NCBI GenBank assembly: GCA_001179505.1 | Contig: CDMY01000908.1 | Location: forward strand, 62,001-126,000 | Reading direction: 5' to 3' | Origin: Vitrella brassicaformis CCMP3155 | Lineage: Eukaryota; Protista; Chromerida | Length of the DNA: 64,000 nt | Shown: piece after piece, positions 1 through 64,000 of the stretch | Position numbering within the stretch: position 1 is the first letter of the stretch | How the letters are laid out: each line of letters starts with the position of its first letter | The notes under the pieces: model-generated | What the model was told of the DNA's origin: nothing | Seen by the model: the letters and a program-made list of their open reading frames with translations, nothing else | Database searches by the model: none | Position numbers and translations under genes: made by a program

Positions 1-3000
1 AGTGTGTGGGTCGGTGGATGGATGGCTGGCTGATCGACAGACCAACATACCGAGAGTGTCCTGCCTGCTAATGTGTTGCTACAAGGGCCCCCTTCCCCCC
101 ATGCGTACTAAACTGTCCATACCCTACATGCATACATACATCCGTACGTCCATGTCATGTGTGCGTGCGTGTGCATCGATCAACGTGTCCACTGTCCTGA
201 CTAGCTCAGCTGACTATGCATCCTATACACACATACATACACAGCGCTGTTTCCTGTCGTCTGTATCCACACCTGTCTGTCCCCAGTCATCCTTCTTTCT
301 TCCCTTGCCCGCCCTCCCTCACTCCCTCCCCCCTGCGTGCATTCCTGTCTGCCCACATCCCTCCCTCCATGCGTGCGCTGCATACATCACACTCATCAGG
401 GAAGGTTTGTGGGTGGATAACTAACTTACTCGCTCCCTTGCACGAGGGGCTGCGGAGGTGTGTTGGTCGATTCCTACTGGCGGGGGCTGCGTGGCGGGTG
501 GTGTGCCTGGCTGCCAATTTTGAGTGCTGCAGACAGATACCAAGACAGCTGGCTGTTCAGATGGCTTCTGCGCGTCGAACGGAGGCAGGAGTGATGCCAC
601 ACGCGTGCACGCGCCACACCACTGGGAGCTGGGGAAGGGGATGCATTATCGTGCGTTGCATACTTACATACTTACTTGCCCCTGTGTGCGCGTGTGCGGT
701 GTGTCTGTGGCTGCCTGTGTGTGCGCAGTAATCCTTGGATGGTCTGTCTTTTTCTGCCTTTCTCCTCCGATGTATGTATGTAGGTGCACGTGTATGTGAC
801 CACACCAGGTCTTTAGGCCTTTACATGGTTTAGGCTTTAGACAAGAACACGGACGGGCGGACGGACAGAGAGGAAGAAGTTGCACAGGAGGGGGTGTTGC
901 TCGTCAGTCACCTGACATTTTTTATGATGGCCACTTGTCTCTCCATCTACACAGCTGGGCGGCACATGGAGGCACACACCGGGTGTCCACATTTGCTCCA
1001 CGGGCGTCAGCTAGGTCGGGTGGTCTACTCATTCTTGCCTCCTGTCGGCCCACAACCATCCACCCATCTATCAGAGCAGGCCTCGCACGAGTAGCTAGCC
1101 GGCTGGGCTATCTATCTATCTATCTGTCTGTCTGTCTATCCATCTGTTCGTCTGTCTGTCTGTCTGGGTGAGCACACATGACATGTGCCTCGCTCGAGCT
1201 GCATCGCAGGTCTGTATTTATGTGGGGTGGGGTGGGGCTGGGTGGGTGTCCGCGTGATGTAACTAACGACTTGGTTGTCCTGTGGTTATAGGTAGGTTGT
1301 CCGTGTCTTTCTCTCCTCTTTCTTTCTCTTGGCTGGTCGTTTTTTGCCCTCCTTTTCTTTTCCGCGCTCTCGTTTCTCGCTCGCTCGCTGAAAACGAGTC
1401 AGTCAGTCTCTGATGCAATCCAAGTATTTCCTCTCGTCTCGTCTTGTCTTCTCCTGTCTTATCTTATCTCTCCAACAATCCATTTGAGTGTCCGTCCCTC
1501 TCGGTCAGCTAATCAACTTGGTCTGCCTTACACCCGCTGCTTCTCGGTCTCTCTTCTCACTCACGGACGGCATTTGGATAAAAGACCCGGCTCGCGTGTG
1601 TGTCCTCGTCTGACGTGGGGTGTGTGAGTACGTCTGAGTGAGTCTGTCCTCTGTCTTTGCCGGATGGTGTGTGTGGCGGTGGCTGGGAGGAGAGTGTGTG
1701 TGTTTGCCGGATAGTGACTTTTTACGCACGTGTCACGTGCTACAAGACAGATGCCTGCCTGCCTGGCCGGAATCAATCTTTCTTCTCACATTTTTGGGCT
1801 GCCCGTGTGTCGAGCTCGTCTCCCGTACGCGTGTGTCTCCGTCTGCGCCTTGCCTTGCCTTGCTGTCCACAAATGCACGTACACACACATCACATAATTC
1901 AGCCCACACGCCACCTACTCACAGCACACATACAATACACGTACACTCACTCACGATCCACCCCCTTATCGGATGTGCACACGGACGGGCTCGGTGTTTC
2001 TCAAGGCTGGGTGGCTACGTGCTCCACTAGATAGATGGTGATTGAATGACCAGTTAGTACTGGGCTCCTCTCTTTTTCTTACCACTTGAGTGGCCACGCT
2101 CTTAGTCAGCCAGTCAGTCAGTCATGTGTGAATGAAGTGGCGTTGTGTGTGTGTGTGTCGGCTGGCTGCAAGTTTAATCAAATGCCACTGGAGGGCGGGT
2201 GCAGCTCCCAGCCCCCCCGGCCGACTGACTGACCGACGTACGTAGGTACATGCATACAGGCAGGCGCTTGGTACGGTTTACACCGTATCTCTATGTGTGT
2301 GTGGCGTGGGTGTGGGTGTGGGTGGGTACCTGACTGACTGATGCGATGCGTGAAGCACGGATGCATGATTCCTGTGTGTGTGCTGCATGTGAGTAGCTAG
2401 CTGGCGACGTGCGATGCGGACACGTGTATGTTTCCCCCGTTGGATGGTTGGATGGATGGATGGATGGTAGCCTCTCCTCCCACGTGTGCGTGTGTATGGA
2501 TGACATGCTGCGTGTGGCAACTTGTTGAGTCAACGCACTGCGTTTATTGCGGCGTTGGGAAGCAGAAAACGCGATCCCGCGGCCCATATCTACATTCCTT
2601 CCGTCCGCAAGCTAGCTGGTCGGAAAGGTTCCCAGTGTTTTTCGCAATCCGATGAACCGCAGAGAGACAAGTGGTAGTGCATGGCTGGCAAGAGATGCAC
2701 ACACAGACAGACGTCCGCACACGCACGTCCGCTCAGGAGTCCCGGTATCCACACGGAGGGTCCTCATTCATTCTCTCATTCATCCATGCACTCACACGGG
2801 CCAGTCACCTGAGACCATCGACCCACCCACCCCACCGACAGGCAGGACACCCTCCCCTCTCACGCATCCACCCCTCCAGTCCTCCCCCTTGGTGCCTCCT
2901 GCCTGTCTCTGTGTCTGGTCTGTGGGTGACTGGGTGTGGTGTCTCTCAGCTACACTACGATGCTGTCAGACAGACATACAGACAGACAGCCTGGCCAAAC

Positions 3001-3064
3001 AACACACACACACACACACACACGAAAATAGACAGCAGAACTACAGGTATCTTGCTCTCACCGT

Positions 3065-5612
3065 CTAGGGGCCACGAGTTGCCAACAGCGAAATGTCCTC
3101 AACGTCATCATGTTCCCGTGTGTCGATGGTGAAGCCGCCCACTCGAGTGCCGTAGGGGATCACCTCACGAATGGCATCGCGAAGGTCGCCAAGCTCATCC
3201 AGCAGCTCCACCGCCACACGCCTCAGGCCGCGGACACCAGTGTTGAGCAGAGTCGACAGGCCGTCGCGGATGATGTCGGCGGCGGCAGAGGCCTCCAACC
3301 CTTGGGGCACTGAATGACGACACACAGGCAAGGCGGATGGACACACACACAAGATGAATCGACGAGCACCTTCCTGCACTCACTGCGCTCCCGGCATACC
3401 TTCTAAGCGCATGCCTATGTTGCTAATCGACGGGAGGCGATTCAACCCCCAGCCGTCAAAGGGGCCGCCCTGCGTGAGACTGACCGCATCTCCCTCCCCG
3501 CCTACACGGACATTTCCCACCTCCCTCCCCGCCCCCAGCGCCTCCAGCACACCGATCCTATCCTGTGCACTGACCGCTACATCAAACCACACACGCCCCA
3601 CCTGCATGGGCATCTTCTCTGCGAGCAGCCGGCCCACAGGACCGCCCACAGGGCTGTAGACACGCAGCTCTCTCGCCCTCGGGAATGGCTGCAGGTGCTC
3701 GATGATGGCTGGGGTGGGTGGGGTGGTGCCGGGTGGGGGGCCGAAGCCATTAGCACTGCGAACCACCAACCCCCAGCACTCGAATGAGAGGCTCGATGCG
3801 ATCTCGATGGCCGCCTGGCTGGGTGTGTGGATGGGGTGAGTGATGTCGTCCTGACTGATGGTGCACGACACATGCGACGTCCGCCGGGCCGCCTCCTGGA
3901 TGGTCGTCTTGATGAAGGGGGAGGGGCGAGAGGGGAAGTCGTCGGCGTAGAAAAGGGACAGCTCGAAGCCCTCACTGGCGTAGAAAATCTCCACGCTGAG
4001 CGGCACGTCCGGCGAGACGCAGCAGGTGTTGATGAAGTCGTCGACAGCCAGCAGGTGTTCAAGGACCTGGTCCTTGAACGGTGGGATCTCCACGTCGAGG
4101 CTCGTCAACGCCTCGCGGCAGCCACGCGATGAGAGCACATCCTAGAAAGAAGCAAAGAGAGAAGGACACAGTTCGTGTGTGTGCACAACAGGTGAGGCCT
4201 CCCGTGTGTGATGATTGTCTACCTGCAGTCGTCTCACTTCTTCCCCCTCGAAGCCCCCACGTGCGATCCCTCCGATGGTCCGGAGGCGTCTGAGCGGCCC
4301 TGGCCGGCCGGCGGATGCGACGGGGAAGTGCTCAAACAAAGTCGCCCACTCCCCCCAGCTCCGCCGCCCTCCCACCTCTTTCAGCGAGGAGGACGACCTG
4401 ATGAATCGGCCCAGCTGTTTGTGATCCAACCCCCCTAGATCGACATACTCGAGTGCGGGCATCTTCCAGCCCCTGTCGGCCAGCTCACGGTGCTCTCTGA
4501 CGGCACCAGTGACAGCCCTGAGGGCAGGGAGAGTGGGGGGCGGGGCGAAGAATGAATGATGAAGGTCTAAGGGCAGGCTGGTGGTGGTGGTGGTAATGGT
4601 GGTAGTGGCGGTGGTGAATTCGATGGTCTCCAGCGATCCCTCCGCCATGTGCTGGTGCCCCTCCTTCTCGCGCGCCTCGCGCCGCCCGTCCGCATGACCC
4701 TCCACGACGCTTATCATGCTGCCCAGACACCACGACTGGTCCAGGTCCAGGTCGAGGGCCAGATACCACGACTGGTCGGGGTATGGCTGCACGAGGCTGA
4801 GGGCTGTCAGATTGACGAGCTTTTTGCCGAGCTGGAAGGCCTCCTCAGTGGTCATGTTGTACCAGAATTGGCTGTCTGCCTCGGTGCTGCAGTCGATGTC
4901 GATGTGTGTCTGCTGGCGAAGGGCCCCCTTGCGGACTTGCGGCCACTGCTTGGAGAGGGTTGGGAGGGCTGACAGCTCGCGGGGGGTCATGAAGCTGAAG
5001 ACACATGTCAGGTGGTCGTCGCCAAGACCACGAGGGGCCTGAAGCAAAACACAAGACAACGAGAGAGGAAGGCGCATGAGAGTCAGCCGCGTCACGAGTG
5101 TGGCTGTGTGCGTGTACCATTGTGTAATCCTCCTGATGAGCAGAGTTCTTGTGAGTGAGGCGGAAGCCCCCATGCGCCTGGGCGTACACACACCACACGC
5201 ACATGCGATGGGTGAGTGGACGGACGTGTGGACGCCACGTGTACTCTACCTGCTGGTCATGCGGTGATGTGTTGGTCTTGCTATGCGGCACCACCAGACG
5301 GAACTCCTCTCTCCCCCCTACCTCCCTCATGGACACTTTCGCCGCCCCGCTGGTCTGATCGAGGCGATACACGTCGGCCTTGACCCACCGCTGCTTGCCC
5401 TTCTCCCGCCCGCTGGTCACCATCTGCACGCGACTGCCCTCCTTGTAACGGCACGGCGTCGGGGACGCCATTGCCTAACGAACCGAACAATCAAACGAAC
5501 GAACGAATGAGTCAGTGATGCTCTGACACACGACGTGTGTATGTGTTTGTGCGCCTTGACTGACCTCTGCTTGAGGGCTAGCAGCAGATGAAGATGAAGC
5601 CGCCGCTGCCAT
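3065..5612 (-). CDS. Lineage-specific multi-exon protein: N-terminal Tudor/Agenet-like beta-barrel, F-box-like motif and degenerate LRR-like body (expanded Vitrella-type family)
   Basis: In-frame exons: MAAAASSSSAASPQAE (5612-5565, GT donor); AMASPTPCRYKEGSRVQMV...W-K-A-D-V (from 5474); APRGLGDDHLTCVFSFMTPRELSALPTLSKQW (F-box-like); ...DRGWKMPALEYVDLGG...; last exon ends ...EDISLLATRGP* at 3065. GT-AG boundaries seen. Confidence 0.75.
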
Positions 5613-5940
5613 AGCTATACTCAACCACGGCTGACAAGAAGGGCACAGAGGTGGACATCTCTCCCGTCGTTCATTTGCTGCCAGCAGAATCCAATGAGCG
5701 ATGGCCTCTGTGTCGGCCGAGGCTTCCTATCGAGGAGGCCGACCTCCCCAGGGCACTCACGCCGACTCAATGAGTGCTAACACGCTAATTCATTTATCAG
5801 AGGCGAGCTCACTGGCCAGCTCGCGATCTGGGAGGATGGACTTGTAGTCACTGCAAATGAAAGAGAAAAAGGCAGCCGCAGACAGCCGACATGGTTCATT
5901 CTGCAGGAGAGGCAGCACATTCATCTTCCCCCGCAGTCAC

Positions 5941-5998
5941 GGGCTTCAAACCCTGAAACCCAACCCTGGCCATGGCGAGAATCGCGCGGAACAGAGAC
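5941..5998 (+). repeat. Cassette 5' motif, copy A (GGGCTTCAAACCCTGAAACCC...GGCGAGAATCGCGCGGAACAGAGAC)
   Basis: Near-identical bipartite motif recurs at 39156-39207; both copies lie in divergent intergenic regions. Confidence 0.8.
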
Positions 5999-6150
5999 GA
6001 GCGTTCTCCGCCAGCAAAAAGAACTTCTTCCAAACTCCTGCAACCCAGCCATTTAATGAAGACACGCCTGTGCAAGAACGCCCGCACCGTACACTGCCGT
6101 CATGCTCTCCCACTACTGGACCTCCCTCTCGTTGTTCGGTCATTTTTCAG

Positions 6151-7779
6151 GCTGCCAAGCGGAGCTCATCAAGGCGCACGAGCAGAAGGGCATGAAGACA
6201 GACGTTTCGACCAACACGTCAGAGGGCAGCGGCACGTAAGTGAGACCAACCAATCGATACGCCCCACTCGTGTGGCCGTCCATACTGGCTGCATCTGGCT
6301 GTGCAGACAAACAACCCTCTGGACGACCCCGAGCTGGTGACCTTCGAGAGGTCGACAATGACCCAAATGCTGGCGAGCCCCTGCAAGGTACGGGCACTCC
6401 ACAGAGGGAATGAATCGTCCACACCTCCTTACCTGCAGGCTGGCCATGGGGTCCGGAGGAAATGCCGGTGTACCGGTTCGACATGAGCAAGCCGTGAGGG
6501 GGTGCGTACGTAGATGGACAGACGGACACACGTGAATGAATGAATGCATCATCCATTTATGTGTCGTGTGTGTATGTGTGCGGCACAGAGGTGTTGGAGG
6601 ACTTAGAGACGTGCCTGGCCAGCTGTACCACCGAGTATCAGCTGTGGCTCCTCTTCTCGAGCTGGGCCAGCTCATGAAGTATCAGATGGCCCACCTCGAG
6701 AGTTGCCGCTCTGCCAAGGTCATTCATCGAGACATCAACCTGACGAACGTCATGTTTCCGGGACGGTGGGGAGGGCGGCTGCGGGCCATGTTAATCGACA
6801 TGACGAGATCACTGCTGATCGACGTCGATAACGACCAGAAGCAGGCGAAGTACGTCGGCCGTGGGGAGAGCATGGTCAGCACATTTGCTTACGCGAGCAA
6901 ATGGAGCCTCCGCGGCTATCAGCAGGGCCCACGGTGAGCAAAGCAAGAAAGTGACACAGATGAGCCATGCACCAACAGCGCGCTTCGCCCACCGGCAGGA
7001 TGACCGAGGAGGAGATGCTCCACTTCGGAGGCGTCATCTTCATCCAACTGCTCAAGAGTGAGTAAATGTCGATTGTCATCCATGAGCCAGCAAGGGTCCA
7101 TTCATGCGTGTGTGTGCGTGTGCGTGCTTGTGTGTGCGCAGTGCTCTCCACACGTAACCCGCAATTGACGATTCGCACCCTCAGTCAATCAGCGACTCAC
7201 TCACATCACAGACAGACAGACAGACAGGCACGCATACGATCAACCGACATATGTCCCAGGGGTGTGCGTCCACTTTGTTGGTTTTGACGCAGAAAAGTCT
7301 TCATCGAGGCCGTCGTACAAGACAACCACAGCCACGAGCTGCACCTGGGGCGGGCGGACATCATGGTCGTGGGAAAACCGAACTCCAATGCCCCCCTCGA
7401 CGCCACTCTGGACGGCGGCCAGACAGGTAGGGCTGACGATTGGCTTGACAGGGAAACGGCTCAGTTAAGACAGACGAGTGGTAATGTGCGGAGGGAGAGC
7501 GTGCCGTGCCGTGCCGTGCCGTGCCGTGTGTGGTGTCCTTCTTGCTGCTGTGTTCGTGCTGCCCTGCCTTTTTAATCGCTGGCTGGAGGCCAGAGAAGGC
7601 CGCTATTTGTCTGGCGGCCAGAGATGGATACACATCACTGGTACGGCCACCCCACTCAGGCATCCATCTCCCTCCCCGTCTCTGTCTTTCAGTCGGTGTC
7701 TCGCCGATGCCCACGGAAGGCATCGCAGGATCGCTGCTTACATTTTATATTCTCAAGATTGGTTCAGTGACTCAGACAG
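6151..7779 (+). pseudogene. Degenerate protein kinase-like locus (kinase 1), probably frameshifted
   Basis: Catalytic-loop exon KVIHRDINLTNVMF...AMLIDMTRS (DFG replaced by DMT). A Gly-loop-like MGSGGNAGV and the following YRFDMSK are in different frames. No VAIK or alphaC exon seen. DLETCLASCTTEYQLWLLFSSW is out of frame with QLMKYQMAHLE. Confidence 0.6.
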
Positions 7780-8171
7780 AATGCGTATGGATGGTAAGAA
7801 GAAACGCGATGGATGGATGACACACGGAGCCACGACACACTCGAGACTCGCATCGTGTGTTCGCAGGCCAAGTGGAGACCATGGGTGACACCGATTGTGT
7901 GTATGCAAGCCAGGCTGGCTCTGTGGATAGCATCCCTTCAGGCCAGCGACGCCGATACCCTGCCACCGTCCCCGCCTACTGTGTCAACCGTCGAGTTTCA
8001 GCTTTTCATATCGTGACGGTTTTTATGCCTGTGCGCGTTGGGACGGGTAGGAAGAGTCTCACGTGCCCGTTGAGCCCTCTCTCCTCATGATTGATGTACA
8101 CTCGAAGACATATACAGCAGTCTGCCGGCACGGCGTGGGCCAGAGACATGCCATCGGTATCGACAATGCAC

Positions 8172-9801
8172 TCACCAATCTGGCTTCCACCACAAGTTGG
8201 CTCCACCGCTCTTCGACCCTTGGAACTCCGCCTGCTGTCTGTCCAAATTGAACGCAATCCCCGCTGGACCCGTCGGCTTCCGCCTCCGCTTTGCCTTCCT
8301 CGTTGACACATTAAGGGCCTCCAGCGAGCGGGACCGATGCCTCGGTTGGTCCTTGCCGTCGGGTGATGTGACTGTCTTGTGCACCAGTGTGCTGGTCACC
8401 ACCACCTTCTTGTCTTCATCGCGAGAGGCGAGACAGAAGCTGGCAAAGCTTTGCTCATCTCTCTGGTAGCCCCCGGCTGTCGGAATTGCCAGAACGATTG
8501 GTTGATCCGCAATTTGAAGGGATGCTGGTACGCTGGGGCTGTTCAAGGGCGTCGCCGTGTTTCTGCAAGGGATGGCCTGCCTGCCACCCCACACACCACA
8601 CCACACCGACGTCCGCTGACACGAAAGCCGGCCTCAAATGCATGGTCTCACCCACTCACTCACGTGTGTTGTCTTGTTTGTTGGTGCAATCTCTGTGCGT
8701 GTCTCCAGGCCCCCTGAATCCGCCTGGCTGCCCTGTCATAGAGCACCCATTGCCGTTGTGGGAACCACCTGCGCCAGAATGTCTACATGACCGACACACA
8801 GCACACGAAACGAACATACAATGTCATGCTGACCAGTGTACCGTACGGACAGCTAGAGCACGTACTCACTCAGACACGTACGCACATACCATACACAGAT
8901 GGGCTAGGCTAACACAGATCCATACGTGTATCAGTATACATACCTGTATTTTCGCCGCCGCCCCATGTTCGTGTCTCAGCAGAGCTGCATTACATGCCGT
9001 GATCATGTCGTCCAACTGCCACTCAAGCTTCAGAGACAAGTGTCTCGCCCTGACCTCGGACACCTGGAACCTTTCGCTGCAGAGACGGAGATACAAGTGT
9101 CGAGCCAACATGCCGCGGACGTGTGCCTGCACAAACAACACAAACAAGACCATCTGTGTGGGCTCCCTTGTCCCTGGCTACTTTGCCACTTGTATGCATG
9201 TCGCTGCTCGATTCAGCTCCCTGTGTGTGTGCCCGAGCCCGAGAAAGAAGAGAAGAATAGGCACCATTTGCATACGAGACAGTCGGGCGACACCCTTTGC
9301 CCTCCTGCTTTAAGTCTACCTTCTTCGGTGTTTGATGAGGTGAAGCGAGCGCTCGAATCGATTGACCCTCTCACGGACGCCAACGATCTTTCTCGCCATC
9401 GCGGACCTCACCCACTTAGAAGAGAGTTCCTCGGCAGACAGCCTTGCAATTTGGCTCTTTATCAGCTGTATTCTTTCATGAGATGCCCTCAGCTGATGCC
9501 CCTCCCCTCTCCGCTTCGGCTTGTCCTGTTGTTGCGGTTCCAGTGAGATTCGTGGCGTCTCCCCCGTCTCCCCATGGTTTTGTCTCGTTTCTGAATCATT
9601 GACGTCGAACACCTGGGGACCGAATGTGAAGGAATGGCTGAATGCAGCAGCAGCAGTGGGGGCTCCTCCGGAGGACGGACGACTGGAGTAGTCCACAGAC
9701 GGTGCATGAGTGGCGACGGGACTGCTGGGCTTCTTGGCATGGGACCATTCTTCACTGTTTCGAGAGGATGGAAGGCGAAAGTACCCAAACTCAGCCGTCA
9801 T
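8172..9801 (-). CDS. IQ calmodulin-binding motif protein (three IQ-like motifs)
   Basis: Splicing joins RAATCIQ|AHVRGMLARHLY, AAAKIQ|TFWRRW and AARRIQGAWRHAQ. The upstream exon 9801-9318 splices in frame (RR|RELNR). Last exon ends WWKPDW* at 8172. Start uncertain; it may be continuous with DIS3L2. Confidence 0.7.
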
Positions 9802-9930
9802 TTTGCGCTTTGCCAGCAATGGAACCAAAACAAGTGTAATCCTGGCTAGTGTGGGGCCAGGGAAGGGGGGTTTCTTGGCCGTTCAGCCGCAATTCGCATT
9901 ATGTCATGTGCATCGGCGTGTCAGATTGCG

Positions 9931-12900
9931 TCAATCAATGGCCAAGGAAAGCGACCATCTGCGAGTCCCAGGAGTGAGATACACCCGCCGGGACATGCCC
10001 CTTCGCAGTGTCTCCGCCGCCCCACCGCCACCCACATGCTGTACACGCACACTCTCTACAGACGATGTCTCAACCGCGCACTCGACGTCGACATATCCAG
10101 GCAGCTCGTCTTCGCAGACACGTTCCTCACTAGATGCTGACGCCTCCTGCTGCCCACCGCTACCGGCGACCGACAGCAGATCGATGCCGAGTTTGTCAAA
10201 CGAGAGCGACCTGTGTGTTCCACACAACCGACGACATGTATGCACATCCATCTCTGGTTGGTTGAGAGTCAGTCACCTCGACTGTCCCAGGAGAGGAACG
10301 AAGAAAACAACAGCACACCGCCTCCTCAGCTGATGGGCAGGTGGAATCAAGATACGCACGCACACACAATTGGGTCCGGTGGCAGAGAGCATCCATGTCG
10401 TTGGCTAGGTACCTCCTCTGTGTCTTGGTCACGTGAATGTGGGACGATGATGCTGGTGATGACGGCGCCATCATAAGGCCAGCCCCGCTCCGGGTGATGC
10501 TTCTGGAGGAAGGCGTTGAACAACAGGTTGCGGCAATCGATCTGGGCATCCTGACACACACATACAACGCAGCCTCACAGGGATACCTCCTCATTTGCCA
10601 AAAGGTCGGCCTGCGTGGTCTCTCTTTCAGTCCACTCACTCACTTCTCCGCCCACCTCGGCACTCTTCTTCTTCTCGTTGCACTGCCCGCAGTCAGACTG
10701 CAACAATGCAGAAGCGCCAAGCCGTTGAGTGACACGACATGTAGTGAGTTGATTGAATGCCCACCCACTTGCTGTTGTTCTGCTCATCCGTCCGTACATA
10801 CCTACCTGTAGCTGTTTGAGCTCAAATGGAAGCGGCCGACAGTACACAGACGCCGTCAGCCTGAGTGATGTCATTCAGACCAAATGAGGGAGGACATCCG
10901 ACAAAGGAACACACCCACGCCATGCTTTTCCTTCCTTCTTGAGTGGGCATTGTGGGTTGGGGATACACATCCATACATTCTGTGTACGAGCACATCGGCG
11001 TATCGACGAATTGGCGAAGTGAAGTGCATGTATGCCGGCAGAGCCAGGCCCCAGTGGCTGCACAAACAACGCACAACGCACACGACATCCCTTAAGGACA
11101 GGTGCCTGGCAGGGCAGGTCAACTTTGAGAGTCCCCTCCCCCTCTTGTGTGTATCTCTGCCTGCCCTGCCTACCCCCAGGTGTCTTCGGTCGATGACCCC
11201 ACTGCGAAGTACTCGGCGGGGTTGAACTCGGTGAGAGCAGCGAATGAGGCCGCCTGATGGATAGATAGATAGGTGGGTCCATAGCACGGGCGAAAAGAGT
11301 CACGAATGAGCCTAACTGCGGTATGGGCAATCTCGGCTACCGTGTGCGTGTGTACCTGGTATGCGGCTGGGCTGAGGCGCGCCTTGCAGAGGTCGAGAAG
11401 AGCCTGGAGAGAGAAGGGGTAAGATTTGGCGTCACGGACCACACCGCCACCCTCAAGAGTCGACCCGTCACTGTCCTCATGCATCTCCGGCCTGCCCAGC
11501 GTCTCGTACACAACCCGCCTGGCAGACATACAAGAGGCAGCCATCGAGCAGAATGTCTACGTCAGTCACACGGAGTCGAGCCACTGTGTGTAGCGCCTTG
11601 TTTGCCTTCCTCTCGGTCCCGTTCGTGGGAATGTCTGGTTACCTGATGTCGGCAGGGATAGTGTCGAGTGTGCTTTTGATGGCCTTGGTCTCTGCGTTCT
11701 TGTGCCGGCGGAGAATGGCGCTGTGGGGGTCCAAAGCGATCAACCTGAGTAAGTGGACACATCAGTTGACACGACGTAGCTGACTGATGTGTGTTTTGTG
11801 TGCTTCCGCTCTGTCGTGAGGCCAGTCGGCTGTGGCGTGCTGTGAACGTACATTTTGGCGACGACGTGGTTTGCGAGGATCATGAGTTCCTCCACCAGCT
11901 CATGTGACAGGTTGCTGGGCTCCTCCTCATCAACGCCCTCGGGAATGCCGTCTGGTCCAAGAATCAAACGACACTCCGACTCGGCCCGCCCAAGCGTCAC
12001 GGCCCCATCTTGGAGCCGCCTCTCCCGCCTCCTCTGCGCTATGCGGCTCAAGGTCACCAGGTCACACGAAACGGCCTCGGGGATGCCAAAGGAGCCAGCC
12101 ACACGCCGCACACACTCTAATTCCTTCACGGCATCGATGTCATGTAGAAGGGATGCAGGGGGGGTGGGCCCATCAGGCGATGGTCCGTGGTCGAACGAAT
12201 CCAGAACCCGTTGGGCCGTCACATAGTCCAGCCGGCACCTGCCAGGACAGGTGGGAGGGCAAGACAATCAATGATCGATGGTGTTGGTCCATGTATATGT
12301 CATGTATCGCTGGCTCACTTAGAGTGGATGATGGTCTTGTGTATGACCGGAGGCGGTTCGTCGAGCAGCCGACCATCAGCCGTCATAGTGAAGAAGACAG
12401 AGAATGCCAGTCGGGGCGCTGTGGGCAGCAGCGAGCATACGTTCTCACTCAGCGGGGCAGGAAGCATTGGATACACCCTTGCAATGCGATACAGACACAC
12501 ACATAGATGCATCAAGCAGACGGATAGACAGATGTAGGAGGGTACATACTGGTGTACTATGGGCGTTTCGTCGCCTCACTCACTCTCACCTGTTGTCCAG
12601 GTAGCAAGTCGTTGCCCTCTTTCTGGCTTCTTGATCGAGTAAGGTCCCCTCGGTGACAAAATGAGACACGTCAGCCACGTGCACTCCTATCTGCGCACGG
12701 CCGTCCGAGCGACGTTCAAGCGATATTGCGTCATCCAGATCCTGAAATGGCGACAGACGGCAGACAGACGAGGGGAGGACGATGAATGGACACGGAAGCA
12801 TTCTTCGTGTCCGTCTGTCTGTCGGGTTCTCTTGCTTGCGTTGGTACCTTAGCGGTTGGCGGATCGATGGTGAAGACCGTCTGGTCTCGGATGTCCCTCC

Positions 12901-15024
12901 TCTTGGGATCGTTGAGTGCCTCGGTGAGCCACGGGGGTCTGCTGGCAGACGCTGCGCCTTGTGGCCCGTTAAGCCTCTCCTCCAGCTCACACACTACTTC
13001 GGAAGCGTACGGTCGGTGCTCTAGTCCATGCCACACTGAACAAACAGACAGACAAGGGGAAGGAACAGGTTCGTTACGCTGATTGGTGTGCAGGCAGGTT
13101 GTGTCTGATGCATCCATCGTATTGCCATCTTCGTCCACCGCCCGACCCAGGATGGCGTGCGATTCAGCAGCAGCGTCCCCCTCAGCCCCCAAGATGGCAT
13201 CTGATCCGCCTAGCAGCTTTGCTTCTGGTGCCATGGCCTCCTTGGGCCAAGCGTCGAAGCTCATGAGAACGAGAGCGGCTCGATCGGTCGTCCAGATGCT
13301 TTCCAACTGCTCGAGGGTGGAAGGCGTCACATCTGCCCTGTGGACGAGGAAAGACGCCAGGCGAAGGTCCCTGATGTATGTATGCGGGCGAAGAAGATGT
13401 CGTGAATCAATTCATTCCAGTAAATGCATGCCATGACCTGCGGTGCGGCCGCTTGGTGTCTTTCTTTCTTGCCTGGGTTGAGCCTTGATGACCTCCGGTC
13501 CCGCCCCGTCCTCCCCGCGAGAGGGCCTTGCAATGGTCGCCAAGATGGGGTTCTTGTTGATGTTCCGACTCGACACGCCCACCACACGACACCGGTCAGA
13601 TAAAGGTGACGCCTCGCCGGAAAGCGAAGGGCCTTCATCTGCAGCAAAGCCGTCTGGTGGCCCCTCGGTCGATGTGTGCCCGTCAGTCGCTAGTTGGTGG
13701 TCGTCAGTTTCCCCGGTCTGTGGCGATGCACTGGCTTCTGCACCTGTCGGCCGCCGCCTGGCTCGGAAAGAGACCACCACCTCGTCGCCGTGGAATGCAC
13801 GATTACGGCCGAGGAAGCCTACACACACCCAGGCGTCAGACAAAGCTGTCTGCCTGCCTGTGTGGTCTGCCGCGTACCAGTGACCAGGTAGGTGTTAAAG
13901 GTGACGTCTCCCTCCCGTCTGCTGGCAGAGTGGGGCGCAGGAAAAGGCGATGGGGCGGCCTCTGCACCGAGGTGACGGCGATATCGTTGTGTTGCTGCCT
14001 CGACAGCAGACCCCTTGACTACTACATGCTGAGATACAAGGACATGAATGAAGCAAAGACAGGCTACGAGTGAGCAAGCAACCAAGAAGGTATGTGTCTT
14101 CTCTATCTGTCTTGTCTGTCTGCCTGTTCCCTCCTACCTGCCTGCCTGCCTCCAAGTCTTGTCTGTCTAATCATTGCCCTTTCTGACGTACCCCGACGTC
14201 GGTTTGGAAGGCAGGGATCCGAAGAGATCCCTTGAGCAGAGTGCCTTGCGCGAGCCCCGTTGCGATGTCTTGCTCGCTCCAGTACTCCTCAAACTCAATG
14301 GCAGCACCAGGGGGCGACGCAGGGACAGGAGGGGAACCAGACGTGATGCTTTCCTCCGACTGCTGCGCGTCTGGCTGCCGTTCCAGCAAGGGCGGCTCTC
14401 GTGAGGCGGTATCAGAGGCAAGAGAAGAGCGGGACCGACGGCTTGGTCGCTTTGCAGTGGTCCGTCGAAGGCCGTTAGTGTTGTCCTCCGGCCCAGGACT
14501 GGTGGTGGATCCGGCATCGAGCCCCAGCGCAGAGGCAAATCCGCTCCGTGCGAGATGAAGGTACGCCTTGATTTCCTCCTCGGACCGCTCAGAGATGGAA
14601 CGGGGCACTGGTCGCAAATGGCCCGAAAGTCGAAGGTCGAAGATAGTGGCCACACAGATCTGCACAGACAGCGGGATCCGACGTCTGCTATCGGTCGTCA
14701 ACAGCTCGCTGGCCGCCTCACGCACTCCCTTGGGCCACTCAGAGGCTCCGTCAGGAGGGAAATGGGCACGAAGCTGCCTCAAGGCTCCATCCTGATGGAA
14801 CGTGAATGCAATTATTCATCCATCGATATCCTTGTTCCTTTGCTTGCTGCCCGCCGACTTACCCTTTGTTTAATGGCGGGCATGTCCGGCAAGCTCCGCA
14901 CTAGCGACACAAGCATATCCTCATCTGCAGAGCGTTGCGTTGCCAGTGAACGCCCGCCGGACCATGAAGCAAGATCTGCAGCAACACGCGGCCCTCGAGG
15001 ACGCAAGGTGCGCAGACCCTGCAT
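9931..15024 (-). CDS. DIS3L2: DIS3-like 3'-5' exoribonuclease 2 (RNB/RNase II family)
   Basis: CSD motifs ([30 protein letters not shown]); RNB catalytic [15 protein letters not shown]; [11 protein letters not shown]...[19 protein letters not shown]; [15 protein letters not shown]; [26 protein letters not shown]. No PIN domain seen, consistent with DIS3L2 rather than Rrp44. Confidence 0.9.
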
Positions 15025-15763
15025 CTATGATTATATCATGAATCCCAATGCCGCAGCAGCAGATCTTCCCAACACCTCTCGCTCGCAGTTAGAGCGGCCG
15101 AGTTACACGGCCGGGTGGGTGACCAAACCCATTTCTAAGTGTGTGTGTGTGTGTGTGTATGTCTGTTTGTTTGTCCTTTCGTCTGGCATCCCATCAGGAA
15201 TGGACTCGTTGGCTCCCGAGAGAGGCAAGCAGAGGAGGCAGAAGGCGATAGAAGTGTCAGCGCAGGCAGACAAGCCACCGGTGGACTGACCACCGGTGAT
15301 TGATTATGTTTCTTGTACATACTTGTGGACTGGACTCGCTAGTTGATGCAAGTGCTGTGCTGTATATGTATGAATCAACGTCTTCTCATGGAGGTGACGG
15401 TGTGTGGGTGTGATGAGGAGCGCGGCGGGCTGACACGCCCACATGACCACGCAGCGTGTCCCTGAGAACTCCGTCGTCACTGAACTGTGTGTGTGTGTGT
15501 GCGTGCGTGATCGACACTGTATCGACACGGTATCGTTAGCATGCCAATAATGCATTAAATGAGTCCCGCGCCAGTCATGATATACACATCAGAGGAGATC
15601 AGCTCAAAACCGTTAGTAACAAAACCTAAAGCAGCTGCATATGTATACGCTCACTTCTGTACAAGTACGCATCAAGCAATGCAACCATGCATGCCCCCCT
15701 CCCCTCCCTCATCCCAACCCAGCTAGCTACACACCCTCCCTGCCTCCCTGCCTCCCGCTCTTC

Positions 15764-17255
15764 CTAGGCCTCCTTTGTCGCCTTGCTGCTCTTGTATGCG
15801 GTTCGGCTGAAGTCCTGGAACAGGATATACATGGTCATCTGGTACAAGGTCTCGAGCAGCATCAGCCGGGGCGGACACGATGGGACGGGCGGGGTGAAAG
15901 GTATCACATCAAAGGCAAACAGCATCCCCAACAGGGAGTGCCCAGACAGGAGAACAAACTGCATGCCCATGATGGAGCACAACACAACACACCACAACAC
16001 AACACAACACCCGTTCTTTGGCACGCACAAGTCTTGGCTGCCTGCCCCCCCACACTCCATCAATGGACTTCTTGTGAGTGTGTACCTACCTGTGCCATCT
16101 GGACTGTAGTGAGGCACGACTTGAGGTATCGTGGGATGCGCACCCCCATGCCCCTCAGCAGGTAGTAGAAGTACATGAGTACGTGAACAAAGCAACTGCA
16201 CGGACGTCACGTACACACCCATACTGACATTGTCTTCCTTCCTTCGCACTATCTGTCGGTCTGTCGGTCTGTCTGACTTGGCGATTTGTCCGATAATGAT
16301 GTCGTCGGCGAATCCGGCGTTGAGCATGACCCAGCAGAAGAGCAGCATGGAGGCATGGTGGTAGACGTGCAGGAAGCTCAGCTGCTGCCACTTCTGACGA
16401 GCGATGATAAACAAAGTATCGGCCAGATCAGCCACCTTCAACCTGCACAACGACCCGACCATGGGGGGCCCTCTTTCGCTTCACTGGTGGTCTTTGGCCC
16501 TACCAGTAGAATGCGTGCCAGGCGACGGCACAAGCTGAAAGGCGGGGGACAAGCCAACAAACAGACGTATTTAAAGCGCCTCAATTGGCGTTGATTGGTT
16601 TATTTCGGGTTGCCATCGCCTACCTGATTCTTTAGCGGCGAGGTCGAAAGACCCCCGCTCACACCAGATAATGAGGGGGCAATGCGGCAGGCTCTTCAGA
16701 AGAGATGACACACCCAGCATGCCGACATATCCGCTCAACACTATCTGCAGCGCAAACACAGTCGCACTGAGTGGGTGAATGCTGCATCAGGTGAGGGTGT
16801 GCCTGTCGCTTCTTTCCCACCTGGACAACGTCATAGATGGACTGCAGGAGCAGAACGGGCTCCCTGCGGAAGCGGTCAAGGGGGACGTCCCTGGAGCACT
16901 TGGTTGGCTCTGCCCCATCAGGTGGATCCCCGGCCCTCCCTGTGGCCCCATTGCTGACGCTGCTGCTGCGAGTTGTCGGCGACTCATCTCCATTCTGCGG
17001 TTCGCCGCGGCTGGGCAGGGACAACTGGCCCACACCACCACAGGCGGATGCTACAGCTGCCGCCTTCACCTGCGCGTGGCTGCCCTCCTCGTGCTCGGTG
17101 CAAGCGCCGGTATCCGGCTGAATGTGTTGACACCTCTTCCTTCGTAAGGCCAGAGGGGCAAGGATGGAGATCACCAGGTAAACAGACACGATAACAGCCA
17201 CCTCCGCGAAGCTGGAGAGACCTGTGAAGAACATCATCATCATATCATCAGTCAT
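15764..17255 (-). CDS. Fatty acid elongase (ELO/GNS1-SUR4 family, HVYHH type typical of PUFA elongases)
   Basis: WLKVADLADTLFII, LSFLHVYHH His box, ANCFVHVLMYFYY, TTVQM; hydrophobic segments; ends ...AYKSSKATKEA*. Start uncertain. Confidence 0.9.
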
Positions 17256-17623
17256 CTTGAGACACCCTCATCAAAAGCTTACTCCATGATGCGGTCAAGC
17301 GATTTTGTCTGGTCAAGAAATCAGGATTGAGGTAGCTAAGTAAGAGCCCTTCCATATCTCAAACGAAGCGGAATCACCTCTGGCCCATGTCCATGTTCCG
17401 GAGAGGACTTGGCCGCAGGCCGCGTAGGGTGCTCCCTGAAACCGCTGCTGCTTTCGAGTTTGGATTGCATCTATCTCGTTCGAGCGGATGGAAGAGCAGG
17501 AAGGACGGCAGTGCCAAGACAAGCAGCAACGAGATCTGTGAGAGCAACAGACGGTAGGCACGCTCCCTCGAGACAAGCACCCACCACTGGACGCTGTCTG
17601 TTTGTTGTTCCCTGTTTGTGAAG

Positions 17624-20600
17624 ATGGCGTGCCGCTGCATCAGCCTCGAGGAGCTTGTCGAGGTTCTCAGGAGGTCATTCTCCCCTCATGAGTCGGGTGA
17701 GAATACATGTGCAGGATTGCAATCATTGAAATCAGCATGATTCGATGCAGAGGGGCCACTTTGTCACGAGTTTTCTCTGTTCTTGCCTTTCTGCAGAGCG
17801 CAAACACTCAGAGAAGAGGTCAGAAGAAATCGACAAGGCGCCGGGACTAATGTGTCAGCTCCTCGACATTGTCGTATCATCTGAGGTAAATACATCACTG
17901 ATTGACCCCCCGAGGGACTGTTCTGTGTGTGTGCGTGTGTGTGTGTGTGTGTCACCTCCTTCAGATCGATGAGGCGATCCGGCTGGCTGCTGCTGTTGCC
18001 CTCAAGAATCAGATCCGGAAGTGGTATTGAGAGAAGAGAGGAAGTCACTGGCGGCGGAATGATGCAGTCTCTCATCTCGCCCCACAGGTGGAAGGACCCC
18101 GAGGACGACCTGAAACATGAGAAAGAGATCGACGAGCGGCACGCGGGACAATCAGAACAGGACAGAGCCATTCTCAAGGAGAAGAAAATCGGCTTCAGGG
18201 AAGGAGAGAAGCAGCCTATACGTTCCAAGATTCTAAACGCGATGGTGATATGCACCAAGCATAATCTGAGGTGCATTAAAGGGAGATGTACTGTTCCAAC
18301 CAAGGCACTTCATCACTTGGTAACTTGCCCCTTCTTCTCCCGCCTGCAGGGCTCAGCTCGATGAGTGCATCAGGCTGATAGTCTTAATCGACTTCCCTGA
18401 CTACTGGCCAGAGCTGCTCGACAGCATCCTTCTCGTACGTGGCCGCACACACCGAGGCACCTGACATTATCCTCATTGCCTCTACTGTCAGGCGCTTGCA
18501 TCGAGGGATCAGATGCAGACCTACTGCGCACTTCTTGTTCTTAGGCGGCTTGTCAAGAAATATGAGGTCAGTTCAGAGAAAGAACAGCCGACTGCAGTCG
18601 TGAAAGTAAGTGGTCGGGCTCTCCTGTCTCTTCGTTCTTCTTAGATGAAGACCGATGACAACAGGTGAAAAAACTTGCAGCGTTCGTTACCTGCCGTCCC
18701 ACCTGCTTTGCCTTTCCAGAGAGCCACTCACTGTGATCATGCAGAAGACCGTGCCGGTCGTTTTGCCTCTTGGCGTTGAGCTGCTTCGGATGGGCTTGAG
18801 AAGCCAAGATTGTGCGATTATGCTCAAGCTGATCCTGAAGTGAGCCTGCACAAGAGAAAGGGCACTTGCACGCTCTACATTCATTCACTGCAGGTATTAT
18901 TTCTCAGCAACACAAATGGCGCTTTCGAAAGCCCCCGCGATACGGCAAACAGCCAACCAGTGGATGCAGCTCGTAGATGATGTTCTCCGCGAGCAAGGTG
19001 CGGACTGCTGCAAAGAATGCGCAGGCATTGCCTGCTCGAGAGATTCTTGTTTGTTCATAGTCCCCTCTGAGATTCTTCCGCCGGACGTGTCGATGCGAGA
19101 GGACTTGGCCCAATACAAGCTGAAGAAGTGGGCGCTCCAGATCGCGTACCGCTTCTTCACGCGGTACGGGAACCCTTCGTTCGTGTCGGATTCTGAAGAC
19201 AAGGACTGGGCCCGCCAGTTCCTTGGTAACTGGGCAACAAAGTTCCTGAAATCGATGCTTTTTCTGCTTGATGAAGAGGCGCAACAGAGATGCTGGATCA
19301 GCCGACGTATGCTCAACATCATTGTAAGTTACAAATCACCTATCTTGTGTACATCTTCTGCATTTGCTTGCGCAAACCGCAGCTTCAGTACCTTTCATCG
19401 TGCCTGGAGCACGTTGCGACCTACGAGGCCCTGAAAGCCCACATTGCCCCCATCATCTCCCACGTAATTCTTGTACTCGCCTTGGATGCTATTTCCGTAT
19501 CCTCTCTTGTTTCAGGTTGTATTCCCGCTCCTGTGCTACGACGCGGATGACGTGGAAACGTGGGAAGATGATCCGGAGGAATTTCTCCGAGGAGAGGAGG
19601 ACGTCTTCGTGACGATGCAGGTCTCGAGCAGGAGCAGCTTTTTGCACTCGCACCATCTTCATTCATCTCTGTAGAGTCCAAGAGAAGCGGCCGTTGAGTT
19701 CTTGCGCGACTTGTGCAAATATCGCGGGAAAGGCAACTTGACGACTATCCTGAATCAAACACACGATATTCTTCGAAGGTAGATCAAGATGCCAGTGATT
19801 GAAACGACTTAAGTCATCGTGCCTTTGCAGATACCAATGCTCATCACAAAGCGAGCAAGCAAACATGGGGATGCTGAAAGTTGGCGCTCTCACAATGGTA
19901 CGTTGACCCACCAGATCTTCCTCACGCCGCTTGCATTTGTCTTAGATCGAGAGTGTCGCCGAGACAGTATGCGACAAGAAACGGAGTCTGCCGATTGAAC
20001 AGCTGATCGAGATCCACATTTTGCCCGATGTCCGGAGTCAAGACAAGTTTCTTCGCTATCGAAGTCTTCGGTATGTTACCAGAATGGAGAAGGTGCAACA
20101 ACACTCGCTCTAAATTTCGATTCTTCATCGTCCAGCACGTATTCAGAGCTCCTTACTGCCCTGTCCAAAAAGAAGAACATCAGCAACCCCCTGCTGCACC
20201 TCAACTTCTTCTCTTACCTCATTGCGGCAACGGAGGATTCTGAAAAACCTGTCAGGGTTGCGGCGTGCGTTGCCTTCAAGCCGTTCTGCAAGACAAAAGC
20301 GTTGAAACCCGTGGTTCAAAAGGTAACCTTGCGCGGAGACAGAGACAAAGGCTTTTTACGGAGGGATTCCGCGCTGTCCAGAACATTTTGACATGCCTCG
20401 ACCGGCTACTATCCGCCATCTATTCAACGGACAGCGAAGATCTCGTAGAAACTCTTGAGACGTTAGTGGAGAACTTCCAGGTGAGAGAAACAAAATGAAA
20501 ATCGACACGTAACAAGAAATACGGTAATGCTTGTTGACGACGACTTCTAGACTGAAGTAGTCCCCTTCGCTCAGAAGGTTATCGAGGGCCTAGTTGTAGC

Positions 20601-22642
20601 TTATCTTCGCATGCGCGAGTCAGAGGACGGCGAGGCAGATTTGTCGGCGTTTGCTGTGATGAAGACGATTCAAACCGTCTTGGAGGCGTGTCCGGACCCG
20701 AAGATCTTCGTGTCTCTTGAGTCGGCCCTTTCCCCTTTTCTTTGCAAAGTTTTCCAGCCTGACGCGATCGACTTTCTTGAGGACGTACGCTGACACGAAC
20801 AGAACGGACTCTCCTGGCTGGTTTTCGCCTGCCTCCTATCTCTTACTGCAGGGAGTGTCCATTTTGGCGTTTTTGACGTCCAACGAGCCGATTTCAAGCG
20901 GACTCTGGCAACATTTTGTGCATATCCATCGTGTCGTCTGCGGCAGGTGGGTGTGTGGAGATGTCTGAAAATCGATTCCTTTTTCCGTTTTGCTGCATCG
21001 ATTCAGCCCAGAGTTTCCCTTTCATTGTCAACACGGATGGGCAACGGACCTTGTAACATGGGGACGAGGGTTTTTGCAGCAACGCTTTTCACTAATTTTT
21101 CTTTCAGGTTGAGTTCATGATTCCAGTGATCGAAAATTTCGTCTACCACGGCCTCGAGGGGTTTCTACACGTAGGACACGTAGGGCCAGAGACAAGAAGT
21201 GATTTGGTCGAGTGTTTTGGTCCCTGCCCTTTCGTGCAGCATCACGACCGTGCCGGAAAGAGCTTTGTCGCGCTTCTGATGGAGATGGCTGTCCGAATCA
21301 CAGACACTAACCGCGTTTTGGAACTCGTCAACGTTCCTTGCATCATCAATCCCCTATTTGAGAAGTGCGCCGTTCTCGCGATTGAGACGGGGAAAGGCGC
21401 CGGTGGAGGAGGCCCCATCGACAACCTTATCGATCCTGTACTGCGCATGACCTGGGGCATCATGAAGGACAAAGGATGGAATGCAGCCTCAACCGAAGAG
21501 GACTGTGACTTGATTGCCCGGGACTACCAGATGGCCGTTTTCTCGTTGTGGGGAAACATTCTTGCTTACGACCCTCTTCTGTTCGTCTCGTGCACAATCG
21601 AGGTCTGCCGAATGTCTTGAATGGGCCTAACGAGCCAGAATGGTGTCTTCTTTCTTTGCGTCAGAAACCCGAGCTGCACGGGTTATTGGACACCTGGCTG
21701 AATCTCGTCAGCAGCATGTCTACGAAAAAGGGGTCAGCAAGGGAGTTTTGTTTTTGCGTTGTGACAGTGTTCTTCCCTCGTCAGGTTGCGAGTAAAAAAG
21801 CGGTTTGTCGTGGGGATGACCCGGTTGGTTCAGCTCGTCAAGCTTCCAGAATCAAACATTCCCGACGCTTTCCGAAACACCCTCCAACCAGCAATGCCGC
21901 GAATTCTCCAGGCAGTTGTGAGAGAGTCGGAATCGCTTCACAGGTAAGCCTCTGCAGCCTCTTCCTTCAGGTGCGCAACATACGCATCGCGTGTTGTGTC
22001 CCTTAGACTAAAGAAGGAGAACCAAGGAAAGGAATCAGCAGCCGCAAAGGCGAACCACCAGGCCGTTCCTACAAACACAGAAGGCGAAAACGGTGAGAGC
22101 GGAGATGAGTGGTCGGACGAGTCACCGGAGTCAGAACAAGATCTTAATGACGACCAAGTGAGCGAGAAATGCTGAAAGATGCCTTCATACTCGTGGTCGG
22201 CCATATGATGGCAGGATGCGGACACTGCCAAAAATCGAATATACATGCACAAGCTCAATCAGGCAACACTCAATGATAACAAGATTGGAGCCAAAGCATC
22301 TGATTGACTTGACGGTTTTTCACTTGAACTAGATGGGTGATGGAGACGACGACGACTCAGACGAAGACTACGAGTGAGAGATCATGTATACATGATTACG
22401 CGTCCTGCTCATTGTGTCTTTGCGCAGTGGTGAAGAATCTGAAAGAGCTCAACAGCCTATGGATGCCATCGACGAGTTGCAATTCGTCAGAGATGTCATA
22501 TCGACGCTATGTCCTGATGTTCGAGCTTTGTAGCAAGTCGACCGAACCAGTGAAAAGGCTACAAAACACTGTTTTCATCAACTACGCCACTTCACGGACG
22601 GAAAAGCACAAAAATCTGGAGACGTGGCACGCCACCGCATAA
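17624..22642 (+). CDS. Importin-7/8 family karyopherin (RanBP7/Nmd5/Sxm1-like)
   Basis: IBN_N motif IRLAAAVALKNQIRKW; LIDFPDYWPELL; KLKKWALQIAYRFFTRYGNP; FPLLCYDADDVETWEDDPEEFLR; acidic tail and QPMDAIDELQFVRD. Many short introns; exact 3' end uncertain (about 22530-22640). Confidence 0.9.
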
Positions 22643-22705
22643 TCAGCGCCTACTGGGCCTTTTCTCGATTGCAGAGAAGGAACCTAGAACCTTCATGAGC
22701 TGTTC

Positions 22706-25491
<2,786 letters not shown>

Positions 25492-25856
25492 GATCACGGA
25501 AAAGGGTCGTTCCGCCGGACAAATCTAGCAGTCTCCGGAAGGGTAAAGTTCATTTGTAAATTCCCCAAAAGGAAGGGGCTCCTGGTGTTTCATTAATACG
25601 GTGAGAGACCGACAGGCATCCATAGAGGAACGCACCCCGCAACCCCAAAAGATGCATGCACGCACAGTACCCACATGCATGTACGCTGTCTGTGGTGCAC
25701 CGTCAAGACCATTCACGACGTCCTTTACACAGACAACCGGCCCCTCCAACGCCACCTTCCTACAATCGCTCGCCCCAGAGGTCGCATCAATGCTTCGTAT
25801 GTATCCCAGTCATAGGAAAACTCAATCGGACTACTTGCTTGACCTGACCTGCCCTG

Positions 25857-25992
25857 CCCTGCCCTCTCCGTATCGTCTGACGTCATTGACGAGGAGGACA
25901 ACAATCAGGTCACTCTGTCTCGTTTCGAGGCCCCATGCCTTACTCCCCAACACCTCCACTGTCACCTCCATTCAGGTCTAGGCATGCTGCCG
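25857..25992 (-). pseudogene. Decayed duplicate of the nucleotidyltransferase catalytic segment (copy of 31126-31257)
   Basis: Manual alignment: about 12 mismatches in about 132 nt plus a 4-nt insertion; GST becomes GSK and DLD becomes DLI. Confidence 0.85.
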
Positions 25993-26012
25993 AGGACGTG
26001 GCAAACTGACAT

Positions 26013-29000
26013 CTACATGCTTTCCTTGGCGGCGCCCCTATGGATGTCTCGTAGTGCATGCCCAAGAAGCCCCAATCCACCAATCTTCTTTCTCGGCTTT
26101 GGCGTCTCTTGTCCGATGTGTTCATTCTCCTCGGTTGGATGCTGCGCTGTTCTTGTCCTCTCAGCATCTTTTCTTCCTTCTGGTGGGGCCCCCGTCCTCG
26201 GTAGCGGTTCAACTGCGCTCTCAGTGGTCACCTCGGAGGAGCTGTCCTCACGGTGTCTAGAAAGAACCGGCGCCCTTCTGGTTCGCTCGAACGACCACGG
26301 CCCGTCCCGGCCAGGCCCACGAAGCTTTGGCGACGAACTGTAAGCGCCGTCTGCAGACTCGACTGATGCCAAACGAGGACGGTCTTCGCTGGAGCGAAAG
26401 GCCTCGGCGTGCAAGAAGACGGTCTCTGGTGCTGCGTAAGGCTCGTGTTGCGGAGCTCGCTGTGGGCGGACGCTGTCGCTCCGTACCAATGGGCTCGATG
26501 AGCCATACGCCTCATTTCCGTTTCCAGTCGGCCTGTTGTCTCGGCGAAGCCCCACCATGGGTGAGAAGCCATTTGGTCGGTCCTCAGCAACAACGTCGCC
26601 CTGTCCACGGTGGTCGTGGTCGTGGCCGCGGGTGAGGCTTGGCCGTCGTCTTCGGTCATCGATGACGTGCCCGTCACTGGGTGAGCCTCTGGGAGGGTCA
26701 TCGTCGCGATGGTGGCTGCTTCGGCCAGGTTGCTCGCCACGAGAATGCGATGGCCGGTCCTCCTCGTTGCTGTGGCGAGCGGCGGTCCGCCCGCCGGCAT
26801 TGGGGAGAGACTGACGAGACGCCTTTATTTGGCCCAGAGCGTGTCCGAGAAGGCCTCCAGTCAGTCCAATCTTTGCCCTCGGCCGGCTTGGTGTTGACTC
26901 GTGCTGTCCTCCTTCACCAGAGGAGCTCGAACCCGCCATCTCGAAACCTCTGTCTCTGTTGGTGACCATGGCGTCGGTCGTCGTGTCGGATCGCCGATGG
27001 AAGGCGCCGGATGGAGAGGGGTGGGACGCTACAGCAGCCACATCCTTCAGGCGAGTAGGGGTCGCAACTGCAGCCTGGGGGGAGGGGGAGGGGCGAGGGA
27101 GGCTCGACCGAGGGTGGACACCGTACGACAGGGGGGTGCCATCTGATTGATATATGGCGCAGGATAGATAGAGATGGCACAAGAAGAAAGAGAGAACATG
27201 ACAAGACGTTACGGCACCTTGGCTTCCCGCCCTCCTATTGCTCTCACTCACTCACCCGGAGACTGGTTGGGGTCCTGATGTCTTCTCAGGGCCTTTGGCG
27301 GCAAAGAGGGTGGAGGTGGGGCATTGACTAGCTTCCAGCCGGCGTCGGTTCTCCCCCTTCTGGCGTACTGTGAAGGGGGCACAGGCACAGATGACGGGGG
27401 TGGAGGCGGCGGCGACATGCCGTCCACTCCGGCCGCACTGTCCGAGGGCGTCTGCGGGCGGGCGGAGCTGCCACCGTCCATGCTCAAGTCCATCGACGTT
27501 TTTCGCCGCTCGGCATCGGCTTCATGGGGGTCTCCTCCCCGGTCGACCTTGTAGTGATGCCTCACAACGAAGCCCTCAGACCGGCGGTGGTCAGGTATTC
27601 CCTTCTTGTGTGAGGCAGGGAGGGCCGAGTCGGGGGAGACCCGTGCTGGAGCGGCTGGAGGGCCTGCAGTGACAGCAGTAGCAGCGGGCGAGTATGGCTG
27701 GGTTGAGGGCGGTTGGAAGGTCGGAGGGAGATTGTGTGGGTTGGGTGTCTGCAGGTGCGATTGATGCTGCTGACTGTGATGGGGGGCTGGCAGGGGAGTG
27801 GACGAGGACCGGTACTGCACCAACGTCTTGTCGTCGCCGCCCGGCACGCCACTGTTGTTGCGCGTCACTTGGTGGGTAGGCGCTAGGATGGCGCTCTGCA
27901 GCACGTCCTCATCGCCTCGACTACTGTATGGAGAGCCCTCAGGGAGCGAATACTGGTCAAAATGCAACCCGCAAGCAACGAACCGTGGGGGCACTGAACA
28001 CATTCCAGGAAGTCTGCGTGTGTGTAGTGTGTGTACCTGAGTGTTTTCTTGAGTGTTTGGAGGTGCGGTGAGGTCTTCACCGGACGCCTGGAGGTCTTTC
28101 GAGGTAGGATGCGGGGCAAACTGAGCTGCAGTTCCTCCACCTCTCGCTTCACTGCTCCCCCAATCCTGCTGCAACGCCACCGACCTCAAAGCCTCTGCAC
28201 ACAGACAGTCAGGACAGACAGACAGACAGACAGGCAAAGCGAGACAGACACTGAATGAATGCATGGATGCCTCAACCTGTATCTGTCTGAGGGTGGCGTA
28301 GCGTGTGGCGCGCCCAGCCCACCCGGGCGTGCCCCCCACCCACTCGCCCACCACAGCTTACTGACCTGCGATGGCCCGTCCTGCGTCCGGGTTGGCCCTG
28401 CAGAGATTGAGAAGCTGGTGGACGGTGGCCATCTCGAGGTGGTGGCCAGGCGAGGGAGAGGCGGGTGCTTGTGCGGCAGGGACGGCCGCGGTGGTGTGGC
28501 CCACCACTTGAATGGATTGGACTCCATGCAGGTTGACGGGAGGCGGGGAGGATGGGTAGGAGGGATGGTGGATGCCGCCGGCATGGTGGTCCAGGACGGA
28601 TGGAGAGGATGCAGCATGAGTGTCAGGCAGCGTCCGGATGCTCCGCTGGCTCTCGGACACGCAAGTTGCCGTCTCATGAGCACTGTGGTCCGCATAGGGC
28701 TGGTGGGTGTGGCTGAGTGTGTGGATGTGGGTGGGGGCCATGTTGAAGGACAGGGGGGCCGTCATCCCCGCCACTCCTCCTCCGGTGTGGTGGTGGTTGA
28801 TGAGCTGCAGCTGCTGCAAGATCTGCAGCGAGCCACCAAACCCATGATGCCCCAGCGTCGCTGGCGTGACAGTGGGTGCGGGAGGGGACGGGGACATCAC
28901 TTGGACTGTCGCGGGGCTGTCGATGGTGGTGTGAGTGACCACTCTGCCGTCTCCCATCCTAGGTAGTACCACCGCGCCCCCACTCATTGTGGCGTAGTAT

Positions 29001-31360
29001 GGCTGCCCGCCATCACTGTCCTCGGCTCCCTCGTCCACGCCCACATACGGGTCAGGCGTTGTTTGCGGGGATGCTGCCGGGTGGGGATGATGGACTGTGG
29101 TGGTCATGCCGTCACGATGGGCAGGGGACGGTGACGCATGGACAGCCAGGGTGGGGGGGTTAGAGGGGGCCTGCTGCTGCTGCTGCTGCTGTCGCGGGAC
29201 TGTGACGGTGCCCGTTGTGTGCCGCAGGGAAGTGGCGGCATGGCCACCGTCCTCGTCAGAGGCACACCCACTGACGTGGTGAAAGGGGTCATGTGAAGGG
29301 GGGTGGCTGTTGGTCAGGGACATGGTGCCGTTGTCCCTCCACTCGCTCATGTACTCTGCCGCCGATGTGGGGACGTCTGTGTGGGGCGTGCTGTCGGCCG
29401 ACTCGACAAGCGTGCCTGCCTTGGCCTGCTGCAGCTGCGCACTGAGGGATGGGATGGCGTCTCTGACGGTGGCCAGGCCCTCGGTGCTGCAGTGCTTGCA
29501 GTAGGGCACCAGAGGCTGCAGGTTGCCACGGGACGCCGTCTTGACGAACGGTGCGGTGGCGTGCCAGTAGGGTGCTTGGCTGGCCAGGGCCTCGAAGGCC
29601 GCCAGCCGCCCGCCCTCCTGCTTGGACAGGCAGAAGTCATCCTCGCGGCCCTCACCACCAGGGTAGACCATGACCTCCAGCCGACACACCCACTGACACG
29701 GGCTGAACAACAACGGCACGCCGCGACCGTTGCCCAGGGCCTCGTTGCTCACGCGCACCAGCGAGAAGGCCGGCTTCCCGCCCTCATCGCCACCCGGCTG
29801 ATGAATCTCGGGGATCTCACCGAGATTGGGGGCCTTGGCAATCGAATACAGACGACCGTGGACTACAGACCTGTGGTGTGGCCGCACACACAGCAGAGCA
29901 GAGAACAGCACAGCAGAGCAGAGCGGGCAGTTTGTCAGTCAGTCAGTCGGCATCGGGTATTGAGGCTGACTACACGGGACATGGCTCAGGTCACTCACCT
30001 CACGTCGCGTCTACTGACGAAGTCCTTTGACCACCAGGTCTCCCAGTCGACGCATACCCTCTCGACACGAACAACCCTCAGATAACCTGCAGCCAGGCAG
30101 TGAGTGCAACAGGAGCCATTGCCTCCCTCCCGTCTTGGGGTGTCTGTCTGTCTGTCTGCCTGCTGTGTGTGCCGCTTGTGGCTTCAACAGTGCCTGCCTA
30201 CCTTCGGCGAGTATGACGCCGAACATGCCTGGCCAGTCTGCCGGCGGCATGTCTGCTATGACGGACGGCAGGGTGTAGAGGTCCATGCCCTCCTCCTTCA
30301 AAACCTCCGTGATGGCGCTACCGCTGCCCGCCTGACGCCCCTCGTCCAGCAGCCGGTTGACTCGGTGGATCTCCCACAGGTACACCAACCAGGTGGCCGC
30401 CGACACCCGTGCCGCCAGGTCCGCGGGTGGGTCGGCCCCTGGGATGGCCGCTGGGTCCTCGATGGTCGTGAGCTCGTCCCACACGCCGCCGTGGTTCTGT
30501 GGCGAGAGGATCCTGGCGGCCACGTCGTCGAGGTCCTTGGTGAGCTGCACGGTGCCGTGACTGCCGCTGGCCACCAATGTGGATATGGTCATGGTGAGCT
30601 GCTCCCGAGAGCCAAACCGACGGAAGCACGAGGTGAACTGTGACGCCAGGCCCTCGTGGTTGGCCGAGGTGTCACAGAAGGTGACGGCCAACAGCATCCA
30701 GCAGATGGACGGCAGCCCGCCGTCCTTCATGCCAGGCAGCCGCCGCGCCTTCATCCACTGCTTGAGCAGCCGCATCACCTGACGCAGACCCGGCCGGTGC
30801 TTCAACACGGACTGGAAAAACGCCGTGTGCCGAATGGAATTCTCCGTGTTGACCGACACGTCGCAGATGACCGACTCGGTCCGCAGCGACAGGATGGGCA
30901 CCCTTGCTGACTCGACGAACTGGCACTGGCATGTCCGCAGCAGCTCCAGGGGGTCGTACGATGACGCATGGGAGGGCGGCGTCACGCCGGTGGTCTCATC
31001 CTCACCGTGCTGGGCACTCGCCCCATCCCCCTCTTGCCGCGAGTTGCTGACCGACAGCGGCGTGGCGTCGGCCTCGGGACGGGTGCGCATCTGCTGAAGT
31101 GCCCTCGAGATGGTCTGCAGAACCACCTTGCCCTCTCCGTATCGTCTGACGTCATTGACAAGGAGGACGACGTCCAGGTCACTGTGTCTCGTTTCGACGC
31201 CCCATGCGGTGCTCCCCGACACCTCCACTGTCACCTCCAGGTCTAGGCATGCTGCCGTAAAGCGCCGCAAACAGTCCAACAGCTCCTCCTTCTTCTCTCT
31301 TTCCTCGGGAGTCGGTGTGATACACTCCAAAACATCCTGCCACGCGTAGTCGCACTCCAT
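26013..31360 (-). CDS. Non-canonical poly(A)/poly(U) polymerase-type nucleotidyltransferase (Cid1/TRF4/GLD-2 superfamily) with a very long low-complexity C-terminus
   Basis: GSTAWGVETRHSDLDVVL (GS + DxD); SARVPIL; ICDVSVN (third Asp); LLKQWMKARRL..GGLPSICWMLL; PAP-associated TTIEDP. In-frame splicing through exons at about 30100-30000, 29870-28367, 28190-28040, 27955-27254 and 27145-26013. Confidence 0.85.
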
Positions 31361-31387
31361 GCCGAACGAAACCGCTAGCGAATCTCT

Positions 31388-31412
31388 GGGTTTGGCAGGG
31401 GTTCAGGGTTTT
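31388..31412 (-). promoter_or_regulatory. Telomere-like (telo-box-like) motif in the short bidirectional promoter between the nucleotidyltransferase and HPF1
   Basis: GGGTTTGGCAGGGGTTCAGGGTTTT; reverse complement contains AAAACCCTGAACCCC, resembling the AAACCCTGAAACCC core of the cassette motif. Confidence 0.3.
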
Positions 31413-31520
31413 TCAGCATTGCGAGCTTGAGACTTGGGGATCTTTCCTGGAAAACAAAGCCGTGAACTAAACAGCGGGTGCAACCCCAGCGTTTGGGTTG
31501 ATTGATTGGAAGATTCATCG

Positions 31521-33252
31521 ATGAGTGAGAAGGCGAAGCGGAGGGGTTCCGAGGCTGAGCCGGCTCAGAAGAGGATGCGGCCGGCGCTGACAGACGACGA
31601 CCGCAAAGTGCTTCAAAAGGCCATCCAGGTAAGACGAGAGGCCACGTACATCCAACGTAGCAGTGCTGTGTATTAATTAAGAGAGATGGATGCAATGCAG
31701 GAGCGGTTCTCTTTACGTGCACCTGAAGAGATGTTCGCCGTCATGGAGTGCTGTGCATCTATTGACCCTTGTCAACCCATGACGGCGCTCAGAGAATTCC
31801 ATGTGGAGCTCACAGGCAAGTCATCACGTGCATCTGACGAATCAAACATCTGCGGGCTCTTCTTGGTTCAGGTCCGTTTCGCCTGGTCAATGACTACATG
31901 TCGGCTCACGAGCTGCCACCTCATACAGATGACCTGGACGAACGGTTCTTCTACGGTGGGCTCTGCGGCCATGAGAGAGAGAGCAACAGGAGGGGACGGC
32001 CTTTTGTGCCGTGCAGACATGCCGGAGGTGTGCGTGGTAATGAAACGGACGGACCAAGGCGAGCAGCCAATGCACTGGGCATACTTCCGTGATGAGCCCG
32101 ATGAGGTGTGCAGCAGCCACGAAACAAGAGCACCACCCCAGAGCATTCATGGCTGTGTTCTGTATGTATCTGTGGGTCGGCCAGGAGCCTATCAGCGTTG
32201 TCGCAAACAAGCCATCCGAAGGAAGCACATTCCACGTTAGCCCCAACACGTATGTCACCTGTACACAGCGTCGCACCCGTTGTCCGGATGGTCTGGTCTG
32301 CAGGTGGCCAGCGAGAGTCTCATTGGGAGCATCGTCGCTCACTGCTCACGAGCTGAGAAACAAGCTGCCCACAAGAAAGACACGAAAGAGTAGCAAGGCA
32401 ACGAGCAAAAAGGCCAATCTTGAGTGGTCAGGTTGCATGCATGTTGCTGCCCTGCAGGTCGATTGCTGAGCGTTTCAGGGATGCCGCAGCTGTCAAGGGC
32501 ATATCGATTGCTGAGGGGCAAGGACCCAAGTGGCGCGAGCGCCAGAAAAGAGCTGTCGCAAAGGACCTCTTCGGTCAGTCAGTCACCTTTGACAGAAAAA
32601 CACAGCTAAACACGTCAGTCACACCCAGACGGTGGATGCTGGAGGTTTGTTTGTGGTCCCTCCCTCCCATCCGTGCCGTGCAGGGTTTGGTGTGGTGGTG
32701 CCGTATGACAAGAGGACGGAGGTCGGCTATCGCAATGTGGGGTACACAGCCAAGCAAATGCGAGAGCTGCTCGACAACTACCGCCATGCCAAGAGGGACG
32801 CCTCAAGGGCTGAGATAGAAACAATGATAACCAATGTGGGGCGTTAGTTACATACCCAGCGGAGAGAGCCCGAGGGAGGGAGGGAGGGAGGGAGGGAGGA
32901 GGGAGGCAAGACAACAAGAGCGCTTACAGAGAGACTGGCATGCAACACTGTGTGTGCAGGCACAGCTGGCTCTGGATGAGGGCGACAACGGCACCCCCGT
33001 GGAGATCGGCCGGGCCTTCCTCGCGGTCGACAAACTCACAGACAAGCCTGGCGTCACCCCAACGTTCAAGGCACCAGGACAGGTACCTGAAGAACCGACG
33101 ACTCGCAATCAATGAAACGTGTCGTGCCATTCATGTGTGTGCGTGTCGCGCAGGCGTTGCTCTCTGCCGTCTATCCCGTCCTGAACCGATCTGCATTTGT
33201 GTCTGCTCTCAACAGACTATTGGAAGCGAGGCAACAGCACTGTTCCAAGTGA
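31521..33252 (+). CDS. HPF1: Histone PARylation factor 1 (C4orf27/DUF2228)
   Basis: Spliced product matches HPF1 blocks: FSLRAPEEMF; FHVELTGPFRLV; ERFFYDMPE; HWAYFRDEPDE; GFGVVVPYDKRTEVGYRN; TNAQLALDEGDNG (human FVQFANDECDYG); LNRSAF. Confidence 0.85.
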
Positions 33253-33452
33253 TGCAGCAGTGCAGATGTATGTATGTGTGGTGTAGACTCAATCAATTGT
33301 CCATGACACTGCTCCGGCCAATGAATGTCTCGTAAGTATTTGTCTGTCTTGATCGATGCCACATGCATATTGCATTACCCATCAAGTTAGTCTTCCGCCA
33401 ACCTCTTCCCCATACACGCATGTGCCCCATTCTGAGCCTGTGGGCACATGCC

Positions 33453-33517
33453 AGACTTGCATTGCATTTGAGTGTGTGTGGGTGTGTGAATGCATCAGGC
33501 AGAGAGACGTGGGGAGT
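33453..33517. repeat. 65-bp perfect direct repeat, copy 1
   Basis: AGACTTGCATTGCATTTGAGTGTGTGTGGGTGTGTGAATGCATCAGGCAGAGAGACGTGGGGAGT is identical to 36117-36181. Confidence 0.9.
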
Positions 33518-35931
33518 GCCATTGCTTGTGGTGTTGCTCTTGTTGGCGCCGGTTGTGCCTCTCGGCAGTGTCCATTGGCGGGATTGCGCTGGTGCTGCTG
33601 CTGGTGTGGTGGTCATGGGTGCTGCAAATGTCTGGGCCACCGTCATGATTGATTGGCCTGGCCGCGTCGAGCTGTGGTGTGAGGGAGGCCGGTGGCCACA
33701 CGGAGGGCGGCGACATGGGGGGATTCTTGCGGCAGGCCGACGCCGCCTCATCGGCGGGTACGCTGCCCTTGGGCGGCTCCTTGGTCTGCGCACGGGAAGC
33801 GGCCGCCTTCTCCTTGCGAATTTTCTGGCCCAATTCGCAGAGGCCCTTGTATACCTGAACCACCCAACCACCCTGCCACCAGCACACACACACACACACA
33901 CACACAGACACACGTATGCACCGACTTGAGTCATTGACAGCTAAGCGGCAGAGTGCGTAAGTACGTACTCAGCCTCCTGCCTCCGTACCTCAAATGCGCA
34001 GTCCTGGGGCAGTGTGCAGCTGGGTTCGTGGCCGAACTCCAAGACATCAATGAGGCGCTGCGTGGCCCCCAGACGCTTCAACTCCTGGATGAGGCACCTG
34101 GCGGCATTCTGCACGTCGCGGGCCGCGGAGAGGTCCCCCGGTGGCTCGTGGCGGACGCCCGGCTGCTGCTCGGCCTCCTCAGGGATGGAGAAGACGATGT
34201 CGCCGCCCTGCTTGTGTAGCCGATCCATGTCCAGCAGGACGGGCTCGTACTCGTGCTGGTCAGGGCCACCGGTGGGCCCTCGCACGCCAATATTGCTCTC
34301 CTGAGCGATAGATAGATAGATAGATAAGCATCCACCCATCCACCCACCCACCCATCCATCCATCCATCCACCGACCCACCGAACGACCACACACGTGTCG
34401 TGTGTGTATGTGTGTATGTGTGGGTGTGTGGGTGTAGCAATGCACACACCAACCGGTGACCAACTGACTGACCCACTGCCTGACTGACTCACTTAACTAA
34501 CTTACGTGAATGTCCCCGTGAATGAGCCCGCTTCCGCCCAGGTACTCGACTGCACGCACGACCCCCTCGGCAATGGCCACCAGCGCCCTCTCCGAGAGCG
34601 GCCCCTCCAACTCACCCAGCGTCTCTGAAAACACCACACCACACCACACCACACACAGAGAGAGAGAGAGAGGGAGTCAGGGGTGAGCCACCTGGGGCTA
34701 CATGAGCTATCACCCCAAGAAAAACACGCAGGCACGAGCTTGCTTACTGTCGATCCACTCCATTTTGTATGCGGTGATGCCGTGGGGCGTTTCACCACTG
34801 TCCTGCTGACTCGGATGCCCATCGGAGGCGTTGGGCGTGACGTTGAAGATGGGCATTGGGATGTGGAAGATGTCCTCGACTCGGATGATGGTGCTGGGGG
34901 GCGACCTCTCGCGGCACTCGGCCGCCCACAGGTCGTTGCCAGTGCGATAGAAGCCGTCAACCTGACACACACAGGTGGTGTGGTGGTGCGTTTCGGGCTG
35001 TGTTTCCCTTCCCGGCCTTCTCTCCCTCTCCCTCTCCCTCTCNNNNNNNNNNNNNNNNNNNNNNNNNNNNNNNNNNNNNNNNNNNNNNNNNNNNNNNNNN
35101 NNNNNNNNNNNNNNNNNNNNNNNNNNNNNNNNNNNNNNNNNNNNNNNNNNNNNNNNNNNNNNNNNNNNNNNNNNNNNNNNNNNNNNNNNNNNNNNNNNNN
35201 NNNNNNNNNNNNNNNNNNNNNNNNNNNNNNNNNNNNNNNNNNNNNNNNNNNNNNNNNNNNNNNNNNNNNNNNNNNNNNNNNNNNNNNNNNNNNNNNNNNN
35301 NNNNNNNNNNNNNNNNNNNNNNNNNNNNNNNNNNNNNNNNNNCTCCCTCTCCCTCTCCCTCTCTCTCTGCATGTGCTGGCTGGCGGGTGTGCAGTGCGTA
35401 CCGTACCAGTTGCCTGTTGGCGTCGAGTATCTCGTGTGTGAGCAGCTTGACGGCCCACCGGCGCCCGGCGGCATCGGAGACAGACACGACGGTGCCGAAC
35501 CTCCCGACCCTCGGCGGCATCGCAAAGTCGACTGTGAGCCCCTTCTTGTCACACAGCCACCCCTGAACCAGCCAGCGAACGAACGAATGTATCACATCCA
35601 TCCATCCATCAACAGCACACACTCGTGTGCTCCATATGCACTCGCAGCCCTCCCGCTCTGAGCCTGGCTGGCTGGCTGGCTGGCTGAGCACCCGACTCAC
35701 TCCCTCCCTCACTCACCAGGGCCGTGTTGCCGCGTCGTCGGTACTCGGCGTTCGGCGACACAGGACGACCCGCCGCACACCCATCTGCCATGCAGCCAGC
35801 ATACACAACACAACACTTACATAATGGAGGGAGGGAGGGACCGCAGAAGAAACAAAGGCCTCACTCATTGGCATCCCGCCTCTGCGTGTGGCTGCCGCTG
35901 CTCCTCGCTCACCCTCACTGCACGCGCTCAT
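33495..35931 (-). CDS. Atypical protein kinase-like (kinase 2), spans assembly gap
   Basis: RVGRFGTVV (Gly loop), RWAVKLL, alphaC-like WAAECRER, YKMEWI hinge, LIHGDIH|ESNI, VLLDMD. Exons join in frame from MSACSE (35931). Confidence 0.65.
35043..35342. other. Assembly gap (300 N) inside a (CTCTCC)n intronic microsatellite
   Basis: Run of N flanked by CT-rich repeats. Confidence 1.
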
Positions 35932-36116
35932 TGGTCCGAAAACCTAAGACTCCAGGCTGCCTTGACACGGATAAAGAGAGAGCAGAACCGCTGCGAGCTA
36001 GCGATCCGCTCGTCAAGCCATATGATCCATCAAACAGCCCTCTCTCCGTGCAAATGGCCATTGTTTTCCAAGCAAGACAGCTTTCATCGCATAGAATAGG
36101 CAATGCATTGTGTGAT

Positions 36117-36181
36117 AGACTTGCATTGCATTTGAGTGTGTGTGGGTGTGTGAATGCATCAGGCAGAGAGACGTGGGGAGT
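36117..36181. repeat. 65-bp perfect direct repeat, copy 2
   Basis: Identical to 33453-33517. Confidence 0.9.
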
Positions 36182-36364
36182 TCTGAGACTATAGGCAGAG
36201 TTGCGCCTCGATCTGCGGGCCTACACGTCATTTCCTCAGCAATCAGCAAGGCCTGCAGCTGCCATCCGGCAGAGACATTCACGAGATATGCACACAGGGA
36301 TGTCTGCACACGCACACGAGTCCCGCTATTCACACGGATGGAGGGTCCTAATTGAGTGATGCAC

Positions 36365-39100
36365 TCACACGGGTGACAACTGATCATCGACCGACCCACA
36401 ACCATACAGGACCTCCTCGAGCGCATCAACCTGGGCCAGCCAATGCTCCCTGCCTAACGGGCTGCCACCGCCTCTGTACCCGTGGCTGCCGCTGCTGTGT
36501 GACGTCTGCCAGCGCCGTCTTGTGTGGTCCTCTGGCCGCTGGTTGGTCTGTGGGTGTGGCCCTGGGCACCCAGATGCCTGCCCGGAGGGACGCACACGGC
36601 AGCCGGCTGCCGGACGGTCCTCAACACGCTCAAGGCGGGAGGGGGAGGGGAGGGGGGCGTCAGGACGGGCCGGCTGAGCAGGGGAGATGTACTCACTCGG
36701 TGTCTGACGAGTGCACGCGGCCGTCTCGTCGGTGTCGCCGCTGTCATGTTGGCGGTGGTGCTGGTGATGGTCCTCCGGTCCTGGCTGCGTGTCGCCGGAT
36801 GGTGTCGCCGGGTGCTCTTGCTGCTGCTGCTGCTGCTGCTGCTGTGGCTCGGGCAATGACGCCTCGTCGGTGGCGGTGGTGTTGGTGAGCCACGGGTGCG
36901 CCAAGGCAGCCGACGCTGCAAAGAACACGGTGTATATCACCCAGTCAACCACAGACAGACAGACAGACAGACGAGAGATACACACATGAGCGAATCGATC
37001 GATTGGTCGATGGATTGATGGATGGATGGACAGATGCTCACTCTCTCACTAACTCGCTGGCTGCCTGCCTGACTGCCTGGCTGCCTGACTGACTGACTGA
37101 CCGGATGCGGTGCGTTTGTGTTTGTCGAACGTCAGGAGGCCGCGGATGAGGTCCTTGGCGGCCTCGGGCACATTATCATAACCCTTGAACCGAACCCCCT
37201 GAACGAACGAACGGACAAACGAGTGAGCCCACACACAACAGACAAACAAGGAGTGATGGACGGATTGCTTGATGCTTTGACTCCCACCCACCCACATGCT
37301 CACCCGTCTCATTGCGTTGAGGGCATTGCGGACATTGTGAGGCCGCCGATCAACACAGAAGAAGGGCAGCCGCCCCGTCAGCAACGCATACCTGACATAC
37401 ACACACACAGGGGCTATCAACGCAGGCAATGCAGCGGAACGGAAGGGAATGTGTATGTGCGTGCGTGTGTGTGTGTTGGGGGTGTTGTGTTGTTTAAGTT
37501 ACTTACAGGCAGACGCCCATGGCCCAGAGGTCGCTGGCCGGTCCGTAGTCACACGACTCCAGCACCTCGGGCGCCTGAATGAATGAAGCAGACGCAAAGA
37601 GCCGACAAACAAATGAACCAACAAGCGAATCAGCCAACCAACAAATGTAGCCATCCATCCGTCCATCCACTGCCTGCCTGGCTGGCTGCCTTGTCTGTCT
37701 GTCTGTTCCCTCCTGCTTGCTTGCTTACTGTGTAGTTGAGGGCTCCCCAGATGTCTGTGTGTCGGCCGGTGCCCGGCAGGAGGGCCGTGTCGAAGTCGAC
37801 AAGGATGACCCGCTTGCGCTCCGTCATGATGTTACGGAGCGACACATCACAGTGAGTGATCTGCAATGCAACCAACGGGCGGGCGGCCAATCAGGCAACC
37901 ATGCAAGGCAATCAGACAGACAGACAGACAGACAGACAGGCAGGCAGGTCGCCATCCATCCATCCATCCGTCAGTCCGACAATGGTAGGTTGGCTCGTGC
38001 GTGTGTGCGTGTGTGCGTATACACATATGTACGTTGTGTGAGTGGAGTTTCTGCAGGCCCTTGAGCGCGCCTTGGGCGATGTGGCGTGCGAGGTCGTGGT
38101 TGACGGGGAGGTCGCCGAGGCCCGTCTCGCAGTGCCCCCCGCCGATGAACTCCATGAAGATGTAGAAGAACTCCTTGTCCATGCGGATCGACCTGGTCCG
38201 ACACAGAGTGCCGCGCAGGATACCCAGGTCTATCAGCCGCTGGTACTTGGACACAAACTCACACTCGCTGCACATGGACGTCTCCAACCTGGACACACAA
38301 TACACAATAAATACGTACACCAGAGACGGACTACGTACAGGGCAGGCCGCACCGCACCGCATTGCATCCATCGCATGCACACCTGCCTGCCTGCCTGCCT
38401 GCCTGCCTTGTGTGGTGCGGCGGTGCCATGCCAACCAAAATACATACACACTGGATGGATGTGGGCAGTGAGTGAGTGAGTGGGTTGACCTACCTGAAGA
38501 GGCTCCTGGGGATGGCCTTGACCGCATACGAGGGGTCCTCAATCAGCGAAAGGGACAAATGGTATACCCAACCGTTGCTGCACACACAGTGCCACACACA
38601 CACAGAGAGAGAGAGATGGCTGGGTGAGTGGGGTGGCGTGGAGTGGGTGGCGTGCAGACCGAATACGGATGCCCATATGCATATGTCTGTCTGTCTGTCT
38701 GTCTGTGTCTCTGTGAATGTATGTACCTGCCGCGTCCGGCCTCGCCGAGGACCCTGAACCGCTCAGCCGCCAGCACATGGCCAAACGAATCAAACTCCTG
38801 CACTCACCGACACACACACACACGCACGCACGCACACACACACATGCATGCAGCCCTCTCGGGTGCTGCAGCCACTGAGGGCGGGGCGCCAAGCCTCCTC
38901 TCGACTGCCTGCCTGCCTGCCTGCCTGCCTGTGTGTGTGCCTGTGCGTCTGCGTGTGCGTACTTCGAGTGTGATGGCATTGCTGATGTCCTCGGGGGCCT
39001 CGGATGCCTTGCACTCACTGCGAATTGCACGGCCGCTCAAACTACTGGCGTCCTCCGGGGCGTTGGGCGGGGCAACAGAGCCGGGTAATATGACCGGCAT
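36365..39100 (-). CDS. Ser/Thr protein kinase, divergent (kinase 3), apparently intact
   Basis: LGEAGRGS|NGWVY; YAVKAIP; alphaC SECEF; YIFMEFI; ITHCDVSLRNIM; VILVDFDTA; WGALNYT|APEV; SDLWAMGVC; AAKDLIRGLL..KRT..AALAHPW; then a Q/H/P-rich tail to the stop at 36365. Confidence 0.85.
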
Positions 39101-39155
39101 TGCTGGCGAGTGCACTACGGCCGGACGTGATTACATGCGGACGGAGGAAGGTTTG

Positions 39156-39207
39156 GGGTTTCAAACCCTGAAACCCCTACCGGCGAGAAATCGCGCGGGA
39201 CAGAGAC
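39156..39207 (+). repeat. Cassette 5' motif, copy B (GGGTTTCAAACCCTGAAACCC...GGCGAGAAATCGCGCGGGACAGAGAC)
   Basis: Homologous to 5941-5998. Confidence 0.8.
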
Positions 39208-39218
39208 TCCACGGAGAG

Positions 39219-41790
39219 ATGAATGTTTTCTATGAATGTTTTTTCCCCTATCCTCCGTCTGGAAAAGCGCACGACGCGCAAATCGATGTCTTGGACGCAC
39301 TGGGCATGACACCCCTTGCCATCACGATGGGTCATGATCAGGGCGCTCCTGAGATGGTCGATTGGCTGTGCGGGCAGCTCGGGGTAGAGGGATCAACAAG
39401 ACTATTCCGCGGCTACATTCGACGACACTCAACGGAGCTGGGGTCGCGTTATCTCAGGCGCAGAGGAGCACTGAACGCATTCAACGCCATGTCGGCTGAC
39501 CGAGGAGGCGGCCGGATACACACACGGACTCATTTGAAGCCCCTCTCTCTACCTCTCATTCCCTGTGTGTGTATGTGTGATGATCAGTTGTGGCTGGTCG
39601 AGCATCTCGAAGACAAGGGCATTCTCTCAATGGACCTTCTGGAACAGGAAGGCAGCAGCATGCGCCAGAGTTCAGCCAGCGGATCGTTGTGCTTCTTGCA
39701 GGTAATCAGTCGGGTGGGCAAGGCTTGTTGGAGGACGAGCCTCTGCAAGGTAGATACACGTACGGGCACTCAAAGGGCGATGAATCCCGTTGTGTGTATC
39801 CCCCCACACGTCTGCCAACAGGGTGGGTGGCACCGGGCAAAACCGGGTCGTGGGCAGGGTGCACCCCACGTCCACACGCACAACGCCGGGTGAACCCTTT
39901 TTGTCGTTAATGTATGTCTGATGCAGGCGGATGGTCAGGAGCCGTGACGGGCTACGGGGCCAAGGCGGCGCCCTTCTCGGCAAGTCAGGTACATAAGGTA
40001 TATGCCAGCCTCGTGCAGCCAGGCAGGCAAGATGGGAGGCAGAAATGACCTGTTGTTATCCTTCACGTGTCGTGTCGTCTGCAGTCGTGTCGGTGCAGTC
40101 GTCGTCGTCGTCGTCTGCTTATCACTACAACAACCGCCACTTCAGATCGCGCGACCTGCACCAGCGAGGTGACGTGACTGACACAGCGTCTGTCTGTGTT
40201 GCCTTTTTTCAGGCGGATCCCCACACAGCCCCCTCTTTGTGGTGCCTGAGGACCAACTGACCGATGGCAGCTCAGGACCCCCGGCAACATCGTCAGTCAG
40301 GAATGCTCCAAGGTCAGTCAGACCTATCGATACGATACATACGTGTGCACGGAAGGATTCCTGACTGTGGCCGATTGTGCGTGCCTCTCTCTTTCTCTGT
40401 CTGTCTGGCTGTCTGTCTGTCTGTCTTTTTTGTAGGTGCATCGGGAGCCACAACAGTTGCTGGTGGGACGGAGGGCGCTCAAGTGGCGAGCCTCCTGGCG
40501 AGCCTACAAGTCAACCAACACGCGGTACATATAACGGAAAAAGGAAAGGGTGCTCTGCACACCAACGAGTGCCTATATGAATCGTTTACCCGTGTGTGCC
40601 TTCAGCTCACCGACCTGTGGCGGCCTTCCGCTCACGACCAGGCAGGGGACCTCGAGGGAGTGGAGATCAACCGTGAGGCGTACTCGCACCGCATCGACAC
40701 ACTTCACACGGGTATGTAATTTGAACACGGCACAAGTCATGACGTCGGACAAACCAACGATGGGTGCTCTGCCGTGATTCAGGTGGGGGGCTGCCCATCG
40801 CCTCGGCCGTGTGTACCAGTCGCCGGGGCCTCGCCCGCAGCGCCCCACTACCCCGCCCTACCACCGGCAGGCGGCCCGCAACGCCCCCAAAATCAATGGG
40901 ACCGCATCCACGAACACACACACACAGAGACAGACAGACAGACAGAGACTCACGCACACGTGTTGCAAGGTCCAAGGGGGAACCCTTTTTGTTGGCCAAG
41001 TCCGTCATCGAGAGTCAGTAACACAAAGGGCACACGGACGCATTTGAGCCGCCTCTGTGAGAGTGTATGTGTTTGAGGGTATCTGTGTTTGTTTCTCTGG
41101 TGCATCCAGGTGAGTTGCGAGGTCACAAGGGCCACTTCGTGAAGGTGCTGTTACGATGCCGTGAGATTGACGGAGAGATCAAGGACATCAGCCGCGTGAT
41201 GGCCAGCGAGTCAATCTTCCTCCACGGCCCCTGCAAGAGTTCAGTCAGCGGATCGCCACGGCGCACATTCGTGAGCGAGCGAGCGACTACACAGGCGAAA
41301 GGCATCAAGAGAGAGATGGCGCTGTGTGTCATCCATCCATCCATCCATCATTGTTGTGTTGTGTTGCGTTTCGTGCAGGCAGTCAGTTGGTTGGCAGGGC
41401 CTTTGGGAGGACAACCCTCCGCAAGGTACGTACGTGCGTACGGGCACTGAGGGCGATGCATTGAATCCCGTTGTGTGTGTGGGGACACCCCACTGCCTGC
41501 CTGCCTGCCTGCCAACAGGGTGCATGCATACCCCCTCTCTGCAATTTTCGACAAAGCAGCTTTGTCGAGCGTCATTCTCTGCGTGGAGGTCAGAGTCAAC
41601 GCCGAGAAAAAGCCCAGAGATCTGTCTTGCGAACGAGTTGCACTGCCGACTTCACGAGTGGGCTTCATGGGCGCCTCCGAGGGCGATGGGAGCTGGGATG
41701 GGACAGACGGGGTCGGCGAGGTCGCGGGAGGGCCGCCGCACCATGATAATGGCGTGGGTGAGGGCGAGGCGTCGTTATACTACCAAATAG
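39219..41790 (+). pseudogene. Mosaic multi-exon region starting with a single ankyrin-like repeat; frame continuity not established
   Basis: AQIDVLDALGMTPLAITMGHDQGAPEMVDWL (ankyrin G-TPL pattern); many short GT-AG-bounded exons; internal duplication 39666-39826 versus 41233-41524. Confidence 0.45.
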
Positions 41791-41875
41791 AGGTGAATAT
41801 ATGCCATCCATCGGATGGATGGATTTGGGATGCATGCATTGCATCACGTGCCTTGCCTCCCAAATCCATGCGCAG

Positions 41876-44375
41876 AGTTACGAGGATTTCGACGACATGT
41901 TGGCTGGCGCGGGATTCAGATACGTCAACAATGCTGGCGAGGGCGGGTGAGCTACCGAATGAGATGAGGGGATGGATGGAGCTTCTCTCTTGCATACATT
42001 CGCGTGTGCATGTTTGCATCATTCTCGTCTCGTCTCTCTCTCTCTCTGTGTGCGTCTGTGTGTGTGCAGCAATGGCTCGGTGTTTCGCGTAGCAAATACC
42101 TGGCTGAGGAACAGGTATAGGGCGCTCAAGGCCCTCCCACGTGAGATATTCTGGTGAGTGACTCACTCGGTGTGCACACACTCACTTACGCTGTTCTCAT
42201 GTGGATGGATGACCTCTGTCTATCTCTCTCTCTCTCTGTCTGTCTATGTGTGTGTGCCATCCGTCCGTCTATTAGGTACCCCGCCTACGACAAGATCAAG
42301 ACGCTGCAGCACGTGGTCAGATGAGAGTGGAGAATCGTTTGGCTGACGTGGTCAGCCAGGTCGAGACGACTTTTGGCCTGTTCGGCAGGTTCGTGGACGT
42401 CTCTGTGACAGATGATGCCTGCATAGTCAAGAAGGTGCCGCACATAGAGGTAAGAGGCCTCACACGGGAACATGTGTACGCAGCGCTCTGTCGATCCAAT
42501 AGCTGTCGATCTGTGTGTGTGTGTGTGTGTGTGTGCAGGGCAAGATGCAGACGGCCTTTGTGCAGGCCACAGCCAAAGAGGTCCCGCCTGTGGTGTCGGA
42601 GCTGCTGGAGGCGAACAAGGACTCACTCAAGAAGATTACCCTGCACATCAACTACTGCTCACGGACATCGGATGCCGGGCCCATCGTGTTCTCCAAAGTC
42701 ACACACGTGGACGTCCGTAGCCCAGCAGGTCGTGACTACATCAGGTATATAACGAGAGGAGTCAGAGATGACGCGACCGCGCAGTCATTCTTGTCATGGG
42801 TCGACGTCTGACTGTCTGCAGTGCTCGTCGATGGATGTTCCCGGCAATCACCACACTCCGAGTCGGCTGCATCATCAGTATGGATGCCGCTTCCTTGGTG
42901 CGTCTGCTCCGCGAATCGCCCAAGATCGAGCGGCTGCAGGCCGACTGCATCGAACTCGACGATGACCAGTGGGCGAACTTCCTCGGTGCCCTCGGCCGCT
43001 GCCCCAACCTCACCCACGTCGCCGGCATCGAAATCAACATCCGCTGCCAGTTCGAACGTCTCTATCAGCTTAGGGGCACCCTCAGCCAACACTGGAGCAG
43101 AGCGGACGAGAAAGGTACGGGACGCCAGGGCGGTGAGTGATTTGCATCTCTCTGTCTTACCTGTTGCGTGTGGCGGACGGACTACACATATTCAACTACC
43201 CGACCTCGGGATGCGCGGGAGTTTGTGTAGGACCAAGTCGATCTCCATGGACGACGGCCACTTCTACATAGTCATGGAGTGGCTGGGCGAGGGCAACTCT
43301 GAGGCCGCCATGGGCCCCCTGCCCGTGGACAACGACACGGCACGCCACACCGCCCAACAGGCCCTCAAAGGCCTCCGGACCCTACACACACACAACGTAC
43401 GCACACACACACAGACAGACACACAGACAGACACACAGACAGACAGACCTACGCAGATCCATGTCAGTAGGTATCTTCCTTATCATATCATCGTGGCCCT
43501 CTGTCTGCCTGCCTGCCTGCCTGCCTGCAGGTGACGCACTGTGACGTGTCCCTCCGCAATCTGATGCCGCAGCGATCTCGCGCCGTGTTGGTCGACTTCG
43601 ACACGGCCCTGGTCCCGGGCCTGGACAGACACACAAACGTCTGGGGCACTCTCAACTATACGGTCAGTCAGTCAGTCAATCAGTCAGTCAGTTAGAGCGG
43701 AGGCTGTGGATTGCATATGTGTGTGTGTGTGTGTGCTTCAGGCGCCGGAAGTGTTTGAGTCGTGTGACTACGGGCCTGCCAGCGACCTATGGGCAATGGG
43801 CGTGTGCATGTAAGTGACCTGCACACCACGCCACACACACACACACACACACACGCGCACATGCACGCACATGCATGGGTGTGTGGTGTGTGGTGTGTGT
43901 GCGTCAGCTTCGAGCTGGTTACGGGCCGGATGCCCTTCTTTTGCCTGGATCGGCGGCCGCAGAGCGTCCGGAATGCACTCAAAGCCATGCGACGGGTGCG
44001 TGGGTGGGGGGAGGGCGAAAGGGCTGACTGACTGACAAGGGTCCCTACACACAGGCCAGGCCCTTCCTTGCAAATGAATCAATCGGGGAATGTATCTATC
44101 GTCTGTATGGCTTTCTTCGTGTGGGTGCCGTGCCGTGCCGTGTGCGTCTGTTTTTTGCTGCACAGGGGGTCCGGTTCACTGCGAGCGATGGCGTGCCCGA
44201 CGCCGCACAGGATCTCATTCGCGGCCTCTTGACATACGACAAACACAGGCGGATCCAATCAGGTAGGTCACATTAACATTAATGTGGGTCCGTCCATACG
44301 TATGCACACACATGGACGGATGGATGGATGGATGTGTGTGTGTGTGTGTGTGTGTCAGGTGGCGGCGGTTTGTGA
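41876..44375 (+). pseudogene. Paralog of kinase 3 (kinase 4), split by an inserted foreign segment
   Basis: N-lobe exons SYEDFDDML...AGEGG|NGSVFRV...YRALKALPREIFW (41876-41946, 42070-42153). C-lobe from 43193: QLPDLGMRGSLCRTKSI..., VTHCDVSLRN, DFDTA, APEV, SDLWAMGVC. Same intron positions as kinase 3; no ALAHPW end. Confidence 0.8.
42276..43140 (+). pseudogene. Fragment of the F-box/LRR-like lineage-specific family embedded in kinase 4
   Basis: DYIS|ARRWMFPAITTLRV...LVRLLRESPKIERL...DDQWANFLGAL..LTHVAGI...LYQLRGTL parallels DRGWKMPAL...LGRFIRSSSSLKEV...GEWATLFEHF..LRTIGGI...VRRLQDVL of the 3065-5612 gene. Apparent 1-nt frameshift near 42320. Confidence 0.65.
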
Positions 44376-44843
44376 TCGTTGCCTACATTCTATATTTTGA
44401 AGAAAGTGAGTGCCCGTATAAACATGTCTCCATGGACTCTGATCGATATTTCATTGAGATTGCTTTCAGTCACTCAGACAGCAAACCCTCACAGATAGAT
44501 TGAATGTACATTGATTCGAGTCATTGATTCGTGTTACGACCCAGTCGCGGGGGGCGTGTCTCCCGCGCCTCCATGCCAAATCGCCTCTTCAGATCGCTAG
44601 CTGGCGGGAACAATGGTGCATTTGATGACGTCGTTCTATTCAAGTGCCGGCGGTGTTGGGTATGGGTGAGACATGCCCTTCTGGATGTCCGCGGACACAC
44701 GACTAGTTAGACACGTCAATAAAGTCCCATCAACTGCATGCCTTCTGTGTCTCGTAAGTGCGGCAAAAGATGGTTCAGAGACAAAACGACACGTGCCCCA
44801 TCCCAGACCTCATTCGCCAACACAACAGCCAACCTATCCCTCT

Positions 44844-47800
44844 TCACGCATCATCTGCCGGTCTTGTCGCGGCATCGGGTGTGGGCTTGGCCAAGGGCAG
44901 GGAGGGGAAAGGCGAGGGGCCTGCGATGCTGTTGCGTGGCAGCTGTGCCATGGGCGATGGGCTCAGTGAGCTGTTGCCGGCGTTGTGTGGGCTGGAGGAA
45001 CTGCTGTATGAAGAAGGCGCGCGGGGGACCTTCCTGCGCACACACACAGACATCGCATGCAGGAACATTTGCCTGTGTGTTCATCATTCGTGTCGGTCTG
45101 TGATGGCATACTTGGCTCTGCCGTGGGGCTCGTTCCGAACAGCCTCGTTCTCACACTTGAGCTGCCGAGAGCATGGCTGTGTCCATGGCTCCCCGTGTGC
45201 ATCCGCCCGCTCACCTGCAGTGATCTGAGTCCGAGGTCGTAGAAGGCCGACACCATGACCTGCTTCTCGCGAAGCTGGCTCGTCAGCTGCTCCTCACTGG
45301 TCGATCGATCGACCGTCCATCCACACACACACACGCACACACACACAGGTGAATGAATGAATGACATCAATTGTCTTTGGCGTACCGGTCCTGTTTGTAG
45401 AACTCGACCTGCTTCTCTCTCAGCTGCACCTGCTCCCTCAAGGTCTCCACCACCTGACACAGATAGGCATGCGGACGAAATAGGTAATGCGGGCATTGGG
45501 GTCTGAGTGTGTGTGTGGTTGGTACGAACTTGGTGGTATTCCTTTTCGAGTTGGCCTCTGAGGTCATCTTCATGTACCTTGGACGCCCTGCGCTCACCCT
45601 CCAGCTGACCTTCCAAGGCCTGGATGGATGGATGGTCGTCACACACACGAACAGCTGTACCGGCCACAGGTATACACGCACCTTGAGCTGTGAGTTGAGT
45701 GCGTCGATTTTGCTCTGTAGTATGAGCTCGTCCTTCTCCTTCTGCACCTGCAGCAGCTTCACCGTCTCATTCGCCGTCGCGTCGCCGCGAGCTGACGACT
45801 CCAACAAGGCGTCCTTCTCGGACTGCATCGACAGCACCCACAATAAATGGATAGTACAAACGTGCGATCCGTTGTCGGGCAGGCACCTTTAATCGCTTCA
45901 TCTCCTCGCTCTGCACAGCTATCTGGTTCTGGAGAGTCACAATCTGAGACGAAGACGGCACAGAAAGGAGGGCATGACACGTTTATCTTGCTGGTGTCTC
46001 CCTTGGTGCCTGTGTTTGTGTCTCGAGGGACTTCTCTTTGGCCTCCATCAGCTTCTGGTGCAGCTCGTCCTTGCTCTGTACGTCGAAAGCGCATCCAGCC
46101 ATAGACACACACATGGACATCGCTCGGTTCGTGCATGTGCGGATGCATACCGAGTAGAGGAGTTTCATCTGCTGCTGCTCGGCGTCAAAGCGCTCCTTGA
46201 GCGACCGGTGCTCAGACTCAACACCCTGTGAGAAACGAGCAGTATTTTTGTCCGTGGTCACCCATTCCTGCGTACCCTTAGTCGTTCATTTTCCTTCTCA
46301 AGGTCGTTCATCTGGCTCAGCAGCAAACCGCTCTGGGTCGCCTCAGTGCCTGACATGCCCCATAAACGCACGACACTGCGAGAGCCAGAGACGACTGCAA
46401 GACGTGTGTGTCTGTGCGATGGTTGGTTGGCCTGCTGACCGTGAATGTCGAGCAGCTGTGCCTCTAGTGTCTGCACCTGCCGCTGCAGCATCTGTGTGCG
46501 GGCCGTGGCCGCCTGGTAGTTCTTCTCGTACCGATCCTTCAGACGCAACGCATCATCCAAATCGTTCTCAAGCTGCATGAGCCATCCAACCAACAAACAC
46601 ACACACTGAATGTGGGCTGCGAGCCTGGTTGCATAGCTTCCTGTCTGGCTTGCTGGCTGACCTTGGTGAGCCTGTCAGCGAGGTCCTCGTTGCCGACGGA
46701 TTCCTTGAGTGCGGTGTTTTCCTTTTCGAGTTTGGCTATCCGCTGCTGCAACTCAACCACCTCCATTGTCGAAGCTGCCGAAGGACCTGTGCAAAGGCAT
46801 GCAGATATCAGTCAGCAACCACCACTATAGGATGACAGAATGCGCACACAAAGGTCGGTCTGTCTGTCTGCCTACTTGCATCGCTAGTGGCGCCCAGCGG
46901 TGAGTTGGCCAGCTCTGTCTGGAGGGCCAGCTGAGCCGTCACATTCTGCAGCTCAGTGTCCTTGTTCTTCCTGCACACACACACATACGCACATGCATGA
47001 GACACAGCACCAAAAGCTGCCTAAATCCCTGCCTCCCAGGCTCCCTCACCAATCGCGGTCCATGTCCTTGATCTGCTGTTTGAGCGAGTCGTTTTCGGCC
47101 TTGCACTCGACGAGCTCGATGCGGCCGGCGGACAGATCGCTCTCCTGGTCGGCACACTTGTCCTTGTACTGCTCCAGGGTCTTCTTGAGGGCAGCCATGG
47201 TGCGCAACTCCTTGTCCTTCTCCTCCAACTGCTCACTCAGCTCCTGCAGAGGAGCAGACAATAGGGCAGAACAGATATGCGAGAGTGCACACACCGAGCT
47301 GAATTTGATACCTACACACCTGAGTCTGTGCCTCTAGCTCCCGATTGCGCCTCTTTTCTTCCCCCAGCTCCTCCATTTTGCCCTGGTGAATGGATGGACA
47401 CATGTACATGGTGTTTGTGTCTACACATGTATCCATTCTTACCTTGTATCTCTGTATCTGTGCCTGCAGCACTTGCGCCTGCGACGCCTGGGCCTTCAAG
47501 ACGTCCACCTCATCAGCCATGCTGTCAGGAAGAGAGACACGTGAAACGACATCGATGCACTTCACACGTGTGTGGTGATTCAGGAAAGGAGTGTGTGTAC
47601 GTTTGCATCTCCTCTTTGTGTTTCTGCTCGGCTTCCCTCTGCTGCCTCCGAAGCGACTGCTCAGAAGCAGACAGGGGAGGGTGAGACACGCATAACACAT
47701 GCATTCGTGGGCTCTGGTCGTTTTGTCAGACTGACCTCGATTGTCTCCTCCAGCTCATGGATGGTGCTCTCGAGCGCCTGACGCTGTTCTGACACCTCCT

Positions 47801-48867
47801 TCTGCACACACACGCAACAAGGTCACCCTGATGAGACGACATCCGCCGAAGACATACCTGCATCTCAGACTTGGAAGCATGGACAAAGTCCTCGGACGAC
47901 TTCCGTCTCTGCCACTCCTCCTCGAGCATCTTCGTAAGCGACTGGTTCTTCTGCATGAGGCCGTCCTTCTCGCTCTCCATCTCACGAAACTTGTCCCACA
48001 AACCGTCGTAACGTGACTTGAGCTGATCGTAGTCCCTCTGCAGATCCTTCAGCAACTTTACCTGAACCCCACACACACATAGAGAGAATGGGATACCAAA
48101 GTGCTCACACTGTGTCTGCTGTGCTGACGTGGTGCACGCCTTGGCTGGTGGCCAAGAGACCATACGGGGAACCGTCTTTGGATGAAGGTGTCATGATTGT
48201 GTGTGCCCGCCCTCTCTGTGGCGCCCCCGCGCCCCTCTCCATGGCCCGCTGAATGATGGTCTGCATGGCCAGCTGAGTCGGCTGAGACAGACCCATGATG
48301 CGATTGATGAAGGCGTCCTTGCGATCACAACCTGACACAGTCAGATAAGAAAGATCTCCATTCATCCATTCCACTCATGTGCTCTGCCGTCTCTGTCTCT
48401 CCTTCCGTCTCTCATGTGGGCGTGGTGCCTGACTGACCTAGCATGACGGCCACAATGATCTCTAGGACTGTAAGAACCTCACCGAAATACCCCGCAGCCA
48501 CCTGATCCACAGACACGGTGGGCATCTCCCACCGCCCCAGCTTCAGCGAGAAATCCCTCAAGACAGCCTCCACCTTGGCCACGCCGTCCCTCTTTTGGCT
48601 CTCACCCACCAGCTTGTCCCGGGGCGTCATCAGCCGCTGGCCGAGGCTCCCCCGTCGCTCGAACATCTTCATGGCTTGGCACAGGTCCTGGAACTCCCCC
48701 GGGTCAATCTCGCCCAGCATCTTGGCGAACACCTGCCCGTCGCTGAAGTCCTCGACCGACACCACGGGGCTGCTGGCCGCAAAGTCAAAAGAATTCACCC
48801 ACTCGATGAGCAGATGGGGCTCCTCGGAAGCAACCATTTCAGAGTCAGAAGAAACACCTTCGTCCAT
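44844..48867 (-). CDS. HOOK-family microtubule/dynein adaptor (HOOK N-terminal domain plus long coiled coil)
   Basis: LIEWVNSF...VEDFSDGQVFAKMLGEIDP; LEIIVAVML|GCDRKDAFINRIMGLSQPTQLAMQTIIQ; heptad-rich exons; C-terminal REKQVMVSAFYDLG signature. Confidence 0.85.
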
Positions 48868-48979
48868 GGAGACAAGACGGTGTCAGCGGCCTCCGAATCT
48901 CCTCAAAGAATGCCAGAGTTTCGAGAGGCCAGCAAAAATGCGAGCTTAGCTTACCAAGCTCGCATTTCTCAGATTGTGA

Positions 48980-49923
<944 letters not shown>

Positions 49924-50863
49924 GTGTTCCACGATGGGCCGAGAATCGCCGACCGTACGTACGTACCATCACAACGAGGGTGCATGGCATGTCATGGGGG
50001 TGGGTGGGTGGGTGGATGTGGTAGCGTGGGTGTGCTTCCGTGCGAAATGTCGTGTAGTACGTGAGGACGTGCACGTGTGAGAGTGGAGTGGATGGCAGGT
50101 AGCCAGCCCTTTGCTTTTGTGCTCCTGAGGAGCCATGGCTGCATGACCGACCGACGCGTGACGTGTTTTCAAGCGCAGGTGCCGCCACTCCCACCACCCG
50201 CTCTCCCTCCCTCTCTCTGTCTGCTCACTCGCAAGGTTCTCTCTACCTGTACACTATAACCCACCCACCCACTTGAGGTATGTCCGTGTGTGTCCGCGCA
50301 TCCGACCGACCGCCTGACTTGAGGTTTTCTTGCTGGCTGCTGTGTGTGGCGTGGTGCGGGTGGACTTGCTCTCACTACTTTCCCTTCCTGGGTGATGTGT
50401 GTGTGAGGGAAGGTTTCTCGCTCGATAGCTCATTTTTGAATCCGCCTCTTGATAATATGACACATCGACTGACTGGCTGACCGAACCAAACACAAGGTGG
50501 CTTGTGTGTCATGAGAAAATCAACGATTCATGTGCGATGACTGAATTCGTGTACGCAGGTCCACACAGACAACGACACACAACATAGTATTCAGGCCGCG
50601 ACACGACTCCAATCCTCATCCATCGACGCAGACAAAAATCACAGTATGACAAATACGTGTAGGTAGCTTAATTGTCTGGGCTGGCTGCTGTATGTGCACA
50701 CTTGGCAAATACGTTACGTGTAATTACACAACACCGCTCGCTCGTCGCCTCGCTCAGCCAGCCAGCCAGCACGAGAAAGATACCAACCCACGCACCCTCG
50801 CCAGCCCCGATACTGTATTAACCGAACCAAACACTCCGCCTGCCTCTCACGACACAAAATGCA

Positions 50864-51885
50864 TCACACCCTCTGGATAGGGTTATCCGCAGCCAGCTGC
50901 TTGCCTCCCCCACCGCCACCACCGGCGGCCGCCCCAGTGCCGACAGGCTGCATCTCCACCCCATTCTTGGTGTCTATCGCGTACGAGGGCGCCGGGGCGT
51001 CGTTGTCGGCAAACGGGTTGGCTGTGGCCTGTGCCGCCTGGTATGTGGGTGGCGGCAGTGACTGCGGCTGATAGGCCACCACCGAAAGGGCGTTCCCGCC
51101 AAGATGGCCGCCCATTGCCGGGATGTACGGGCGGTTCTCGGCAATGAATTGCTCGGAGCCGCATGCCGGCGAGAACATCAGTGCCGTCTTGCAGAAGTCG
51201 GTCTTGACGAGCACACCGTCCATCATGTCGGTAAGGGTGCCGGCCGCACGGCCGAAATAGCAGTGCGGCCGACAGAAGCCCACTTGCACAATGTCTGTCA
51301 CATCGCTGAACCGCAGAGAGTTGTTGCACATCCACGTGCGCATCAGGAAGCCCACAGGAGTGCGTTCGACCTTCTTGGGGATCTGCATAAATATCACAAT
51401 CATACAGGCTACCAACCTGCACACACACACACACACAAGGGTACCCGTTGGCTTTTGTCTTGCAGTCCTATTGTCTGTCACTCACGCGATCATCCAGATG
51501 ACGAATGTGCTGGGGGCATAAGACGCTCCTGGCAGCGATGTGATGATGAGCATGAAGACCAACAGGCCAATCACCGCACCGAAGGATATCTGCAAGCAAC
51601 CATCGACAACCAAAACCGTCCAGTCCTTTTCCTGTCTGCCTCTGCCTGTCTGTGTGTCTGCCTGTTTGCTTGCCTCCTGTCTCTCTGTCTGTCTGTTCTG
51701 TGTCTGTGTGTCAACCTCTCGCCATCTGTGTGTGTGTGTGCAGTCACCGTGAAGAGGGGAGTCTTCCTGATCTCATACGTCTTGAGCAGCGGAGCGAAGT
51801 CCTCAGCGGGCGGGCTGACAGGCACGCCGTAAGTGCTCGTCGGCAAAGTTCCTTGCACCATCGGAACAGGCACTGGGTCCATCAT
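50864..51885 (-). CDS. Hypothetical membrane protein (hydrophobic hairpin, Cys-containing domain, Pro-rich tail with PPxY and NPF)
   Basis: Three in-frame exons: MMDPVP...RKTPLFT|ISFGAVIGLLVFMLIITSLPGASYAPSTFVIWMIA|IPKKVERT...LPPPTY...NPF...QRV*. Confidence 0.65.
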
Positions 51886-52073
51886 CGTGGCCTTGCCCGG
51901 ATCTTCGCAGCGTCGTGTCTGTGCCTTCTCGGCTTTAGAGGTAGAGCTGAAATGAAAACGTCAAACTGGATGTAATTTACATTTCAACCGATCGTCGAAA
52001 AACCGTGAAGGTCGTTCGCCTCCATCCATCCATCCTCCCATTTTTTTGCTCGCTTTGAGACCGTTTCTGCACG

Positions 52074-55019
52074 ATGGCGTGTGAGCCCGAGCAGTCTGAC
52101 CGCGCCGGGCAGTCGTTCGACCTGAGGTGAGCGAGGAGGACTCTCATGTCGGATGGATCTCTCATTCCTGCCGTCTGTGTGGCCCTGTTGGTCTGGCGGG
52201 TCAGCAATGACGAGCACTACGCTGTTCTCTACGGCCGCGCGGGAGCCACCAAGGCCAAACTGGCGCGACTCAGCGGAGCGGGCATCACCATGATGCAGGA
52301 GAGGCGCAAAAAAGGTCAGCAAACGGACGGGTTTGTCTGCAGATGGTCGCTCCATTGCACTGTTTGCACGGTTTGCACGGTGCATGGTGCATGGCGCAGG
52401 TGTGTCTGTGTTTGGGACGCAAGAGCAGCGTGACAAGGCCATCTTCTACATGAAGGTCCTCCTGGCGACCGTCGGCGCGCCGATGGCCAAGGGTTCCGAT
52501 GTCGCTCGGGAGATACCCATGAACTACACCAAGGCAAACACAGCGGGGAGGGGAGGGGAGATGTGTGGGGGGTATGGTGTGTGATGTGATGTGTGTGATA
52601 TGTGTGTGTGTGTGTGTGTGGTTGCAGGTGAAGGGCCGCACGGATCTGTCGCTTGTGGTGGTGCCGCTCGACGCCGTGTCCTACATCGTCGGCAAATACA
52701 GATCGGTACGCACAATGACACACACAGAAGGACACCTGGGGAAGAGAACGAGCAACACAGCAGTGTTTGTGTTTGTGTTTGTGTTTATCTGTGTGGCGTG
52801 TGGTCATGCAGACGATGCACAAGGTGGAGGAATACTGGGACGTCTTCATGCAGTTCGCGTAAGTTTCTCCACATGGATGGCCTGTCCGACCCACGTGTGT
52901 GTGTGTGCATGTTTGGTGTGTGCAGGAGTTTGTCCAAGTACGACCCGTCGCAGCCTTTGGTGGTGGGCCGTCGGCTGGAGGGCATGCCCGAGGCACCCAC
53001 CAACACCGACAAGGCAGACACCACACGCAACACCACCATCGCAATTCTCGGACAGAAGTACACACACATCCATAGAGGCAGCGGGAGAGGAAGCGCACGG
53101 ACAGACACACACATATCGGTATGCGCTGTGTGTGTGTGATGCAGGCGTGGTCGTTTGGGTGCTGAGATCTATGTCATGGGAGCAGTCGAGAAGTGCGTGC
53201 CTGGTCAGTGGGTGGGAGGTGGAGGGGGTCCATGACACATGCGTCTGCTTCCATGTCTCTCTACCTGTGTGTGGTGTGTGGAGGTTTCTACCCCGATGCG
53301 CAGGTGTTCGAGAGTCGCTTCCACAAGACCGCCGGATTCGCTGTCGACAAGGTGGATAGACCCGCCCGCCAACCCGTCGCCACCATCCATATGCTCTGCG
53401 TGTGTGTGTGTGTTCATCAGTATGTGTTGGAGGACGAGAACGCCATGGCATGCGCCGTGCCCATGCTCAACGCCGTCCATTGCGTCCGTATCGAACACCG
53501 CCGGCAACACATCACACCACACCACAACACCCTACACCGCACCACGCCCACCCTCTGTCTGTCTGTCTGTCTGTGTATGTGTCATCCATGCCATGCAGGC
53601 GTCGAATGCGGTTGTCAACCACATCGGTCGTCGTGCGTGTTACATCCTCGGCACTCGAGAGGAGCGGAGGCTGGGCAAGGACTACATCGACCTGGCCATC
53701 GTCCACACCATGATTAAGATCAGACAGCCGCGACCCTTTGCAAGGGCACTCAAGGAACGCGGATTCACTCTCGACGGACGGTAGGCACATAGGCACAACA
53801 GTGGTGCACAGCGAGACATGTGTCTTCTCTGTATGTGTGTGGTGTGTGGTGTGTGGCAGTGAGGACATGACGCGTCACGAGTTCGTTGGGTACTGCAACC
53901 TGGACATCGTTGCCGACATCGCAAAGCGCACCATGACCATCATCATCAGACTCAAGGAGTAAGTAAGAAACAGACCACCCACACACACAGAAAATGACCC
54001 ATCTCTGTTGTGGGCGTTGGTGTAATGTTGTGCAGGTATGACCGTTCGCCCACGCAGCTCTTGTGGGTGTTCGGCAGCAGCAAGGACAACAGGTCGACGG
54101 CCGTCTCGCTCATCGACCGGGCCCGCATCATCCCCTCTCACTTCACAACACTCTCCGACCTCCCCACCGCCCCCAAATCCCCCCCGACACACCGCTGCAC
54201 CACACACTCATGCTCGAGCGATGAGCAGCACCAGTCGCAGCCGCAGCAGCAGCAGCGGGAGGCCCCCCAGCTGCTCCGCCGCTCATCGCACGCCACAACG
54301 ATCGTGTCTCGTGAGAGCTCTGCTGGTGCCCATGATCCCAACAACCATGCGGACTCGCTGCCCGTGTCGGTGGCCACCAGTGTGCTCGACGGCGACGAGG
54401 GAGACGCCGGCAGCCAGCAGCAGCAGCAGCAGGAGGGGAAGGACACAGGGCTGATGCCGATGAGTGAAGAGCAGTATGCCGCGCATTGGCCTTCGCTGTC
54501 AGTGGGCGAGATGACGTCAGAGGACCGCTGCCACTCCTCTCCCACCCGCACACAGCCGCAACAGGACACTGAACGGTCGGCTGCATACATAGAGAGAGAC
54601 ACTCGCGCGAAGGCGGATGAATGAGGGGAATTTCTGTTGTGTGCTGTGTGCAGGTGTGATATGTCTGAGTTGGTGTCTGGGTTGTTGGTGCAGCTGCGGG
54701 GCCGTGCGCTGGCCCTCCAGACACTCACGACATCCGCCGTCAGTCTGCACGACCAGTGCTGCGACAACCTCAAACACCACCAGCAACACAACACAACAGA
54801 CAAGTACCTTCTGAGACACACAAAGTGAGGGGCAAAGGGGGGACCAATATCATGTGTGTGTGCAGCAGTGATGGTCGTGTTGCTGAGTGTGTGGACCGCG
54901 TGTGTGGCGTGCTGCGCGAGGCCAACCGTGACGAGCAGCAGCTGCTGGAGGGCCAGCAGCTGCTCAACGCCAAAATACACCAGGCCTACGCCGAGCTCAA
55001 AGTGGCCTTACACAAGTGA
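52074..55019 (+). CDS. Multi-KH-domain RNA-binding-like protein with C-terminal coiled coil (paralog 1)
   Basis: FDL|SNDEHYAVLYGRAGATKAKLARLSGAGI (KH GxxG loop); VSVFGTQEQRDKAIFYMKVLL; VVVPLDAVSYIVGKYRSTMHKVEEYW; ILGTREERRLGKDYI. Collinear with the gene at 60998-63919. Confidence 0.75.
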
Positions 55020-55578
55020 CTGCGGATCCAGTGCCCTCAGACATATCGACAGACAGACAGAAAGAGACAGAAAGAGACAGACAGGCATGCCCATCTATCT
55101 ATCGGTGTGGTGGTGTCTGTGTGGGTGGATGAGTGAGTGAGTGAGGCCCGGCTCCCATGCGCCGAGAGGAAAGGGTGGACGGACACATATATTGGTGGAC
55201 AGTGGCGTGTGTGCATCCACACACATTCATGTTCATGTATGGAACTCTCTGCGTGGATGCGCTGATCGCATCCGTGACAGTCTTATAATACAGATCAATT
55301 CATCTCAGGTCATCCTCAGACATTTGTCCCGGGGCGGAGAGAACATCAAGATCTTCCTGGCCAGAAAGAGGTGGGGGCCGCATGCAATGCAATGCCCCCT
55401 GCGTCTCAAAGGTGTTTCGGTTCTCGTTGCAAGCAGTGCAGCATCTAATTGCTCCCAGATCTCTCTGGCTCTCTCGCCTAGAGCTCCCCTGTCCCTCTTC
55501 ATTTCCGCACACCCACACCCCTTTGCACACCCCTGTCGCTGAAGCCGTCTCCACACCCCAGACAGCCCCAGCCGCGCG

Positions 55579-56902
55579 ATGCTCTCCCTGAAGAAGCGTC
55601 TGGCAGTGCGGCCAGCCGGCACTGAGTCTCGCGGGGGGATCCGTCCGCTCCGCATCCTCCGCCGCCTGTTCGGGAAGAAGGGACACAAAGAAGAGGGCTT
55701 CATGCCCTTCAACCGCTCCTGGCTGGACCCCGTGCCGCCTCCACGGCCAGCACAGACTCAGAAGACCATCATCCGCCCCACCCGTCCACCCAGCAGAAGG
55801 CGGACCACATCCACCCGCCCCAGCACCCCTTTGCAGACGATTGACGAGGAGTCGGTTTCCATCTACAAGGCTCCCAACGTGAACGACGTCAGCTGGTTCC
55901 TGGAGGCGCTGGGCGAGGCGGAGACAGCCTTCATCAAACAGGCCATAAGGGAAGAGGCGTCCAAGACAACAACGGAGGAGTACATCCGAGGGTACTCCCA
56001 GGCCGCGACAGTAACCCGACCACTGGCAGGCCGTCAGAGCGCTGTGACGAAGAGAAAGCGACAAGAAGTTTCTCGAGGCGAGACAGCGCCAGCCTCATTG
56101 GAGAGGGCAAGCACACATGGACACGGCGACCGCCAAAGGTGGGCTCATGGCCAGTATGAGACACAGTCCATGCGTAGTCCTCTTTATTCAGCTGCTTGTC
56201 TGACTCCTTACCTTCTTCAGGCCCATGGATGCAGTGATAAGTATCTCACCTGCGTCGTCTTCTTCTTCCCACGGCAACCGCGACACTCAGAGGTACGCGC
56301 GAGCAGTAGAAGAGGCGGCAGATGCACTGTCCCCCTGATTCGTTCCTCTACTTACCTTTTGCAGGCCGAAAGCCCGGGAGGACTCACGGCCGCTCCCCAA
56401 GGCACGCAACAAGACCCCCGAAGAATACAACAGAGATTCGCTGTTCCGGGACAGCCTCCGTGAGGCGGCGCGAGGGGTCACATTCAACGATGTGCGCCTA
56501 GATGGGTGCATTGAAGATTTCATGACCTCGAAGGCTTCCCCGGAGCAAGACAACAACGTCAAGAGGTGGGTGGGCGGATGGGGCACGAGACATGACAGAC
56601 AATCTGTCTCAAAATTCGCTGCCTCGCCTTTGTTTTGCAGCACCGTAATCGCCACCTTTATGACCCGGATCACAGCAGCGTACTCCAGCTGCTGCACCTG
56701 CCGACACGCCTCACAGGCGGCCATCGAGACGGCGCTCGAGCTCGACTTCACCGCCGACCTCCCGTCAGCGTCCCCATCATGTCGGTCCCTCGTGAGTTCC
56801 ATTCTGCGGCTCCTCGAGAAGGAATCCGCGACGGACCGGCACAGTGGGGGGGCGGGGGGTGAGGAGAAGGACAGCCGAATGGAGATGCTGCGATGTCATT
56901 GA
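55579..56902 (+). CDS. Hypothetical protein, no recognised domain
   Basis: Long first exon MLSLKKRLAV...; downstream GT-AG exons PKAREDSRP...DNNVK|STVIATFM...EMLRCH*. Confidence 0.5.
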
Positions 56903-57338
56903 GTGTGGCCGAGCTGCTTGTGGTGATGGCGTGTGTGATGACGAACGAGCTGACACAGCGAGGGGTGTGCTGCCGGGCGGATGTTGGAGGGTCAGGGCGG
57001 ACGAATGGGCGGACGAGGGGAGTTAAAGGGACGGCATGACAGAGGCCTGCCTGCACAAGGCAGCAGCGGCTTGGAGAGGAGACATGACATGTTGCAGCCG
57101 GCAAATCTCGATATGACGCGGCGAGGGGGCTGAGGGCTGATGTGATCCACCGCCCCCCCAAGTTGCTTACTTCTTGTGGTGATGCGGCCGTGTGTGATGA
57201 TGAAGGAAGCGACACTTGAAGGAGTGTGCGGAGCGTTGGAGTCAGTCAGTCAATCGTGGGGAAGTCTCATGATCAGGACGTGACGGACAGACGGCAGAAT
57301 GCCGGGGAATGAAGGGATGACAGACACAAAGGCGGCTG

Positions 57339-57638
57339 NNNNNNNNNNNNNNNNNNNNNNNNNNNNNNNNNNNNNNNNNNNNNNNNNNNNNNNNNNNNNN
57401 NNNNNNNNNNNNNNNNNNNNNNNNNNNNNNNNNNNNNNNNNNNNNNNNNNNNNNNNNNNNNNNNNNNNNNNNNNNNNNNNNNNNNNNNNNNNNNNNNNNN
57501 NNNNNNNNNNNNNNNNNNNNNNNNNNNNNNNNNNNNNNNNNNNNNNNNNNNNNNNNNNNNNNNNNNNNNNNNNNNNNNNNNNNNNNNNNNNNNNNNNNNN
57601 NNNNNNNNNNNNNNNNNNNNNNNNNNNNNNNNNNNNNN
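57339..57638. other. Assembly gap (300 N)
   Basis: Run of N. Confidence 1.
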
Positions 57639-59029
57639 CAGCGTCTCGCGGGTGCCAGTTGCTCGGCTTGACGCACCCAGCCATTCAAGAGGCCAGCACA
57701 GTGACGGAGAGCCCAGATGGAAGAAGGCCAGCAGTTGGTTCGTCAAAAGGAGCCGAGTGAGACGGGGCTGCCGCGGCCCGCACCACACAGCAGCGAAACA
57801 TGGACATGAAGGGCCAACCCAACCCAAGTCAACCTGGTGGGCCGACACGGAATATGCACTCTCAACACCACACACACACACACCTGGTGTGTTGGTATTT
57901 ATCCGACTGATTCGCAGCAAAGACACCCGGACAGCGTGCTTCTGTCGAGCGGCGCGCCCGGGACACAGTTGACAGGTGAGTTGGCGACGCATTAGTCACA
58001 CGAAGGGGCAGAGTTCTCAGTGATCATTCTTCTCTCTGTTGGCTGATTGTTCATGTGTGTGCAGGAGCTCTCTCCTGACGCACGTCGGCTTTCCGACAAC
58101 CGGCCTGTCTGAAGACGCGTACGACCACAGGTATGGAGGCACACTCAACGAAGCACACATACAGGGAGGGCCCAAACAGACACACATCCATCCATTTGCG
58201 TGATGCAGGCTGGCAATGGTGCCGGGAACCCAGTCCAGTGTCTCTCAACGGCCCCCGGCAAAGTCCTTTCGCAAGATGACACCAGAAAGCGCGAGGGAGT
58301 CACAGTCCACTCGAACATCCTGAGAGAGACAGTGGAGAGCCATCGAAGCCGACACCGATTGTACTGTACACGTTTGTATGGCTGCGAATGCCCACAATAG
58401 AAGTGTCAGCTGGCCATCTCCCTCTGCCTTCCTCCCAGCCCCCATCTGGTGGCAGGACTTGTCGTCTCTCTATTGCCCTTCGCTGTCTCCCGCCCTCTGT
58501 CCGGCTGCCTGCATCTCGGGGGCTGTTGTCTGTCTGGCTGTCTGGCCGTGTGGCGAGATGAATGGATGGATGGACAGCCAAGGAGGGGATCGCATGTGGG
58601 GTGCCGCTGATGGGATGGGATGGACGGACGGATGGTGAAATGGATCGAGGGAAAGACAGGCAGTGTGTTGTGGTGCGATGGATACGATACGGGTGCGGGC
58701 GACGCGATGGAACGATCCGTGTCTCTCGAGTGGTGGATGCGATTGAGATGTGTACGTGTGTGTGACGCTGGCTGGTGCGGTGCATGTGGGTGGGAAAAGA
58801 CTCTGTCTGTGATTCCATCCATCCATCTGAATACTTGGAGGCAATCAAGCAGCCAATTGAGGTATCGCGGAGATCGTCTCGGCCAGTTTGTCTGTCACCA
58901 GCACTTGTTTGTCTGCACACTCTCCGTCGTATCGACACAGTCACACATACAGCCAGCAAGTCCCTCGACAGACAGACCGACCATACGCACCCAACGCGCA
59001 CCACCGCCGACCATTTGGCTGCCTGGCTG

Positions 59030-60394
59030 TCACTCGAAGATCTGTCTGATTGTGTCGACTTCGCTTCTGCCGTCGAGAAAGGACCCCAGCAGCTTCTCCA
59101 CATGAGCCCGAAAAGCATCCCTTTGGGCGGTGTCCAGGTGCACCAGCGCCCCCTTAACCACCACACCCAAAGGCGACAGCAGGGGGGAAATGTCGCTAAG
59201 GGGGTCGTCACCACCATCACGGTCACTATCACGGTCACCATCAACCTCCTCCCCCTGTGTGTCGCCATTCTCATTATTCTCGTTGTGACCCCGCTGCTGC
59301 TGCTGCTGCTGCTGGCGTTGGATGGCGAGGAGGCGTCTGTGCAGCTGCATGCTCTCGAGCCGAAACAGCTCCTGCCACAGGGGGAGGCTCCGCGGCAAAA
59401 CACGCACACCCCTGATCGATAAAGATAGAGTGCACCCGCCTGTGTGTGTGAGGATGTGTGTGTGTGTATCCCTCCATTCATTCACACCTGAGCATTATGA
59501 TGCGTGCGGTTTTGATGTTTTTGTGCTGCACGTGGTGGTTGGCCGCCACCAGATAGAACCGGTGCTCGTGCGGGTGGTACGCCAGACCCTGCACACACAC
59601 ACAGACACACACACAGGGGTGGGTAAGCGACACAGACATCCAGTGTCATCGACCACTCCCTCCCTCCCCTGTGCGCCCCGCACCCACCCGTGTGATGGCC
59701 TTGAGCAGCTGCCTGGTCGACCCCACAGACAGACAAAAGTTCAGATACTCGTACCTGACCCATCGCAAGGAGGAACACCACACACACTTGTATGTGACTC
59801 AAAGTGCGTCGTCTGCCCACGTGTGTGTGTGCCGCCGTCTGCTCACCAGAGTGGCTTGTCGTGGTTGAACTTCTCAAGAGCACGGTGGAACAGAAAGTGC
59901 AGCCGACGGATCCCTACACGCATTCACACAATCAGACAAAGCCACCTTGTGCTTGGCTGCCTGGCTGATTCACTGACTGACTGACTGACTGACTCACCGG
60001 CGATGTCGCTGAGTGTCTTCGTCTTCCACCCGATCTTCCGGCTGCGGTGGGTACGCAGAGACTCCTGCACACACACACACACACACACAAAAGGCACACA
60101 GACAGACAGACCCGTCAATGAACCAGTGAACAAAAACTCAGCAAAGATCCCTGCTGTGACCCGATTCCCACATCCGTCTACATCCACAGCCATACGTACC
60201 AGGGCCATTTCATATTGGATGTAGCGCATGAATGGTTCCAGCGTCACGTGGGCCTTGTTCATGAGTTGGTACTCGAAGTCCCGCCTCCTGCCGGCCATCT
60301 GCCTCAGCTCCTCGCGCGTGAAGATGCGCTTCTGCTCCAGGTCGCGGTACTCGGGCACCTGGGACTCCAGATACGCTTGAACACGGTCAGCCAT
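59030..60394 (-). CDS. UTP6: U3 snoRNA-associated protein 6 (HAT repeats); 3' exons unresolved and probably extend toward the gap
   Basis: MADRVQAYLESQVPEYRDLEQKRIFTREELRQMAGRRRDFEYQL; FMRYIQYEMAL; IRRLHFLFHRALEKF; KPLW|YEYLNFC; ARIIMLR|GVRVLPRSLPLWQELFRLE. Confidence 0.85.
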
Positions 60395-60997
60395 ACGGAG
60401 AAACAGTCGGAAGAAGACGATGGAATTGTCAATCAATCGAGATGGATGGAGGATTGTGCACGGGTCGGGATGCACACACAAGGCTGCCTTTTTGCTTGTG
60501 CGCAAAGATCTGCGAGCTGAGCCGACATCTGCGCGCTCAGCTCACACCGTTTCCCCATTCTTTGCTTCTTTTCTGCCGCTCATATCGTTTGTGTGAGCCT
60601 CTGCTGAGATCTTTTTCGGACAACCGTCACCTCCTCCGACCAGACGTGTGCCTCTCTCGCGCCTCGTGCCGACTGGGGAGGAGGCAGATCTGCTCCCTGC
60701 GGACACACACAACACAGGTACGAAGCCGGTGCCGCTGCCTGCCTCTCTGCCCGGAATCTCTTGCAAGTTTTCGCTGCCCGCTGCTGCCTGTCTGTGCAGG
60801 TATCTCTCGTGTCGCGCAGAAGGGCGTTTGGTCGGTTGTGAGCGGAGCGGGCCCCTCTCAGACACCCACCCACCCGCCAGAAACAGAGCAGTAAGCAGAC
60901 ACGAATGGGACAAGGTGCCAAACACACCAGCAGGCAGTGCACAAGTCGTGCGGTGTGCGGTGTGGTGTGTGAGGTGTGTGTGTAGAGGGAGGAGAGG

Positions 60998-63919
60998 GAG
61001 TGATGTTGGGGTTTGAGTGGACGTACGACAAGTCGGGTCACGCCACCCCGAACGGCCGCACTGAGGCGTGCGAGACGCTGACCCTCAAATGGCGCGAGGA
61101 GGTCCTCCTTCTGCTCGGCCAACACGGGTACCGCCGCAACCTCGTGTGTCGCCTCAGCCAGGCTGGCGTCGACATCAGATCACCCAACTCACCACGACCA
61201 TGTACTCACTGACTGATTGAGGGAGGGAGGCACGGCACACACCGCCAGGATCTGCAATTTGACGGACGGACACATCTCATCTCCCCGTTGCTTGTCGGTC
61301 GGTGTGTGGTGTGCAGATGTGACTGTTAGCGGCCCCGATGCGTCGCGCGAGCGTGCCAAGTGGTACATCGAGCAGCTGCTGGCGCAGGTGCGGTGCAGGA
61401 TCGATGGCAGTCCGACCGAGCTCACCAACACCATCGACATGGCCGTCATCCGCAAGCGCACCGACGTCACCGTCGCCACACTGCCCAGAAACTCACTCGG
61501 ATTCGTTTGCGGCAAAAAAAGGCAGGTCGGTACGCTACTCACCTATCTGCATCCAGACCCAACAAACCACACACCACACCACACCAAATGCACCTGTGTG
61601 GATCGGTTCTCTCTCTCTGTCTGTGTGTCAATGCTTGTGCTTCCTTCAGAACATGCAGAGTATCGAGGAGACGTTTGACGTGTTGGTTTTCTTTGTGACT
61701 GTGGTTGGGTACGACCCCAGCCGGCTGGTGGAGGAGCAGCTCGGCCACACCCTCGACGGCCTCCCCCGGCCGCCCGTCGACTCGCCACTCGAACACACCA
61801 ACGCCCTCATCGTCGGCAGGACGCGCAACCGCATCGCCGCACTACTCACCATCATGGGCGCCACCGCCGCCATTATGCCTGGTACGATACACACGCATGG
61901 ATGGATGGAGGAGGGCGTCAGCTGAGCCGTTTGTGTGTGTGCCTGTGCCTGGGCGTTTGTGTGTGTGTGTGTCTGTCAGATTACTATGTGGTGGATGGGT
62001 ATGGGAAGAACCGTTTCAGCGACGCCCCTGGCATGGCTGTCGACGAGGTGGGTGGGTGTGCTTGCCCTGGGCGGACGGATGGCTGGATGGATGTGGCTCA
62101 CACATGTCTGTCTGCATCAATGTGTGTGCGCATTCGGCAGTATTGCATCGCTGAGGGTTCGCCCAGCATCCACTCGACGTATCTGCATCGCGTCGCCCGA
62201 CTCATGATCACGTGCATGGGCAATGGGCTCTACTTCATCGCTGGTAGACACACACACACACACACACACATGCTTGCAAGCACGGATGGCAGCGCATTTG
62301 GTTGATCGGTCTACGCAGGTACCCCCGATGAGCGTCGTCGCGGCAAGGAGTACCTGGACATCACGGTGGCCTTCTCCAGGGCCACCCTTCACAGCCGGCC
62401 AGAGCGATACGCCGCATTCAAAGAATACCTCCACGAATCAGGCATCCACATGCACAACAGGTGGGCTGCCTGACGGTTTGTTTACTCTGCCAGAAACAGA
62501 CGTACACACATCGACTGCTCCCTCCCTCCCTCCCTGCCTACGTGTGTGTCTTTTCACAAGGAATGACATGGAGCGGTTGGAGGTGCCGGAACCCCCCGAG
62601 CGGCCCCGCGACATCGCACTCGAGTGCGGCACATTCGTGTTCGTATTCGACCCGCCCACCCCGTACGCAGCAACTGATATTGGCACCGACCTCTCAGACA
62701 GACAGATCCATTCTGTTTATTTATGGGTGTTGCAGGTCTGCCCCCTATCAGGTGGTCATCGTGAGCACCCAGAGGGACAACCGCGACCGAGCGAGGTCCA
62801 TTGTCCTCTCTGCTGCCGGCCAGCTGCCCGGGCGACGGACACCCAACGGGGCGTCTGCCGGCGGCATCACCCCCTCCCACTCCCATTACTCCTCATCCCA
62901 CTCCCGCTACCCCCGCTCATTTTCCGACGCCGTCTCCAACACCTACCTCACCATCGACTCGCCGTCCGCGGCGTCCAGCAAGCCCGTGCTGCCCAAGACC
63001 ACACCACACACAGAGAGTGAGACCGACAACGACCACACCCACACAACGCCCACGCAGTCGTTCGGCTCGTCCTTCGAGGAGTCCGGCCGTTCGTCGGGGT
63101 GTGGGGGCGGCGGCCCCGTCAGCGGGAGGACGACCAATGGCGTCGGCAGCATTGGCTATGACGACAACATCGGATTCCCCACGGAGGAGTCCGAGGAGTC
63201 CGAACGCGACGATGACGACAACGGAGGCGAAGAGGGGAGGTCTGTGTGCGACGACATCGAGTGTCAGCAGCAGTACTGCCAGGAAGGGGCAGCCGCAGAG
63301 GGCGGCGGCGGCGAGGCACAGATGCCCAACGGCACCGGCGGGTCGCAGCACAAGTGAGCGACCGAGGCACATCCATCCATGATGTATCGTCTCGTCTGTC
63401 TGTCTGTCTGTGTGTGTGCAGCGGGTGTTTCCCCTCACTGTTGTCGTCCACGTCGGTGTCTCCCTCTCCCTCTCCCCAGCACGCCGCATTGGATGCGTGT
63501 GGTCGGCTGGGGGCCCTGGACACCGCCGTGCGCGACCTGGCCGCCTACGCCGACGACCTCGAGGGCGAGGTGCGAGACGTCGAGGACCGCAACGCATACC
63601 TCACACATCGCAACACGCAACTCGAACAAAAGAGCCCCGAACGGTAGGCATTACTTATGGGGTGGGGGACGTATCTATCTCTTTGTTGATGTGTGTGGAT
63701 GCGTGTAGGTATTGTGAGGAGCATCTGATGCAGCTGACCAGCATCGAGGCCATCGACGACTTCATCGCAGGGTGCAAGGAGGCCCTCAACACGATCGTCG
63801 GCGACCAGGGGAGGCTGGTCAACATGGTCAACCAGGCCTACCAACACGTGCACGCGGGCCAGCAGGGGGGCAGCAGTGGCAGCTCGCACGGTGCCAAAGG
63901 CGTGGCCTGCAACAAGTGA
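60998..63919 (+). CDS. Multi-KH-domain RNA-binding-like protein with C-terminal coiled coil (paralog 2); start uncertain
   Basis: LLLGQHGYRRNLVCRLSQAGV; VTVSGPDASRERAKWYIEQLL; TLPRNSLGFVCGKKRQ|NMQSIEETF; IA|GTPDERRRGKEYL; ends ...GVACNK*. Confidence 0.75.
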
Positions 63920-64000
63920 TCTAGCTAGCTTGATAAGTAGATGGATGGAGGGAGGGAGACCAATCGAGAAAGGTGTCTGTCTATGTGTGTGCGCGGGCTT

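What the first reader, a model, noticed from the sequence alone, without database searches (positions are those of the whole stretch)
39156..44481. Candidate gene-fragment-capturing cassette: conserved shell, variable cargo
Copy B has the same 5' motif, EPLQ|GW junction and 3' motif as copy A (5941-7779) but is 5.3 kb instead of 1.8 kb. It carries an ankyrin-like repeat, unassigned exons, a duplicated junction module, a kinase-3 paralog and an F-box/LRR-family fragment. Conserved ends with unrelated intron-bearing cargo is the pattern of Pack-MULEs and Helitrons in plants; I know of no such system described in chromerids. If general, it could explain the large chimeric kinase, ankyrin and F-box-like families of this lineage. 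I found no transposase, terminal inverted repeat or clear TSD. A GC hairpin (CGCGGGG...TCCCGCG, 44526-44547) and a CTAG at 44577 are only weakly Helitron-like. A plastic gene family with conserved UTRs remains the alternative.
Basis: partly seen in the sequence, partly recalled or inferred. Interest (0 to 1): 0.8.

Follow-up and report, generated by a model that had tools for sequence, protein, structure and literature searches.

The report
Mosaic kinase genes sharing regulatory ends
Two divergent kinase genes of the alga Vitrella share short non-coding start and end modules, but these look like gene-control signals found elsewhere in the genome, not the ends of a gene-capturing transposon; the end module holds an undescribed 28-letter motif present about 300 times.

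Summary
Copy A (5941-7779) and copy B (39156-44481) share a 5' block, an exon-intron junction and a 3' module, in that order, around kinases of different subfamilies.

The transposon reading does not hold.
- The core of the 5' block is a telomere-like palindrome found at 58 sites, beside unrelated DNA and near a candidate promoter word.
- The 3' block is a 28-nt motif with 294 exact-core copies. It lies at exon starts, in head-to-tail arrays, with kinase exons upstream. It is never seen paired with the 5' block.
- I found no terminal inverted repeats, no shared second terminus, no MULE transposase, and no Helitron-type 3' end common to A and B.

B is a local mosaic:
- its junction module is duplicated;
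- its kinase is a paralogue of the adjacent minus-strand kinase (37094-38660);
- an internal fragment of a lineage-specific LRR-like family (42345-43137) splits that kinase.

The function of the 28-nt motif is unresolved and is the part most worth following up. The genome matches Vitrella brassicaformis CCMP3155 exactly in size and scaffold count. Other first-stage notes covered this same stretch and copy A; I found no note on the 28-nt motif itself.

The parts
5941..5998 (+). Copy A 5' block. It has a telomere-like palindromic core (GGGCTTCAAACCCTGAAACCC) and a 37-nt extension shared only with B. It is non-coding: B has an indel that breaks A's ATG frame.
   Evidence: The AGCTCGC promoter word lies 127-142 nt upstream.
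6378..6440 (+). Copy A junction: exon end ...CCCCTGCAAG followed by an intron that starts GTACGGGCACTC.
   Evidence: The pattern is exact in the genome only here.
6536..6934 (+). Copy A kinase catalytic-loop exon (open frame containing VIHRDINLTN). It is of the C360/C176 subfamily.
   Evidence: Weak Pkinase, Pkinase_fungal and Kdo hits. It is 57-81% aa identical to L062, upstream of that locus's 28-nt motif.
7730..7779 (+). Copy A 3' module: the 28-nt motif (7730-7758) plus a tail (7763-7779) shared only with B.
37094..38660 (-). K-minus: an intact-looking kinase gene lying head-to-head with B. It is the closest paralogue of B's kinase exons. It has no LRR insert, no 5' block and no 28-nt motif.
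   Evidence: tblastn gives 39-69% aa identity exon by exon. blastn gives 65-74% nt identity, introns included. The sequence was read.
39156..39207 (+). Copy B 5' block. It sits in the ~200-nt gap between B and the inferred start of K-minus, so it is probably part of a shared divergent promoter.
39327..39702 (+). B exons 1-2 as used by the public gene model P0001 (residues 1-93). No family could be assigned.
39664..39816 (+). Junction module, copy B1 (...CCTCTGCAAG|GTAGATACACGTACGGGCACTC...).
41233..41497 (+). Junction module, copy B2: an internal duplicate of B1 (91% over 23 nt, then 73% over 138 columns), with about 108 extra nt between the two pieces. The public model uses it as a splice junction.
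41876..42151 (+). B kinase N-lobe exons (glycine loop and VAIK-like strand), of the K-minus type.
   Evidence: 39% aa identity to 38657-38496.
42345..43137 (+). Internal fragment, in three exon-like pieces, of a lineage-specific LRR-like family. It lies between the kinase N-lobe and C-lobe exons. It lacks the family's N-terminal part and its conserved C-terminal end.
   Evidence: (23 relatives among 1.84 billion representatives).
43212..44270 (+). B kinase C-lobe exons (hinge, HCD loop, DFD, APE, subdomain XI), of the K-minus type. The inferred stop codon TGA at 44373-44375 overlaps the first base of the 28-nt motif.
   Evidence: The splice phase is inferred by analogy with K-minus.
44375..44481 (+). 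Copy B 3' module: the 28-nt motif (44375-44403, one core mismatch), a ~53-nt stretch absent from A, then the tail shared with A (44457-44481).
44526..44580 (+). It does not hold up as a Helitron 3' end: the hairpin-to-CTAG spacing is 30 nt, the next base is C rather than T, and copy A has no counterpart.
44850..48882 (-). Convergent Hook-like coiled-coil gene. Its 5' end is supported by a Pfam hit; its 3' limit is inferred. It leaves less than about 0.5 kb after B's motif, so no plus-strand gene fits downstream of it.
   Evidence: HOOK_N at 48415-48882, minus-strand frames, AGCTCGC words at 48940-49170.

Best explanation
A and B are two paralogous members of a lineage-specific, locally duplicating gene family of Vitrella brassicaformis. 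What they share is not a transposon shell. It is the family's non-coding control modules and one N-terminal exon-intron junction.

The 5' block lies in a gene-start region. Its core is a telomere-repeat-like palindrome (GGGTTTSAAACCC followed by AAACCC units) that recurs at other gene starts. In B it sits in the short gap between two head-to-head genes.

The 3' block is a 28-nt nucleotide-level motif, ATCGyTGyCTACATTTTATATTyTGAnG. It lies at the very start of a short last exon, at or just after the stop codon. About 300 genes carry it, many of them divergent kinases in head-to-tail arrays. I infer that it acts in the RNA, in 3'-end formation or in post-transcriptional control of this gene set.

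B became 5.3 kb through ordinary DNA-level rearrangement within the neighbourhood:
- a duplicate of its own junction module;
- a copy of the adjacent minus-strand kinase;
- an internal piece of an LRR-like family gene, now lying between that kinase's N-lobe and C-lobe exons.

The result is probably a decaying or chimeric gene.

Shown: the homologies, the copy numbers, the lack of pairing of the ends, the motif's position next to splice acceptors and downstream of kinase exons.

Inferred: the promoter role, the RNA-level role, the order of the rearrangements, and whether B still codes for a protein.
For: Organism: the genome is 72,700,666 bases in 1064 contigs. That equals the Vitrella CCMP3155 assembly, which holds only 1.5 Mb of transposable elements (PMC4501334).

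5' core:
- 22 near-exact copies against 0 in the control, with unrelated flanks.
- The palindrome occurs at 58 sites against 0.
- The candidate promoter word AGCTCGC is about 5 times denser within 200 nt of it.
- The extension is found only in A and B.

28-nt motif:
- 294 exact core copies against 0, and 195 looser matches against 3.
- Conservation is confined to about 35 nt in 38 non-redundant instances.
- No reading frame is consistently open.
- An acceptor-like YAG after a pyrimidine tract lies within 20 nt upstream in 24 of 38 instances, against 15% at random positions (p about 1e-11).
- Pkinase matches 6 of 141 same-strand frames upstream but 1 of 147 downstream.
- By my tally of the listed positions, 35 of 35 neighbouring copies less than 10 kb apart share a strand.
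- In B the kinase frame stops at the motif's first base, and a convergent Hook-like gene follows.

Pairing of the ends: no 5' core lies within 1.5 kb of 28 other motif loci, and no motif near 20 other 5' loci.

Mosaic nature of B.
Against: - No transcript data could be used, so exon ends, poly(A) sites and the transcription start are inferred.
- The public gene model (P0001) joins B differently and stops inside the LRR-like fragment.
- In tandem arrays the motif is also only 20-70 nt upstream of an ATG of the next unit. A 5'-leader role cannot be excluded there.
- It is odd for paralogues that short non-coding modules are better kept than the coding sequence. It is also odd that kinase relationships disagree with flank relationships. 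Both need recombination or strong selection, and I did not demonstrate either.
- The genome does hold Helitron Rep-like genes.
Confidence: 0.68

Rival explanations
1. A and B are non-autonomous copies of a gene-fragment-capturing transposon (Helitron-like or Pack-MULE-like), and the conserved 5' and 3' motifs are its termini.
For: A and B have conserved ends in the same order around different kinases and gene fragments. The genome has about 9 loci with Helitron_like_N matches, one in an 804-aa open frame. B has a GC hairpin and a CTAG downstream.
Against: - The extended ends exist only in A and B.
- The generic cores are not paired elsewhere.
- There are no terminal inverted repeats and no MULE transposase.
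- A has no hairpin plus CTRR. B's hairpin is 30 nt from the CTAG, and the next base is C.
- For the six Helitron Rep contigs covered by the listed part of the motif table, the nearest 28-nt motif is 11 kb away, on the 5' side of the Rep match. For the contigs that also carry a 5'-motif hit, that hit is more than 100 kb from the Rep match.
- B's kinase copy is homologous to the adjacent gene through its introns, which points to a local DNA duplication.
Confidence: 0.06
2. The 28-nt '3' motif' belongs to whatever lies downstream of it, not to the kinase gene upstream. It would be either a 5' leader, such as a relic of a spliced leader copied into the genome with retroposed mRNAs as in dinoflagellates, or the 5' terminus (A|TC...) of short non-autonomous Helitron-like units.
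For: - The block has sharp edges and is about 28 nt long, preceded by an invariant A then TC.
- An acceptor-like AG lies just upstream.
- An ATG follows 20-70 nt downstream in many copies.
- Copies lie head-to-tail, down to 153-570 nt apart.
- From memory, and not tested here, it loosely resembles the dinoflagellate/perkinsid spliced leader.
Against: - In B no plus-strand gene fits downstream.
- The motif is not near the promoter word.
- Kinase exons lie upstream, not downstream.
- No second shared terminus appears within 1.5 kb.
- Nothing downstream is conserved as a spliced-leader RNA intron or Sm site would be.
- The papers searched report no spliced leader for Vitrella.
Confidence: 0.13
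3. The 28-nt motif is conserved because it encodes a shared C-terminal peptide ([HDNY]-R-C-L-H-F-I-F, then stop) added to many proteins by a short last exon, for instance as a sorting or docking signal.
For: In that frame the variable motif positions are synonymous (CGy Arg, TGy Cys, yTA Leu, TTy Phe). A stop codon follows at once in 20 of 38 instances.
Against: - 18 of 38 instances have no stop there, and 2 have an internal stop.
- Bases after the 'stop' are conserved (G at +19 in 36 of 38; TT at +24/25).
- The codons CAT, TTT and ATA never vary synonymously.
- In A, B and the C176 array the frame inferred from the upstream exon is a different one.
Confidence: 0.08
4. Region B is an assembly artefact: a chimeric join of reads from several paralogous loci in a short-read assembly.
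For: The assembly is short-read, built from 4177 contigs. B mixes pieces of three families and is rich in microsatellites.
Against: The 39-45 kb region I read has no N runs. Homology to K-minus is collinear through exons and introns. The public model spans most of B.
Confidence: 0.05

Closest known systems
Pack-MULEs and gene-capturing Helitrons of plants
   Same: Conserved short ends around unrelated, intron-bearing gene fragments. The genome holds Helitron Rep-like genes.
   Different: There are no terminal inverted repeats, no target-site duplication, no MULE transposase and no hairpin plus CTRR end shared by the two copies. The full ends occur only twice, and their generic cores occur independently of each other across the genome.
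Tandemly and locally duplicated multigene families that evolve by segmental duplication, gene conversion and exon shuffling (for example, lineage-specific kinase expansions in alveolates)
   Same: Head-to-tail arrays; a paralogue next door (K-minus); collinear exon-intron homology; chimeric and truncated members; gene relationships that disagree with flank relationships.
   Different: Here the short non-coding modules, above all a 28-nt block, are far better conserved than the coding sequence. The 28-nt block is shared by kinase subfamilies that are only about 30% identical.
Telo-box-type promoter elements (telomere-repeat-like AAACCCTA motifs near the starts of plant genes; from my own knowledge)
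   Same: Interstitial telomere-repeat-like units (AAACCCT/AAACCC) in gene-start regions, close to another candidate core-promoter word.
   Different: This one is arranged as a palindrome (GGGTTTSAAACCC). It occurs at only about 58 sites. A promoter function is inferred from position alone.
Relict spliced leaders in dinoflagellate genes (from my own knowledge)
   Same: A short block with sharp edges after an AG acceptor, repeated at many genes in same-strand arrays.
   Different: No spliced-leader RNA gene, no evidence from mRNA 5' ends, no conserved intron or Sm site. In B the block lies at the 3' end of a gene with no gene downstream.

Membership tests
Helitron (non-autonomous, gene-capturing) | 5' TC and 3' CTRR termini, with a GC-rich hairpin about 10-12 nt before the 3' end, shared among copies | tested here: not met
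   A has no hairpin or CTRR after 7779. B's hairpin ends 30 nt before the CTAG, and the next base is C. A and B show no similarity downstream of the tail. No shared second terminus was found in 25 motif loci.
Helitron (non-autonomous, gene-capturing) | An autonomous Rep/Hel partner carrying the same ends | tested here: inconclusive
   Rep-like matches occur at about 9 loci. For the six Rep contigs within the listed part of the motif table, the nearest 28-nt motif is 11 kb away. For the contigs that also have a 5'-motif hit, that hit is more than 100 kb away.
Helitron / Pack-MULE | Many copies bounded by the same pair of ends | tested here: not met
   The extended 5' block, the junction and the 3' tail occur only in A and B. 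The generic cores do not co-occur.
Pack-MULE | Long terminal inverted repeats and a 9-10 bp target-site duplication | tested here: not met
   The only inverted repeats around A and B are microsatellite-like. No flanking direct repeat was seen on reading the sequence.
Pack-MULE | A MULE/MuDR transposase in the genome | tested here: not met
   PF10551 has no match in the whole assembly. The tool's own caveat applies: a blank first look does not prove absence.
Protein kinase (Pkinase, PF00069) | Catalytic loop, DFG-type and APE-type motifs; score above the Pfam cut-off | tested here: inconclusive
   Searched exon by exon, the hits fall below the cut-off. For B, Pkinase gives E 0.002-0.01 over profile positions 60-119 and 164-186. 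For A, Pkinase_fungal gives E 2e-4. The motifs are visible in translation: HRD/HCD, DFD, APE. The joined, spliced protein was not searched.
LRR / F-box-LRR proteins | Significant match to LRR or F-box models | tested here: inconclusive
   The fragment and its close relatives P0002-P0004 and P0009-P0015 have no Pfam hit. Weak hints appear in P0005 (LRR_At5g56370, E 0.0085) and P0016 (F-box, E 0.0015). Clear LRRs appear only in the distant P0021.
Ankyrin repeat | Match to an ankyrin-repeat model | tested here: not met
   No Pfam family at E<=0.1 for 39000-39890.
Spliced-leader relic | A spliced-leader RNA gene (leader exon, GT donor, Sm site) and the leader on mRNA 5' ends | not testable with these tools
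   No transcript data were available. Nothing downstream of the block is conserved, and Rfam finds nothing.

The most novel reading that the evidence does not exclude
The 28-nt block ATCGyTGyCTACATTTTATATTyTGAnG is an undescribed, lineage-specific RNA signal carried on a portable short last exon. About 300 Vitrella genes would share it, including kinase subfamilies that are otherwise nearly unrelated. It would mark them for a common fate, such as 3'-end formation, translational control, localisation or small-RNA targeting. It would spread or be maintained by recombination among arrayed genes.
Probability: 0.35. Interest if true: 0.6.

Novelty: new variant of a known kind. Interest (0 to 1): 0.4.

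Why it matters
For the question asked, there is no evidence that chromerids have a Pack-MULE-like or Helitron-like gene-capture system. The chimeric kinase/LRR architecture seen here is better explained by local duplication and insertion among family members.

Three things are of wider use:
- A 28-nt motif with about 300 copies, sitting at the start of last exons, has not to my knowledge been described, and the papers searched do not mention it. It could define a co-regulated gene set in a close free-living relative of apicomplexan parasites.
- A telomere-like palindrome appears to be a second gene-start motif in this genome.
- The public gene model for B seems to fuse unrelated pieces and to leave the kinase C-lobe exons out. 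This bears on counts of 'chimeric' kinase, ankyrin and F-box-like families in this lineage.

Tried and rejected
- **Coding explanation for the 28-nt motif.** Three frames were compared with random positions and none is preferentially open. The RCLHFIF-stop frame is attractive but inconsistent.
- **RNA hairpin across the motif.** No register pairs consistently, and single-sequence folds differ from copy to copy.
- **Known RNA families.** None in the window, and none at the motif in four loci.
- **A partner terminus.** No 11-12-mer is shared by 5 or more loci within 1.5 kb on either side.
- **Amino-acid composition as a coding detector.** It scored antisense frames as high as real exons, so I dropped it in favour of Pfam counts.
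- **Whole-genome Pkinase scan** to cross-reference with motif positions. It lists only canonical kinases, and these divergent ones are missed.
- **Gene annotation around B** through the look-up of encoding contigs. Nothing is on record for this genome.
- **Fetching the large motif arrays.** I did not try to get those letters another way.
- **Metagenome scan for the 22-mer.** No hits; records of this genome may be left out of that collection.
- **Literature.** No paper holds the motif in any relevant context. None reports a spliced leader or Helitrons in Vitrella.
- **Spliced models.** All protein searches were made exon by exon, by reference. I left out the step of joining exons into a spliced protein and searching that.
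- **Human DNA.** No contig looked human.

Full report
**Organism.** The window is contig C908:62001-126000 of an assembly of 72,700,666 bases in 1064 contigs. These are exactly the figures published for Vitrella brassicaformis CCMP3155, whose genome holds only about 1.5 Mb of transposable elements (PMC4501334).

**The observation.** Every shared piece is present. The 17-mer core of the 5' motif, its 18-mer extension and the 17-mer 3' tail each occur exactly twice in the window, at A and B. Shuffled sequence gives 0.01-0.05.
- blastn aligns 5941-5998 with 39156-39207 at 78%.
- The exon end plus intron start (CTGCAAG then GTACGGGCACT) is at 6378-6398, 39740-39770 and again at 41416-41448.
- The 3' module aligns at 7730-7758 with 44375-44403, and at 7763-7779 with 44465-44481.
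- Between these blocks the nucleotide sequence shares only microsatellites. At protein level the only match is a 31% stretch across the kinase catalytic loop.

**Are the ends a pair? The 5' side.** The 5' core has 22 copies with at most one mismatch, against 0 for the reversed control. Their flanks are unrelated. Most show GGGTTT-S-AAACCC followed by more AAACCC(T) units. The palindrome alone is at 58 sites against 0. I tested it and found it about five times denser within 200 nt of the 5' core than elsewhere in the same loci, lying within 50 nt in six of the 20 loci outside A and B. So the core looks like a gene-start motif. The 18-mer extension occurs only in A and B.

**Are the ends a pair? 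The 3' side.** The 3' tail and the junction are at chance level apart from A and B. The first part of the 3' module is a different matter. It has 195 matches with at most three mismatches against 3 for the control. Its 14-mer core has 294 exact copies against 0. None of the 28 other 3'-motif loci has a 5' core within 1.5 kb, and none of the 20 other 5' loci has the 3' motif. For six 5' loci on contigs where the 3' list is complete, none has a 3' motif within 10 kb. The 'shell' is therefore two independent genome-wide signals, plus extensions private to A and B.

**The 28-nt motif: what it is not.**
- In 38 non-redundant instances, conservation is confined to ATCGyTGyCTACATTTTATATTyTGAnG and a few bases beyond. 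Both flanks are random.
- No reading frame is preferentially open.
- One frame reads [HDNY]RCLHFIF with a stop in 20 of 38, and its variable positions are synonymous. But bases after that stop are also conserved, and three codons never vary. I treat the motif as a nucleotide-level signal.
- It forms no common hairpin.
- It matches no Rfam family.
- It has no partner terminus within 1.5 kb.
- It is not near the promoter word.

**The 28-nt motif: what it is.**
- An acceptor-like YAG after a pyrimidine tract lies within 20 nt upstream in 24 of 38 instances, against 15% of random positions (p about 1e-11). The motif therefore sits at the start of an exon.
- Scanning all same-strand open frames of 70 or more residues, Pkinase is the only recurrent family. 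It matches 6 of 141 frames upstream and 1 of 147 downstream. The single downstream hit belongs to the next unit of an array.
- By my count of the listed positions, all 35 neighbouring copies less than 10 kb apart are on the same strand.
- In the C176 array a 66-nt GT..AG intron joins an acidic exon to the motif exon.
- In B, taking the same splice phase as the paralogue K-minus, the kinase frame ends at TGA 44373-44375. The last base of that stop codon is the first base of the motif.
- B's downstream neighbour is a convergent Hook-like gene: HOOK_N at 48415-48882 on the minus strand, promoter words at 48.9-49.2 kb, and coiled-coil frames down to about 44.9 kb. No plus-strand gene fits after the motif.

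I conclude that the motif marks the start of a short last exon or 3' UTR. In tight arrays an ATG of the next unit follows within 20-70 nt, so a leader role cannot be ruled out there.

**The cargo.**
- A's catalytic exon is 57-81% identical to a kinase exon in L062 (contig C360). That exon lies about 1 kb upstream of L062's own 28-nt motif and belongs with the C176 array.
- B's kinase exons are instead 39-69% identical, exon by exon, to a minus-strand gene at 37094-38660, head-to-head with B. At nucleotide level the match is 65-74% and runs through introns. This is a local DNA duplication.
- That neighbour, K-minus, has its N-lobe and hinge exons about 200 nt apart. It has no LRR insert, no 5' block and no 28-nt motif.
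- In B the corresponding exons are about 1 kb apart. The gap holds 42345-43137, which a search of 1.84 billion representative proteins places in a small family of 23 hits.
- The best hit, P0001, is the public 615-aa model of B itself. It maps to 39327-43137 and ends by reading on past an alternative GT donor (after 43117) to a stop at 43138-43140. That leaves the kinase C-lobe exons out of this model.
- The other family members align only by an internal ~200-residue region. They end in a conserved C-terminal domain that B lacks. They have no Pfam domain beyond faint LRR or F-box hints. So this piece is a true internal gene fragment.
- B also holds an internal duplicate of its junction module: 39664-39816 against 41233-41497.
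- The 'ankyrin-like' exon has no Pfam support.

**Transposon tests.**
- No terminal inverted repeats other than microsatellites.
- No MULE transposase in the genome.
- Helitron Rep-like matches do exist at about nine loci. For the six Rep contigs within the listed part of the motif table, the nearest 28-nt motif is 11 kb away; for the contigs with a 5'-motif hit, that hit is more than 100 kb away.
- A and B share no hairpin plus CTRR end.

**Reading.** A and B are paralogues that keep the family's promoter-proximal block, one N-terminal junction and the 3' module. Their kinase parts have different histories. B has been enlarged by duplication and insertion of neighbouring and family DNA. Three things remain unexplained:
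- why 28 nt are held almost invariant across about 300 loci whose coding sequences have diverged beyond recognition;
- why kinase relationships and flank relationships disagree;
- whether B is expressed as one chimeric protein.

**Limits.**
I did not seek those letters by another route.
- No transcript or annotation data for this genome could be reached.
- All protein searches were exon by exon, by reference. The joined spliced models were not built or searched.
- Splice sites, the promoter role and the 3'-end role are inferences from sequence.

Noticed in passing
G000 genome-wide; in the window at 7730-7758 and 44375-44403: The 28-nt motif ATCGyTGyCTACATTTTATATTyTGAnG has 294 exact copies of its 14-nt core (147 per strand, control 0). 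The copies sit at exon starts, and many are in same-strand arrays (contigs C113, C176, C283, C288 and others). I found it neither in Rfam nor in the papers searched.
   Followed up: partly
G000 genome-wide; in the window at 5941-5961 and 39156-39176: The telomere-repeat-like palindrome GGGTTTSAAACCC occurs at 58 sites (control 0), often followed by further AAACCC(T) units and close to the candidate promoter word AGCTCGC. It may be a second gene-start motif of this genome.
   Followed up: partly
G000:C366:90944-91594 and about 8 other loci (C200, C571, C227, C326, C219, C347, C239, C314): Helitron_like_N (PF14214) matches, the best at E 1.4e-51 inside an 804-aa open frame. Helitron-type Rep genes therefore exist in this genome. 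Their termini were not read.
   Followed up: no
window:39327-43137: The public 615-aa gene model (P0001) uses several frames that look non-coding (rich in Arg, Cys and Trp). It skips the EPLQ|GW junction of copy B1 and ends by reading on past an alternative GT donor (after 43117) to a stop at 43138-43140. The kinase C-lobe exons at 43212-44270 are left out of this model. It is probably a mis-joined or pseudogene model.
   Followed up: partly
window:44406-44419: The ~53-nt stretch that B's 3' module has and A lacks begins with GTGAGTGCCCGTAT. That is the reverse complement of the conserved intron start (GTACGGGCACTCAC-like) seen at the three junction copies.
   Followed up: no
window:33453-33517 and 36117-36181: A 65-nt direct repeat, 100% identical, with copies 2664 nt apart, just upstream of the K-minus kinase region. 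A further 114-nt repeat at 89% identity lies at 25857-25970 and 31126-31239.
   Followed up: no
window:11743-12267 (minus strand): An exon of an RNB-domain (RNase II/R-type) exoribonuclease gene (Pfam RNB, E 5e-12), on the strand opposite to copy A.
   Followed up: no
L055 (G000:C288:64192-67211) and L045 (G000:C176:7878-10897): Some arrayed units look truncated. In L055 a kinase catalytic-loop exon is followed within about 250 nt by the 28-nt motif, with no C-lobe exons in between. This suggests partial duplicates that keep the motif.
   Followed up: no
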